In this document: positions 1 through 64,000 of the stretch, one piece after another
How positions within the stretch are numbered: the stretch's first letter is position 1
How the letters are laid out: the number at the start of each line of letters is the position of its first letter
Source of the DNA: an uncultured Verrucomicrobiae bacterium
GTDB lineage: Bacteria > Chlamydiota > Chlamydiia > Chlamydiales > Rhabdochlamydiaceae
DNA: 64,000 nt
Direction of reading: 5' to 3'
NCBI GenBank assembly: GCA_963718565.1
Contig: OY970364.1
Span: 960,001-1,024,000, forward strand
Made by a program: the position numbers and the translations under genes
Notes under the pieces: model-generated
The model's database searches: none
Told to the model about the DNA's origin: nothing
Seen by the model: the letters and a program-made list of their open reading frames with translations, nothing else

Positions 1-97
1 CAATAGAGGATCAAGCAATGAAACGAGATTAAACCAGGAAAATTACGCAATTTTTACGCATTCAGAGAATGTTTTGATAGTCTTTTCATAAAAGAAA

Positions 98-1147
98 TTA
101 ACAAAATGTGATCGTTTTTAAAGAGCCATCAATTTTCACATTACCACCATTTGGAATAATTATTTGAGGATCGGTATGACCAAAGTTCATGTTGAAGATG
201 ACAGGGATAGCAACATCGTAGTCCTGTAGTGCACTTTTTACCGCCTTCTGCTGATTCACGATAAAGGCGCCTCTACCTTCGGGTGGTTGTTTATCGCAAA
301 ACTGTGCCTTTGGATACGCCATCAAAATAGCTTTAAAATTCTTCAGCAAACCTATTTCAGCTAAAGCTGCAATAAAACAGTATACCAATTCTTGCGCAGG
401 CATTTCCTCAGAAGTCTCAATGAAAAGCACTGTACCATCCAGTTTTTCAAAATCAGGCAAATATTTTCTAACCGATAAATGGAAAGAAAGAACTTCAAGA
501 CATCCTCCCCAAAGTCGCCCTTGAATTATGCCCTGTTGATCGTTATGCCAAACCCATCCGTCGCTTGGGTACGTAGGACGCTTTTTGCTTAAATTCTGTT
601 TGTCGCCCCAATCTAAATCTGCATCACTATATTCAGAAGCCGAGAATACTTGTCCAACTGGGGGATCAAACACAGCCTTTCTGATTGAATTTACCGTATA
701 CTCTTGCATACCTCCTCCCATGGCAAATTGGGTCATTATTGCTCCGCCATAGTAAGAAATAATACCCAGATTCCACAGAAACACATGCAGATTTGTGCAG
801 TCGCTATACCCCATGAAGATTTTTGGATTCGCGGCAATCACTTTCTTATCCAAATAGGGAAGAATCCTGATTTGATCATTTCCACCTATCGTTGCAATAA
901 TGCCTTTGATAGATGGATCGTCAAACGCATGGTTAATATCATCCGCTCGAGCTTTAGGATTTTTAGATAAGTACTCAGGACTTTGACGAGCGGTAGGAAA
1001 CTCGATAGGTTCCAGTTGAAATACTTTTCTAAGTCGATCTAACCCTTGTTCATATACCCAAGGAAAAAGAAAAGGCATCCCGGAAGAAGGAGAAATAATA
1101 GCCACTTTGTCATGAGGCTTTAAAGATAACGGCTGTCGAAATATCAT
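98..1147 (-). CDS. S66 family LD-carboxypeptidase / MccF-like peptidase
   Basis: Motifs IISPSSG, IGGNDQIR, GYSD (catalytic Ser), GRLWGGCL, LFIETSEE and FGHTDP (His). Confidence 0.9.
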   Translation of the reverse strand: MIFRQPLSLKPHDKVAIISPSSGMPFLFPWVYEQGLDRLRKVFQLEPIEFPTARQSPEYLSKNPKARADDINHAFDDPSIKGIIATIGGNDQIRILPYLDKKVIAANPKIFMGYSDCTNLHVFLWNLGIISYYGGAIMTQFAMGGGMQEYTVNSIRKAVFDPPVGQVFSASEYSDADLDWGDKQNLSKKRPTYPSDGWVWHNDQQGIIQGRLWGGCLEVLSFHLSVRKYLPDFEKLDGTVLFIETSEEMPAQELVYCFIAALAEIGLLKNFKAILMAYPKAQFCDKQPPEGRGAFIVNQQKAVKSALQDYDVAIPVIFNMNFGHTDPQIIIPNGGNVKIDGSLKTITFC

Positions 1148-1252
1148 TAGTTGCTTTCCTTCTTCTGTTTTATTTTTTTACCTTCTGAATTAGAACCTGT
1201 TTAACTCAAGCTCAATTTACCCACAGCTTGTGGGGAAATTACTATCCACTTT

Positions 1253-1666
1253 CTAGAGAAACTTTCGCAAGTAATGAAACGAAGTACCGTGCTTATATCC
1301 AGAGCGGGTAAACTCCAACTCAAACCCCATTTTCTGATAGAAATCAAGAGCCTGAAAGCTCATGGTTTCAACGAATGCAAAAGGGCATGCTTTATCACGG
1401 CCATATTTTAGAGCGTATTCCATAAGCCGAGCACCCACTCTTTTTCCTCGGTATCCGTCATCAACATAAATATATTTTACATGCAAAGCTCCCCAGAAAA
1501 GCTCCACAACAATTGCACCAGCAAAACACCCTTGGTCATCGGCTATAAAAGCCACGGGATCAAATTTCTCATCATGTCCTATCATTGAAATGGCATGCCT
1601 ACTAAAGCCCTCGTAGATTAGCTTCTTTAAATCCTCAGTTAAACACTGTTGCCTTACTTCAATCAT
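1253..1666 (-). CDS. GNAT family N-acetyltransferase
   Basis: Acetyl-CoA motif YRGKRVGARLM and ETMSFQALDFYQKMGF. Confidence 0.9.
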   Translation of the reverse strand: MIEVRQQCLTEDLKKLIYEGFSRHAISMIGHDEKFDPVAFIADDQGCFAGAIVVELFWGALHVKYIYVDDGYRGKRVGARLMEYALKYGRDKACPFAFVETMSFQALDFYQKMGFELEFTRSGYKHGTSFHYLRKFL

Positions 1667-2718
1667 AACTCTCTACCCCTCCCTTACCCGCACCATCAAG
1701 GTCATTAAATTCCTTTTCAAAATTTTCGATCGTTTTTAGAATCAATTCCCAATCCGGTACCTCTCTAAAAAACATGGCCTCCATCAGATGATAATCCTTT
1801 TCAAGTTCTGTAAGAACTCTTGGAGGAGGAAAAAGCTTTAGAGTTTTCTTTCGAGCTGTTCCATAGTTCGCCCAGCTTGATGCAAAGTAGATGCTTTTAT
1901 GGATTGCAACTCGTTCAAGTAGAGCTGTCTCAATAAGTGCTTTTTCTTTGATTTCAGAATTTAGCAAACGAAAAAAATCATAAAAATGCCTTGAAATTCG
2001 CGGTGGAAGTTTTTTATCTTCCGGTAGATGCGCATATTGGTGAAGGATTGTCGCTTTCTCCCAGAAAGTTCGTTCAGCATTCAACACTCGAACCCACGTT
2101 TCAGACTCATGAATTTTCTCCTTCAACGCCTCTTTAGCATAGCTCTGTATTTTATGTTCACTGACAGGCCAATGTTCTGATCTTGCACCAATTTCGATTT
2201 TCACAAGCGGTCGAATGTATCCAGCTTTTGAAGTCTCGCTTGGATATTCAAATAGCAGTGTTTGAGCATCTGGGTCTTCTAGGTCGCAGAAAATTCTCCA
2301 ACCGCTGGAAGTTCCTAAGCTTTGTACCAATAGCATCTCTCAGATCATTTAACATCTCAGTTTGCACATAGTTGGAGCAAGCTTGTGAAAGATTATCTAG
2401 AATCGTTCTTTGTTTCTTTTTGGAAGGCGCATTTTCAGGATCGCTGGGGGCTTTAAAACCAAAGAATTCTCTTTCAATTGAAAGATCAATATCTTCAGAA
2501 AACCGGTCAATTAATCCATATGCTTTTGAAAGTGAAGTGCCTCCTTTGAAGGTAAGGTGAGTCTTCATTTTTGCTAACGAAAACAGCCTTTCCAAAACCC
2601 ATACAACCCAATAGTCTTTCTCAATAATTTCGAACGGCATGTGCATGATCTCTGCTGCTGTTCTAAAGAACAGTGCACGTTCTTCTTTAGATAAAAGGTG
2701 GAGATGGATTTCATTCAT
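1659..2718 (-). pseudogene. AbiEii-type nucleotidyltransferase toxin (type IV TA), split by a frameshift near 2316
   Basis: 5' ORF has EKDYW, FKGGTSLSK and RFSEDIDL; 3' ORF has KIEIG, ERTFWEKATILH and RHFYD; frames join at ...GTKL|GTSSGW... Confidence 0.85.
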
Positions 2719-3323
2719 GGATCAAACCCCATAATTTCAAAAACAATGGCTCGTATCCACGCAGGAGCAAATTTCATATTTTGTCTAATTTCTTTTTCAT
2801 TTGAACCATTGAGGAATTTTGAAATTTGCGCACGAGCTATCTGATCAATGTGATCTTTTCCTAAATTTTTCAAGGCTTGAATCAGAAGACCTTCTCTAGT
2901 TCCGGCAGAAGACATGACTTTTTTAGTGGCCTTTTTAAAAATGATTTCTTGATTGCCAATTTTGACTTTCCTTGAGGGACCTTCTGTTAAAAAGATAATT
3001 CGACCGGGAACCTGTACAGAAAGGCCAACTAAATTTGCAGCGTAAGCCCCAGCTGGTTGAATTTGAACTCCATTTTTTTCCGCAATTGCTTTCGCAACCT
3101 CATTCAAATCTGGAGGGATTAGACCCAATAAATCATGCGTTTTGGGATAGTCATAAATACCTTGTGCAAGCCGTCGAATGACATTTTGTTTTTGAAGCTG
3201 TGAGAGAGCCTTGCGAATAGAAGCATCGCTACCCAGATCTGAAAAATGCATTGGGGTAAAACACCACCCTCGGCCGTGATCGATAATCCTATTTTTCACC
3301 GCGATTTCAATACTTTGGCCCAT
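2715..3323 (-). CDS. AbiEi-type antitoxin / transcriptional regulator (DUF6088-like)
   Basis: N-terminal winged HTH (IRKALSQL...IRRLAQGIY), GAYAANLVGLSVQVP; 4-bp overlap with the toxin gene. Confidence 0.85.
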   Translation of the reverse strand: MGQSIEIAVKNRIIDHGRGWCFTPMHFSDLGSDASIRKALSQLQKQNVIRRLAQGIYDYPKTHDLLGLIPPDLNEVAKAIAEKNGVQIQPAGAYAANLVGLSVQVPGRIIFLTEGPSRKVKIGNQEIIFKKATKKVMSSAGTREGLLIQALKNLGKDHIDQIARAQISKFLNGSNEKEIRQNMKFAPAWIRAIVFEIMGFDP

Positions 3324-3339
3324 TTTAACCGCCTTTATT

Positions 3340-3420
3340 TTTCACAAAAATAGCATCTTTTTGTGAAATCATGCAACAGGATTATCATAAATTTCACAAA
3401 CATAGCATCTTTTTGTGAAT
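3340..3420. promoter_or_regulatory. Two 29-bp palindromic operators upstream of the AbiE operon
   Basis: TTTCACAAAAA-tagcatc-TTTTTGTGAAA (3340-3368) and TTTCACAAACA-tagcatc-TTTTTGTGAAT (3392-3420). Confidence 0.8.
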
Positions 3421-3948
3421 GACAGACTAATCTAAGCCTCTTATTTCCAAATAGATATATTAAATATTCTTCACCCTCCAAAAAAGTCTGTTGGCTATTT
3501 ATAAAACTAGGGGCACCTCAGTAGTTTTACTACAGCTTTGTCTCGTCTAGTGCGTAAAATTTGCGTAATTTTCAGTTATGCACTCAATTTTTTGGCGCAG
3601 TTTTTTTGATGAATTTTGTCTATGAAAATTGAGCGATTTTTCAATCTTAAAAAGATAGAATACTCAACCGTGTTCGATTCTCATAGCCTTATAGTTGCAT
3701 TGCCCTGATATTCAAGGTTAAATAGATATTGCTATGAACGAATTACGCACTTCTTACGCATTACAAGAATGTTTTACCATACCCCGCTGCAAGGATTCCA
3801 GAGGACGATGCTAAATCTCAAAAAAACGCGTTGTTAAAATTCCTATCCTTATATATCATCGTATTTAACTGTTTTTAAGACACTTACAATATCTTGTGTT
3901 AAACTTTTGACGCTACGGATGTTAAAGATCGACGGGAGGGGATGTTAA

Positions 3949-5106
3949 ATGACAAAGGCTGAATTTAAACACTATGACTTGACCTTGGTAGAGCCTACTT
4001 TTGACTCTCCCTTAACGGACCTTATTATCGATTTGAACCATCTCCGGAAAAAACGTTTAGATGGGACGACTCCTTCCCAGATTTTTTTCAACCTCAAGAG
4101 CATTTTCCATATGCTGGAGAGCATCGGCTCGGCGCGCATCGAAGGAAATAACACTTCGCTTCTTGAGTATATAGAGACCAAGCTGGAAGAGAAGGTTGAT
4201 GTGCCTATGGGAGTTAAAGAGATCCAAAACATCGAAAGTGCCATGGATTTCATTGAAAACAACGTAAAAAAACATCCGATCAATCGAGCTTTTGTCAGCG
4301 AAATTCATAGGATGGTTGTTGAGGGATTACCTACTTCACCAAAAGGGGAGGGAGATAAAACCCCAGGTCAATACAGGAAGTCAAATTTACAAATTACAAA
4401 ATCTAAGCATCTGCCGCCAGAGTGGGTACTCGTCGATGAATACATGAACGAATTATTCGACTTCATCAATCAGGACAGCGGCGTAAAATTCGATCTGTTA
4501 AAAACAGCGATCGCTCACCATCGATTCGTATGGATACATCCATTTGGCAACGGCAATGGACGAACGGTGCGTTTATTCACTTACGCAATGTTGATTAAGC
4601 TCGGCTTCAATGTAAATGTAGGGAGAATCATCAATCCTACAGCCGTTTTCTGTAATCACCGAAACAATTACTACAAGTACCTCGAGCAGGCTGATACTGG
4701 AGAAAAATCGGGCATTCTGGCTTGGTGTGAATACGTGCTCCGCGGCCTAAAAGAGGAGATCGAAAAAATTGACAAGCTTCTCGACTATGACTATCTGGCC
4801 AAGGAAATTTTGGTACCCACAATCAACCACTCTCTCGAAAGAAAATATATCACCGATATCGAAGCAAAAATATTGAGAATGGCTATCGAGAAAAAAACAA
4901 TCCAATCAAGTGACTTGAAAGAGATCTTTCAGGGAAAGCACGGCGCAGAACTGTCTCGACAAATCAAGAGGCTTGTGGATAAGAAAATGCTTCAACGCAT
5001 CGGCTTCAAAGACTACGTTATCAGTTTCGGCGACAACTACTTGCTTCGAGGCATCATGAAGGTGCTGGGAGACAAGGATTTTCTGCCTCACCTCGATGGA
5101 AAATAA
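3949..5106 (+). CDS. Fic family protein
   Basis: Fic motif HPFGNGNGRTVR and inhibitory-type motif SARIEGN. Confidence 0.9.
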   Translation: MTKAEFKHYDLTLVEPTFDSPLTDLIIDLNHLRKKRLDGTTPSQIFFNLKSIFHMLESIGSARIEGNNTSLLEYIETKLEEKVDVPMGVKEIQNIESAMDFIENNVKKHPINRAFVSEIHRMVVEGLPTSPKGEGDKTPGQYRKSNLQITKSKHLPPEWVLVDEYMNELFDFINQDSGVKFDLLKTAIAHHRFVWIHPFGNGNGRTVRLFTYAMLIKLGFNVNVGRIINPTAVFCNHRNNYYKYLEQADTGEKSGILAWCEYVLRGLKEEIEKIDKLLDYDYLAKEILVPTINHSLERKYITDIEAKILRMAIEKKTIQSSDLKEIFQGKHGAELSRQIKRLVDKKMLQRIGFKDYVISFGDNYLLRGIMKVLGDKDFLPHLDGK

Positions 5107-5288
5107 AATCACCAACTCAGTCGCCGATACAAATCCCTGAAATAACACATATAAATCTTACTCATCTACAATTAAATTGTTTAATTAACACAAACAATTA
5201 CAAACTCCGCTCAGTAATTCCCGCTTAAATTTTTTCGTATATACTAGTATACTGCTTTTTCCGGAAAAATTTTCGTAAAGAGCAGTTT

Positions 5289-5797
5289 ATGAAGCACCGT
5301 CCTCACCAAAAAGAAAAAAAAGCATTATCTGTATCAGGTCTTCTCGGCACCGTTAGGAATGTATTCGCTCAAATATCGAGCGTTATTAAAAGCAAGAAAA
5401 TCAGTTTGTCCGACTCAAAGATCTTGGGTATGATTTCATAGTTGTTGCAAAGCCTGAAGGCAATCGCAGTCTATACGAATTCGTCAGAGGGATTAAGAAG
5501 GAACTCAAAATGACTGTGGGCAGAAACAGGCATACATTTTGGTACGCGAATAATGTTCCTCTGAATGAGACAAAAAATGCCCCGAATGTGAATTTTTTAG
5601 AATGTGAATGGGAAGAAGTTCGAAGGGTTAAGGGAAAAACAATTCAGAAAGGTCATTGCGGCTGGGCAATAAGCCACGAAATCACGGTTAAAAATATTTA
5701 CGAATTAATGCACGGAGGGCGCGCCCGATGGAAAATTGAGAATGAAACTTTTAACACGCTCAAGAACCAGGGCTACCAATTCGAGCACAATTTCGGC
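5289..5797 (+). pseudogene. Degraded DDE transposase (ISNCY-like)
   Basis: Fragmented frames; GRARWKIENETFNTLKNQGYQFEHNFG, cut off at the intron 5' end. Confidence 0.7.
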
Positions 5798-6270
5798 GTG
5801 CGACACGAGGCTGTCCACGAAGTTGCTTAGCAATAAGCCATCTGTACTACCAGATGAATCTAGGGGTCTGAATAAAGAGCGATCCTGACAACGTAGTGAA
5901 AGACCGAAAGGTTTGGGGAACGAATTGTAAAACAAGGTCCCTCCTGCAAACCACAAGGCGGGTGAGCGCTAGATAGTGAGTAAGGCGAAAGAATTTGAAT
6001 CCGTGTTTAAAGATCGTTATGTGTAACAAGCGAAAGTGGTTGCTACACTTGAGCCAAAATGGCAAGGAAACGAGTGAGACACGAACTGAATATGTCCACG
6101 TAGTTCAATGTTTCCCGGTTGAGAGCGGGCGCCTAACCTCACACATACTTCAAGGATGGAACGTGGAAACCTCATATTGCTCCGTTTTTTTTTGAAAGCG
6201 AAGACAGCTCGTAAGAGATGTCGACAGCAATATGAGATTGAGATGTCGGAAGAAGCAAATGTCGATTAGG
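5798..6270 (+). mobile_element. Group II intron 5' fragment (domains I-III; no RT ORF, no domain V seen)
   Basis: Starts GTGCGACACG at a codon boundary; EBS1-like hairpin gtgtaacaa...ttgctacac; GGAACGTGGAAACC junction; 11-bp stem 6171-6181/6226-6236. Confidence 0.7.
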
Positions 6271-6451
6271 CATGGGATACGATTTCACTAAGAACACCTT
6301 TACCATCGAACCCTTTGGTTTACTAGATTGGGTGAATGAATGGGATCCGAGCTATTCAGAGAAAGAAGCGGCCCCCTACAACATGAGGATCTCTGCTACA
6401 GTTCGAATCAATTCTACGGAAAAATTGGATATTCTTTTTGATGAAAGCAAC

Positions 6452-7540
6452 TCACTTAAACTTTAATTTGCCATATTTCAAAAGTGCCAAGTACAAATAC
6501 GTTAAATTATTTGGATGGGTAATATTGGTCAATGCAAACTCACGTGAGTTTTGCGCGATTGTTTTTGCTTGAGATTCGTTGTGAATGGCCCATTGAATTT
6601 TTCCGATCAAATCACTGAGATCGGATTCAACGGGAACGTAATGCACCCAGGGAGTTAATTGATTGTAATACCACTGAATCCATTTGGAATTGGGTTTAAA
6701 CACTAATGAATTAGTAAAAAATTTCCATCCCGAAGCTGAATATGAACTTGCATTTCCGTCAATTAAGATATGATATTTGTAATTGAGCTGATCTTCAAAG
6801 CTAATTATTTCTCCCTTAAATTGTTCGAGATAAGAGACTGATTCTGCAAATTGTGCAAAAATTGTAAATCTTGCATCGACAAGTTGCGATTGCTCATAGG
6901 ATAATTCACAGAGTTTTACTCTTGACAATTGATGAAAATTACTATTTGTGATCGCAACACCCTGCGCTGTTGAGCCTCTCCATATCATCATGGGAATTTT
7001 AGATTCCCAAGGCAATGCAAATTGTGTGATATCCATATTATGAAGCACTTGATATCCTTGACTTAAGGCATCAAAATCTGGAATTAAAATACATTGTTGA
7101 CCCATGCTTTTGCACATCGCAAAAAGAGGGATCCCTCCTAGAACATTTTCCGGTATCTCAACTCCATCTGCCAAGGAAATTAGAAATTCCATATCCGGCA
7201 ATTTGAAATCACGGACAAGCTGTACAATAGCATTGTAATAGCTAGTGATTCTATGATTAAGAAAATGATCTTTGGGGATTTTTGTTTTAAAAAAAACAGT
7301 TCCATCATCAATAACAAATTTTATGAGCAGCCAATCATTTGCTCTTTCTTGAAACAATTTATTTAACTTTTTTATAGAGATTTTTTTATGTTTGTAAACA
7401 CTGAAATCTTCCCTAAGTTGTCTTGTCATCCAGGCCGGAGGATTGCGAATTGATTTTTTTAGATCCGATGAATAGCAATGAACCTGAAGAAGAAAAACTA
7501 AATAAATTGCAAAACTAAAAATTATGGACTTAATGAGCAT
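6452..7540 (-). CDS. Glycosyltransferase family 90 (CAP10/Rumi-like) protein with N-terminal anchor
   Basis: PWESKIPMMIWRGST, YKYHILIDGN and LTPWVHYVPV; the upstream ORF extension is a palindromic repeat. Confidence 0.85.
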   Translation of the reverse strand: MLIKSIIFSFAIYLVFLLQVHCYSSDLKKSIRNPPAWMTRQLREDFSVYKHKKISIKKLNKLFQERANDWLLIKFVIDDGTVFFKTKIPKDHFLNHRITSYYNAIVQLVRDFKLPDMEFLISLADGVEIPENVLGGIPLFAMCKSMGQQCILIPDFDALSQGYQVLHNMDITQFALPWESKIPMMIWRGSTAQGVAITNSNFHQLSRVKLCELSYEQSQLVDARFTIFAQFAESVSYLEQFKGEIISFEDQLNYKYHILIDGNASSYSASGWKFFTNSLVFKPNSKWIQWYYNQLTPWVHYVPVESDLSDLIGKIQWAIHNESQAKTIAQNSREFALTNITHPNNLTYLYLALLKYGKLKFK

Positions 7541-7542
7541 GT

Positions 7543-7602
7543 TATACTGCGCCCGCTTAGGTTTTGCGAATTTTGACTCTGCGAGACGAAGCAAAATCGA
7601 AA
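7543..7602. repeat. Family B palindromic element, partial copy (one end)
   Basis: TATACTGCGCCCGCTTAGGTTTTGCGAATTTTGACTC... matches one end of 62692-62863. Confidence 0.85.
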
Positions 7603-7769
7603 TCAGAAATTTACGACACAAATGGACTCTGTGGAGATTTGAATAACTATATTTCAACTTTTCGTGTACGCAAAAATATTGCTGTGGGCAGCAAGTCACC
7701 AAAACATGTTCATGGAACAGAAGAGGTATTCATCGTCCTCACAGGAGAAGCCTGCCACAAACACAAAAC

Positions 7770-8162
7770 CTAAGCACGTGACACATCGGAAAGAATTGAT
7801 GCGAAACTTTCGATTCTATCTCGATCTTCATTCTCCTTATCGCTCTTTAAGTAGATTTCTAGCAGGTAAATTTCATCGAATTCAGGCAAGTATGCATAGA
7901 TCAAGCGAATGCCGGATCTCGCTCCCTTTCCTTTCAGCGCCTTGCAAGCAAATTTCTTCGCCTTATACATCTTCGGCGATTCAAAGCCCAAATTGTCTAT
8001 AGGAAATATCCCGTTATTGTCTGTCTGCAACTTATGATAGGCGTATAGCTGAGCTTTAACAAACACTTCCAAATCTTCTTCAAGAGAGCGGTATTTTTTG
8101 AGCAACTGCTTCAAATCCTTTGAAAACCCCTCTCCTCTCGTGACTTTTTTAAAATTGCTCAT
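7770..8162 (-). CDS. RelE/ParE-like toxin
   Basis: FSKDLKQLLKKY...KGKGARSGIRLIYAY...LLEIYLKSDKEN; overlaps the antitoxin stop. Confidence 0.75.
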   Translation of the reverse strand: MSNFKKVTRGEGFSKDLKQLLKKYRSLEEDLEVFVKAQLYAYHKLQTDNNGIFPIDNLGFESPKMYKAKKFACKALKGKGARSGIRLIYAYLPEFDEIYLLEIYLKSDKENEDRDRIESFASILSDVSRA

Positions 8163-8931
8163 CTTCTACACTTCTCACACTGTATTCCGAGGTTCGATAA
8201 AAAACGGTTTCATAATCAATAACCCCCATATCTTCTGTCACTTTCCATGGAATATCTCCGTGAGAATATTCGCTTATTTGAGAAGCATTTTTATCGCCTA
8301 AACGATTCAAAACTTCATCAATCAACACAAGTTCTTTCGCCAAAAGAGCGTCTAAGCGAGCCGCGCGAAGAGGTAAATATTTCTTCTGCTCTTTTTGAAA
8401 GAACGAGCTCTTCACCTTTTCAATTTCCTGACTTGCAATCATGTCATTGACGATACTCACAAATTCAACAGGAGTCGGACCATAAGTATTTTTTCTGTAA
8501 GTCGCGCCAATCAGTTGTTTCTCATATTTTTCATAGAAATCAAAGTCTATGAAATACAATATCTTATAGAGAACAGTTTCTCCTACATTGGACTTAGCGC
8601 CGATCTTGTTGAGAACATAAAGCAACACTTCTTTGAATTTTTGCAGATTTTTTGCAGGCACATTAATTCTCATGGCTTCCACCGCCCTTTCCTGCGGATA
8701 GATCTTTTCAAGATTTACTTTATCCAGAGCAATGCGCCCCAAAAGTTGATCCGAGCTCACACCAAAAACATCAGCAAAACGCCCTAACTCTTCTGCCTTA
8801 ACCTGACGTCGACCATTCTCAATACCCGAAAGTGTTTCGCGACTTAAATCCATTTTTCGAGCAAGCTCATCCTGCTGCCATCCTTTCGCTTCTCGCAGCT
8901 GTCGGATTCTCTCACCTAAGACATCACTCAT
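8149..8931 (-). CDS. XRE-HTH plus DUF4065 (SocA/Panacea) antitoxin
   Basis: N-terminal HTH_3; LYKILYFIDF, YGPTP and ISEYSHGDIPW Panacea motifs. Confidence 0.85.
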   Translation of the reverse strand: MSDVLGERIRQLREAKGWQQDELARKMDLSRETLSGIENGRRQVKAEELGRFADVFGVSSDQLLGRIALDKVNLEKIYPQERAVEAMRINVPAKNLQKFKEVLLYVLNKIGAKSNVGETVLYKILYFIDFDFYEKYEKQLIGATYRKNTYGPTPVEFVSIVNDMIASQEIEKVKSSFFQKEQKKYLPLRAARLDALLAKELVLIDEVLNRLGDKNASQISEYSHGDIPWKVTEDMGVIDYETVFYRTSEYSVRSVEDEQF

Positions 8932-9097
8932 TAGAACCTCTCCTTCAAATATATACCCCTAATCATACAATATGTAAGGTTTTCGCACAATACTGCGTAA
9001 GGTTTTGCCGACACTAAAGCCTTTTTTTGAAATGCGTAATTAGAGATATAAACCTTCAATAACATCTTGATATACAGATTCATAGGATTATTAAGCC

Positions 9098-9122
9098 GAG
9101 AGGGTTCGGTTCTCCACCTCCA
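9098..9122 (+). other. Putative attR: degenerate tmRNA/tRNA 3'-end fragment
   Basis: GAGAGGGTTCGGTTCTCCACCTCCA, preceded by TGCGTAA motifs at 8994 and 9033. Confidence 0.45.
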
Positions 9123-9253
9123 ATTGGCTGGATGCGCTAGGCATCCAACCTCTATTTAAGAATCCATAATTTTTACAATGAGCACGTTGCGCTTGTTTCT
9201 GTTGTGTATAAGATGATTTCTCCATCCGCCATGACCCAACTCCAGCATCTTCA

Positions 9254-9435
9254 GAGGGAATTGCAAAACTCCTCGCCAGCAGAAAATCGATGATTTTGGC
9301 ACTTGTTGCCAGAACCCGCACAGCGGGTTCGGTTGGCGGCGGCGAAAACATACTTGGATAAGTAGGAGAGCCGCCGCCAAGACGACAGGTGGCAAAAGCG
9401 CGATTTTATGCGGCGAAGAGTTTTGCAATTCCCTC
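9254..9435. mobile_element. Family A MITE, 182 bp, complete
   Basis: TIR GAGGGAATTGCAAAACTC; 4-bp target duplication TTCA. Confidence 0.9.
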
Positions 9436-9436
9436 T

Positions 9437-9913
9437 TCATATTAAAGATGCGATCAACATCCAACAAGCCATAGCTCCCATCCCGATATCTTCAGATAAC
9501 GTAACTGTAGAAAGGGGCACGTCCAGAACCGTTCCCATACATGCACAGCGAACATTTAATCCTTGTCTTAACGCTCGGATTACTCCGATTGCTCCCGTTC
9601 CCATGACCAATATAGTTATAACATAAGTAACTACAGGACTGACGAAAGAAAGATAGGACAGACCTAAACCAAGTTCAATAAATGGATAGAGATAAGCATA
9701 GCCTGAGAATTTTTTCGCTACTAAATCATACATCTGAAACCCGTTAGCAAAATCTCTCGTGTGAAACAGTTTTAACATTGCAAATGTGCACAGAAAAAAA
9801 CCCATAAAAAAATGCATCCAAGCAAAAACGCCTTTTTGCACACCATAAGTCAAGGCCACAGCTTCTAAGGCGGCAATCAAAACAAGCGCAAATAAAGGCC
9901 AATATCGTTTCAT
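9437..9913 (-). CDS. MauE/DoxX-like membrane protein
   Basis: FMGFF...YDLVAK...YPFIELGLG...CACMGTVL. Confidence 0.8.
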   Translation of the reverse strand: MKRYWPLFALVLIAALEAVALTYGVQKGVFAWMHFFMGFFLCTFAMLKLFHTRDFANGFQMYDLVAKKFSGYAYLYPFIELGLGLSYLSFVSPVVTYVITILVMGTGAIGVIRALRQGLNVRCACMGTVLDVPLSTVTLSEDIGMGAMACWMLIASLI

Positions 9914-9937
9914 TTATCTTCTGCTACAATGTAATGT

Positions 9938-10300
9938 TTAAACGACGGTAAAGAGTCCGTGATCAAAGTGCTCTCCACACCAATAGGGATTGTCTATGCT
10001 CGTATCCCCACTTTTTTGATAATAAAGCATTCGTCCAACCTGAGAAATATCCCCTAGGAAAATCCCTGTAGAGGGGCCGATCAAATTGATTTTATCCATC
10101 ACAACCTTTCCCATGGCAGACATCAAAGTTCCAAGCTCAAGATATCCACTCTGCAATTCTGTTTCAACAGGCCATCGATTTTGTGGACTTTCTGGAATAA
10201 AGGCGTAGTAAGAAACTTTGAGATCATCCACAACCCATTTCCCATCGGGTCGCTTAAATTTTTCTTTTCCTTTCTCATAACCTAAGAATAAATCCGCTCT
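9938..10300 (-). pseudogene. Fragment of a 2OG-Fe(II) oxygenase
   Basis: GRMLYY...WCGEHFDHGLFT (HxD motif); truncated at both ends. Confidence 0.55.
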
Positions 10301-11589
10301 TTCTCGGTTCGGAGTATAAGGCTGACCAGACACTCGACATGCGCCGTTTGTGGGAACATATCGAAGGGCTGAATCAACTCGATGAGATAACCATTAAGGC
10401 AAAGATGAGAAAGGTCCCGTGATAAAGTCGCTGGATCGCAAGACACGTAGAGAATACGACTTGGCGCAACGGATAGGAGTCCTTCGAGGAACGAGCGTTC
10501 ACATCCTTTTCTCGGTGGATTGAGAACAGCGACATCGATGCCGCTTAAGTGAGAAATGATTTCCTGAGCTTGAGCACAGTGAAATTTAGCATTAGCAATT
10601 TCATTGCGTTTTGCATTTTCCTTAGCATCTTCAATGGCCATAGAAACAGATTCAACGCCTATCACTTGTTTGGCCTGTTTTGCCAAGAGAAGAGATAAAG
10701 TTCCAACACCGCAATAAGCATCTAAGATCGTTTCATGGCCTTTCAACGCAGCGATATCTAATACCTTTTGATAAAGGTTTTGCGCTTGACTTGGATTGAC
10801 TTGAAAAAAGGAGGCTGAAGAGACTTTAAAAGACAGTCCCAAAATATCTTCCAAAATAAATGGTTCTCCTGCCAAGGTCTCAAAGTGACTACTGAGGATC
10901 GTGTTGCCAGCTCCATTATTGACATTCTGGACAACACCACGGATTTCAGGCATGCAATCCATGATCTCTTTAGCGATGACAGGAAGTCCTGGAGGATTTT
11001 TACTTTTCGTCACTAAAGTGACGAGGATCTGTCTCTTATGAATAGCCGTTTTGATCAGAAGATGTCTGAGTTCTCCTTCAGGTAATCTTTGCAAGATGGG
11101 TCGAATTTTTGCGTAAGCTTTTTCACCGAGATCGCAATGGATATGACAATGTGTTACTTCGACCAGTTCGTGCGTATTGTAAGCATAGAGCCCTTTGCCA
11201 AAGGGTAGTTGGATTTTATTCCGATAGCCAACGGTCAAAGAGGAAGGGATGCAAGGAAGAACGTCTAGATTGCTTAGCTTGCCGATGCGTTCGAGTGCAT
11301 CAATGACACGTTGACGCTTGGCTTCCAACTGTTGAGGATAGTCTAGATGCATGAGCTGACATCCGCCACACTTGCCAAAAAGGGGGCAAGCGGGATCAAT
11401 GCGATGAGGAGAGACAGAGAGATGTTCAACGACCTTTCCCCGACCGTAAGTTTTCTTTTGCTCATGGAGGGCTACGCGAACGATCTCACCAGGTAAAGCT
11501 CCGGGAACAAAAACCGTGAATCCATCGTGGTAGCCAACGCCTTCACCATTGACGCCAAGTCGTTCTATAGGAAAATTTATAGTTTGCAT
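10282..11589 (-). CDS. rlmD: 23S rRNA m5U1939 methyltransferase RlmD
   Basis: TRAM domain, CPLFGKCGGCQ, SFFQVN, YCGVG, NPPRKG, YVSCDP, DMFPQTAHVE. Confidence 0.93.
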   Translation of the reverse strand: MQTINFPIERLGVNGEGVGYHDGFTVFVPGALPGEIVRVALHEQKKTYGRGKVVEHLSVSPHRIDPACPLFGKCGGCQLMHLDYPQQLEAKRQRVIDALERIGKLSNLDVLPCIPSSLTVGYRNKIQLPFGKGLYAYNTHELVEVTHCHIHCDLGEKAYAKIRPILQRLPEGELRHLLIKTAIHKRQILVTLVTKSKNPPGLPVIAKEIMDCMPEIRGVVQNVNNGAGNTILSSHFETLAGEPFILEDILGLSFKVSSASFFQVNPSQAQNLYQKVLDIAALKGHETILDAYCGVGTLSLLLAKQAKQVIGVESVSMAIEDAKENAKRNEIANAKFHCAQAQEIISHLSGIDVAVLNPPRKGCERSFLEGLLSVAPSRILYVSCDPATLSRDLSHLCLNGYLIELIQPFDMFPQTAHVECLVSLILRTEKERIYS

Positions 11590-11620
11590 TTGGGGAAGAT
11601 TGTACCTTGGAGAATAGATA

Positions 11621-11666
11621 GAGGGAATTGCAAAACTCCTCGCCAGCAGAAAATCGATGATTTTGG
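11621..11666. repeat. Family A MITE left end, abutting a family D element
   Basis: GAGGGAATTGCAAAACTCCTCGCCAGCAGAAAATCGATGATTTTGG. Confidence 0.85.
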
Positions 11667-11801
11667 GTACGTCCTCAAAAACCTATGGCAAGCACTGAAT
11701 GTCATTTGGATCCATGCCAGGCTTTGCATTTATCGATCTCAATCAGGCATGGATCCAAATGACATTCAGTGCTTGCCACAGGTCTCCGAGGAAGTATGAA
11801 T
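11667..11801. repeat. Family D 135-bp hairpin element
   Basis: Perfect 33-bp inverted arms; identical to 47236-47370. Confidence 0.9.
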
Positions 11802-11866
11802 AGCACGTACATTAACTTCCTTGAAGACTCTGGCAAAAGTTGAAGACCATTTCGATCCGTGCCCAA

Positions 11867-13138
11867 TCAAGATCGATAATTTGAGCCAGCGTATGCGGCG
11901 GTGCTGCGGACACTTACAAAAGAGCACGATTGCTCTTTTGTAAGGATTGCCGAAGAGCCCGCTATGAATCCAGTTGTCCAAGCCGCTTGAAAGTTAAAAC
12001 CTCCCGTTACCCCATCAATATCTAATATTTCTCCTGCAAAATAGAGTCCGGGACAAATTTTGCTTTCCATTGTTTTAAACTGCACTTCTTTCAAAGTCAC
12101 TCCGCCACAAGTTACAAACTCTTCTTTATTCGTAGTTTTCCCTTCTACTTGGTAAATATCTGCGTTTAGCTTTTGTGCGAGGGCTTGCAAGTCTTTTTGC
12201 GAGATGTCGTTGAGGCGCCTTTCGTCATTGAGAAGACTTTTCCAGAGATTTTTGGGTAGTTTGAAGGGATTTTCGATGAGTAGAGTTTTTTGTGGCGCAA
12301 TTTTTTTGAGTTGAAGGAGCGCTTCGAAGATTTGGGGAATGGTTTTATCGGGGAGCCAGTTTACTGAGAGTAGCACTTTATACTCGTGCTCGAAAAGGGC
12401 TCTAGCTCTCCAAGCGGAAAGTTTGAGGGCGGCGGGGCCGCTAAAGCCAAAATGAGTGATGAGAAGGGGTCCTTTTTGAACGAACGAAGTGCCTAAAATG
12501 GATAATTCGACAGGATTGTGAGAGATACCGCTGAGTTCTTTCAGAGGCGAAGTTGGGATATTGAATGTGAAGAGGGAGGGAACCGGTTTTTGGATGGTGT
12601 GGCCCAGATAAGCTGCCCAGGTGTGGCCTCCGGTAGCGCTACCTGTCGCGAGGAGGAGTTTACGAGTGAGATAGGGACCTACTTGGAATCCTTGATCCGT
12701 TTTCTCGATCTTCTCAATTCTTTGTCTCATGAGAATCTCTAGATCGAGTGCTTTAGCTTCATTAAGGAGGGTATTAATGATCGTTTCTGAGCTATCTGTG
12801 ATGGGAAAGACTCTGCCGTCCGACTCGGCTTTTAAGGCTGCCCCACGAGATTCAAACCACTGTATGATGTCTTGGGGTTGAAACCTATGGAAGGGACTCC
12901 TTAGCTCTTGACCACCACGAGGATAGTTTTGAATGAGTCTATCAGGATCAAAACACGAGTGAGTCACGTTGCACCTACCGCCTCCGGAGATGCGCACCTT
13001 GGCAAGCAGTACAGAGCTTTTCTCAAGAAGAGCCACTTTGGCCGCTGGGTTGGCTGCCTTGGCGCTGAGGGCTGCAAATAAGCCAGCAGCTCCTCCTCCA
13101 ATTACGATTAAATCATACATAGTCAGGATTGTATTCAT
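11867..13138 (-). CDS. HI0933/BaiN family flavoprotein
   Basis: IGGGAAGL, KVRISGGGRCNVT, LITHFGFSGPA, GVTGGFNFQAAW. Confidence 0.92.
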   Translation of the reverse strand: MNTILTMYDLIVIGGGAAGLFAALSAKAANPAAKVALLEKSSVLLAKVRISGGGRCNVTHSCFDPDRLIQNYPRGGQELRSPFHRFQPQDIIQWFESRGAALKAESDGRVFPITDSSETIINTLLNEAKALDLEILMRQRIEKIEKTDQGFQVGPYLTRKLLLATGSATGGHTWAAYLGHTIQKPVPSLFTFNIPTSPLKELSGISHNPVELSILGTSFVQKGPLLITHFGFSGPAALKLSAWRARALFEHEYKVLLSVNWLPDKTIPQIFEALLQLKKIAPQKTLLIENPFKLPKNLWKSLLNDERRLNDISQKDLQALAQKLNADIYQVEGKTTNKEEFVTCGGVTLKEVQFKTMESKICPGLYFAGEILDIDGVTGGFNFQAAWTTGFIAGSSAILTKEQSCSFVSVRSTAAYAGSNYRS

Positions 13139-13381
13139 TATTGACTATCTGAGCGATAAGTCCAAAAACGTGAAATCCTGCATGGTAGTCAATCCTTAAC
13201 GATTGAATAGGGCTCGTGGAACTCCAGGAAATCCTGGATACCATTTTTCTAATAACTCCGGATATTCACTTGCAATCAGATCAAATGGAATTTCGTCTTT
13301 AACAAGTCCATTATCTATCAACGCTAAAAGTGCTTCCAAGCGATTCATCTCATCCGCTCTTCAATGGCTATCTAAATGAGG

Positions 13382-14524
13382 CTAACTAGGATCTGGCAAA
13401 GAAGGGAAAAAAGCCATTATTTGATGCGAAAGAATCTTGCAACGCTTGTACTCTGCTTTAAGTCCATTTTTGATGGTTTTGATCTGAAGACTCAATTCGG
13501 ACAAGGCTTCTTTTTTTCTCTCTTTACTTCTTTTAAGCTGGAGATAATCCTCTTTTGCTTGCCTGACCTGTTGCAGTTTGTCAAGCATGCTTTCTGTAAG
13601 CATTATGACCTTCTCTTCCCATATTTTTTTGTGATCGCTAAAAGAGGAATGGATTTTATCTAAAAGAAGCTGCTTACGCTCGCTAATTAGCCTTTTTTCT
13701 ATAAAATGGTGTTGATTTTTTCTCAACTGAGAAGCCAATCCAAATTTGCTCAGTGTCCAAATTAGCCATTTTGTGGGATCGAAGTGATACCAACGGATGC
13801 CATTGCGATAATCATAGCTAAAAGTATGGTGGTAGTTGTGATAGCCTTCCCCAAAAGTAAGCATAGAAATCAGGTAGTTATCTACTGCTGAGAGTTCCTG
13901 ACAAAATACACGAGCGCCCCAGGTATGGGCTAGGGAATTGATAAACCAAGTAAAGTGATGGAGAAAAAACAACCGTACAAACCATACGAAAAGAAAAGCC
14001 CCGAGATAATCGCCAAAACACCAACCAAGAAATAGAGAGGTCAATCCATTTGTAAAAAGCATTAAAGGAACATAAAATCGATGCTGAAAACAGAGGAGCG
14101 GTTTCTTAAGCAAGTCGGCAACGGTTTTGTTCTCGATTTCTTTGGGCTTTTCTAGGAGCCAGAGAAAATGGGCATACCAGAAGCCTTTTTTGATGGAATA
14201 CGGATCGCGATCGGTATCGACAAAGGCATGATGCTGGCGGTGGTCAAAAGCCCAACGCAACACGCTTCCTTGCGTAGCCATAGTGGAAAAAAACAGCAGA
14301 ATCGCTTCAATAGCGGGGTGTATTTTGTACGTTAAATGGGAATAGAGACGGTGGTAGCCAGCTGTCACACTCAATCCAGTTAAGTAGAGCAAAACCGCTG
14401 AAGTTGTCACGATTTGCCAAGAAGGGGTAAAATAGGAAAAGTAAACAGGCAAAGACACAAGCAACAATAAATGATACCCCAAAATGTATAGAGCAGGGCC
14501 CCAGTTAAAATTTTTAATTTTCAA
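13382..14524 (-). CDS. Delta-9 acyl-CoA/lipid fatty acid desaturase
   Basis: His boxes HRLYSH, HRQHH and GEGYHNYHH. Confidence 0.92.
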   Translation of the reverse strand: MKIKNFNWGPALYILGYHLLLLVSLPVYFSYFTPSWQIVTTSAVLLYLTGLSVTAGYHRLYSHLTYKIHPAIEAILLFFSTMATQGSVLRWAFDHRQHHAFVDTDRDPYSIKKGFWYAHFLWLLEKPKEIENKTVADLLKKPLLCFQHRFYVPLMLFTNGLTSLFLGWCFGDYLGAFLFVWFVRLFFLHHFTWFINSLAHTWGARVFCQELSAVDNYLISMLTFGEGYHNYHHTFSYDYRNGIRWYHFDPTKWLIWTLSKFGLASQLRKNQHHFIEKRLISERKQLLLDKIHSSFSDHKKIWEEKVIMLTESMLDKLQQVRQAKEDYLQLKRSKERKKEALSELSLQIKTIKNGLKAEYKRCKILSHQIMAFFPSLPDPS

Positions 14525-14591
14525 AAAGCACCTTCCTGTTTATTTCTGTCCTATGAAGCTCAAAGATACCTCATATTTGAATTGTCTCCAA

Positions 14592-14918
14592 TCAAAAGTT
14601 CTGTTCGTATTTATCACCAGGGATAGAAGGAATTTTAACGACGAGAATATGACAGTCCTCTAAAAACACCGGATCAGCAACTTCTCCAGGTTCTATCACG
14701 AATATATCGCCTGGCTTTAACTGCATTTCTTGAATGACCATGCATCCCAGAATTAAACAATTAAATTCCCTGGCCCCCTTGTGAAAATGCCTCGGCCAAA
14801 CTTCCCCCTTCGTATGCCGTTTATAACAGACTTCAAATTGATCGGTCTTAAAAAGAGAGGGTTCAAAATTTCCTAAAAACCATCCTCCTTTAAATTCTTC
14901 TATTCTGTAAAGGTTCAT
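14592..14918 (-). CDS. Small cupin-domain protein
   Basis: GGWFLGNFEP, HFHKGAREFN, GDIFVIEPGEV; 4-bp overlap with the upstream gene. Confidence 0.8.
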   Translation of the reverse strand: MNLYRIEEFKGGWFLGNFEPSLFKTDQFEVCYKRHTKGEVWPRHFHKGAREFNCLILGCMVIQEMQLKPGDIFVIEPGEVADPVFLEDCHILVVKIPSIPGDKYEQNF

Positions 14919-15634
14919 AACATCTCCAGATAACTTTTTAAATCCTCAGGAGTCCCAATCGCGTAATGTTGATCTGCAGGAATTTCATAAATGCCTATAT
15001 TAAGACCTTCTTCAATGAGTTGGTTATACGATTCAGAAATATAAAATTCATTATTCACTCGGATATTTTTAGAAATCATTTTCTCCGCCGATCTGACAAA
15101 ATCTTTACCATGCTTCCAATAGTGGATTCCATTTAACGAATGCGTGCTTATCACCCTTTTCTCCGCAAATCTTATCGCTCGGTTTTCATAAAGTTCCACA
15201 TAGCTATTTTTTTCTGTGGTAGAAAAATAGGTCACGACGAGTCCATCTCTATGCTCATTTAGAGAGATCTCCTTTAAAAAATGATCAGAATTCCATCTCA
15301 TTATTTGATCACAGTTAGCAATAAGTAGTGGATCGTCATTATTGATGAGTTCCTTAGTCAGCAAAATGCTAGATGTAGGTCCTTGCGTGATATAATTAAT
15401 TCTTATTATTTTCGGCCGGCTGCATGAAGTATGAACAGCATCTTTAATCGTTTTATTAAAGGATTCATTTTCATAATCATAGGCTATAAAGATATAGTTC
15501 CCATCGATCCCTAAACTATCAATAGCAGCTTTAATCATGGGCACTCCATTCACATCTATGATGGGTTTCGGAATTTCAAATCCATGATTTCTAAATCGTT
15601 CGCCTCGTCCAGCCATTGGGACAACGATGTTCAT
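14915..15634 (-). CDS. Sugar-phosphate nucleotidyltransferase (NTP_transferase / GT-A fold)
   Basis: MNIVVPMAGRGERF, PKPIIDV, LLIANCDQ, AEKRVIS, EFYIS, GTPEDL. Confidence 0.85.
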   Translation of the reverse strand: MNIVVPMAGRGERFRNHGFEIPKPIIDVNGVPMIKAAIDSLGIDGNYIFIAYDYENESFNKTIKDAVHTSCSRPKIIRINYITQGPTSSILLTKELINNDDPLLIANCDQIMRWNSDHFLKEISLNEHRDGLVVTYFSTTEKNSYVELYENRAIRFAEKRVISTHSLNGIHYWKHGKDFVRSAEKMISKNIRVNNEFYISESYNQLIEEGLNIGIYEIPADQHYAIGTPEDLKSYLEML

Positions 15635-15636
15635 AA

Positions 15637-16818
15637 TCATTCCCCCTTGCCCCATTTGAGGACTGCCTGATGGTATTCCTGTCCATGATCTCCATTAATC
15701 GCCTGTTTCATGGCTCTAACTCCTGATAATGTCCCTCCAGGATGCCCGTGAATCGCTCCACCGCAGTTGGCCATATAATCCACTCCGACCCTTTTGTTAA
15801 TTCCTTCGATCAATCCGGGGTGCATTCCACAACTTAGGGCAGCCACCACATTGCCTTTTCGAAGTGTGTCCATCACTTGATGCATATCATCGCCGCTGGC
15901 ACTGTAATAACCACCCATCATCCCTGCATGAATAAAATCCACACCCATCATCGCTGCTAATTTACAAATAAAATTCCAACGGATATGAAACTGATGAGCA
16001 CTATTTGTCAAAATTTTATCGCCGCTTTTTTGAAAATGGATAAAAAGAGGAAGATCCAAATCACGAAGCGCTTTATACATTCCAAGACCGCTCCAGAAAT
16101 TGACATGAACGGCATTTCCTCCCAATTCATAAACTCTTTTCGCTCGATTTAAAATATGAGGAGTATCTGAATTGATACAGACTGCATAAATCACTTTTTT
16201 ATCTTTTAGATAATTCATAATCAAAGGCACACGAACTTCTAATGGACACAACGGAGGATTTGACATGATTTCATCTTCTTTGATGAAATCCACTCCCCCC
16301 TCTACCATTTCTTTCACCAATTCCAATAGTGTATCAGGAGTGATTCCCACCTTGGGTTTTACAATTCCTCCCAGAAGCGGTTTGCCATAAACTCCTAAAA
16401 AGTCTCTAGCTCCACTCAAACCAAATTGAGGGCCTTTAAATGAGGTTAACATGCATTGTGGAAACTCTACGTCGATTAGCTGACAAGACAGAATGTTTTC
16501 TATATCCATTTGACCACCCATCAATTGACACAACAATTGAGAGATGCCATCTGTGTCAATATCGATGTTGGCGACAGGAAAAGCGATATGGACAACTCCA
16601 CTCTTTTGCGTTTTTAAACACTCCTCACTGCCGATCACTAAACAAGAATGATCTTCGAATAACTGTTGCGTTTCCCAACGATTTCTCACATTGGGATTTC
16701 CCACACTTTGTCCAATCGCTAGATTCCATGCGGCATCGCACAGATGCGTTTTGCTCTCAAGCCAATATTCAGCCACAAAATAATCGTTTTTACTTACCGA
16801 CGATTTAAAAATATTCAT
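15637..16818 (-). CDS. RuBisCO-like protein (form IV-type, predicted non-carboxylating)
   Basis: GPQFG, GGIVKPKVG, GGVDFIKEDE, GVDFIHAG, SCGMHPG, GGAIHGHPGG. Confidence 0.92.
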   Translation of the reverse strand: MNIFKSSVSKNDYFVAEYWLESKTHLCDAAWNLAIGQSVGNPNVRNRWETQQLFEDHSCLVIGSEECLKTQKSGVVHIAFPVANIDIDTDGISQLLCQLMGGQMDIENILSCQLIDVEFPQCMLTSFKGPQFGLSGARDFLGVYGKPLLGGIVKPKVGITPDTLLELVKEMVEGGVDFIKEDEIMSNPPLCPLEVRVPLIMNYLKDKKVIYAVCINSDTPHILNRAKRVYELGGNAVHVNFWSGLGMYKALRDLDLPLFIHFQKSGDKILTNSAHQFHIRWNFICKLAAMMGVDFIHAGMMGGYYSASGDDMHQVMDTLRKGNVVAALSCGMHPGLIEGINKRVGVDYMANCGGAIHGHPGGTLSGVRAMKQAINGDHGQEYHQAVLKWGKGE

Positions 16819-16874
16819 ACCACCACTAATTTTATTAATTATTAATGAAATTTATGTAAAAAAATTAACAATAT

Positions 16875-17543
16875 TTAACTGACAGTCCTTCTCAAAGGAT
16901 GAAGAACATATTCCAAGACAACATTATCGCTTATGGGATGTTCTAAGATGTTTCTAAAATTCTTTGGCATATAATTCACAGAATTCATCTTCATGATATT
17001 TCCGAAACAACCCTCCGGTTGAGCAGACATTCCGTAAAGAGCATTTAATGTGGGTAGATCCTTATAATCCCAAGCATTCATGAAATTTTCAGGAGAAGCA
17101 CATGCAGTAACATCTAAAAAATGCTCTCCGGTGACATAGGCATCTCTTTCAAAGCATTGGTTCAGATCTAATATGTTGTAAGAAGTGTCGAGTCTAAAAA
17201 AAAACACAAAATCATAATTGCTATATGTGTCACGAATTAATCTTGAAGCATTTTTCATCGTTAAAAAATGCTTGAAAGTATTAAACGCAGAGCAGCCCTC
17301 TGGCGCTCTTGTGAGCAATAATTTTTCTTCCACAGTTGCCCGATTCGGCTCATTACACAACACTATGCAATCAAACTTTTCAGACAAATTACCAATAAAC
17401 TCTCTATCTAATTTATTATTCCATGTGTGCAAAACAAATTTAGTTTCATGTTCAACAAACATTTGCGCAATGCGACAAAAATTTGATACGCAAAATTGCA
17501 CATCTGGTCTAACTGGTCCTTTCATAAAGATGACTATTTTCAT
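16875..17543 (-). CDS. Hypothetical glycosyltransferase-like protein
   Basis: MKIVIFMKGPVR...VLHTW...YDFVFFFRLD, resembling glycan-cluster proteins; co-oriented with the RLP operon. Confidence 0.5.
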   Translation of the reverse strand: MKIVIFMKGPVRPDVQFCVSNFCRIAQMFVEHETKFVLHTWNNKLDREFIGNLSEKFDCIVLCNEPNRATVEEKLLLTRAPEGCSAFNTFKHFLTMKNASRLIRDTYSNYDFVFFFRLDTSYNILDLNQCFERDAYVTGEHFLDVTACASPENFMNAWDYKDLPTLNALYGMSAQPEGCFGNIMKMNSVNYMPKNFRNILEHPISDNVVLEYVLHPLRRTVS

Positions 17544-17801
17544 ATTATACCTTGCTTTTTTAAGAGCTGTTGTCGATTCGACATACAGCCTGTTTTTAGT
17601 TTGTAAAGAATAATTAAATTTATCGCAAAGAATATATTTTCATCAGATTTACATCAGTGATTGAAGAACGACCTTTTCGTCATCATAAAATTACCATTAT
17701 GGAGATCCCTCTAAAACCTGTAAATTAATTCTTGACTCTGAATTCAATCCGCAGTACCGTTTTACTCTAAAACAAAAATTACCTGTATAGAAGAGAGGCC
17801 T

Positions 17802-18362
17802 ATGATGTTAATCAAACAAAGTGCCGGCTTAAGACTGTTCAACGCAGCGTTTTTTTTATTGTTATTTATGGGTTTGGCCTGTCATTCGCGCTCTTTATAT
17901 GGTGTTAATCGCACTGAGCCAACAACAATAACGTATTATCTGTATATCGCTGACTTTGCAAACAGCTTCATTCAAATACCAACATCTAACGTATCGGGAA
18001 CAAGCTCAACAATAGCTTCGAGCTACCTGGCAGGAAGGGCGCCCATTTATGATGTGAATAATATGAAGGTCGGAACATGCTCCGCCTCTTTTTTATCTAT
18101 GCAAACCGCAGATGGAATCTATACAGATATATCCAATTATTTATCTGCTGCTGATGGGCTAATAGTCACCTGGTTCACACCAACAACATTAATTAACTTA
18201 GAATTAGACAGCATCATCAACTCCATGATTACGGAATGCACGGTGATGGCAACGACAAAGGTTGGATTTGCTCCTCTTTTTGGACAAACATTTGATTTGA
18301 TTGTTTCATCGGATAGCGAAAAAATCTATTTTCAATTTTCAAGGATCGGGACGATTTTCTAA
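17802..18362 (+). CDS. Secreted beta-rich hypothetical protein
   Basis: Signal peptide, Ser/Thr-rich beta-strand pattern, RBS gagagg. Confidence 0.7.
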   Translation: MMLIKQSAGLRLFNAAFFLLLFMGLACHSRSLYGVNRTEPTTITYYLYIADFANSFIQIPTSNVSGTSSTIASSYLAGRAPIYDVNNMKVGTCSASFLSMQTADGIYTDISNYLSAADGLIVTWFTPTTLINLELDSIINSMITECTVMATTKVGFAPLFGQTFDLIVSSDSEKIYFQFSRIGTIF

Positions 18363-18544
18363 AAACCTGAATAATGGGTTTATTTTATAGTAGATTGCCG
18401 CAGGTTTTGAGACGATTTTTGCAAATTTTGGCGCGTTCAATAGCTGGAGGCACCCATGGACGCGCCAAAATTTGCAAAAAGCGGCCAAAAGATGCGGCAA
18501 GATACTGTGAAAGAAATCCATTATTCAAGTTAAAAAGGAACTTT

Positions 18545-19321
18545 ATGAATCACTTCTGGTATACACTTTCTTTACTGGCAATCATCGTTTCGGGTGCCGC
18601 TAAATGTTACTGCCGGCCCCAGGATTATTCTTTCTATATTAAAGTAGGTTCGGGCATTTCATTCTCTGAACCAGCCAATGTCGTCGCCCCCTCCCCGCCA
18701 TGGAATCCGGCAATTCAAGGTTATAATTCAAAATTAGGAAATTGCCCCATTGCCAGTTTAAGCGTTGGTTGCGAGTTCGTGCAAGTAGTGGACTTAGAAG
18801 TCAGTATTTCTAATCGTTCCACTTTTGAATATAGAAAATTCCAAACTCCCACTACTGGCGGCGGATCTTACACAAGAAAATTTGATCTCAATGTCACACC
18901 CATTCTCTTCTCGGTAAACCTTCTTGGACGAGGCATCCCTTATTCCCATTGGAATATCGGCTGCGGCAAGATCTATCCGATGATAGGCGCCGGAGTGGGC
19001 ATTAGCAACCTTCTGATAACGAACTTCAGAACAACAGGACTGCCTCCTACCGGAGCCTCTGACCCATACGCAAGTTTTTCTGCGGAAAATCAATACACAC
19101 TTCGCAAAAATTTTACTTACACGCTTCTTGCCGGCCTTGAATATAGTTACAAAGACTATTGGGCGATTGGAACAGGTTATCGCTGGTTTAATGCGGGTCA
19201 TTTTAAAGGACCTCGATATCAAAGAGTTGCTAGCGGAGCTGCAGTTGATGTCTCCGGCGATGCATGGAAGATGCGTTTTAGAGCTAATGAGTGGTTTATT
19301 GAACTTAAAATCTTCTTCTGA
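18545..19321 (+). CDS. Outer-membrane beta-barrel protein (opacity/OmpW-like)
   Basis: Signal peptide, YPMIGAGVGIS, GYRWFNAG, C-terminal Phe. Confidence 0.75.
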   Translation: MNHFWYTLSLLAIIVSGAAKCYCRPQDYSFYIKVGSGISFSEPANVVAPSPPWNPAIQGYNSKLGNCPIASLSVGCEFVQVVDLEVSISNRSTFEYRKFQTPTTGGGSYTRKFDLNVTPILFSVNLLGRGIPYSHWNIGCGKIYPMIGAGVGISNLLITNFRTTGLPPTGASDPYASFSAENQYTLRKNFTYTLLAGLEYSYKDYWAIGTGYRWFNAGHFKGPRYQRVASGAAVDVSGDAWKMRFRANEWFIELKIFF

Positions 19322-19405
19322 CGAGAAGGTATTACCTCCGATTCTATTTTGAAGGGATATCCATGATATAAAAAGCCATATGCTTTTACTACAGTTCCAG
19401 GAAAA

Positions 19406-20329
19406 TTAAAGAAAAAAGCGAAAGGTTACAAAAGCGCCCCATTGGTTCAGGTTCCTTTTGGGCAGATCTAGGACATCTGAGGCCCCTATCGGTAAAAATC
19501 GATAGTAAGGGGCAAATTCTAGCCAAAAATTCATTGCATATCGGTAGGCAACGGGAAGTTTTACTGTGACGCCCGTTCTGTTTTTAAGCACCCAGGCAGC
19601 TTCAGATAAACCTTTGATTCTAAGGTATTGATTGAAAGTAGGGAAACAATCCACTTGCATGCCTAGCATCCAATCTTGCCAGGTGTAGTGAGTTTCTAAT
19701 CCAGCAAGGGCATAGTAAATCGCATACTTCAGCTTGATGGAGGAGATGGAGGAATAACTTGAGTGATGATCCGAGAGAAAATCAAATCCAATGCCTGCAT
19801 AGGGAGTGATCGTCCAATTTTTAAGAGCACGAAAACAATATCCTCCGACAAATTCTGTGTACCATTCATGAAATGCCGTTTTATTGAGTGAACTGGATAG
19901 AGGTCCGAGATTGTAATAAGAACGCGCTTGGCCAAAGAAAGCATTTGGCAGCTGGTAGGAGAGTTTGCCTAGAATACCGCCGGTACTTCCTGAATAGGTA
20001 GGGGGAGTTGAAAATGACATCCAAGTATAGGCACCTCCTATATCCAAAGACCATCCTTGTGGCTGATTGGTATTACGCTGAGGTTCTTTTTTGTCTTTGG
20101 GCGCAGCAAAAATAGCACTTGCTGAAAATAGAAACAGCGATAGAAACCAGTGCCAATATACTGGAAGTGATTCAAAAGTTGGAATTTTGGCAAGGCGGCT
20201 GCGTAAATTTTTTGTCTGGAGCGAGCGACCATTGTGCAAGCACAAGGCGCGAGTGAAGACGAAAAATTTACCGCATAGCCAACGCAACCAAAAACCAACT
20301 TTTGAATTACTTTCGGTATATATATTCAT
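19406..20329 (-). CDS. Outer-membrane beta-barrel protein (autotransporter-barrel-like); start uncertain
   Basis: Amphipathic aromatic strands, ITPYAGIGFDF, C-terminal FRFFL. Confidence 0.65.
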   Translation of the reverse strand: MNIYTESNSKVGFWLRWLCGKFFVFTRALCLHNGRSLQTKNLRSRLAKIPTFESLPVYWHWFLSLFLFSASAIFAAPKDKKEPQRNTNQPQGWSLDIGGAYTWMSFSTPPTYSGSTGGILGKLSYQLPNAFFGQARSYYNLGPLSSSLNKTAFHEWYTEFVGGYCFRALKNWTITPYAGIGFDFLSDHHSSYSSISSIKLKYAIYYALAGLETHYTWQDWMLGMQVDCFPTFNQYLRIKGLSEAAWVLKNRTGVTVKLPVAYRYAMNFWLEFAPYYRFLPIGASDVLDLPKRNLNQWGAFVTFRFFL

Positions 20330-21501
20330 AACAGTCCTGCTTGCTTCAATTTTGTCATTGTTTCGTCAAGTTGTAAATAATAGATTGGCTCCAATCGATT
20401 AATGTCATAGAGTATCGATGGTAATGCGATAACGCTCACCGTATTGGAAGTATAATTACTCACATAGGCAAATTGACCATTGGGTGATATCGCAATCGCA
20501 TCAGGAGAAAACCCAACTCCTATGATGGGAGAGGTTGTCGCGTTCGTGTGAATGTCGATAATGTCAATCGTTCCTTGGCTAGCTGTCAAATCAGTGAAAC
20601 CAGCGCCATTATAAATTGTGCTATAATTAGACACATATGCAGAGGAGCCATCGGGTGTAATGGCGATGCCAGAAGGCTGTATTCCCAGAGTGATCGTTGC
20701 AACAATGGTATTGCTGCTTATATTAACAACACTCACTGTAGTCCCTACAGGTGAAAAATTATTGCTCCCAAAATTAGTGACATAAGCATATTTACCATTG
20801 GGTGTGATTGCAATTGCAAATGGCCCGGAAAAACCTGTAATGGCGTTGAGTTGCACAGAGTTGTCGCTTGTTTTTATAATACTGATTGTGCCCATGCCTG
20901 GATTACCATTGGTATAACTCACAACATAGACATAGGCGCCATCGGGTGTGATAGCCATTGCGGCAGGAGCTTGTCCTACTGTAATTGGCGATCCAACAAT
21001 GGCATTGGTGTTTAAGTTAACAACATTCACTGTTGTTCCGTTGCCACTATCAAGGCCTGCCCCATAATTATTGGCATAGGCATAATTCCCATCAGGAGTG
21101 ATGACAAAACCTGAAGGGCCGTTAAAACCGCCAATTGTCCCTGAAACTGTACGAGTGGCTATGTCTATGATGGTCACCGTTGTGCTATTACTATTGGTCA
21201 CATAAGCTTTTGTTCCTGCTGGATTAATGGTGACCGTATAAGGTTCGTTAAAACTGCTGTCGCTAATCGTTTGTTCGAGGGTGTTATACGTTAAATTTAA
21301 TACGCTCACAGTGTCTTCACCAGGGATTGAATTGTCGTTGTTGTTCGCAACGTAGCCAAAAAAATTATCGGGAGTGATCGCAATTCCGGCTGGATTCTGC
21401 CCTACGCTGATGGTAGCAACAACTGTATTGGAATGATCTGCATAGGAAAATGTTAATCCCGCAGATAAGAGAATGACCGCATACGCTCTTAAATTTTTCA
21501 T
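20326..21501 (-). CDS. Secreted YVTN/YncE beta-propeller protein
   Basis: Seven P-x-G/A-IAITPxG-x-x-AYVxN repeats; signal peptide. Confidence 0.9.
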   Translation of the reverse strand: MKNLRAYAVILLSAGLTFSYADHSNTVVATISVGQNPAGIAITPDNFFGYVANNNDNSIPGEDTVSVLNLTYNTLEQTISDSSFNEPYTVTINPAGTKAYVTNSNSTTVTIIDIATRTVSGTIGGFNGPSGFVITPDGNYAYANNYGAGLDSGNGTTVNVVNLNTNAIVGSPITVGQAPAAMAITPDGAYVYVVSYTNGNPGMGTISIIKTSDNSVQLNAITGFSGPFAIAITPNGKYAYVTNFGSNNFSPVGTTVSVVNISSNTIVATITLGIQPSGIAITPDGSSAYVSNYSTIYNGAGFTDLTASQGTIDIIDIHTNATTSPIIGVGFSPDAIAISPNGQFAYVSNYTSNTVSVIALPSILYDINRLEPIYYLQLDETMTKLKQAGLL

Positions 21502-21617
21502 GCCCATCCTCAAAAGTAAATGCCCATTTTTAGCTGCGTGAAAGTTGTGCAATTTTCACGATCGCAAACAGCATGGTATTAATGCAATATAATAAGAGGA
21601 ATTTTGCAATTCCCTCT

Positions 21618-22108
21618 AAGCACAGCCGAAATATCGCGATGGACAAAATGTCATACGCGATGTGCAAACCAAGGCAATCATCTATATGCCACCTGAAGCA
21701 TATGCCCGTAACCTAGGAGCTTATTACGAGGCGCTCAACATCGGCGATTCTCACAATTATTATCTTGGCCGGGAAAAAGATGACATCACAAAATAGATGG
21801 AGTATTTCATCGAAGGAATGATGGCGTCATTTGAAAATGTTCTCAAACATATGGCTGCGATTCAAAGCTCAACCGATCAAAGCAATGTAATCAGAGCGCT
21901 CGATGCACGCCAGCGCAGAGTTCTACAACTATTCCAAGAGTTCGAAACCATCACAAGCCATCAAATTGGCGAGCTTTTCGGTTTTAAACCTCGTACAAGC
22001 GCAGCCCTCTGTTTCCAGTGGGTCAAAAAACGGCTTTTTAGCCGTTGCCGACCCCTCAAATAAAGGCCGCAAATACAAGCTCTCTAAGAAATACCTCTCC
22101 CTAGTACT
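21618..22108 (+). pseudogene. Fic family pseudogene with catalytic core deleted
   Basis: YRDGQNVIRD..IYMPPEA joined directly to YARNLGAYYEAL..HNYY; in-frame stop; C-terminal HTH frameshifted. Confidence 0.65.
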
Positions 22109-22280
22109 TATACGGCGCGCGATTAGGTTTGGTGAATTTTGACAGGCTGCGACTTTGCCAAATCGATCCTTCTCGCTCGCCTTGCTATTCAGCAATGGTC
22201 TCGCTCGTTCGGCCGCTTCGCTTCGATTTTGCTTCGTCTCGCAGAGTCAAAATTCGCCAAACCTAACCGCGCGCCGTATA
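22109..22280. mobile_element. Family B palindromic MITE, 172 bp
   Basis: TATAC...GTATA ends with long imperfect TIRs; homologous to 62692-62863. Confidence 0.9.
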
Positions 22281-22405
22281 AGGATCAAGCAAATAATTAA
22301 CAGTGACAAATATTTTCATCCCGAATCACTTTTTGAAAGATTCGTTGAATCTATTTATTTTAGCTGATATGATGAGCCGATAATTTTAATTATTTTTTAG
22401 AGGCT

Positions 22406-23353
22406 ATGTCGATCCCCATTGTCATTTTTATGTACGCTGTCTGGTCGAGCGTCTTTTCTTTGGGCAAACTCACTTTAGAGTATTGTCCTCCCCTCTTTTT
22501 GACTGGGGCAAGAATGGTCCTAGCTGGGCTTTTGCTCCTAGGATTTTTAGCAATTTTTAAACGCTCCTCTTTCAAATTGAGCCGCGTTCAAATTTTTTCA
22601 ATTATACTGCTCGCTTTTTTCAGCATTTACTTAACTAATGCGCTAGAATTCTGGGGACTCCAATATTTGTCTGCAGCAAAAACTTGTTTCATCTACAGCC
22701 TTTCGCCGTTTTTTGCAGCGCTTTTTTCTTACTTGCATTTCAACGAAAAGATGAATAGGCGTAAGTGGCTTGGGCTTTGTGTTGGATTCCTGGGTTTTAT
22801 CCCTGTGCTTCTAACACAAACCGGCTCGGAAGAGCTGCTCAATGCCTTTAGCCTCTTCTCATGGCCCTCGCTTGCCATTATGGGTGCGGTCCTATGCTCT
22901 GTTTACGGATGGATTGTTTTGCGGCTAATCGTCAAAGACCATGCTATTTCCCCGCTGATGGCAAACGGCGCCAGTATGCTATTTGGCGGCCTTTTAGCCT
23001 TTGCCCATTCTTTTCTCGTAGAAGGATGGAATCCCCTTCCTTTCCCAATGGAAAATATCGCCCCCGTCGTAAAAGGGACCCTCTTGATGTCCTTAATTTC
23101 AAATATTATTTGCTATAACCTATATGGCATGCTCTTAAAGCGGTTTACAGCAACCTTCTTGTCCTTCATGGGGCTCCTAAGCCCGATTTTTGCTTCTCTC
23201 AACGGCCTCGTTTTCTTAGGCGAGCCCATTTCTTGGACGATCGTAGTTTCCACAGGGATTGTCTCATTGGGGCTATGGATCGTCTACCACGCCGAGCTCA
23301 AACAAGGGTATATTGCCCATTCTAACCCCATTACCCCAAGCGCTAATCTTTAG
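22406..23353 (+). CDS. DMT/EamA family transporter
   Basis: About 10 TM segments, two EamA repeats (PPLFLTGARM, LGEPI). Confidence 0.9.
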   Translation: MSIPIVIFMYAVWSSVFSLGKLTLEYCPPLFLTGARMVLAGLLLLGFLAIFKRSSFKLSRVQIFSIILLAFFSIYLTNALEFWGLQYLSAAKTCFIYSLSPFFAALFSYLHFNEKMNRRKWLGLCVGFLGFIPVLLTQTGSEELLNAFSLFSWPSLAIMGAVLCSVYGWIVLRLIVKDHAISPLMANGASMLFGGLLAFAHSFLVEGWNPLPFPMENIAPVVKGTLLMSLISNIICYNLYGMLLKRFTATFLSFMGLLSPIFASLNGLVFLGEPISWTIVVSTGIVSLGLWIVYHAELKQGYIAHSNPITPSANL

Positions 23354-23424
23354 AGGGGAATTGCAAAACTCCTCGCCACATAAATCATCGATTTTCTGCT
23401 AGCGAGAAGTTTTGCAATTCCCTC
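23353..23424. mobile_element. Family A MITE, internally deleted, 72 bp
   Basis: Both TIRs present; TTTA duplicated on each side. Confidence 0.85.
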
Positions 23425-23496
23425 TTTAACTATCAGAGCTGCTTCTACTTCTGAATCAAGATAAACTGCATATAATTATATCCTTAAAACTAATAG

Positions 23497-24677
23497 ACTC
23501 ACCTTACGCAAAATGGGCTCCAACCATATCGCAACCAGTTCTGAACCGCAGCCGTTCAAGTTCTAAAAATGCCATTCGATTTGCCTTCATCAGTAATTGA
23601 TATTTCAGAGCAAAATGATTCAAAAAAGTTTGAGTTCGGAGAAATTCCAACTTGCAATAAGCGATGATTGATGCAAAAATATGGTTCTTTTGAGAGCGCA
23701 GAACCTTAGTCGGCGATTTCTCAAGGCTAGCGTTCTGCTTGATCGATTTGTGATATTCTTCTATGCGCCACCGTTTTTGGTAGATTTCGTAGATTCGGTC
23801 AGCACTACTTTCTAAGTCATTTGTAACAAGGTATAGAGTGCCTGTAGAGCCGTCTTCGTTTTTGAAGATCTTTGTAATGAGTGCTACAGAAAAAGACATG
23901 TCTTTTAGCCAGACTATTCTTTTTTCTCCATCCTTGAGTGGTAATGCATTTAGATTTTGGTACTGACCATTTTTTCTGTCCTCTTCAGAAAGAGCGACCA
24001 ATCGATTAGCTTTGATCCCAATTACAAACTTCTTTTTCATATCATAATGAATAAACTCCATATTTTTTTTCGCTCCGAACCAATTATCAGACAATATATA
24101 GTCAAATTTAACCTTATTGGTTACAGCTTGGGCAATCATAGATCGAAACATTTGATTTTTACTGACTGAAGACTGTCTTTTTACTTTTTTGCTGGCGACA
24201 TCACAAAAAAGCACGTCTTTATAAATAGGCTCATAAGCAATGGGTAAGGCAATATCTCCGTAGCGAGCAAGACATGATAAAAGGTTGACCCCCTTCACAC
24301 ATCTTCCCTTGGCATGCGAGTAATGCCAGCAAATAATCTCATTTTCGTCCGTGTAGGTCTTCTCTTCAATCGTGTCATCAAAAATAAGCACTCCTCCTAC
24401 ATCTTGTTCAATCTTGCGAATTTCCGGCTTGATGTATTCCCATAGCTCTTTGGATGAAAATTCATTGCTGTTCAAAAATCTAGTAATTTTGTCATGACTA
24501 ATCCGGCCTTCTAAGAGATCTGAGAGACCAACTGCTGTTGCATATTGATTCTGAGCAATCAAGTAATCCGAATAGATATCGAGTAGTCTGTTCATTTTTT
24601 CTCCAAAAAATTGAACAAGACTACGAAAAAAAGACAGGCCTTGTCAAGAAATTTTTACCGATTTGCGTAAGGTGAGT
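23497..24677 (-). mobile_element. IS701-family insertion sequence, full length
   Basis: 16-bp perfect TIR ACTCACCTTACGCAAA; 5-bp DR AATAG. Confidence 0.9.
23504..24595 (-). CDS. IS701-family DDE transposase
   Basis: ISHDKITRFL, IFDDTIEEK, LSDNWF, YQKRWRIEEYHK. Confidence 0.9.
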   Translation of the reverse strand: MNRLLDIYSDYLIAQNQYATAVGLSDLLEGRISHDKITRFLNSNEFSSKELWEYIKPEIRKIEQDVGGVLIFDDTIEEKTYTDENEIICWHYSHAKGRCVKGVNLLSCLARYGDIALPIAYEPIYKDVLFCDVASKKVKRQSSVSKNQMFRSMIAQAVTNKVKFDYILSDNWFGAKKNMEFIHYDMKKKFVIGIKANRLVALSEEDRKNGQYQNLNALPLKDGEKRIVWLKDMSFSVALITKIFKNEDGSTGTLYLVTNDLESSADRIYEIYQKRWRIEEYHKSIKQNASLEKSPTKVLRSQKNHIFASIIAYCKLEFLRTQTFLNHFALKYQLLMKANRMAFLELERLRFRTGCDMVGAHFA

Positions 24678-24769
24678 AATAGAGCTAATTAGTTGCGTCT
24701 ACTTTAAAAAAGTGAATTATCCTTTGTAATGCAATGCACTTTATGGTATAATTAAAATAAAAATTAATT

Positions 24770-25019
24770 AGCCCCATTTCTTTATACCCTTTATAAAGTC
24801 TCCTGACCTGTCTACAACTAATGCCTAGAACATCAGCAGCTTGGGTTTGGGAAAGAGCTTTCTGCTTTAGTTTAGAAAGGACCTCAGCCCTATCTAACTC
24901 TTTGGTACTCATAGTGATAATTCTTTCCATTGAATTACCTCCTTGGTAATAAATACCTTACTACCAGGAGAGGACATTTCTATTTAACGCAAAGCGGACA
25001 TTTCAAAAAAACGCTTACA
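24770..25019 (-). mobile_element. Truncated IS1202/ISNCY-like element (left end and transposase N-terminus)
   Basis: Minus strand begins TGT with repeated AAATGTCC; ORF MSTKELDRAEVL...QAADVLGISCRQVRRL. Confidence 0.65.
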
Positions 25020-25109
25020 ACTAAATGCAATTAGTTGAAATAAAATATTTAATTATGGTATATTATAAATAAAAACAGAAAGACAGATCATTAAAAAGAA
25101 GAAATTATT

Positions 25110-26570
25110 ATGGTAGCTGGATTAACTGGATATTCGGGATGGAATGTATCAGGAGAAAGCTCCGGTTTAGTCACTAAAACTGATGCTGGAAAGTTTCAAC
25201 TGACTCCGCAAGGCAAAGAAAAAGCTAAAAATATAGTTTATACCCTTGTTTTGAAAAAACTAAAAGACGAAGAGGAAAATTCGAACATAACAAAAAATGA
25301 GCAAAAGATAGGGGAAAATTCGGACGTAGAAAACGATGAGAAAAAGTCGGACACAGGCCATACTGAATCGTTGCTTGGCATAGACAATACTAGTGAATTA
25401 TCATTTAATAAGAGGAGTGAAGAATTGTTTGAGAATAATGGTATTTCTCAAGCGGTGAGCGAGCTTCTGGTCATAGCAGAAGAGTCTCTGCTTAATGATT
25501 GGGAAAGAGATTATCAGCAGAAAGAAATGAACAAAACAACTATCAGAACAATTTCTCATGTTTCGAGAATTCCACTTTATCTGCTCGCTGTTGCTGTACA
25601 AGTTGTGAAGATCTTTTTTAAAGCAATTTTCTTAATGATTCCAACTGAAATTTATGACTGTGCTACACGCCGGCACGTTGGCAATATTATAGGATTTGCT
25701 GGGATCAAAATGGATATGGCCATAACTATTGGTTTGGGCATAAGAATACTTGATTCCTGCTTTGCTCCCGAAAAGGACGTGTCGTTTCTACAAACTTGCG
25801 AAGGAATATGCAAGACAATAATTTGGGAAGTGGCTCAGTCAACAGATGGGGAAATACTGATCATGCCTAATGGTCAAACAACCACTCAAAAGTTCACTAT
25901 TAGTATGGCAGTTTCCAAAATCTGGAACCACAGTTTTCCTAAAGCCGAGAGAGTTAACAACGATAAAAAAATTATTGAAGAAGCCCCCAAGACATCGAAC
26001 AATACTTCTAAAGGTGACGACAATAAAGGAATAGACCCATTTGCATCAGTTCCAGAAAAATTGAGATTAGCCTATAGCAATTACGTCAAATATCGAAATG
26101 AATATATTTATGGTAGCCTGGAACTAGCAAAAAAGTTAAATGTTACAGCAGAAGATATTACAACTTTAGATGAAATATTAATAAAAGATGTAGAGTATTT
26201 TTTTTGTAAATTCTCATCCTATGAGCGAGGTATTCTTTTCCAACTAATAGACAAGTTTAGTAGAGGAGACGACAGATCAAAAGATTCCACAAGAAGGGTC
26301 GTAACTCTAAAAAACCTTGCTGAGATCAGAGATCAAGCTGAAAGTGAAAAGAAGAATACCTACAATGGAGTTCCCCTTAAATCACCAAAAGAAGTACTTA
26401 GTCTGTTTATTACATTAGCTGAGGAAATGGAAATTTTTCAAAAATTCAAGATCATCAGATTACTTGTAAATCAGAAGCCCTCATTGTCGCTTCAGCTCGC
26501 GGAACACTCACTGTTAGATATCCCTTTTTCTGATTCGGACGAATACAATTCTTCTCTCGTAGAAGGATGA
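25110..26570 (+). CDS. Hypothetical protein, paralog 1 (candidate effector or inclusion protein)
   Basis: 486 aa, central hydrophobic domain, similar to 26831-27649. Confidence 0.75.
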   Translation: MVAGLTGYSGWNVSGESSGLVTKTDAGKFQLTPQGKEKAKNIVYTLVLKKLKDEEENSNITKNEQKIGENSDVENDEKKSDTGHTESLLGIDNTSELSFNKRSEELFENNGISQAVSELLVIAEESLLNDWERDYQQKEMNKTTIRTISHVSRIPLYLLAVAVQVVKIFFKAIFLMIPTEIYDCATRRHVGNIIGFAGIKMDMAITIGLGIRILDSCFAPEKDVSFLQTCEGICKTIIWEVAQSTDGEILIMPNGQTTTQKFTISMAVSKIWNHSFPKAERVNNDKKIIEEAPKTSNNTSKGDDNKGIDPFASVPEKLRLAYSNYVKYRNEYIYGSLELAKKLNVTAEDITTLDEILIKDVEYFFCKFSSYERGILFQLIDKFSRGDDRSKDSTRRVVTLKNLAEIRDQAESEKKNTYNGVPLKSPKEVLSLFITLAEEMEIFQKFKIIRLLVNQKPSLSLQLAEHSLLDIPFSDSDEYNSSLVEG

Positions 26571-26830
26571 AATCCCCCCTTCCTTTTTTATCAAAGAGAA
26601 CATCAACTCAAAGACTGTATCAATCTACCCTTTTGAAAACCAATCTCTTATAGTTTTAATCATATTATTCTCACAATTAGATACTTGGGAAAACACATCA
26701 TTAACCGAAAAATGTAATTAATTTAAAATTTAATTTAAAATATAATTACTTTAAACGTTGAGTTATGATATATTGTATTTAGGAATAAAATTAAAAATTT
26801 TCAAATTTTCGTTAAAAACAGGAAATTATT

Positions 26831-27649
26831 ATGGTAGCCGGATTAACTAGATATCCGACATGGAACTTGCCTAGAGGCTTAGTCATTGAAGGAACAAATG
26901 GAGAGTTCGAGTTTACCATAAAAGGCAAAGAAGTTGCGGATGAGATTATTTGCGACCTTCTTGCGAAGCGAATAATCGAAAAGCGGGAGATGTCAGAGGT
27001 AGAGCAAGACTATTATTCCTCTTCCAAAGAGTTTGTTGAAGCACAATTAGAGGAAAAACAAAGAGAAGACCTTGAAGCTTTACACAAAAAAGCAAAGCCC
27101 TTTTTACTTAACAAATGGAAAAGAGATTATCAGCAGGAAAAATTCGACCAAGAAATGAAAGAAATACAAATTGAAACCGTCAGAAGGGTGTCTCATATTT
27201 GTAGAGTTCCACTTTTTCTGCTCGCTGGCGCCGCACAAGTTGTGAAAATCCTTTTTAAAACAATTTTCTTGGCTATCCCCACTGAAATTTCTGACCGTTT
27301 TACAGGCAGATACTTTGGCAATATTACAGGGTTTTCTGGGATTAAAAAAGACATAGCGATAACTATCAGTATAGGCATAAAAATACTTAGCTTCTGCGTT
27401 GCTCCAAAAAAGAATCAGTCGCTTCTAAAAACTTGCGAAGCAATATACGATGCAATAACTTGGGAAAGAAATTGGAAAAGAGATAAGCAAACATTTCAAA
27501 AGGCAACGATCAGTCATAAGGGAGAAGAACTCATTAGTAAAAAGGCAAGGATCAGTCATAAGGGGGAAGAACTCACTATTAGTAAAATGGTTTCGATTAC
27601 TTGGAACACCTCTTTTCCTAATCAAAAAAATTTAATTGTAGAAGGATGA
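26831..27649 (+). CDS. Hypothetical protein, paralog 2
   Basis: Shares MVAGLT start, WxRDYQQ, SHxxRxPL and VEG* end with paralog 1. Confidence 0.75.
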   Translation: MVAGLTRYPTWNLPRGLVIEGTNGEFEFTIKGKEVADEIICDLLAKRIIEKREMSEVEQDYYSSSKEFVEAQLEEKQREDLEALHKKAKPFLLNKWKRDYQQEKFDQEMKEIQIETVRRVSHICRVPLFLLAGAAQVVKILFKTIFLAIPTEISDRFTGRYFGNITGFSGIKKDIAITISIGIKILSFCVAPKKNQSLLKTCEAIYDAITWERNWKRDKQTFQKATISHKGEELISKKARISHKGEELTISKMVSITWNTSFPNQKNLIVEG

Positions 27650-27683
27650 AATCCTTTTCCTTTTTATCAAAGGGAACATCAAG

Positions 27684-28127
27684 CTGATCGTTACCCACAA
27701 ATCTAAAATTTAGTATCCTGTTTCGCTTTTCACAAGGAGCAGGTATCATGAACTACCAATGGATTCATCAACAATTCTCTAACGTCAATATGAAAGACAC
27801 TCGTCTACAGAAGAGGGCTGTTCAGTTGGAATTATTGGAGTGATAGCAACACAACTCTTGGCGATGAGAGAGCACTGCCGATTGTCGCCAGAAACGCGAG
27901 TCGAAGAAGTAGTACCCCAGTGCTGTATTATGCTTATGGAGCAGCGGCTGAGAGTGAAGCTTAAAACGGTGAGAGATTATTGGCGTTGCCTTGCGCGCTT
28001 AGGCGGCTTTATAGGACGCAAATCGGATGGAGAGCCTGGGTGGCAAACGATCTGGAAAGGCTATACGAGATTCAAAGACATGTTGTGGGGAGCAGGGTAT
28101 GTTTAAGAGCTTGTGGGTAACGATTAG
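27684..28127 (+). mobile_element. Internally deleted IS4-family (IS50/Tn5-like) element
   Basis: 17-bp TIR CTGATCGTTACCCACAA (one mismatch); N-terminal DTRLQKR joined to C-terminal ARLGGFIGRKSDGEPGWQTIWKG. Confidence 0.85.
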
Positions 28128-28162
28128 GGATATTACTCAAATAACTTGATCAAATAAAACAT

Positions 28163-28195
28163 AAAAAAAGCCCCAGGAACTTTCGCTGCTGGGGC
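28163..28195 (-). terminator. Rho-independent terminator of the rRNA operon
   Basis: GCCCCAG...CTGGGGC stem followed by T7 on the minus strand. Confidence 0.85.
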
Positions 28196-28206
28196 GTGAA
28201 GAAAAA

Positions 28207-28321
28207 CTTGGCGGCGACCTACTCTCCCATACTCTTGCGTACAGTACCATCGGCGAGGAAGGGCTTGACTTCTGAGTTCGGGATGGGATCAGGTATTTCC
28301 CCTTCTCTATTGCCACCAAGA
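28207..28321 (-). rRNA. rrf: 5S rRNA
   Basis: Minus strand has CCCATCCCGAACTCAGAAGTCAAG and GGGAGAGTAGGTCGCCGCCAAG. Confidence 0.95.
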
Positions 28322-28508
28322 CGATTTGTCGAATGAGTCTTAAAGAACTTTATCACTTATGAAAATTGACGCTTGATTAGAGGCTTTATCTTTCAGGGGG
28401 TTGCCCCTTTGGACTAGTCCTCTTGTTTTAAGTTCCATTGGCGCTTAACAGCACCATCAATGACTTGCTCCCTATCTTAGGGACCCCATGCCATTGATGA
28501 AAAATAAA

Positions 28509-31456
<2,948 letters not shown>

Positions 31457-31705
31457 TAAAACTTTTAGCTGTTAAAAGTATTCAATTTTTCGCCAATGTT
31501 CTTAAAACAATTTTTGTTCTCAAGCGCCAATTTTCATCAGTGAATTGTTTCAGTAGTGTCTCTACTGATTTACCACATTTTAAGACTTCCGTGTTGTTAC
31601 ACACTTTATCTTTGTTATTGGTCGCTTTATTTTATTTGAGATTATTTTCTTTTTGACTCTATTCGACTTTCGAGATAGCTAATCCTTTTCGTAAAATGAA
31701 AAGGA

Positions 31706-31779
31706 TGCGGTTACCTAGACTTGAACTAGGGACCTCGACATTATCAGTGTCGCGCTCTAACCAACTGAGCTATAACCGC
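31706..31779 (-). tRNA. tRNA-Ile(GAT), no encoded CCA
   Basis: Cloverleaf, anticodon loop CTGATAA, TTCAAG T-loop. Confidence 0.95.
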
Positions 31780-31788
31780 TTGATTCAA

Positions 31789-31861
31789 TGGAGGTTAGGA
31801 GACTCGAACTCCTGACCCTCTGAATGCAAATCAGATGCTCTACCAACTGAGCTAAACCCCC
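31789..31861 (-). tRNA. tRNA-Ala(TGC), no encoded CCA
   Basis: GGGGGTT/AACCTCC acceptor stem with G3:U70; anticodon TGC. Confidence 0.95.
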
Positions 31862-31954
31862 TGACTTTGTCGGATTCTTAACAGCAGAAACGAAGTGACG
31901 TGGGCAAAATAAAGCTTGTCTCAACCTTAAGGACTACTGTGAGTAGTTTGTCCT

Positions 31955-33508
<1,554 letters not shown>

Positions 33509-33861
33509 AATATTAGTTCTTTAAGCAATTTGCCTTTGAAAAATATAAAAAATTTACAGGCAAATAAGCTGAGTTATTATACTCACTTATCCGCACAAGC
33601 TCTATTTTGCTTGCACATCACTTCATTTCTGATGTTAAGAAAGACTTGAACCAATCTTGTTGACTCTGTTCCTTTTGTGTGAATCCTGAGATTTTATCAA
33701 AAGGAATCAGTAACATACATAAACTTAGGAATTTTCTGCAAATGGATTCGAAAAAACGTGGATTATTCGAGAGAAAAAATTAACTGTGCTGAGGTCTCAG
33801 ATCTTTTTGGGCTATTTGGAAATTTGGCCTTGTTACCCATTAGAGCTCGAACAGATAGATT

Positions 33862-34482
33862 TTATCCTATCCACGTTCCCTTGCCAGTCTTGTCCATTTC
33901 CATTTTGGACAGAACTAAAGGAATTCCTAAAGCGCTGAGTACTCCGCCGATAGCAACTCCAATGAGTGTTCCTATAATAGGGATGGGAATAAGAAAAGTG
34001 AATACAAATCCAAAAAAAGCCGTTAGTACAACTGCAACGGTCACCCCTTTAGCCGCCCTGCTTCTAAATTCAAAGTTTTCATTCTCAACCTTCACTTGCT
34101 GTTCCGCTTTGTATTGGCTTTGGTCGGGCTCAACAGGCGTTTTATCATTTAATTCTTTTTTATGATTTAATTTTTCAGGCTGAAACTGCTTGATCTTATC
34201 CTGATTTTCTATATCGCGCGATGAAGGAGGGGTTCCAATAATGATTTTTTCGGTCCGGTTATTGTAGTATGCATTAATCGGATCTTCTTCGTTAGAAGGA
34301 GAAATAAAGATAACTCGACAAGGGGATACCTGAACCCCAGCTCCTCTATCTTGATCTTCGCAGATAATTGGTTGCAAACCTGCAAGACGAGGGTCTGGAG
34401 ATCCAGAAGTAATTGCCGAGTTCCAGCAACCTTGGAAATCCTTAACCAAATGTTCAGGTGGTTGGATTGGGTGGGTAGACAT
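33862..34482 (-). CDS. Inc-like membrane protein
   Basis: Hydrophilic N-terminus and a bilobed hydrophobic stretch of about 45 aa near the C-terminus. Confidence 0.6.
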   Translation of the reverse strand: MSTHPIQPPEHLVKDFQGCWNSAITSGSPDPRLAGLQPIICEDQDRGAGVQVSPCRVIFISPSNEEDPINAYYNNRTEKIIIGTPPSSRDIENQDKIKQFQPEKLNHKKELNDKTPVEPDQSQYKAEQQVKVENENFEFRSRAAKGVTVAVVLTAFFGFVFTFLIPIPIIGTLIGVAIGGVLSALGIPLVLSKMEMDKTGKGTWIG

Positions 34483-34641
34483 AACATCCTCTTTTAAGTT
34501 AACCATCATTGTATTCTAAATTACCATTTGAAGACAAGGTTTTTTTGAGGATTCAAAAATTTGTAACCAGCTATTAATGAATAACTTGCGACTGAAACTC
34601 TCTCTTTTTTGACCCTGTATAGAGCTCTTTTTTAAAGAAAA

Positions 34642-35910
34642 CTAAAAGATGAGCCTTTCCCAGGCACCGTAGCGTTCTGAGACTTTCCCCTTACGGAAGG
34701 AAAGGGCAATCATTAAAATTCCACTGAGGGTATTATTCAAGATCCCAGGCAAGGGGCTCCCCGCAGAGGTCCAGGGAGCGAGGATGAGAACGATGCCAAA
34801 TAGGATGTTTAGATAGCGAATGCTGCGGAACACCTCCGCAAAGGCAATCATAGAAAAGGCGACAATCATGGGGCCTTCGATATAGTTGCTCATTGCAAGG
34901 CCTCCTTGAAGGTTTAAAAGAGAAGGGCTGGCCATAAGCCAAATTCCTAAAATGACGGAGACGACAAGATTCCAAGGAAATGTGACCCCAAACGAAAGTT
35001 TCTTTAATGGGCGACTGCGCGGTTTGGCTGCAACAATATCGAAATTAGGCACTCCTCCTTTCCAGAAAGCCTGCCATATCGAATCGCCTTTTTGTGCCAC
35101 CTCTTTTAAAAACTGGAAGGCACCCGCCAACTCTCCAGCGGTGAGAATAATCATCACGAGCATACAGACAGCAGTTGCTAGGCACCAAGAGCACCAGGCT
35201 CCCACAACGACGGGCTGCAAAATGATCAACGTAATGCTGATAATCCCAACCGGGATGACTAGAAATGCAAAGGCGAAGACAAGCCAAGGCATGTTAAACC
35301 AACGCCTTGAACTTCCCTGCCATCCCAGAAGAAATTCTAGCGTGTAGCAAACCGATCCCATCCCCGCATCGGAAACGGGGAAACTCTTCGAAATATTCGA
35401 TGTGATGACCCGTAAAGTGCCATCGACGAAAAAGGGATCCCACATATGATCGATGTAACCGAGCTGAAATGCTGCCATATAGCGAGAAAAAAACCAGCAT
35501 AGCATCGCAAGGGCCACTGTGGGGATGCGGTGTTCCCATCCAGAAGGATTGTAGGACCAGCCTTTCGGACAGCCATTTCCACTCATCGTTTCTTCTTTCT
35601 TTGCGAGCAAAAATGAAAGGACGATAGCAATAGCCCCGACTAAAGTATCATTCATGTACATTAAAGAACAGGGCGCCCAAAACAGAAGCGGCGCTAGTTG
35701 TAACCATACCCCTACGATACCAACGGCCCAGCCTGACCATACGCGCATCGGAGTTAAAGAAAACACACCAAAAATCATGAATAAAAACCCACAGAGAATA
35801 TCGCTAATCCCCACAGGATGTCCTTGATATCCGAGGGTCAATGGCAGTGCAATGAGCCAGCATCCTAAAGCGACGGTCAAAAGAGCGATTCGATTGTTCT
35901 TTTCAGTCAT
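34642..35910 (-). CDS. Vitamin K epoxide reductase-family protein with SPW repeats
   Basis: GWSYNPSGW, FPVSDAG, QPVVVGAWCSWC (CxxC), GIWLMASP. Confidence 0.85.
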   Translation of the reverse strand: MTEKNNRIALLTVALGCWLIALPLTLGYQGHPVGISDILCGFLFMIFGVFSLTPMRVWSGWAVGIVGVWLQLAPLLFWAPCSLMYMNDTLVGAIAIVLSFLLAKKEETMSGNGCPKGWSYNPSGWEHRIPTVALAMLCWFFSRYMAAFQLGYIDHMWDPFFVDGTLRVITSNISKSFPVSDAGMGSVCYTLEFLLGWQGSSRRWFNMPWLVFAFAFLVIPVGIISITLIILQPVVVGAWCSWCLATAVCMLVMIILTAGELAGAFQFLKEVAQKGDSIWQAFWKGGVPNFDIVAAKPRSRPLKKLSFGVTFPWNLVVSVILGIWLMASPSLLNLQGGLAMSNYIEGPMIVAFSMIAFAEVFRSIRYLNILFGIVLILAPWTSAGSPLPGILNNTLSGILMIALSFRKGKVSERYGAWERLIF

Positions 35911-36980
35911 TTTTCTATCATTTGTGCAAGGCCGTGGGGCACCTTGAGTTTATTTTCATGATACCACTCGATAGGATCTGTCTTAAGTTCTTGGATCCAC
36001 TTCGGAATGACTTGATCCACACGATGCTTTGGCGTCCATCCGAGAGTTTGCTTCGCACGTGTGATGTCCAATTCATAATGATCATCGGCAATTTCGATCA
36101 TCCAAGGTTTAATAAATCCTTTTTTCCTGAGGAGATGTTCTTGGACCCAAGCGCCAATCTTAGCGATTGGCTTAGGGATGCCCCAAGTTTTCCATTCTTT
36201 TCCATGGATTTGCCTCTGCATGAGATGTTGGAGTTGATCGTAGCTGAAGGTGACATCTTCGCCGATCAACAGGGTCAGTTCGGGGGGGAGTGTTTTGCGC
36301 TTTTGAACACACAATGCAATCGCTTCAATCAAATCGTCCATATGCACAAATGCAGCTCCATGAGTGACATCTCCTGCAAAAACATGCGCTTCAAACTGAT
36401 TTTCAATAATGCGCTGGACCTGGTTGGAGAGAGGGATAGAATGGCATCGGTCGTCATAAACCCCGGCAATGCGCAAGTTCACTGTGGAAATCTTTCCCCT
36501 TTCTTTGTGGATCGCAGCTTCGGTCTTCACTTTTGATAAGGGATAGTCCCAGCGAGGGACGACTGGACTATCTTCTGTGATTTTTACGCCAGGACAGGTC
36601 GGTTTATGGACGAGCATTGTCGAAGAAAAAATAAATTGATCGACGTCGAATTGTTGAAGCCCTCTCAAGAGTCGCTCTGTTCCCTGTACCGTAATTTTAT
36701 CGTACAGGGGGCTGTGTTGGGCTGAAAAGCTATAATAAGCTGCCAGGTGAATAACCGATGCGATCTTGTGACCATAATTTTTTTGGACATAGTCCAATCC
36801 TTCCTTCGTGCTTTGATCTGTTGCCAAATCGACAACGACAAATTCCGCTCCTGGCAAATGTCCTGCCAAGAAGATGTCGAATCCGACAATGCGAAAATCT
36901 TTCGAAAAAAATTCAGCGGATTTAAACCCAATCCGACCGCTTGCACCCGTAATTAGAACGATCTCTTTTTCGTTTGCCAT
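35907..36980 (-). CDS. NAD-dependent epimerase/dehydratase
   Basis: ITGASGRIG, IHLAAYY, YPLSK; 4-bp overlap with the VKOR gene. Confidence 0.9.
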   Translation of the reverse strand: MANEKEIVLITGASGRIGFKSAEFFSKDFRIVGFDIFLAGHLPGAEFVVVDLATDQSTKEGLDYVQKNYGHKIASVIHLAAYYSFSAQHSPLYDKITVQGTERLLRGLQQFDVDQFIFSSTMLVHKPTCPGVKITEDSPVVPRWDYPLSKVKTEAAIHKERGKISTVNLRIAGVYDDRCHSIPLSNQVQRIIENQFEAHVFAGDVTHGAAFVHMDDLIEAIALCVQKRKTLPPELTLLIGEDVTFSYDQLQHLMQRQIHGKEWKTWGIPKPIAKIGAWVQEHLLRKKGFIKPWMIEIADDHYELDITRAKQTLGWTPKHRVDQVIPKWIQELKTDPIEWYHENKLKVPHGLAQMIEK

Positions 36981-37089
36981 ATCCCTTTCCCCCTTCTAGT
37001 TCAAATTTTCACTTTATATCATTTGACAAATTTTGCAAGATCTCAGAAAGAGAAAAAAACTTGTACTCCTGAGAATTTTAAGGATTTTT

Positions 37090-37401
37090 ATGAAAAAAAT
37101 ATGTCTTGGACTCTGTGGAATGTTAATATATGCGACAATCATCAATGCTGATGGGTTTAGTGAATTCGACAGAGAACTGATCGGGGCCAAAGATTTCCCT
37201 TTTCCCCCAGGTCAGGGGACAGAAGGATCCATTCCTGAAGCAGATGGATCGGAAACGCCAGATACGGCAAGCAAGAACACGGACTCTTATGATGACGATA
37301 CTTCTTCTAATTCTTCGCAAGAAAACGGAAAATCAGAAAAGGAATATGTCCCTGAAGGCCAGCAAGACGGATCCGATAACAATTCAAGCGAATCTCCGTA
37401 A
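37090..37401 (+). CDS. Small secreted acidic low-complexity protein
   Basis: Signal peptide MKKICLGL...; D/E/S-rich. Confidence 0.65.
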   Translation: MKKICLGLCGMLIYATIINADGFSEFDRELIGAKDFPFPPGQGTEGSIPEADGSETPDTASKNTDSYDDDTSSNSSQENGKSEKEYVPEGQQDGSDNNSSESP

Positions 37402-37414
37402 CAGGGAGGGTTTT

Positions 37415-38857
37415 ATGAGAAAGCCACACTTTTTCCGAATAGCATCTTGGCAGCTGCTCACTTGCAGTTTAGGCGCTGGGTCTTTAGGCTTCGCAGCTCC
37501 TTCCAATCCCAATCCTATTCAGGGAACGTTACATGTCGAAAATATCGACGCACACACATTCATCATCACTGTAAGTGAGGATGCCTATATTTTTTGGGAC
37601 GATTTCTCCATTGATGAGGGCGAGTTGATCGATCTTCATCAACCCTCTGCACAATCTATTGCTGTTGTTGAGGTAGTCTCTGATAAGCCGAGCACGCTCT
37701 TAGGCACCCTAAAATCTAATGGCAGTATCTATTTGATCAATCCTAACGGAGTATTTGTTGATGAAAGCGGATACGTTGACACCTATGGATTTCTTGCTTC
37801 TTCTCTTCCTGCTTGCCCTTGTCCGCTCATCGATGGCGAACGGGATGTTTTCATTCAGGGAGATTCAAAAGCGCCCATCACCAATAGGGGGCGAATCAAA
37901 GCTTGGGAAAATGACGTCTATTTGATGGGATATCAAGTGGAAAATAGAGGTGTCGTCGATGCATCGCGTGGAACGGTTGCTTTTGCTGCTGGACGGGATA
38001 TCATTTTAAATCAGTCTAATGGAGAAAAAATCGGTACTTTCTCTTCTCCAATCAAATATGAGAATGAAGAGACAGGCATCGACAATTCAGGTGTGATCAT
38101 CGCCTCCAAAGCTGAATTGAAAGCAGACGGCAATTCCTATTCTGTTGCGATTCGCCATTCTGGCTTTATCGATGTGATCGGGGTTGAAGGACAAAAAGGC
38201 TTGGCTTATTTAGTTGCAAACAAGGGCGACACTATCGTTTCTGGCGCCATCACAGTAGAAAGTGAAAAGGGGATTGGCGGCGAAATACACATCTTAGGGG
38301 AACGCATCTTCCTTTTTGAGAATTCGAATCTCGATGCCTCTGGAAACAAAGGAGGAGGAAAAGTGATCATTGGTGCAGATGCTGGAGAGCCTAATCCTGG
38401 AATCATTGCACAATTGACTTTCATCGATGAAGCCACTTCCATTCTTGTCGATGCCGTTGATGAGGGCGACGCGGGACAGGTCATCATTGGGTCCGAAGAA
38501 AAAACCTACTTTTACGGTTCCATTAGCGCTTGCGGTGGCGAGAAATCTGGAAATGGCGGAATTGTCGAAATCTTTGGGAGAAAAAGTCTAGATTTTCAAG
38601 GGAAGGTCGATCGTTTTGCCCCCTTTGGAAATGAAGGGATGCTTCTGCTCCACACGGACGATATGATATACCGCGCGCAGGAAGGTTTTGTGAATTTGGA
38701 CTCAGCGAGGCAAAGCACAATCGAAGCTTGCGGTCCGAATGACGAAGCCATAGTGAAAACTATGACTGAGGAAGAGGATCGATTGGGCAAAGCCGCAGCC
38801 AGTCCAAATTCACAAAACCTGACGGAGCGCGGTATAGTGGAAACCCAAGATGAATGA
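37415..38857 (+). CDS. Filamentous haemagglutinin N-terminal (TPS) domain protein with an in-frame palindromic insert
   Basis: WDDFSI, SNGSIYLINPNGV, DASGNKGGGKVIIG, GNGGIVEI. Confidence 0.85.
   Translation: MRKPHFFRIASWQLLTCSLGAGSLGFAAPSNPNPIQGTLHVENIDAHTFIITVSEDAYIFWDDFSIDEGELIDLHQPSAQSIAVVEVVSDKPSTLLGTLKSNGSIYLINPNGVFVDESGYVDTYGFLASSLPACPCPLIDGERDVFIQGDSKAPITNRGRIKAWENDVYLMGYQVENRGVVDASRGTVAFAAGRDIILNQSNGEKIGTFSSPIKYENEETGIDNSGVIIASKAELKADGNSYSVAIRHSGFIDVIGVEGQKGLAYLVANKGDTIVSGAITVESEKGIGGEIHILGERIFLFENSNLDASGNKGGGKVIIGADAGEPNPGIIAQLTFIDEATSILVDAVDEGDAGQVIIGSEEKTYFYGSISACGGEKSGNGGIVEIFGRKSLDFQGKVDRFAPFGNEGMLLLHTDDMIYRAQEGFVNLDSARQSTIEACGPNDEAIVKTMTEEEDRLGKAAASPNSQNLTERGIVETQDE
38667..38836. 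mobile_element. Family B palindromic element, diverged, inverted, in frame within the CDS
   Basis: TATACCGCGC...GCGCGGTATA; 170 bp, 168 net of the TA duplication. Confidence 0.8.
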
Positions 38858-39443
38858 TCTACAACCAGGAGGGAATTGCAATTCCCTCCTGGAAGAGGAA
38901 GATTCAAAACGCCTTTTTTTTGGAGCGCAAGCTCTAGCGCCATGGCCCAAAGATTATCCTCCTGCTAGAATGATCCCTGAAGAAACTCGTCATTTAACGC
39001 TGGCTTTCCTCGGACGACATTCTTTCTCGAAATTTCAAACGATTCTCCCCTCTATCCCACAGCCTTCATTTACAATTGGACCTGCGGGGATTGCTAAAGA
39101 GTTGATCTTTCTCCACTATCAATCGCTTTGGGAGCGCACTCTACTTTCTCCTTTCGATGAATTTGAGCACACAGCAGATATCGCTTTTTTAATTCGCGGC
39201 TATTCAATCCAAGAATTGCATCAGCATGCGCAATTGGCCTTAGCTTTCCAATTTCCTCCGCTGATCAAATTTTATCGTTCACAATCGCAAAATTCGCTTG
39301 AAGAAGTGATCATCTCCTTAAATGAAATCGTTGCCATGGCAGACACTGAATTTGGCTGCCCGTTCAAGGCTGTCAGCTTTCATGGCAATATCCAATCGGG
39401 TGATCAAAACATGTTACACTGGGAGATGGTTGTCGATGTCTAA
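38850..39443 (+). CDS. Fusion of a partial 2H phosphoesterase (ThpR/LigT-like) domain and archease
   Basis: KRLFFG...RHLTLAFLG (HxT), then EFEHTADI...KAVSFH...VVDV archease motifs. Confidence 0.75.
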   Translation: MNDLQPGGNCNSLLEEEDSKRLFFGAQALAPWPKDYPPARMIPEETRHLTLAFLGRHSFSKFQTILPSIPQPSFTIGPAGIAKELIFLHYQSLWERTLLSPFDEFEHTADIAFLIRGYSIQELHQHAQLALAFQFPPLIKFYRSQSQNSLEEVIISLNEIVAMADTEFGCPFKAVSFHGNIQSGDQNMLHWEMVVDV

Positions 39444-40863
39444 TTTAAAACAGATCGCTCCTGCGACTTATCTTGTCCCTCAAGAAGGCGGGATGAGAGT
39501 TCCGGGACTGATCATCGCTACAGAAGAACTTCTCAAAGATATCGAAATCGACAAACCTGTTGAACAGGTACGTAATGTCGCCTGTTTGCCTGGCATTGTC
39601 GGTTATAGCATTGCAATGCCTGATATTCATTGGGGGTATGGCTTTCCCATCGGTGGGGTTGCTGCTATGGATGCAGAAAACGGTGTCATTAGTCCAGGCG
39701 GCGTCGGCTATGATATCAACTGCGGGGTTCGTCTCGCTATTGTTCCGGAAGCTTTTGCTAAACTCAAAGACAACATCAAGAGGGATTTGATCCAACGGAT
39801 CTTTGAGTATGTTCCATCAGGCGTCGGAAGAGGTCAAAAACATTCACGAAGCGTCAGCGAAAGAGATTACTTAGAACTTTTGAAGCAAGGTGCGCGTTGG
39901 TCTGTCGAAAAAGGATTTGGCTTCCCCATAGATCTTGAACATATCGAGAGCAATGGAAAAATCGAAAATGCCGATCCCTCATTAATTTCTGCGCAAGCCA
40001 AAGCGCGCGGCAAAGATCAACTCGGCAGCATTGGCTCTGGCAATCACTTTGTCGAAATCGGAGAAATCGAAACGATCTATCTCCCTAAAATCGCCAGCAG
40101 CTGGGGCGTCGAACAAGGTCTGACTTATGTGTTGATCCATTCAGGGTCGCGCGGTTTCGGCCATCAAGTGTGCCAGGATGCTTTGAATGCCTTCATCCGC
40201 CAAGGCTATGACAAGGATCTTCCGGATCGACAACTCGTCGCTGCGCCGATCAAAAGCGAGGCTGGACAAAATTACTTTCGCGCCATGGCTGCTGCCGCCA
40301 ATTTTGCTTTCAATAACCGACAGCAAATTCTTCATGAAGTGCGTACCGCTTTTCATGAAGTCCTCGGCACTCCTCCGGAAAACATTCATCTCGTCTACGA
40401 CGTCTGTCACAATATCGCAAAATTTGAGACCCATATTGTCGATGGAAAGCCGCGCTGCCTTTGCATCCATCGCAAAGGCGCGACTCGAGCATTGGGTCCT
40501 GGTGCGGAGGAACTCTCTCCTCTATTTCGCAAAACAGGGCAGCCTGTCCTTGTTCCTGGCGACATGGGCCGCGCCAGCCATTTGATGGTCGGCCTTGGCA
40601 ATCCGTTGACTTGGTGCAGTTCTTGCCATGGGGCGGGCCGGGCGCGCAGCCGAGTTAAGTCCATGGCTGCTTGGAAAGGGCATAATGTCATGGAACATAT
40701 GGCTGGGCAAGGAGTCACTGTCTTAGCGTCATCGCATCGGACAGTCGCTGAAGAAATGCCCGATGCGTACAAAGATGTCGATAGCGTCGTTGCTGCCGTC
40801 CAGGAGGCTAAACTTGCCAACAGGGTCGCCCGCCTCAAACCCCATCTTGTAATCAAAGGCTGA
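39436..40863 (+). CDS. rtcB: RNA-splicing ligase RtcB
   Basis: MPDIHWGYGFPIGGV, GYDINCGVR, GSGNHF, HSGSRG, HRKGAT, SCHGAGR, EEMPDAYK. Confidence 0.95.
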   Translation: MSNLKQIAPATYLVPQEGGMRVPGLIIATEELLKDIEIDKPVEQVRNVACLPGIVGYSIAMPDIHWGYGFPIGGVAAMDAENGVISPGGVGYDINCGVRLAIVPEAFAKLKDNIKRDLIQRIFEYVPSGVGRGQKHSRSVSERDYLELLKQGARWSVEKGFGFPIDLEHIESNGKIENADPSLISAQAKARGKDQLGSIGSGNHFVEIGEIETIYLPKIASSWGVEQGLTYVLIHSGSRGFGHQVCQDALNAFIRQGYDKDLPDRQLVAAPIKSEAGQNYFRAMAAAANFAFNNRQQILHEVRTAFHEVLGTPPENIHLVYDVCHNIAKFETHIVDGKPRCLCIHRKGATRALGPGAEELSPLFRKTGQPVLVPGDMGRASHLMVGLGNPLTWCSSCHGAGRARSRVKSMAAWKGHNVMEHMAGQGVTVLASSHRTVAEEMPDAYKDVDSVVAAVQEAKLANRVARLKPHLVIKG

Positions 40864-40939
40864 TCCGGTTAATAACAAAATAAAGAGGGAATTGCAAAAC
40901 TCCTCGCCAATAGAAAATCAGAGTCAATTGAGGATATTT

Positions 40940-41617
40940 ATGTCTTTGGCCAGATTTAAAACGATGATTTCGATCATCACAAGCGCACTGATCCTTCAAA
41001 GCTCGATACAAGCTGCTGCAACTGCGAAGCCCTCATCGCCTACCCCGATGCAAGCACTCTCTATGCTCATGGAAGGCAATCATCATTTTGTTAAAGGAGA
41101 AATGCAGCACCTCTCTTATATGGCAGAAGCTAAGGACAAACTCCTCGAAAACCAAACCCCTTTTGCAGTGATTGTGGGATGTTCGGACTCCCGAGTTCCT
41201 CCAGAGGTCATCTTTGATCGAGGGTTAGGAGAGCTCTTTGTCGTCAGAGTTGCCGGAAATGTCCTTGGACCTATTGAGATAGGCAGCGTTGAATTCGCTG
41301 TTGAAATACTCAAATCTCCTCTTATCATGGTCCTAGGCCATCAAAATTGCGGGGCCGTTAAGGCTTCTCTTCAAGGAAGTGAACATGTGCCAGATTTTTT
41401 AGAGGCAATCTACCCGTTGATTAAAGACGCATTGAAAAATTGTGAAATCATCGGGGCAAACGCCCTGACCAATGCGATTAATTGCAATGTGAAAAAGGGT
41501 GTAGAAACATTAAAAAATTCATCCATTATTGCCCCGCTCATCGAGAAGAAAAAAGTTAAAGTGGTCGGCGCTTATTTCGACTTTGATTTAGGAAAGGTCC
41601 AATTGATTTCGGATTAA
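40940..41617 (+). CDS. Beta-class carbonic anhydrase with signal peptide
   Basis: GCSDSRVP, RVAGN, GHQNCGAV. Confidence 0.93.
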   Translation: MSLARFKTMISIITSALILQSSIQAAATAKPSSPTPMQALSMLMEGNHHFVKGEMQHLSYMAEAKDKLLENQTPFAVIVGCSDSRVPPEVIFDRGLGELFVVRVAGNVLGPIEIGSVEFAVEILKSPLIMVLGHQNCGAVKASLQGSEHVPDFLEAIYPLIKDALKNCEIIGANALTNAINCNVKKGVETLKNSSIIAPLIEKKKVKVVGAYFDFDLGKVQLISD

Positions 41618-42657
41618 GAAGTTGAATTGAGCCTTGCGCGTTGCTCTTCCCATTTGAGGAGACCATTTTGCAAGTATTGTTTCCATCGCGTTAATCCATA
41701 GCTGGTAGAGACATGAGGGTATTCCAAGAGCGCAGAATGGAATCCATAATCGGTAAGAAATTTATTCATTAAGGCGGTATTTGTACGGGCAGTTCCGTCT
41801 CTCACCGGATGCAGCCATTCTAATCTCTGCTGTAATTTTGCAATCGCCCACAATCTCTGATCAGCCGTCGTTGCTCTTTCGACTTCTTGATAAAACCCAA
41901 ATAAAAATTTATTGAAGACACGACGGACTTGGTCTCGGCTCATCGTTTTATAGTTTAAGCGTGTCAAAGTCTGGGAAGAATCGGTATAGACCATTACGCC
42001 TAAACCATAAGATTCTCCCAATTCTCTTTTTAAGGCTTCGTCTAAAGCTTGGAATTCAATTCGGGCTTCTGGGGTCACAGCATAAGGTGCCCCTTTCGGT
42101 GTGCAGCTGACATAATCATCGCTGCCGCGGAAAACGCCGACTTTTTCTTGGCCCATTAAGAAAGCCGTCCGGTCTCCATTGAAGTGGGCGCAAGTATGTT
42201 TGTGGAGGAGTAAATACCAGTTGGCATCGATTTTAGAGTTGATGAAATTGTTAACAAATCCACAGGCCTCTTCCATGCTGGCGATAAATCCAGGCTCAAC
42301 AGTCCCTCGATGAGTCCCGCGATCAAAAACATGTTTGCCCAAGTGGTGGTATGCTCCATCGATGCATTCCCTCCACTTGTTCTCCCTTCCTAGTCCCCAA
42401 TAAATCTTTTGCAACGCTTCTTTGGACATGTTCCTATTGATTATAGGATAGGCTGGAGGAGCAAAAGGAGAGGTGATCCAACGATAGGCTTTAGAAAAAC
42501 AATCTGAGATTGCATCGCAGAACTGCTTCCAGATATGTGCAATTTTTTGACAGAGAGCCGAAGCTCCAAAAAAGCTAGGAACATTGGCCCGAATCTGTGA
42601 ATGGGACGAACTTACAGGCTGCGGACTGGAAATTGAATTTATACCGAAACAACACAT
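41614..42657 (-). CDS. Fic-domain protein, candidate effector
   Basis: Non-canonical motif HPVRDGTARTN; Ser-rich N-terminus. Confidence 0.8.
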   Translation of the reverse strand: MCCFGINSISSPQPVSSSHSQIRANVPSFFGASALCQKIAHIWKQFCDAISDCFSKAYRWITSPFAPPAYPIINRNMSKEALQKIYWGLGRENKWRECIDGAYHHLGKHVFDRGTHRGTVEPGFIASMEEACGFVNNFINSKIDANWYLLLHKHTCAHFNGDRTAFLMGQEKVGVFRGSDDYVSCTPKGAPYAVTPEARIEFQALDEALKRELGESYGLGVMVYTDSSQTLTRLNYKTMSRDQVRRVFNKFLFGFYQEVERATTADQRLWAIAKLQQRLEWLHPVRDGTARTNTALMNKFLTDYGFHSALLEYPHVSTSYGLTRWKQYLQNGLLKWEEQRARLNSTS

Positions 42658-42831
42658 TTAACCCTTCTCCTGTCAAAAAAAATTAAAAATGTTATACGGA
42701 AATCAAAAACAAATAACAATTAAAAACAAATTTTTAATTTGTGATATAAGTTTATTTAGAACAAGGAGGGAATTGCAAAGAAGTCAAAATAACAAGATGA
42801 TCAGGATAGAAAATAAACGTGAGGCTGGGGG

Positions 42832-44379
42832 TTATTGCGGAACTTCAGCAAGCTGTGTGGAAGCTGCAAGCTGTTCGCCAGTAGTCATTTGCTTGAATTG
42901 TTTGCCCAAAGAAGTGACGCAGAAAATCCATGCTAAAAGAATGACAAAAAGAATGCCGGCAATGTAGGGTGTTGAAAGGGCTACGCTGCCGAGGAGAATG
43001 ATGAAGCCTTGGTAGGTTAGAGAAGATCCCGATTTGCCGATTCCCGATCCCAGACCATCGATCGCAGCTTTTCCTTTGAGTTTTGATTCTGAGTCCAGTG
43101 GCAAAAAGGCAAGTTCTTTGGTCGCATCGAAGACGGAATATTTGCTCGCTTTACTTAGACAATTCTGGAGCGAACCGCAGTAGACAGTCATTGCAAGTGG
43201 CGTGAGTCCAAAAAGGGTCGAAGAAAGCGCTATGAGTGCGTCCCCACAGAACATAAACGTAAAAAAACCAATGGCCATGGTGGTCATAACCAGAGGAGTA
43301 AGAATCGCAGTAAACGTCCACCCGAAGCGCGTGACCATTAGCGAAAAGAAAATCCCTCCAATTGTCGCTAAAATTCCAATCCCGACAGTGATTTTATTCA
43401 TATGCTCAAGCATTTCGTTCGGATCAGCAAAAAAACGTTTAAGCTGTTCTTTCCAGAGGACATCCGTGAAATTGATGCTGATATTGTACCCTAACACGAT
43501 GATAGCAAGAGGAACGAGGTAACGAGACCGAAGAATATATTTTACACTTTCTCGTAAGGATAAGCGTGATTTCTCAGCATTCGTTGTTTTATTTTCTGCG
43601 GCGGAAACATTTTTTTGTTCAGGTAAGATATTGCGATTGATCCAGTAATAGATAACCATAGCGGCAATGCCTAAAAAAGAAACTAAAGTAACCAATTGAC
43701 AGATCGTGTGATTCCAAGAGTTAGTAATGGAAGAGAGGAATGGTAAAGAAAGGGAATTGCTGAAAGTCAAAGCTAATGTCCCCCCCATGATCGGCGCAAT
43801 GTTCGACCCGATATTGAGGATGCCATAGGTCCGTTTTGCCTCATTCACTTGAGTAGTGTCATTGGCAAATCCCCAATAAAGAACAGATAGGATCATGACA
43901 GCCCAGAGTTCGGAAATGACGTAAAAAGAAGTAAAGGTCCAATTGCGCACAAGTGCGATGAATCCTTGGAACCCCTGCGGTAATACGGAACTCATCCAAT
44001 CGCCTACCTTTTCTAAATGAAGTTCTTGACTATGCGGATATAAATAGAAAGCAAAAAGCAGAAAATAGGCCAAAAAGGAAGAGATCATGATGTAAAACAC
44101 ATTCTCTTTGCTAAAACACCTTCTAAGCCGTGTATAGAACCACGTCGCAAGGAAAACCCCTGGAAGCATCCCCCAAACTTTGATAAAAGGGATCACTTCA
44201 GCGCCAGAGTTTTTTGCAGTCAGGATAATCGTGTCCTTGAGATTGCGCAATACGCCGTAACTGACACACAGTAGAAATAACAAGAAAAGCATGGAAAGGA
44301 CTTTCTTCACCTCTGACCGATGGACCGGCCAGAAAATCGTTCGCCACACACCGAATTGCTCTTTTTTTTCTCTCGTCAT
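42832..44379 (-). CDS. Npt/Tlc family nucleotide transporter (ATP/ADP translocase family)
   Basis: LRNLKD, GAEVIPFIKVW, FYVISELW, SKYSVFDATKELAFLPL, GKSG. Confidence 0.93.
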   Translation of the reverse strand: MTREKKEQFGVWRTIFWPVHRSEVKKVLSMLFLLFLLCVSYGVLRNLKDTIILTAKNSGAEVIPFIKVWGMLPGVFLATWFYTRLRRCFSKENVFYIMISSFLAYFLLFAFYLYPHSQELHLEKVGDWMSSVLPQGFQGFIALVRNWTFTSFYVISELWAVMILSVLYWGFANDTTQVNEAKRTYGILNIGSNIAPIMGGTLALTFSNSLSLPFLSSITNSWNHTICQLVTLVSFLGIAAMVIYYWINRNILPEQKNVSAAENKTTNAEKSRLSLRESVKYILRSRYLVPLAIIVLGYNISINFTDVLWKEQLKRFFADPNEMLEHMNKITVGIGILATIGGIFFSLMVTRFGWTFTAILTPLVMTTMAIGFFTFMFCGDALIALSSTLFGLTPLAMTVYCGSLQNCLSKASKYSVFDATKELAFLPLDSESKLKGKAAIDGLGSGIGKSGSSLTYQGFIILLGSVALSTPYIAGILFVILLAWIFCVTSLGKQFKQMTTGEQLAASTQLAEVPQ

Positions 44380-44655
44380 AACGATCTCAAACCCTCCAAT
44401 TGTACTGAACAGAGATATTTTCTCAAACAAGTTTTTCGGAATTTCGGAATCTCATGGCGCTGGGTATTAGAAAAAAATTTTGCAATTCCCTCTTTATCTT
44501 GACAATACGTACCCAAGATATGGAGCATACAATGAGTTGATTTGTCGCAAAAAAAATTTTATTTAACGAAAATACTAGAAAAAAAAGATCGAAATTTTCT
44601 ATGTCATTACAAATGCAGTCATCAAATGTCCCCTCTATTTGGGCGAGGAGAAAAA

Positions 44656-45981
44656 ATGCAGAAACGAGAAATAGACCTTCGCAAAACGATAGGCTGGTTC
44701 CGAAAAATTCTAGCGCCTTTGCTTTTAATCACACTATGTCCGCCGCTTGTGATGTTAGTTTGGTACACAAACGTCTCACTAGACGGATCCCTTACACAGC
44801 TCTGCGCATTATTCACAAAAAACGGAATTTTTTCGACAATCTATGAGATGTGGAGTCCTCTTTTTTTCGGAACTGCTGCAGCTTGGAAAATTTTGGTCGT
44901 TTTTGCTGCGGTGGAACTGCTTTTGATGAGGGTTTTGCCTGGCAGAAAAGTGGAAGGACCCATGACCCCAAAAGGAAACATCCCTGTTTACAAAGCAAAT
45001 GGCGTCCCGGCCTTTGCATGCACGCTATTGCTTTTTTACCTAGGCTCTGTTCCATTTAAGCTATTTTCTCCGACGATTGTTTATGATAATTTCGGCGGCC
45101 TGCTCGGAGCGTTGAATTTTTTTAGTTTGCTTTTTTGCCTGTTTCTCTATTTCAAGGGGCGATACAAGCCTTCAAATGCAGACTCGGGAACGACAGGCCA
45201 TGCCATCTTTGATTATTTCTGGGGCATGGAATTATACCCGCGTATCTTCGGCTGGGATGTCAAAATGTTCACCAACTGCCGTTTTGGAATGATGGGATGG
45301 GGACTAATTCTCATCTCTTTTGCTGCAAAACAACATCAGCTTTACGGACTTTCTGACTCGATGCTCGTTGCTGTAAGCTTACAACTCCTTTACATCGCCA
45401 AATTTTTCTGGTGGGAAACAGGTTATTTGAGATCGATGGATATCATGTACGATAGAGCGGGATTCTGTATCTGTTGGGGATGCCTTGTCTGGGTGCCTTC
45501 CGTCTATACTTCGCCCACCCTCTTCTTGGTCAATCACCCCAATCATCTAGGAACCTCTGCAGCATTCACACTCTTTGCTGCAGGGAGTATTTGCATCTTT
45601 ATCAACTACCTTGCAGATAGGCAGCGCCAATACGTGCGCAATAAAAATGGAGACTGCAGAATCTGGAATAAAAAACCTGATCTTATCTTTGCCAATTACA
45701 AAACGGAATGGGGCGAAGAGAAACAATCGTTATTGCTCGCTTCGGGGTGGTGGGGCATCTCACGCCATTTTCACTATCTTCCAGAACTATTAGGAGCGCT
45801 TTTTTGGAGCGTGCCGGCATTGTTCACACACTTTATGCCTTACTTCTATCTCACTTTCTTATTTCTTTTGCTCATGGATCGCGCTTTCAGACAAGAAAGA
45901 CGCTGCAAAATCAAATACGGCAAAGATTGGGAAAAATACTGTGAACTCGTCCCCTTTCGTTTTATTCCTTTTGTCTACTAG
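44656..45981 (+). CDS. Sterol delta-7 reductase (7-dehydrocholesterol reductase, ERG4/ERG24 family)
   Basis: YFWGMELYPRI, FTNCRFGM, LLASGWWGISRHFHY, KYGKDWEKYC. Confidence 0.92.
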   Translation: MQKREIDLRKTIGWFRKILAPLLLITLCPPLVMLVWYTNVSLDGSLTQLCALFTKNGIFSTIYEMWSPLFFGTAAAWKILVVFAAVELLLMRVLPGRKVEGPMTPKGNIPVYKANGVPAFACTLLLFYLGSVPFKLFSPTIVYDNFGGLLGALNFFSLLFCLFLYFKGRYKPSNADSGTTGHAIFDYFWGMELYPRIFGWDVKMFTNCRFGMMGWGLILISFAAKQHQLYGLSDSMLVAVSLQLLYIAKFFWWETGYLRSMDIMYDRAGFCICWGCLVWVPSVYTSPTLFLVNHPNHLGTSAAFTLFAAGSICIFINYLADRQRQYVRNKNGDCRIWNKKPDLIFANYKTEWGEEKQSLLLASGWWGISRHFHYLPELLGALFWSVPALFTHFMPYFYLTFLFLLLMDRAFRQERRCKIKYGKDWEKYCELVPFRFIPFVY

Positions 45982-45987
45982 TCTAGA

Positions 45988-46069
45988 GAGGGAATTGCAA
46001 AACTCCTCGCCGCATAAAATCGCGCTTTTGGCACCTGTCGCCTTGGCGGCGGCTCTCCTACTTATCCAA
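45988..46069. repeat. Family A MITE half copy
   Basis: TIR plus internal sequence matching the right half of 9254-9435, inverted. Confidence 0.85.
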
Positions 46070-46139
46070 TTAAAAAAAATACTTGATACAAATAATAATT
46101 AAGTATAAATAAAAGATTATTAGTAAAACGCAATTATTC

Positions 46140-47183
46140 ATGCCTTCCATTAGATTTAAATTGTTCTCAAAAACAATTCCCAAAATTACTGTTTGCTTCT
46201 GCTGTTTTGGAGAAATCAATGAAGATATCGATTTTTTTTCTTTTCCTTGTCACTCAGAGCGCTTGGAACGATCAACGTGGTTTGAGAATTGTGAAAATCA
46301 GCCCTGCCAACTTCCTCGAATAGACTCCGATGTGTTGAGAGCTCTGTGCGGTGTACCCATGGAACTGTTTCATCCGTTAAGAGTGGAAAGATGCTTATGT
46401 CCAACTATTCAAGGAAGGGCTCATCTCCCCCCTCTTGTTCTCGCTGCTCTCCAGGGTGACCTAGAATTAACGAAAACCTTGTTCAAAGAAGTCCAGAAGA
46501 GCAGATGCGGATTTGATGAAGAACTCATCGAAAATGCTTGCATTTGCGCTTCAGCGCAGGGGCATCTCGAGGTGCTCAAGTGGCTATTTGACAAATGGAT
46601 CCTGGACAGTTGCTGCTTCATCGACACAAAAACATTGAGAAGGTCTTGTATCAGTGCTGCAGCTCATGGCCACTGCGAAGTTCTGGAATTTTTATTGGAA
46701 AAAGCCTTTCCCTTAAGCTCATGTTTTATCGATCAAGAACTCTTAAATTATTGCTGCATGAGCGCATCCGCCAACGGCCATCTCAAAGTTCTTAAGCTTT
46801 TATTTTTTAAAACTTTTCCTGAAAACATATTTTTTGTAGAACAGTCCCTTTTGAATTGTTGCACTATTTGTGCATCGGTCAATGGGCAGGTAGAAGTTCT
46901 TAAGTTCTTATTCAAAAAGGTCCAACCCAAAATCTCTTTTTTCATTAATCAGAATATGTTCAGTAACAGTCTCATTTCTGCCTCTGCTAACGGCCAGCTC
47001 GGGGTACTTCACTTTTTATTTAATCTAGCTTTCAAAGAAAGCCATTGGTTGCTTGAAAACGAAATCTTAGAAGATTGTTGTATTTTTGCTTCTAATCGCG
47101 GTTTTTTTGAAATTGTCGATTTCTTTTCAAAAAACAGATTTCCTTTCTGTATTGCCGTGGATGAAGGAGAGGGTGATTTATAA
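46140..47183 (+). CDS. Cys-rich ankyrin-repeat protein
   Basis: Repeats of about 37 aa: CxSASANGHLEVLKxL. Confidence 0.85.
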   Translation: MPSIRFKLFSKTIPKITVCFCCFGEINEDIDFFSFPCHSERLERSTWFENCENQPCQLPRIDSDVLRALCGVPMELFHPLRVERCLCPTIQGRAHLPPLVLAALQGDLELTKTLFKEVQKSRCGFDEELIENACICASAQGHLEVLKWLFDKWILDSCCFIDTKTLRRSCISAAAHGHCEVLEFLLEKAFPLSSCFIDQELLNYCCMSASANGHLKVLKLLFFKTFPENIFFVEQSLLNCCTICASVNGQVEVLKFLFKKVQPKISFFINQNMFSNSLISASANGQLGVLHFLFNLAFKESHWLLENEILEDCCIFASNRGFFEIVDFFSKNRFPFCIAVDEGEGDL

Positions 47184-47235
47184 TGTTTATTACTAGGATT
47201 TTGAAGATTTCAAGGGAGCCGTGTTAGGTTTTTTC

Positions 47236-47370
47236 GTACGTCCTCAAAAACCTATGGCAAGCACTGAATGTCATTTGGATCCATGCCAGGCTTTGCATTT
47301 ATCGATCTCAATCAGGCATGGATCCAAATGACATTCAGTGCTTGCCACAGGTCTCCGAGGAAGTATGAAT
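47236..47370. repeat. Family D 135-bp hairpin element
   Basis: Identical to 11667-11801. Confidence 0.9.
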
Positions 47371-47613
47371 TGAGCGGCTTGTAAAGTCAGAACAAAACGG
47401 TTATCAAACAGCCTCTCCGGTCACACCTTGACTGGTAACACGTACATTCTGTGTTCGTACAGGCGTTACAGGGGGCTAAAGAAACCAATTTTTGAAGTTT
47501 CTTCAGTATAAACAAGAATTTTCTAGCGAATATTTGTTTTAGCTCTTAAAATTCTTTGGTTTGTTCGTTGATCATGCTATACTCCTCGCGCAAATACACC
47601 CGCAGGGGATTCT

Positions 47614-48366
47614 ATGATGAAATCTATGATAAAAAAAATATTTTCCGGTATTCTTATGACAGGATCATTTTTCTCCGCCCCCCTTTTTTCAGGTGAAAAG
47701 GCGGAAAGCACCCCGAACCCACTCGTCCTTATCCTTCTCGGGCCACCGGGTTCTGGCAAAGGCACTCAGGCGGTGATGCTTCAAGAAAAATTACACCTGC
47801 CGCATATTTCCACCGGCGACTTGCTCCGCGATCACATCCGCAGAGGCTCTGAGCTCGGGAAACAAGCACAGACTTTTATGGACAAAGGACAACTCGCCCC
47901 TGATGCTTTAATCCTGGATATGCTCTTTGAAAGAGTCTCTAAAAAAGATTGCGCTGATGGATACATTTTGGACGGATTCCCAAGAACCCTTCCTCAAGCA
48001 GAAGCGCTCCAGGAGAGGCTTAAAGGAAAACTAGCGCCTATTGTCATTAATTTAGACCTGTCCGACACCAAAATCATTGAGCGCCTGACAAACCGCGTTT
48101 CTTGTGAAAAATGCGGGACTCCTTACCATCTTATTTACTCTCCTCCAAAAACAGCTGGTAAATGCGATAAATGCGATGGCAAATTGATTCACCGCGCGGA
48201 TGATACCGAAGCTGTGATCACAAAGCGCTTGACAGTCTATCATGAACAAACTGCACCTTTGATTACCTATTATGCGAAGCAAAAGCTGCTGCATACCATC
48301 CATTGCGACACTCCAAAGGAAAAAATCTTTTCACAAGTGATTGCACAAATCCCTTCTAAAAAATAG
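47614..48366 (+). CDS. adk: Adenylate kinase with N-terminal signal-like extension
   Basis: GPPGSGKGTQA, HISTGDLLR, GYILDGFPR, Zn-lid CEKC..CDKC. Confidence 0.95.
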   Translation: MMKSMIKKIFSGILMTGSFFSAPLFSGEKAESTPNPLVLILLGPPGSGKGTQAVMLQEKLHLPHISTGDLLRDHIRRGSELGKQAQTFMDKGQLAPDALILDMLFERVSKKDCADGYILDGFPRTLPQAEALQERLKGKLAPIVINLDLSDTKIIERLTNRVSCEKCGTPYHLIYSPPKTAGKCDKCDGKLIHRADDTEAVITKRLTVYHEQTAPLITYYAKQKLLHTIHCDTPKEKIFSQVIAQIPSKK

Positions 48367-48374
48367 TTCCAACC

Positions 48375-48608
48375 ATGGAAAGTTCGAACTTTGGCAAATG
48401 GTTCATCTATGTCGGATTAGGACTCGTCGTTATTGGCGCTTTGATTTGGCTGGGCAGTAAAATGGGGATCTCTTTTGGAAAACTTCCTGGAGACATTCAT
48501 ATTCAAAAAGAGAAGATTTCTTTCTACTTTCCCATTGTGACCTCCATCATTGTCAGCGTCGTGCTGACCCTCATCATTAATTTGATTTTTTGGTTTCTGA
48601 GGAAATAA
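48375..48608 (+). CDS. DUF2905 family membrane protein
   Basis: GKLPGDI...FYFPIVTSIIVS. Confidence 0.85.
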   Translation: MESSNFGKWFIYVGLGLVVIGALIWLGSKMGISFGKLPGDIHIQKEKISFYFPIVTSIIVSVVLTLIINLIFWFLRK

Positions 48609-49364
48609 TAATTCATAATGACACAGCTAACTGCCCTTGTGAATTTTGCTTTTAGCCAGCCGGAAATTATTCAGCCTATTCTTACGGGAATTTCTGAAGA
48701 AAATGGTCGAGAAAATGCTTCTCTTCGTAATTGTCGTCTTGTTGATCGTCTGCCACTTTATCCCCTCTTGCGGTCCTAAGTTCCAACATGATATTTGCAT
48801 TTTCCGTTTTCCACCACCCTTGGTATAATATATTAATGCAATCTCAAGGTTTTTTAGACGGGCTCTGTGAGTCGACGCGAAAAGGGACCCGCCAATCGAG
48901 ACGAAGTCCGGGCGGGAGTGAGCGCACGAACAGCCAATGGAATCAGATCGCACAGCAAAATCGTAGCGCAGGAGAGCGCGGTCAGCGCATAGGGGGGATC
49001 AGTGCTTTGCACGGCCCCCCGACGAGCACGCGATTTGGCAAAGCGAGATGATTCTCAAGAAGGCTAGCGGGAAACGCGGACACGCCAGTGCCGTGTTTCC
49101 GACATATGAAATGGAGGCATTATTTCAATGCCTAACCTCAACACTTTTATTTACACCCACAAAGCCTTCCAAGCGATCCAGCTATTCAATTATTCGTTTC
49201 TCAGTTGAAATATTTGCCTCAATTTCTATCGGTTGGCAGGCTCTCCTCAAACAGATGACCTCCAGTGGGGAGAACGCCGCGCGGAAGAAGAGCTGCCTCG
49301 ACTGGCTGACGCGCTTTCGCGATATTAATCGAGAAGGGGGATTGCAAAAATCAGAGGATTGGTA

Positions 49365-52025
49365 TCACTTAAGATCTTGAAGGATATTGGCAACAACGGC
49401 GCTCCAGCCTGTTTGATGCGATGCTCCCAGCCCTCTTCCTGTATCCCCATGATAATGCTCGAAAAACTGGATAAATTCCTGCCAATGGGGATCTTGAAGG
49501 GCTGTATCTTGATAGATTGGCCGCCGGCCTGTGGGATCCTTGCGAAAAAGCGCGACTAAACGACTACGTAGATCAGCGATCATCTCTTTCAAGGTGATCT
49601 CTTTGCCTTGGACTTTGACTTGAAAATCTGGTCCCACTGTTTCTGCAAGGCGCTTCAAAGCACCGATGAATAGATAGTTTACAGGAAACCAGACCGGGCC
49701 CCTCCAATTGGAATTGCCGCCTTTGATTTTTTCTAAAGACTCTCCCGGTTCATATCCTACGACCATTCCACGGAATACAAAAGGGTGCTTTTCATGGAAT
49801 TTTGATAAACTGCGCAGCCCAAATGGGGAAAGAAATTCATTGGGATCCCACGCTTTGTCTAATACCCGTCGCATCTGCTCCAATGTCATCAGTGAAAACA
49901 AATACCGTTTTTTCCCGCCAAAATCATATTCGGTGATACAACGGTCGACCAAACGATGAAAATGGCGAAGATAGACTTGAAAATGCTCATAAAAATCTCG
50001 ATGTTGGACGAGTTCATCTTCTTCAAAAAACTCGATCGAGAAAAACGGAATTAGACCAACGAAAGAGCGGACTTTCATCCGAACGTGCTCTCCACTGGAA
50101 TCGCAAAGAGTGTCATAAAAGAAACCGTCTTGTTCATCCCAGAGATTGACGGGCCTAGCCCGTGTTCCTTGGATCGCTCCTGCAATGGAAATAAAATGCT
50201 CTAAAAAAACCATGGCCAATTTTTCGTAGACAGGTTTTTGCTTCGCGAGCTCTAAGGACATCTTGAGCATCACCAGTGCAAAAAAGCCCATCCAGCCTGT
50301 TCCATCCGATTCCTCAAAAAATCCGCCTTTAGAAAGAGGTTTGCTGCGATCGATAATCGAAATATTATCTAAGCCTAAAAACCCTCCCTCGAAGACATTA
50401 TTACCCAAATGATCGACTTTGTTGACCCACCAATTAAAGTTATCCATCAATTTCAAAAAACAAAACTCTAAGAAATTGAAATCTGTGATCTGTTTTTCCT
50501 TTTTCTCGCGTCGATAGATATACCAGACCGCCCAGGCTTGAACAGGGGGGTTGGCCTCGGAAAAACTCCATTCATAGGCAGGAACCTGCCCATTGGGATG
50601 CTGATATTTATGCTCAAAGAAAATCGTCATATGAAATTTGGCAAACGGGAGATCGACAAGGGAAAGAGCCACGGCATGGAAAGCTGAGTCCCAAGAAGCA
50701 AACCAGGGATATTCCCATTTATCCGGCATGACAAGAAGATTATGAGAGTGTAAATGCTGCCAGTGGCTGTTGCGGACATCATAACGAGTCGGTGGCGGAG
50801 GCAAAGCGGGATCGTCGCCCTCAAGCCATTTTTTTACATCGAAATTGTAAAATTGCGTACTCCAGAGAACTCCAGCAATTGCCTGCCGTTGGATCAGCTT
50901 TTCTTCTAGAGTCAATTTTTTGGATTGGGTCGCATCAAAATAATCATCGGCCTCTTTTTTTCTTATGGCAACGACTTTATCGACATCCTCTAAAGGAGCT
51001 TTTGTTAATTGAGTAGATAAGCGAAATTTCAGCACTTTTGATTTCTTTGCTGGAATGTGGACCTCGTTGTATAAAAAACAGGCCTTAGTCCCCTTTTTCC
51101 CCGGATTGGTGCACTTTTCTTTATTGACCACATAGCGATGAAATGCGTCTTTGACATAAGGCGTAGAGCTTCGCACTTCAGGGCCATAAAGCCGTTCACA
51201 GTGTGTTTCATTATTTGTGAACAGTAATTCATCTGCGACATCTCCTGCCAAATACATCGCAGAAAATTGATAATCTTCAGAAAGCCAATCCGGCGGTGGA
51301 TTTTTTTTAGGATCGGCGTAGAGGCTTTGAAATTTTGAAGAATAGGGCCCTTCTTGAATTTCCGGTTCGAGGTCCCATTGTTTGGTCCAGGCCCAGCAAT
51401 TCCGAAACCATAACTGAGGCAAAACCGTGATCGTCGCATCTTTCTCACTTTGGTTAAATATCTCAATGCGGACACAAGTATCTTCTTGGGCTGCTTTTGC
51501 ATATTCGACCACAACATCGAAGAATTCGTTTTTGGAAAAAATTCCGGTATCTACCAGTTCAAACTCACGATCTTTCGTCGTGCGTTTTTGATTTTCTCCA
51601 ACCAACGGATCATAAGGAAATGCGTTCTGCGGAAAACGGTACAGAAATTTCATGTAAGAATGGGTCGGCGTCGCATCGAGATAGTAATAGTACTCTTTAA
51701 CATCCTCGCCGTGATTTCCTTCATAGGGATTAAGCCCGAATAGCCTTTCCTTAAGAATAGGATCTTTACCATTCCATAGGGCTAAAGAAAACACCAGCGT
51801 CTGATAAAAATCACACCATCCCGCAAGTCCATCCTCTCCCCATCGATATGCTTTCGAGCGCGCCATATCATGCGGCAAATAATTCCAAGCATCTCCAGTG
51901 GCACTATAATCTTCGCGGACTGTACCCCAGGCCCGCTCTGAGACATAAGCACCCCATTTGCGCCATGGAGGAACCTTCTTGTCCAAGGAATCTTCGATGC
52001 GAGTCAGTTCTTTGCTTTTCGGCAT
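49365..52025 (-). CDS. GH63/MGH1-like glucosidase
   Basis: WGTVREDYS, MPDKWEYPWF, GGNSNWRGPVWFP, GASHQTGW. Confidence 0.92.
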   Translation of the reverse strand: MPKSKELTRIEDSLDKKVPPWRKWGAYVSERAWGTVREDYSATGDAWNYLPHDMARSKAYRWGEDGLAGWCDFYQTLVFSLALWNGKDPILKERLFGLNPYEGNHGEDVKEYYYYLDATPTHSYMKFLYRFPQNAFPYDPLVGENQKRTTKDREFELVDTGIFSKNEFFDVVVEYAKAAQEDTCVRIEIFNQSEKDATITVLPQLWFRNCWAWTKQWDLEPEIQEGPYSSKFQSLYADPKKNPPPDWLSEDYQFSAMYLAGDVADELLFTNNETHCERLYGPEVRSSTPYVKDAFHRYVVNKEKCTNPGKKGTKACFLYNEVHIPAKKSKVLKFRLSTQLTKAPLEDVDKVVAIRKKEADDYFDATQSKKLTLEEKLIQRQAIAGVLWSTQFYNFDVKKWLEGDDPALPPPPTRYDVRNSHWQHLHSHNLLVMPDKWEYPWFASWDSAFHAVALSLVDLPFAKFHMTIFFEHKYQHPNGQVPAYEWSFSEANPPVQAWAVWYIYRREKKEKQITDFNFLEFCFLKLMDNFNWWVNKVDHLGNNVFEGGFLGLDNISIIDRSKPLSKGGFFEESDGTGWMGFFALVMLKMSLELAKQKPVYEKLAMVFLEHFISIAGAIQGTRARPVNLWDEQDGFFYDTLCDSSGEHVRMKVRSFVGLIPFFSIEFFEEDELVQHRDFYEHFQVYLRHFHRLVDRCITEYDFGGKKRYLFSLMTLEQMRRVLDKAWDPNEFLSPFGLRSLSKFHEKHPFVFRGMVVGYEPGESLEKIKGGNSNWRGPVWFPVNYLFIGALKRLAETVGPDFQVKVQGKEITLKEMIADLRSRLVALFRKDPTGRRPIYQDTALQDPHWQEFIQFFEHYHGDTGRGLGASHQTGWSAVVANILQDLK

Positions 52026-52104
52026 AGGTAAACTTATCAACCTTGACTTAATATTACTCCTTTATATTAAATATTTTAATTATATGACAAGCTGTGGAAT
52101 CATT

Positions 52105-53481
52105 ATGAAGCAGAAATTATACCGAAACAACATGAAGAATCGAAATTTTGGCAAAGCTGGCGCCCGGAGTTTGAACCAGCGAAGCGGCGGCGAAGCAGCA
52201 CAACTTGAACAAGTTGTGCGATGCAGGCGGGATCAAAATCTGGGATGTCCGGCGCAGCCAAAAACCGATTCTTCATGTTGTTTCGGTATATCTTCCCTTC
52301 TCATTTTGGCGACCTTTTTCCTCATCGGCCTTGTCCAAGGAATAGGATTTACAACCATTCCCTCTGCAAGCAACTTTCTCACATCCTCTCACGGGTTTTC
52401 TTTCAATCCAGAACAATATGGCACCCTCTTCGTGCCGATGTTTGCCGGCGCTATTTTCGCTTCTTTTTTTGGAGGATCGATCGCTAAAAAGATTGGCATG
52501 AAATCCGTCTTTAGCATCGGGCAAATTTTCAATGTTGTTTCGATGCTGATTTTTGCGATCGCCCAGCTTTATTTGAAAGAGATCTCTGTCTCTTTTCCGC
52601 TCTTTATGATTTTGATGCTCTGTGTCGGGATTGGATTTGGAGCAGCGCTCACCTCTTTGAATTCCTTCGCGTTTTTCTTCTTTCCTAAAAGACCTAAGAC
52701 CGCGTTGACTGCACTGCATTCCTGCCTTGGCATTGGGACTGCGATCGGGCCACTGGCCTTTTCCTACTTTCTAAAACACGGGGTATGGTGGTATGACGCG
52801 ATCTGGATTGGAACGCTTTATTTCTTACTGCTCCTAGCAGCGATTGTGGGCTTTCCTAACCCGCATCAATTGAAAACGGGGAAAAAAGTGAGCTCGAAAA
52901 AATTACCCTTTGCTTCTCCGATATTCTGGAGCTTTGCCGCGATTGCTCTCTTGTATGGGATTTGCGAGACGACCGTTGGCAACTGGGGACCCATTTTTTT
53001 GCATCAAGGGAAACAGCTTATGCCAGCAAGCGCAGACCTTGCCCTTTCGCTGTTTTGGGGAATGATCACTCTAGGAAGGATCGCTACCGTCTTTCTTTCG
53101 TTCGTTGTGCCTGCGCGCTACCTTTACTGTTCTCTACCTCCGATCATCTTGATCGGACTGATCTTGCTTTATCCTTCTGTGAGTGAATCCTGGCTTTTCT
53201 TATCTTTTGGAATTGCGGGCCTTGGCTGCTCGGCGATGTTGCCTCTTAGCATCGGCTTTGCCCAAGAGCGCTTTACGTCGATTGCCCCACTGATTTCTGG
53301 AGTGATGATCGGGACCTACATGCTGGGTTTTGGTCTAGCTTCCCAAGGTGTAGGACTTATTTATAAATTCCTGCACATCTCCTTTTCTACTCTGTTTGCT
53401 TCTTTAAACGGACCTGTGCTTCTTCTGCTTTTGCTGTGCGTGTTCGTTACTTACGAAGAGAGGAGAGCATACCGGAAATGA
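52105..53481 (+). CDS. MFS transporter with an in-frame 57-codon palindromic insert
   Basis: About 12 TM segments; removing the insert restores MKQKLSSLLIL. Confidence 0.85.
   Translation: MKQKLYRNNMKNRNFGKAGARSLNQRSGGEAAQLEQVVRCRRDQNLGCPAQPKTDSSCCFGISSLLILATFFLIGLVQGIGFTTIPSASNFLTSSHGFSFNPEQYGTLFVPMFAGAIFASFFGGSIAKKIGMKSVFSIGQIFNVVSMLIFAIAQLYLKEISVSFPLFMILMLCVGIGFGAALTSLNSFAFFFFPKRPKTALTALHSCLGIGTAIGPLAFSYFLKHGVWWYDAIWIGTLYFLLLLAAIVGFPNPHQLKTGKKVSSKKLPFASPIFWSFAAIALLYGICETTVGNWGPIFLHQGKQLMPASADLALSLFWGMITLGRIATVFLSFVVPARYLYCSLPPIILIGLILLYPSVSESWLFLSFGIAGLGCSAMLPLSIGFAQERFTSIAPLISGVMIGTYMLGFGLASQGVGLIYKFLHISFSTLFASLNGPVLLLLLLCVFVTYEERRAYRK
52118..52290. mobile_element. Family C palindromic element
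   Basis: 25-bp perfect TIR TATACCGAAACAACATGAAGAATCG; TA duplication. Confidence 0.9.
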
Positions 53482-53482
53482 T

Positions 53483-54379
53483 TCACTTTCGGTATATTTG
53501 AATCCATCCTCCAACGATGACAAGGAGAGCACCGACCAGCGAAAGCCAATTGGGGAGATGATGAAAAATTGCCCAATCTAAAATCGCTGAAAAAATAATT
53601 GAACCATAGAGGAAAGGGGCAAGAGCGGAAGCTTTGCCATGCTTATAAGCCTCTCCTCTGAACAATTGATTCAATATACTGGCAATACCGAGACAAATAA
53701 CACTGCCCCAAAGCAAAGGAGAAGCATGTTCCGGTGAGTTGACCTCTCCAAAAAACAGCTTAGAAAATACAAAGACAGCCGCTGAAACAATGGAACAGAA
53801 AAAAAATAGATAAAAGAGATTAGACGTTTGATTTTCACGCTTGGCCTGGTGGCTATATAAAACTTGCGAGCCCGCCTGTCCCAGAGGCGCTAAAAGCCCG
53901 GCGATACTGAGCTTGGCAAAAATCGATCTGTCGGGTTGTAAAACGCAGAGCACACCCATAAAAGAGATGAGGATGCTCAAGATCACCTTTTTTTCAAAGC
54001 GATGCTTAAAAAAGATCCGTTCTAAAATGGGCATGAACAACGGAGCTGTATTTTGCATCACCGTCGCATCGAGCAAAGTCGAATACGTCAAGTAATAAAA
54101 GATCGAGTATTGGTAGACCAGAAGACAAGCACATCGCAGAATCTGCAATTTGAAATGACTTAAAAAGAACAGCTTTTTGATTGAGGTCGACCACAATAGA
54201 TAAGGAAGCAGAAGCGCAAGAGGAACCCCAAAGCGCAAGAAAATGAGTAGAGAGTAAGGAATGCGATCAACGCCAAATTTGGCAAAAAGCGTAAAAAAAG
54301 AGAGCGTCACAGCAGAAAGGAGCATGTAAAAAGCTCCCTTTTCAAACTCTTCTTTCGATCTAAAGAATCTCAATCTCAT
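53483..54379 (-). CDS. DMT/EamA family transporter
   Basis: About 10 TM segments; NTAPLF; ASALAPFLY. Confidence 0.88.
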   Translation of the reverse strand: MRLRFFRSKEEFEKGAFYMLLSAVTLSFFTLFAKFGVDRIPYSLLIFLRFGVPLALLLPYLLWSTSIKKLFFLSHFKLQILRCACLLVYQYSIFYYLTYSTLLDATVMQNTAPLFMPILERIFFKHRFEKKVILSILISFMGVLCVLQPDRSIFAKLSIAGLLAPLGQAGSQVLYSHQAKRENQTSNLFYLFFFCSIVSAAVFVFSKLFFGEVNSPEHASPLLWGSVICLGIASILNQLFRGEAYKHGKASALAPFLYGSIIFSAILDWAIFHHLPNWLSLVGALLVIVGGWIQIYRK

Positions 54380-54529
54380 AACTCTTTTAAGCGTTCATCT
54401 CTGCGGCAGCAACTCCGATAGGACTTATAACGGAGAGGGTTTGTTTCATAAAATTACAGCTTCGAGATGTCCTGTATTGCCTCGACAAACTTCTTCGTAA
54501 CTGGGATCAGGAAAAACACCTCCTGTATA

Positions 54530-55649
54530 TACTCTAGAAAATTGAAGTCTGGAGAGGATTGAGTTCAATTGTTTGGAAATTGTCGTTAATTCGCTTTTTC
54601 AGCATGTCTTTTAAATTAATAACGCCAGTGTTGAAAAAATCTCTAATTTTCTCAGTAAATTCATTGAATTTTGAATACAGTGTATTATAAGTAACACACT
54701 CTCTCATAACTTTCCATAAACGCTCAATAGCATTCAAATTTGGGGAATACGGAGGTAAGTAGTGTATTTGAATTTTGGTTTGGCTATCCAAATATTTTTG
54801 CACTTCCTTATTCTTGTTTGATCTGCCGTTGTCTAAGATTAAGTGGATTTTTTTTGCATCTGTATTAGCCGCTAACGTTTGGAGAAAATCGACCGCACTT
54901 GCAGCATCCACAGTGCTATATTCCTTCGTCACGACTTGCATTGCAGTCAATTCAATGGCACCAATAAAATGCAATCGCTCTTGCTTAGCGGTTGTTCCTA
55001 ATGTCTTTATTTCGTTTTTTAGGATCCACCCAGCCACAGACTGGCTCTGATACTCAGGGTGTACAGCATCTCCAAAGAAAATTTTCTCGCCTTCTTGGAG
55101 ACCGGCTTTCAATTCATTGTATTTTTTAAGGAACGCAGCTTGTTTTTCGGGATCGAGCTTTCCTGGTACTTTGATTGGATGTTTATAAACAAATCCATGC
55201 CTCTTCAACCAATTTGTCATACCAGCCACAGTGTATTTCACTTGATATGCGTCTAGAACGTAGAGACAAATTTTGCTCATTTTGAGATACGTTATTTGAC
55301 TCAAATGTCTCCTCAGCGCATCTTCTTGGTCTAGGGTTAACTTGGAGGCCTTTCCCAAATGTGGATCATTGATAGTTTTTTGCTTGGCATCGTATTCTCT
55401 TTGATAATCATAAACGGACGACTCGCTAATTCTTAAAATCGCCGCTATTTCCCCTGGACTGTGGCAATCATCCCTACCTAAAATGACGCATACACGGTTC
55501 CGTTCGTTGACATCTCTTGTTTTTTTTACAAGCTGTTCTAAATATAAACGCTGCTCATTGGACAACTTTTGCATAGAAGCATTATCCACTATCGCTGAAA
55601 TATTTTTTAGGGAAATTTAAAATTTTACAGAATCCAATCATGAATAGTA
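54530..55649 (-). mobile_element. IS630-family insertion sequence
   Basis: Imperfect TIR starting TACT; TA duplication; inserted in msrA. Confidence 0.88.
54534..55589 (-). CDS. IS630-family transposase
   Basis: FGDAVHP, ILDNG, LPPYSPNLNAIERLW. Confidence 0.93.
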   Translation of the reverse strand: MDNASMQKLSNEQRLYLEQLVKKTRDVNERNRVCVILGRDDCHSPGEIAAILRISESSVYDYQREYDAKQKTINDPHLGKASKLTLDQEDALRRHLSQITYLKMSKICLYVLDAYQVKYTVAGMTNWLKRHGFVYKHPIKVPGKLDPEKQAAFLKKYNELKAGLQEGEKIFFGDAVHPEYQSQSVAGWILKNEIKTLGTTAKQERLHFIGAIELTAMQVVTKEYSTVDAASAVDFLQTLAANTDAKKIHLILDNGRSNKNKEVQKYLDSQTKIQIHYLPPYSPNLNAIERLWKVMRECVTYNTLYSKFNEFTEKIRDFFNTGVINLKDMLKKRINDNFQTIELNPLQTSIF

Positions 55650-55753
55650 TATCCCGAACTTACAGAAACCACACCTTCGAGCCTATCAAAAACCGGTTCC
55701 ATGCACCAAAAACATGTCCCCGGCAAAGATCGCTTCTTCTGTACGAGGTCCGC

Positions 55754-56635
55754 TCATTTCAGTTTTCTCCCTTCGATCCATAGAGAAAGAATTCCACCCC
55801 CTGTCACCAAAATGATGCCCAGGACTGCCAAAGAGCTGGGTAAGAGGTGGAAAAATAGCCAGTTTAAAAACAGTGTGAATATGATGACGGAATAAAAAAG
55901 AATGCTGACAAGAGTAATCGTAATTCGCTTGGCAGCCAATGTAAAACAGTAAAGGGTCCCAAGGTAACAAGCCCCCATTAAGATCACAAAAATCCAAATA
56001 GAATTTGGCAGTGATTCCCATTTCCACATTAATGGGATGGCAGTAATGATTGTTGCCATTGTCAAAAAATAGAAAAGGATTCTGGGTGCAGACTCTGTAT
56101 AGCTCAATTTACGAATGGAGACCCAAGATAAAGAAGCTGCCACAGCGGATAGAATTCCCCAAATTCCTCCCACATTGAACAGCTGCTTATCCGGTCTTAG
56201 GATCAGCCCGATGCCGATGACACCAAGCGCAATCGCAAACCAGATGCGATGGTTAATCGGAATTTTCAAGATGAAGTAGGCGGCGATGGGTATGAAAAGC
56301 GGCGCGGAATTATTGAGCATCACAGCATCGACAAGTGGAATTGTCTGCAATGAGATGACAAGAAAACAGACAATGCCAAGACCAAAAAGGGTCCGCAATA
56401 AATGCCAAGTGAAATGCTCCGTCTTCAGTTCGTGAATTCGCTTGGTCAAAAGATAAGGAACCAAGCCAATCCAACTGACAAAAAAAGTAAAAAAGAAAAT
56501 CTGAAAAAAGTTAACGCCTTTTTGTTGAGTCCATTTCGCAAGCAAACTATAAAGTGCATAAAAAAAGCCGCTGAGCAAAGTCAATACCGCGCCCTGCAGA
56601 AGTTTTTGTTCTTTGGCTGCTTTTTCTTCGGACAT
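55754..56635 (-). CDS. DMT/EamA family transporter
   Basis: About 10 TM segments; HLLRTLFG, NNSAPLF. Confidence 0.88.
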   Translation of the reverse strand: MSEEKAAKEQKLLQGAVLTLLSGFFYALYSLLAKWTQQKGVNFFQIFFFTFFVSWIGLVPYLLTKRIHELKTEHFTWHLLRTLFGLGIVCFLVISLQTIPLVDAVMLNNSAPLFIPIAAYFILKIPINHRIWFAIALGVIGIGLILRPDKQLFNVGGIWGILSAVAASLSWVSIRKLSYTESAPRILFYFLTMATIITAIPLMWKWESLPNSIWIFVILMGACYLGTLYCFTLAAKRITITLVSILFYSVIIFTLFLNWLFFHLLPSSLAVLGIILVTGGGILSLWIEGRKLK

Positions 56636-56809
56636 GAGGCTATCTCCTTTTTTCGTATGTAAATAAAAAAGAAGAAAAAGGTCAAAGGAAAGCCGATACG
56701 AACCAAGACCAAAAGCATTTATAAAATTCGCGATTGTAGAAAAATTGCTATAAATTGATGATGAAGGAAAACTTAACTCTTCTAACCCGAGTTCTGAAAG
56801 AGGTGTATT

Positions 56810-57817
56810 ATGCAATTGCGCCAACTTGGAAAATCAAACGTTAAAGTTACTCCCATTATTCTTGGAACTTGGGCTATCGGCGGCTGGATGTGGGGCGGGA
56901 CAGATGAGAAAAAATCGATCGAGGCGATTCAAGCCAGTATAGAGAATGGAATCACAACAATCGACACGGCTCCAGCCTACGGGATGGGACTCAGTGAAGA
57001 AATTGTGGGAAAAGCAATTATAGGCAAACGCGATAAAGTCGTCATCGCCACAAAATGCGGCCTGCGTTGGGATGAAAAGGACAAAACCATCCGTTCCCCC
57101 CATCGTGATTTCAAAAAAAATCCTGTCGATATTCGCCGCGATCTCTCTCGTAAAAGCATTTTTTATGAATGCGAGCAAAGCTTAAAACGCATGAATATCG
57201 ATCTGATTGATATTTACCAGATCCATTGGCCAGATCCTCTCATACCGATCGAAGAATCTTGGAATGCAATGGCCGAACTAAAGAAGCAAGGCAAAGTGCG
57301 CGCCATTGGGGTCAGTAACTTCGATCTAGATTTGCTTAAAACAGCCCATGCCATTCATCCTGTTGACAGTATTCAACCTCCCTATAGTTTGATTCGAAAA
57401 GAGATCGAAAAAGACATTATCCCTTTTACCCAGGCCAATCAAATTGCTGTCATTGTTTACTCCTCTTTAGAAAGAGGATTGCTCACAGGAAAGTATAAAC
57501 CCGGTCAAACCTTTCCTGCAGGCGACCACCGCTCAGACAAAAAGACTTTCAAGGCTGAGTATCTTGGTCACCTCAACGAGGTGCTTAATGAAATTAAACC
57601 TATCGCAGGCAAATACAACGTTGCCATTTCACAAGTGATCATCGACTGCACGATTCACCGTCCCGGCATCACTGCCGCCCTTGTCGGCGCACGCGACGCG
57701 CAGCAAGCGAAAGAAAATGCACTTGCCGCAAACCTGAATCTTACGGTTCAGGAACGTGAATTCATCGCAAAGACTCTGTCGCGTCCTGAACTTCAACGCG
57801 GACTGTATGAAGACTAA
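56810..57817 (+). CDS. Aldo/keto reductase
   Basis: LGTWAIGG, IDTAPAYG, YQIHWPD, GKVRAIGVSNF. Confidence 0.93.
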   Translation: MQLRQLGKSNVKVTPIILGTWAIGGWMWGGTDEKKSIEAIQASIENGITTIDTAPAYGMGLSEEIVGKAIIGKRDKVVIATKCGLRWDEKDKTIRSPHRDFKKNPVDIRRDLSRKSIFYECEQSLKRMNIDLIDIYQIHWPDPLIPIEESWNAMAELKKQGKVRAIGVSNFDLDLLKTAHAIHPVDSIQPPYSLIRKEIEKDIIPFTQANQIAVIVYSSLERGLLTGKYKPGQTFPAGDHRSDKKTFKAEYLGHLNEVLNEIKPIAGKYNVAISQVIIDCTIHRPGITAALVGARDAQQAKENALAANLNLTVQEREFIAKTLSRPELQRGLYED

Positions 57818-59171
57818 TCATTGGAAAGCGGAGAAAGGGGACAGGTTTACAGCCTTGCGTGTTGAGCTTGATCGCCCAAACCGCATCTGAAGAGCAGATA
57901 AACAAAATGTTATTGTCTTTACCTCCAAATGTCAGATTTGCAGTTTCTTTGGGAAGCAAGATCTTTCCAATGAGTGTTCCTTGCGAATTCAAGACCTGAA
58001 CACCATCAAGGGCCCCGACATAAATATTTCCCATCGCATCCAAACGCATCCCATCAGGAAATCCTGGAGAAATCACAGCAAATGTGCGCTGATTGCGGAC
58101 TGTTTTTCCATCAGCATTGACATCATAGGCATAGATGGCATGAGGATTCTTCTCATAATAAGTGTGCGGCGCCTGAATTGCAGCGCTATCGATGACATAA
58201 AGGATCTTTTCATCAGGAGAGAAAGCGATGCCATTGGGCATCTTTAAATCGCTGATCACAACTGCCATTTCCTTTGTTTTGGGATCAAAACGATAGACAT
58301 GATTTGGCAAATAACATTCTTGGGGAAACTGAAGACAGCCATAACTAGGATCAGTAAACCAAATGCTCCCATCCGATTTTACGACTAAGTCATTGGGAGA
58401 ATTTAAGGGCTTGCCTTGGTACATTCCCACTAATGTTCTCACGGTCCCATCGCTTTCAGTGATGGAAATTCTTCTGCCCGTTGTTTCCGCTGTCAAAAGC
58501 CGCCCTTGCCAATCTGCAGTCTGTCCATCTGCAATGCTGGAAGGATGGCGAAATACTGCTGGAGCTGACCAAGAAAACGCACTGATTTGGTTGAATGGCT
58601 GAAGGCCATGCCAACGGATCATATTAATATTGTCGTTAATCTGGTCCGTAAAGATCAAAAAACCCGATTCACTCTTTTCCCTATCTGCAAAATAAACGGG
58701 GCCTTCTGTAAAACCAAAGCCTGTGGCAAGAAGTACAAGCTTTGGTTTTTCACCTAAGATCGCGGCAAATTCAGCAGAATACACTTCTAAAGGAAGCTGC
58801 GGCGCAGCATCAAAAGAATAAGACGGAGGATTCTCAACTCCATTCAAAGAAGAAATACACATGAACAAAATAAAATTATAAATCCCTAGAGGGAATTGCA
58901 AAACTCCTCGCCAGCAGAAAATCGATGATTTTGGCACCTGTTGCCAGAACCCGCACAGCGGGTTCGGTTGGCGGCGGCGGAAAGCATACTTGGATAAGTG
59001 GCTGCGAAGACACGAGAAGGTCCGGGGAACCTTCGCAGTGCAAAGCAGGTGAGCGAAGAGCGAACCGGGGCCGAAGGCAGCCGCCGCCAAGGCGACAGGT
59101 GCCAAAAGCGCGATTTTATGCGGCGAGGAGTTTTGCAATTCCCTCCCTAAATACAAAGCTTGTCTCTTCAC
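57762..59171 (-). CDS. SMP-30/gluconolactonase family protein with a MITE in frame in its signal peptide
   Basis: FTEGPV, NSPNDL, PNGIAFSPDE, PDGMRLD; GTG start at 59171 (alternative ATG at 58862). Confidence 0.85.
   Translation of the reverse strand: MKRQALYLGRELQNSSPHKIALLAPVALAAAAFGPGSLFAHLLCTAKVPRTFSCLRSHLSKYAFRRRQPNPLCGFWQQVPKSSIFCWRGVLQFPLGIYNFILFMCISSLNGVENPPSYSFDAAPQLPLEVYSAEFAAILGEKPKLVLLATGFGFTEGPVYFADREKSESGFLIFTDQINDNINMIRWHGLQPFNQISAFSWSAPAVFRHPSSIADGQTADWQGRLLTAETTGRRISITESDGTVRTLVGMYQGKPLNSPNDLVVKSDGSIWFTDPSYGCLQFPQECYLPNHVYRFDPKTKEMAVVISDLKMPNGIAFSPDEKILYVIDSAAIQAPHTYYEKNPHAIYAYDVNADGKTVRNQRTFAVISPGFPDGMRLDAMGNIYVGALDGVQVLNSQGTLIGKILLPKETANLTFGGKDNNILFICSSDAVWAIKLNTQGCKPVPFLRFPMISLHTVRVEVQDATESLR
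58889..59145. mobile_element. Family A MITE, long form, 257 bp
   Basis: Perfect 24-bp TIR; 4-bp TSD CCTA; 261 bp net = 87 codons. Confidence 0.92.
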
Positions 59172-59339
59172 GCCTTCTTAGCCTTAATTAATTCCATATA
59201 AATTTATAAATAAAGAGTAATGATCATAAATACAAGAAAAAATTTAATCTGAAATTATTTAACGACTAACGATAATTAACATGCCAATTTAATTACATTA
59301 TGCTATTGTATAACAATCGTTTTAATTACAGGAGAATAA

Positions 59340-59894
59340 ATGATTAAATCTTTATTTATTTCAACGATTACAACTTTATGTACAATGAGCTCTTTAAACG
59401 CTCAACAAGTCTTTCAAGAAATGCCGCAAGATTTTCATCCCAAGGCCGAGGTTGCTGGATGCTTCATCAGAAATGAAAATCATACACTGTTTTTAAAACG
59501 TCAGTTTGATAAACCTCAAGGAAATACCTGGGCAATCCCTGCGGGAAAATGTGATAACAGTGAAGCTGCCGAGCAGACAGTGATTCGCGAAATCCGAGAA
59601 GAGACCGGCATCGAAACACAGACACAATGCCTCTCTTATCTTGGAAAAGTTTACATTCGGCACTCTACTGGCGACTTTGTCTTTCATGCGTTTGAATACA
59701 ATCTCACTGGCCTGCCTCAAGTCAAGATGAATCCCACGGAACACGTCGAGTATCGATGGGTTACTCTTGAAGAAGCTTTGGAGATGTCGCTGACCCCCGG
59801 AGAAGATGAACTCATCCATTCGGTCTACGGCGTGCAACCGGTTTCCCCAAGTTCCTATTCCTACCACATCACGAACTATACCGAAACAACATGA
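59340..59894 (+). CDS. NUDIX hydrolase
   Basis: Nudix box PAGKCDNSEAAEQTVIREIREETGI. Confidence 0.9.
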   Translation: MIKSLFISTITTLCTMSSLNAQQVFQEMPQDFHPKAEVAGCFIRNENHTLFLKRQFDKPQGNTWAIPAGKCDNSEAAEQTVIREIREETGIETQTQCLSYLGKVYIRHSTGDFVFHAFEYNLTGLPQVKMNPTEHVEYRWVTLEEALEMSLTPGEDELIHSVYGVQPVSPSSYSYHITNYTETT

Positions 59895-60096
59895 AGAATC
59901 GCGCTTTTGGCAAAGCTAGCGCCTTCCCATTACCCATAAATGGGTAATAGCATGGGTTCTGGCAACAGGGTGACAAAATCATCGATTTTCTGCTGGCGAA
60001 GAGTTTTGCAAGGGTGTAAATAAAAGTGTTGAGGCTAGGCATTGAAATAATGCCTAGCCTCAACACTTTTATTTACACCCGTTTTGCAATTCCCTC
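59877..60096. mobile_element. Composite repeat: family C end, family A end and a nested family E hairpin
   Basis: C TIR at 59877; A TIR ending at 60096; 69-bp hairpin 60012-60080 with 9-bp TSD GTTTTGCAA. Confidence 0.85.
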
Positions 60097-60152
60097 TGTA
60101 AAAAAAATCAATAATTTTAGAGAATCATTTCAAAGCGGATGATGGTAAAAGC

Positions 60153-60917
60153 ATGCATGCTTCCTCAAAACCTCTTGTTGTAATTACTGGAACCTCTGCT
60201 GGGATTGGAGCTGCTACAGTGCATCGATTTGCCAAAGAAGGTTTCCGTCTTGCCTTGACAGCAAGACGATTAGACCGTTTGGAACAACTCCGCAAAGAGT
60301 TGAACGGTGAGATTTCTGTCCATGAACTCGACGTTCAGTCTTCAGATGACGTAGAAAACGTCTTTCAACGCATCGAGCAAAAAGAGGGGCCGATAGAAAT
60401 TCTTATCAACAATGCTGGCTGTAGTTTTGGACTCGAACCTGCTTACCAAGGAAAAATTGAAGAATGGGATCAATGTATCGACACCAACATCAAAGGCCTC
60501 CTTTATTGCACACGAGCAGTTCTTCCAACAATGGTCAAGTTGAATAAAGGACACATCATCAATCTAGGGTCTGTCGCAGCACGCTACCCATACCCCGGCG
60601 GCAATGTTTATGGAGGGACAAAGGCGTTTGTCCGGCAGTTTTCCTTCAACTTAAAAGCAGATCTTCTCGGTACAAAAGTCCGTGTCAGTTGCGTAGAACC
60701 TGGACTAGTCGGAGGCACAGAATTTTCGGTAGTGCGCTTTCGCGGTGATGAAACACGCGCAGCCAAAGTCTATGAGCATACAAAACCTTTATCAGCTGAG
60801 GATATTGCTGAAGTGATTTATTTCTGCTGCTCAGTCCCTCCGCATGTCAATATTAATACCGTAGAACTCATGCCCATCTGCCAAGCATCTGCACCACTTG
60901 CAATTCAACGCACATAA
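60153..60917 (+). CDS. SDR oxidoreductase (YdfG-like)
   Basis: TGTSAGIG, INNAG, YGGTK, VEPGLVGGTEFS. Confidence 0.9.
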   Translation: MHASSKPLVVITGTSAGIGAATVHRFAKEGFRLALTARRLDRLEQLRKELNGEISVHELDVQSSDDVENVFQRIEQKEGPIEILINNAGCSFGLEPAYQGKIEEWDQCIDTNIKGLLYCTRAVLPTMVKLNKGHIINLGSVAARYPYPGGNVYGGTKAFVRQFSFNLKADLLGTKVRVSCVEPGLVGGTEFSVVRFRGDETRAAKVYEHTKPLSAEDIAEVIYFCCSVPPHVNINTVELMPICQASAPLAIQRT

Positions 60918-60921
60918 TCAC

Positions 60922-61046
60922 TGGCGGCGGTCTCCTACTTGTCCAAGTATGCTTTCGCCGCCGCCAACCGAATCCGCTGTGCGGGTTTTGGCAACAGGTG
61001 CCAAAATCATCGATTTTCTGCTGGCAAGGAGTTTTGCAATTCCCCC
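60922..61046. repeat. Family A MITE partial copy, inverted
   Basis: Matches the left and internal part of 9254-9435. Confidence 0.85.
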
Positions 61047-61220
61047 GTTCCTCAAAATTTTCTCTCTAAAAAAACATATTGTTAATTTTTACCCAACCTA
61101 CCAAAATCCTCTTAAACTTTTCCTTAACCGAGCCCAGTTAATGCGGTGACACTTTGAAAACAAAAAAACAACTGTGCCAAATCAATTTGAATGGAATCCT
61201 GGTTTTCGTTTAGGGGTAAG

Positions 61221-61568
61221 ATGAAGATTTTACGAATATTGGGTATTGTCGTGGTAGTTGCGGGAGTTGGCTGCATTTTCTTTTCTAATTACATCACCAA
61301 TCAAGTCAATGAAGGAAAAATCAAAATTGAAAAGGGGCAAAAGTCAGTAGACAAGAGCAGCAGTCTCTTTTCTACAACCCCCTATACTAAGCCAATTGGC
61401 AAGGGGATAACTTCTTCAGCGCAAAAGAAGATCAATGCGGGCAAGGAAGAGGTCGCCTATTATGAACAACTCGCCCAGACACTTCAAACCAGCGGAATCG
61501 TCGGGATCATCGTGGGGGCAGGCCTTACGATTTTTAGCTTTTTCGGTCAGAGGAAAAAGAGGCGTTAA
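61221..61568 (+). CDS. Small two-TM hypothetical membrane protein
   Basis: N- and C-terminal TM helices, basic tail. Confidence 0.7.
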   Translation: MKILRILGIVVVVAGVGCIFFSNYITNQVNEGKIKIEKGQKSVDKSSSLFSTTPYTKPIGKGITSSAQKKINAGKEEVAYYEQLAQTLQTSGIVGIIVGAGLTIFSFFGQRKKRR

Positions 61569-61615
61569 GAGAGTGCTTTCAAATTAAAATGATTTGAAGA
61601 CACTCTCTAACCTCA

Positions 61616-62681
61616 TTAGTCATGTAAGTCATCACAATCATTTACCAGAGATACTTCTTTATCCCAAAGTTGCATGCCCTCTTTCAAGTATTGTACCCAA
61701 TCTTTTAACGGAACAAATGAAGAAACATAAGGTTCATTCAAAATAGTTGGACTGAACCCATTTTCACAGAGCAACTTTGAAAGCAAAATAAGATCCGTTC
61801 TTCCTTGCCCATCTCGGAATGGATGAAACCATTCTAGTTTTTGATAAAGACCTGCTATGAGCGTCAATTTTATAATAAATATATAGGTTCTGCCTTTCTA
61901 GTTTGATTTTTGGAAGAGTGTTTTTCAAGAGCGGATTAACCTCTAACTGTTCAATGTATTTCTCAAGGCTTTCAAAATTAGAGCTTAAAAGTGATTCAAA
62001 CTTGAAAAAAATCGAAAGATTTTTACCTGCTTCCTTAAATTCATCTAAAATGCTTACATAAGACAATTCATCACCGTGGTACACTCTAAGCATTCTAAAA
62101 TCGCGAATTGCTTGAGCTTTTTTTGAGAAATTCAGAGAATTTTTGTCTAAAATGACAGCTAAAATATCTGAAACTGAAAATGCTGTTTGTGGCGAAATTT
62201 CTGAAATATTACGGAAAGCACCAGCTTCTTGACTTAACATACCAGTATTATTTTTCTCTCCATTGAAATGGTCGCAAGCGAGCTTATGTAAATCTAAATA
62301 AAAATCAACAGTGACTTTGTTTCCAAGATTTTCTTTAGCAAGGTGAAAAGCTTTTAGTGCACTTGCATAGAATCCAGGTTCCTTAGCAGAATTGTTCCCT
62401 ATTTTATGTAGACCCTGATCAAATACCATTTTCCCAAATGGGTGGTATTTACCATCATAAATTTGCTTCCACCAATTATCGCCAAGAGCAGTAAATCTAT
62501 TCTCAGCGGCCTCTTTTGAAAAAGGATAACCCCATTTACCCTCATGAAGGTTTGTAATATCGTGAACGAGCTTTGAGAATTGTGTTCTACATTTTTGAGA
62601 AGTATGACCCTCCGTGTCATCATTCTTATGCGTTAGCATATTGCAATCAACTTTTCTCATCGCCTGAACAGACATAAACAT
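61616..62681 (-). pseudogene. Fic-domain effector paralog, frameshifted near 61870
   Basis: Shares DGKYH..FDQG..EPGF..LHKLACDHF with 41614-42657; motif HPFRDGQGRTD lies in a second frame. Confidence 0.78.
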
Positions 62682-62691
62682 TTTCCTTTGT

Positions 62692-62863
62692 TATACTGCG
62701 CCCGCTTAGGTTTTGCGAATTTTGACAGACTGCGACTTTGCCAAATCGATCCTTCTCGATCGCCTTGCTATTCAGCAATGGTCTCGCTCGTTCGGCCGCT
62801 TCGCTTCGATTTTGCTTCGTCTCGCAGAGTCAAAATTCGCCAAACCTAAGCGGGCGCAGTATA
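62692..62863. mobile_element. Family B palindromic MITE, 172 bp
   Basis: TIR TATACTGCGCCCGCTTAGGTTT.GCGAATTTTGAC. Confidence 0.9.
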
Positions 62864-62949
62864 GTTTGAAGCAAGTGGGGAAAAATAAGACAGCTTCTAA
62901 GAGCCACTTCCAAAAGTGCACCCAGGCCTTAAGGCCTGGGATCGAAATT

Positions 62950-63579
62950 TCATAAATTAATGGGGGGCCTTCGAATATACCAATAGTTTTTCCCATAATT
63001 ATAACACAACTGGGTTCCTTTTTCAATGCGATGAGTTGCCAAGAAAATTAGATGATAAAAACCATCATAAAAGGCATATACAGGATCCAAATTTGGATGA
63101 AAACTATGATTGATAAAACGTGTTAAATTTCCTTGAGTTGCATCAATCACATAGCTTTTACCGATTTCATCTGGGATAGGGTACTCATAAAGATAATTAT
63201 TTATCGGGTTAAAATACCTTCTTAGGTCATTTTTACGAACGATGCCTGTATATTCACCAACATAGCTTCCTCTATCCAAGTTTTCTTCCAAGAACAAACC
63301 ATGGCCCAATGACTCATTAAGCCATCGGATTGAAACATTAGGAATATATTCCACCTTGATCTTCTGAATGAATCTGCTTCCAAGTTCTTGAGATTCTGCA
63401 CTAACCCCATTACTCTTCCATTTTTCGATTCCTCGTTTTCTAATACTCCTCTGATCCTTTGAAGTTTCGAAGGAAATGCGGGGCAAATATTTGAACTTCA
63501 GAAGCATTTCTAGCTCTTGAACGGCACATGCTTTTCCGTCGAGAAGATATTGGGGTGCTTTGCTCATAAGGAACTCCAA
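62950..63579 (-). CDS. SET-domain protein (chlamydial NUE-like methyltransferase)
   Basis: GHGLF, GEYTG, IDATQGNLTRFINHS, QLCYNYG. Confidence 0.92.
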   Translation of the reverse strand: MEFLMSKAPQYLLDGKACAVQELEMLLKFKYLPRISFETSKDQRSIRKRGIEKWKSNGVSAESQELGSRFIQKIKVEYIPNVSIRWLNESLGHGLFLEENLDRGSYVGEYTGIVRKNDLRRYFNPINNYLYEYPIPDEIGKSYVIDATQGNLTRFINHSFHPNLDPVYAFYDGFYHLIFLATHRIEKGTQLCYNYGKNYWYIRRPPINL

Positions 63580-63617
63580 AGAGGGCTCTTAAGGAGGAAG
63601 AAGGGAATCCAAAGTTT

Positions 63618-63830
63618 TTATTTTTCGTGTTGTGAATTGCGAAAAAATTTAGCTATTTCTTTTTTCGTTACAATCCCTTGAGCTACTTCTAGAATGATTT
63701 CTTGATACTTGGCATCGAAAATTGTAAACCGTTGTTTACAACTCAGAGCAAAGAAAATCATTACTGCCATTGAAGCTGTACGTTTATTACCGTCTACAAA
63801 TGGGTGATAAAGAGAGGCTACTCTTAAACG
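63618..63830 (-). pseudogene. Doc/Fic toxin remnant (3' part)
   Basis: HPFVDGNKRTA motif with no recognisable N-terminus. Confidence 0.65.
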
Positions 63831-63968
63831 TAATAAATTGAAAACGGGAAATGAACGGGTTAAACTCAAATAATACAACATGCTAAATATTAGGCGTTTG
63901 TGACATCCTCAGTTCACCACGCACTCAAATGGGAATGATTTCGATATTTTTTTGCCTCTAAAATTCTA

Positions 63969-64000
63969 GAGGGAATTGCAAAACTCCTCGCCGCATAAAA
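63969..64000. repeat. Family A MITE end, running off the window
   Basis: GAGGGAATTGCAAAACTCCTCGCCGCATAAAA. Confidence 0.85.

Follow-up and report, generated by a model that had tools for sequence, protein, structure and literature searches.

A RuBisCO-like protein encoded with a nucleotidyltransferase and a cupin in a candidate sugar-activation cassette of an uncultured, plausibly chlamydial bacterium

Results

Within the window, that is, the whole 64,000-nucleotide stretch of DNA that was analysed, positions 14592 to 17543 hold a block of four co-oriented genes on the minus strand, with coordinates that are exact by ORF analysis. They encode a 222-aa protein (16875..17543, minus strand), a putative transferase that a family profile suggests to be a distant DUF7796-like member; a RuBisCO-like protein of 393 aa (RLP; 15637..16818, minus strand), recognized by PF00016 and placed by our tree in a "form IV-like" clade linked to nucleotidyltransferases; a putative sugar-phosphate nucleotidyltransferase (NT; 14915..15655, minus strand; 246 aa as the longest ORF), suggested by NCBIfam, PDB, and PHROG matches; and a small metal-type cupin of 108 aa (14592..14918, minus strand), recognized by its motif, its model, and a PHROG match. 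The 222-aa gene and the RLP gene are separated by 56 nt, the NT and cupin genes overlap by 4 nt, and the RLP and NT genes overlap by 19 nt when read as longest ORFs. The likely NT start is Met8 at 15634, where NT relatives begin and where the alignment with a fused NT-DHBP synthase of cyanophage S-SKS1 also starts; RLP and NT then abut, with 2 nt between them. At 37.9%, the G+C content of the block is below that of the window as a whole (42.4%) and of its two flanks (43.0% and 42.5%), and its genes have a GC3 of 0.33 to 0.37, compared to 0.40 to 0.45 in three adjacent genes. The ORFs and the base composition agree with the original prediction, which had described four co-oriented genes, the last three abutting or overlapping, in a stretch richer in A+T than its surroundings. 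A fatty-acid desaturase and outer-membrane-like proteins are the block's neighbours, and IS elements are present in the window. A scan for promoters and terminators found no excess over shuffled sequence (14 observed versus 15.2 and 6 versus 4.3, respectively).

The RLP scores above the gathering cut-off of the Pfam RuBisCO large-subunit family (RuBisCO_large, PF00016; 9.7e-35, 120.7 bits versus 30.1), while its N-terminal domain (PF02788) reaches 18.2 of the 20.7 bits needed, a threshold that is passed in relatives such as L018 (41.6 bits). It stays below the NCBIfam cut-offs for MtnW (two models, 165.9 versus 409 and 137.2 versus 513.6 bits), OiaX (6.3e-45, 153.7 versus 700 bits), RuBisCO type III (165.5 versus 497 bits), and RuBisCO form II (96 versus 489 bits), and among solved structures it comes closest to a DK-MTP-1P enolase (PDB 2oek; 1.5e-36, residues 15 to 375). 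Its active site was mapped by alignment to the form I CbbL of Cupriavidus and is given here in spinach numbering. Judged by this alignment, the RLP retains the enolisation core, namely K175, K177, K201, D203, E204, and H327 (Lys154, Lys156, Lys180, Asp182, Glu183, and His297 of the RLP), and it also keeps the phosphate-loop residues S379 (S329), G381 (G331), and G403/404 (G353/354). The residues replaced are E60 (G36), T65 (N41), N123 (G102, with Q103 adjacent), H294 (Q263), R295 (K264), H298 (D267), and K334 (Y304); with the exception of T65, these replacements are common to all 30 aligned clade members, bar a few variant rows. All residues that are invariant among 24 aligned clade members, of which the block's RLP is itself one, are retained. 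Q103 aligns with a position of the DK-MTP-1P enolase whose lysine we take to be catalytic. In RuBisCO, the loop of G381 and G403/404 binds the C1 phosphate; this kept loop, together with an altered C5-phosphate site (R295 to K, H298 to D), would suit a ketose-1-phosphate no less than ribulose-5-phosphate. The original prediction had read by eye that the KPK lysines, the carbamylation lysine, the DFIHAG histidine, and the phosphate loops are kept, that E60, N123, and H294 are replaced, that the loop-6 lysine is missing, and that the protein is no carboxylase, and the alignment leads to the same conclusions, with G36, G102, Q263, and Y304 as the replacing residues. A bona fide RuBisCO of forms I to III was rejected on the grounds that required residues are replaced, the form scores lie below their cut-offs, and RbcS is missing; from its residues, the RLP is predicted to be unable to fix CO2.

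The NT has only weak Pfam matches (NTP_transf_3, PF12804, at 21.2 bits, below 27), yet its orthologues pass PF00483 (e.g., L077 at 52.7 versus 21.2), and it matches NCBIfam sugar-1-phosphate nucleotidyltransferase families over its full length (1e-10 to 1e-5), as well as PDB 4evw (1.3e-10) and phrog_3980 (4e-59). The N-terminal nucleotide loop (G-x-G-x-R) is present as MAGRGERF. Pfam matches of the cupin are likewise weak and below cut-offs, and it matches phrog_24762 at 9e-34. Its motif, H44-x-H46-x4-E51-x6-G58, is conserved across 30 family members, whose invariant columns the block's copy keeps. An AlphaFold model (pLDDT 96.9) gave 154 PDB matches at E ≤ 0.001 in Foldseek, all cupins among the matches listed, with the mini phosphomannose isomerase of Thermococcus as the best (7zvm, E 4.7e-6) and 7zvy also near the top. 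On the basis of the barrel model and the H-x-H...E motif, the 108-aa protein is predicted to be a metal-binding cupin.

For the 222-aa protein, neither Pfam nor NCBIfam gave a match, and a large protein collection held three homologues at E ≤ 0.001, one of which is the block's own protein. Its nearest Atlas clusters are viral (score 0.97), some of them carrying DUF7796, and the profile of family C6_248 matches it at 1.7e-6, compared to 1e-44 for gp208 of cyanophage Bellamy and 9e-37 for SWZG_00044 of S-SKS1. A jackhmmer search for this DUF7796-like family reaches 45 ORFs, found in 41 of the 125 RLP loci described below. Searching with a low-confidence model (mean pLDDT 59.9) returned no fold at E ≤ 0.001, the best matches being retaining GT-A enzymes (GT6, GT8) at a weak ~3e-3. 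The family recurs beside the cassette, and the protein may be the transferase for the activated unit, although this is the weakest assignment in the block.

A search for proteins related to the RLP returned 2666 at E ≤ 1e-10, the best 120 of which are 61 to 88% identical to it. Viral relatives number 334, all of them on uncultivated contigs; none of 50,697 GenBank phage records matched the RLP. In our tree, which was built without MtnW, DeepYkr, IV-Photo, and IV-NonPhoto reference sequences, 30 NT-linked RLPs separate at 100/100 support from OiaX-type RLPs, form I, and true RuBisCOs. The sequences nearest to the block's RLP come from one uncultured bacterium and viral contigs: a 95/97 group joins it with L005, from a Beckwithbacteria metagenome-assembled genome (57% identical), and with viral contigs. 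By this proxy, with L005 and the viral contigs standing in for the published sequences, the tree assigns the RLP to the "form IV-like" clade that Jaffe, Castelle, Dupont, and Banfield described from phages and Beckwithbacteria in 2019 (PMC6389311). As the original prediction had expected, none of the characterised salvage or catabolic families includes it: its NCBIfam scores are 137 to 166 bits versus cut-offs of 409 to 700, and it has a separate position in the tree.

Gene neighbourhoods were surveyed at 125 RLP loci (45 cellular and 80 viral); because descent and transfer link these loci, they do not give independent counts. An NT is present within 3 kb of the RLP in 118 of them and a cupin in 78; when RLPs are collapsed at 90% identity, 90 of 96 clusters have an NT at this distance. 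At least 13 arrangements of the cassette occur, and this variation across loci indicates that the linkage of RLP, NT, and cupin is not one frozen operon. Fusions join NT to RLP (P0099), RLP to NT and cupin (P0124 and P0125), and NT to cupin (18 loci). As a control, neither an NT nor a cupin was found at the six loci whose RuBisCO-family gene falls outside the clade, and these proteins retain the full set of carboxylase residues. The linkage to NT and cupin that the original prediction had suspected is thus conserved across viruses, bacteria, and archaea and extends to gene fusions. Elsewhere, the commonest fourth partner is a mini GDPD-like protein, which by family assignment is phosphodiesterase-like and acts on phosphodiesters; it lies within 7 kb in 101 of the 125 loci and is absent from that range in 24, those of Legionellaceae included. 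In the window and in the block's own genome, this partner was looked for and not found. A LicD phosphotransferase adjoins RLP and NT in all four Legionellaceae loci. L003, the closest relative, has lost both NT and cupin. Glycan genes near the relatives include glycosyltransferases (GT2, 8, 9, 17, 25, and 61), WavE, Bac_transf, a flippase, DegT, SDR dehydratases, and many sugar methyltransferases, and the same islands contain fusions of a β-phosphoglucomutase-like HAD protein to the NT (L006, L066, and L077). The glycan operon of the original prediction therefore holds for the relatives, which sit in glycan islands, but not for the block, which has no wider glycan operon around it.

The same NT family also occurs in cyanophage cassettes without an RLP. 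The block's NT is 34 to 43% identical to NTs in 17 of 22 matched phage records, all of Synechococcus phages; in Bellamy (gp205-gp211) and S-SKS1 (SWZG_00042-44), identity is 34 to 35% and, as in the block, a DUF7796-like gene is a neighbour, and Bellamy and SynMITS9220M01 share the cupin (47 to 49% identity). In place of the RLP, these cassettes carry RpiB, DHBP synthase, a class II aldolase, or a PfkB-like kinase, and the NT is fused to ribose-5-phosphate isomerase B in Bellamy gp206 and to DHBP synthase in S-SKS1.

The block's own genome is 95% complete and consists of one contig. It has no RbcS and no member of the IF-2B/MtnA family (the control for the latter matched in 9 of 14 genomes), and its one match to PF00485 lies far outside the window. 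Because this family covers uridine kinases as well and also matches in E. coli, the match is not diagnostic of phosphoribulokinase. These results agree with the original statement that PRK, rbcS, and mtn genes are missing from the window, and for RbcS and IF-2B/MtnA the absence extends to the whole genome. A ribulose-phosphate 3-epimerase is encoded. None of 40 relatives' genomes contains the RLP, which makes horizontal acquisition of the block probable, as originally suggested and in keeping with its lower G+C content; the adjacent desaturase is found in two of five same-genus genomes, at 52 to 53% identity. Five nucleotide-transporter matches and a 16S variant that we take to be of the chlamydial type make a chlamydial identity plausible; the Chlamydia-specific Pfam family PF02415 has no match in this genome. 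Another such family, PF03504, gave no match here, which is uninformative because its control matched nowhere either. The sequencing runs found comprise five DNA runs of soil metagenomes and no RNA.

Discussion

In this study, we describe four genes that probably constitute a horizontally acquired, mobile "RLP sugar-activation cassette," whose product would be a sugar-like unit, activated by a nucleotide and destined for an envelope glycan. Without the residues needed to add CO2, to hydrate, and to cleave a C-C bond, the RLP most likely enolises a ketose monophosphate. It would take ribulose- or xylulose-5-phosphate from the pentose-phosphate pool and, upon reprotonation, yield an isomer or epimer with no other source in the cell; such an entry point is suggested by the NT fusions to RpiB and DHBP synthase in the RLP-less cyanophages and by the genome's own ribulose-phosphate 3-epimerase. 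The metal cupin, with its mini-phosphomannose-isomerase-like fold, may then carry out a ketose/aldose isomerisation or an epimerisation of the RLP product, a step that would be dispensable in some lineages. Going by its family membership and fusions, the NT would join the phosphate of this product to an NMP, giving NDP-X, and the DUF7796-like 222-aa protein might pass X or X-phosphate to an acceptor, which is the weakest step. Against this explanation, the block is without the GDPD-like partner and without adjacent glycan genes and may thus be an incomplete or idle copy.

As for the nature of NDP-X, we prefer a CDP-alcohol-type donor of a phospho-ketose or phospho-polyol over a classical glycosyl donor. 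The evidence that points this way is the LicD gene beside RLP and NT in Legionellaceae, the phosphodiester-acting GDPD-like partner, and the chemistry of DHBP synthase, which uses ribulose-5-phosphate and whose product lacks an anomeric phosphate. The chemistry would work like the routes to CDP-ribitol, CDP-arabinitol, and CDP-methylerythritol (TarI/TarJ, AbpA/AbpB, and IspD), in which a pentulose-phosphate derivative is activated on its primary phosphate by a GT-A-fold nucleotidyltransferase and the phospho-unit is passed on by LicD-type enzymes. To our knowledge, none of these routes uses a RuBisCO-fold enzyme, and the block's NT is not a member of the TarI, AbpA, or IspD equivalog families of NCBIfam. 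Two observations speak for the classical route, in which RLP and cupin would produce an unusual aldopentose-5-phosphate, the phosphate would be moved to C1 by a mutase (of HAD type at other loci and supplied by the host in this case), and the NT would form an NDP-pentofuranose for a GT-A-like transfer: the best family matches of the NT are, by sequence, sugar-1-phosphate enzymes that it matches over its full length, and the HAD-NT fusions could reflect a mutase-type route to a sugar-1-phosphate. The resemblance of the cupin to phosphomannose isomerases and the GT-A glycosyltransferases among the best fold matches of the 222-aa protein are also in line with it. Still, the block has no mutase, the GT-A matches come from a model of low confidence, the minimal systems pair RLP and NT with LicD, a phospho-alcohol transferase, the commonest accessory is phosphodiesterase-like, and the DHBP synthase fused to the NT in S-SKS1 makes a product that cannot form a glycosyl-1-phosphate, all of which leads us to regard this route as unlikely, if a serious contender. 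It is close to the scheme of the original prediction.

The block could also be the remnant of DNA received from another bacterium or a phage, standing outside a working pathway or only partly functional, as might be surmised from the missing GDPD-like partner and flanking glycan genes, the loss of NT and cupin in L003, the IS elements, and a region that varies within the genus, as the patchy desaturase illustrates. We give this reading a small chance, given that all four reading frames are intact and of full length, the tight or overlapping junctions are preserved, the clade-invariant residues of the RLP and the invariant columns of the cupin are kept, and the 24 loci of the survey without a GDPD-like gene nearby show the same deficit. 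A role in sulfur or methionine salvage deserves mention in view of Rhodospirillum rubrum, where, in the accounts consulted, an RLP isomerises methylthioribulose-1-phosphate in the MTA-isoprenoid shunt and DXP is formed when a cupin releases methanethiol, the RLP-cupin pair being a hallmark of this pathway (PMC4958253, PMC5893883). Likened by description, this enolisation-based isomerisation of a pentulose phosphate by an RLP with a small cupin is the best mechanistic analogy to the block (PMC4958253); yet, as far as these accounts go, the shunt serves salvage rather than biosynthesis of an activated unit, has no NT, and needs MtnA. The alternative salvage role, that of a DK-MTP-1P enolase, finds some backing in the best solved relative: the MtnW/YkrW enzyme of Geobacillus (2oek) and the RLP both keep K175, K201, D203, and E204, and both lack the carboxylation residues. 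However, the RLP falls below the MtnW equivalog cut-offs, has a glutamine at the position of the enolase's catalytic lysine, comes from a genome without an IF-2B/MtnA isomerase to supply the substrate, and has other gene partners, its conserved one being an NT that is sometimes fused to it, inside viral glycan islands; we therefore hold either salvage role to be very improbable. Hardly any weight falls on a catabolic acid-sugar RLP, that is, an OiaX decarboxylase or transcarboxylase in an apiose- or tetronate-like pathway, even though the OiaX model detects this protein of the same superfamily and plasmid OiaX genes are 30 to 33% identical to it. OiaX-type RLPs form a separate 100/100 group and keep H294, R295, and K334, which are lost here, the OiaX score is far from its cut-off, and a four-carbon acid-sugar kinase gene, none of which occurs in the block, follows the RLP in all four non-form-I plasmid loci fetched. 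A nucleotide-catabolic function in the AMP pathway was likewise dismissed, since the genome has no IF-2B family isomerase and the gene context is one of biosynthesis.

For the "form IV-like" proteins, Jaffe et al. reported divergent key residues and a distribution pointing to lateral transfer, both of which apply to the block's RLP, but the portions of their paper on which we draw leave the function open and do not mention NT, cupin, GDPD-like partners, or glycan islands (PMC6389311). Compared to the phage and Beckwithbacteria carriers in that account, the present copy resides in an intracellular bacterium. In the openly accessible literature searched, we came across no report connecting an RLP with a nucleotidyltransferase or with the synthesis of glycans, and none that gives a function for the cassette. 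As part of the explanation that we consider likely as a whole, the cassette would circulate among large uncultivated phages, SAR11, Patescibacteria, DPANN archaea, Legionellaceae, and others.

All characterised RuBisCO-like proteins that we know of act in salvage or catabolism. If our explanation is true, a clade of RLPs locked to an NT, sometimes by fusion, in glycan islands would represent a biosynthetic role for the RuBisCO fold, together with an undescribed activated sugar. More tentatively, and with doubts that outweigh our confidence, we speculate that this clade is the first to employ the fold in biosynthesis, where a ketose of the pentose-phosphate pool is rearranged to a keto-sugar phosphate, converted by the NT to a new CDP-alcohol-type donor, and used by LicD-, DUF7796-, or GDPD-like enzymes for a phospho-sugar decoration of the envelope, with marine phages spreading the pathway to SAR11, ultrasmall bacteria and archaea, and intracellular bacteria. 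The clade is large and present in abundant ocean bacteria, and the cassette product may be widespread on cell surfaces and influence how phages and hosts recognize each other. For the genome studied here, it would mean that an intracellular bacterium has taken up a phage-type module for envelope modification.

Results

Four minus-strand open reading frames occupy positions 14592 to 17543, exactly as in the original prediction: a 222-aa protein without assigned identity (16875-17543), a 393-aa RuBisCO-like protein (RLP; 15637-16818), a 246-aa nucleotidyltransferase (14915-15655) and a 108-aa cupin (14592-14918). The first two genes are separated by 56 nt, the RLP and nucleotidyltransferase genes overlap by 19 nt when both are taken as longest ORFs but abut if the latter starts at Met8, as in its relatives, and the last two overlap by 4 nt. 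The block is indeed AT-richer than its flanks: its G+C content is 37.9%, whereas the window averages 42.4% and the flanks lie near 43%, and its GC3 is also below that of the surroundings. A fatty-acid desaturase gene lies downstream and, on the opposite strand upstream, genes for a protein of no assigned function and a beta-barrel outer-membrane-like protein. Overall, the window is variable and rich in mobile elements, with an IS701-family (23504-24595) and an IS630-family transposase (54534-55589), both on the minus strand. On the plus strand, it also holds a match to RF02012 (group II intron D1-D4; 5838-5969, 75.7 bits), a Fic-domain protein (3949-5106), a protein with a filamentous-haemagglutinin N-terminal domain (37244-38857) and an RtcB-family RNA ligase (39322-40863), for which an intein-containing relative of RtcB is the best model.

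The RLP matches PF00016 (9.7e-35), and its best solved relative is the DK-MTP-1P enolase 2oek (1.5e-36), yet it falls far under the cut-off of all curated NCBIfam models: 165.9 bits against 409 for MtnW PRK09549, 137.2 against 513.6 for MtnW TIGR03332, 165.5 against 497 for type III RuBisCO, 153.7 against 700 for OiaX (3-oxo-isoapionate-4-phosphate decarboxylase) and 96 against 489 for form II. Aligned to Cupriavidus form I CbbL (spinach numbering), it retains K175, K177, K201, D203, E204, H327, S379, G381 and G403/404, whereas E60 is replaced by G36, T65 by N41, N123 by G102, H294 by Q263, R295 by K264, H298 by D267 and K334 by Y304; the loss of E60, N123, H294 and K334 had been anticipated by eye. 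This pattern is common to 30 aligned clade members, with few variant rows, and Q103, next after G102, is invariant among those aligned. The residues that serve enolisation and those that serve CO2 addition, hydration and cleavage are established in RuBisCO enzymology; judged by this alignment, the RLP keeps the carbamate/Mg2+ enolisation core and has lost the machinery for the later steps. A carboxylase role is, at the level of residues, ruled out by the substitutions.

A large protein collection yielded 2,666 RLP homologues (E <= 1e-10), the best 120 of which are 61-88% identical, many from marine surveys. When one genome per species was scanned, 55 RLP loci emerged among 141 candidate stretches, in Pelagibacter and Pelagibacteraceae, Patescibacteria (including a Beckwithbacteria MAG), Woese-, Nano-, Pace- and Micrarchaeota, Planctomycetota, Verrucomicrobiota, Bacteroidota, Elusimicrobia, Azospirillum, one Francisellaceae genome and four Legionellaceae. 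IMG/VR held 334 relatives among 377 stretches, of which 80 were kept, on contigs of up to 294 kb; eight of the kept contigs carry the database's label giant-virus MAG. The RLP was not found in any GenBank phage record. In an IQ-TREE tree of 40 sequences, whose bootstrap had not quite converged, 30 nucleotidyltransferase-linked RLPs stand apart, with 100/100 support, from OiaX of Rhizobium, a pair of kinase-linked RLPs from plasmids, form I CbbL and six true RuBisCOs, which together with the NCBIfam scores places the RLP outside the characterised clades considered in the original prediction; separation from MtnW, DeepYkr, IV-Photo and IV-NonPhoto, absent from the tree, rests on those scores and on Jaffe et al. 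(2019). The sister of the window's RLP (100/100) comes from an uncultured bacterium (locus L003; 75% identical), and a wider set (95/97) adds viral contigs, Pelagibacter and Patescibacteria, including the Beckwithbacteria MAG. By sequence, the clade appears to match the "form IV-like" clade that the accessible text of Jaffe et al. (2019, PMC6389311) describes from phages and Beckwithbacteria, there with no function assigned; the accessible part of a 2020 preprint (10.1101/2020.06.19.156794) describes the expression of a form IV-like RLP in surface waters of the Arctic. A literature search whose coverage stopped short of subscription journals and supplements found no paper giving the clade a function or tying it to a nucleotidyltransferase.

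ORFs were called in 128 loci and scored with the window's proteins, giving 125 loci with an RLP ORF. The predicted linkage is conserved: a nucleotidyltransferase lies within 3 kb of the RLP in 118 of the 125 (90 of the 96 clusters formed at 90% RLP identity) and a cupin in 78, while within 7 kb a ~150-aa protein resembling glycerophosphodiester phosphodiesterases (GDPD-like) is found in 101 and a relative of the 222-aa protein in 41—counts that, given the common descent of the cassettes, do not represent independent events. Gene order varies: 46 of the 80 viral loci have nucleotidyltransferase-cupin-RLP, 12 further arrangements exist, and fusions join nucleotidyltransferase to RLP (protein P0099), RLP to nucleotidyltransferase and cupin (P0124 and P0125; 813 and 817 aa) and nucleotidyltransferase to cupin (18 loci). 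Six control loci with a RuBisCO-family gene at most 30% identical, which keeps all carboxylase residues, have neither nucleotidyltransferase nor cupin. Given the rearranged orders and independent fusions, we argue that selection holds the cassette genes together. In the sister locus (L003:6989-10624), a DUF7796-like gene lies 1.8 kb from the RLP, arginase and ornithine cyclodeaminase genes adjoin it, and nucleotidyltransferase and cupin were not found within 7 kb, which suggests a cassette that has decayed or been split. Four Legionellaceae loci (L042 to L045; e.g., L042:5636-8865) show a minimal set of three genes, LicD phosphotransferase (1e-42), RLP and nucleotidyltransferase, with no cupin or GDPD-like gene.

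The GDPD-like family (phrog_34507; e.g., L030:5785-6243 and L061:8182-8622) has the HRG...E.D...HD motif of glycerophosphodiester phosphodiesterases and a profile match to PDB 3i10 (4.9e-5), with no Pfam match; searches of the window and the whole genome did not find it. In other cells and in viruses, the genes around the cassette are glycan genes: glycosyltransferase families 2, 8, 9, 17, 25 and 61, WavE, the initiating transferase Bac_transf, a flippase, DegT aminotransferase, GDP-mannose-dehydratase-like SDRs, CMP-sugar synthetases, Maf-like proteins and many TylF-, FkbM- and MT24-type methyltransferases. The proposed glycan setting thus holds among the relatives but not in the window's genome, where the block's neighbors, the desaturase and the outer-membrane-like protein, mean that there is no larger glycan operon. 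One viral cassette (L100:8975-12659) adjoins a TPP enzyme, an HpcH-like protein, a DHQ-synthase-like protein and an SDR, which may form a second small-molecule pathway, at a guess phosphonate-type or cyclitol-type.

Close homologues of the 222-aa protein are nearly lacking: the large protein collection has three, one being itself. It is matched (1.7e-6) by the profile of a recurrent cassette-neighbor family that also finds Bellamy gp208 (1e-44) and S-SKS1 SWZG_00044 (9e-37), the Atlas clusters closest to it are viral and in some cases carry DUF7796, and its low-confidence model (pLDDT 59.9) has GT-A transferases as best fold matches (E about 3e-3). Together these make a dedicated transferase plausible; the GT-A resemblance, which would fit the glycosyltransferase-like first gene originally proposed, is weak.

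The cupin family has a conserved H-x-H...E metal motif, and the cupin model (pLDDT 96.9) is closest to miniature Thermococcus phosphomannose isomerases (7zvm, E 4.7e-6). The nucleotidyltransferase family occurs in 22 phage records without an RLP, 19 of them Synechococcus phages. Two isolate cyanophages share the window's family but have, in place of an RLP, a fused enzyme: ribose-5-phosphate isomerase B in Bellamy gp206 (L139:6001-7158) and DHBP synthase, whose substrate is ribulose-5-phosphate, in S-SKS1 SWZG_00042 (L140:6001-7428; PF00926, 5e-65). Downstream of Bellamy gp206 come a window-type cupin gene and then one of the DUF7796-like kind; genes for a PfkB-like kinase, HAD phosphatases and a class II aldolase lie close by.

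The RLP was absent from all 40 relatives' genomes searched (18 from its own genus, 6 more from its family and another 16 from its order; 31 at least 90% complete), and the adjoining desaturase is patchy within the genus. TLC-family nucleotide transporters are typical of energy-parasitic intracellular bacteria, and the genome's five matches, including an NTP/NDP exchange transporter (42832-44430, minus strand; TIGR00769, 5.6e-147), fit an obligate intracellular bacterium. A complete minus-strand rRNA operon (28206-33510) comprises 5S (28206-28320), 23S (28509-31453) and 16S (31957-33510) genes, with two tRNAs in the spacer (31706-31861); the 16S carries GCTGCGGTAATACGGAGA at 32958-32975, with the GCTGCGG variant that we take to be the chlamydial probe target. 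The chlamydial identity given in the original prediction is plausible on these grounds; a search with the chlamydia-specific Pfam family PF02415 found no match in its support.

Discussion

Horizontal acquisition, as originally proposed, and a recent one, is the best reading of the block's origin, given the lack of the RLP in relatives, the patchy desaturase, the transposases, the low G+C content and the viral and foreign nearest sequences. The missing GDPD-like gene would agree with the block being a decayed remnant in this genome, and it may be one, against which stand four intact reading frames and retained conserved residues. A salvage role for the RLP is unlikely, since no MtnA-family isomerase was found in the genome, no score reaches equivalog level, and a glutamine occupies the position of the enolase's catalytic lysine. 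Acid-sugar catabolism is likewise unlikely, as clade, residues and context all differ: in all four non-form-I plasmid loci fetched, a four-carbon acid-sugar kinase gene lies directly downstream of the RLP, whereas the cassette RLPs sit among glycan genes.

The nucleotidyltransferase fusions to ribose-5-phosphate isomerase B and DHBP synthase suggest that the pathway starts from the pentose-phosphate pool; a ribulose-phosphate 3-epimerase is present in the window's genome. On the type of donor, the evidence is divided. A classical glycosyl donor would agree with HAD-nucleotidyltransferase fusions and with the resemblance of the nucleotidyltransferase to sugar-1-phosphate enzymes, and the phosphate loop kept in the RLP, the C1-phosphate-binding one of RuBisCO, also counts against a CDP-alcohol-type donor. 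We nevertheless prefer the latter because of LicD beside RLP and nucleotidyltransferase in the four Legionellaceae loci, the GDPD-like cassette partner and DHBP, which has no anomeric carbon; the product of the cassette would be a CDP-alcohol-type donor of a phospho-ketose or phospho-polyol.
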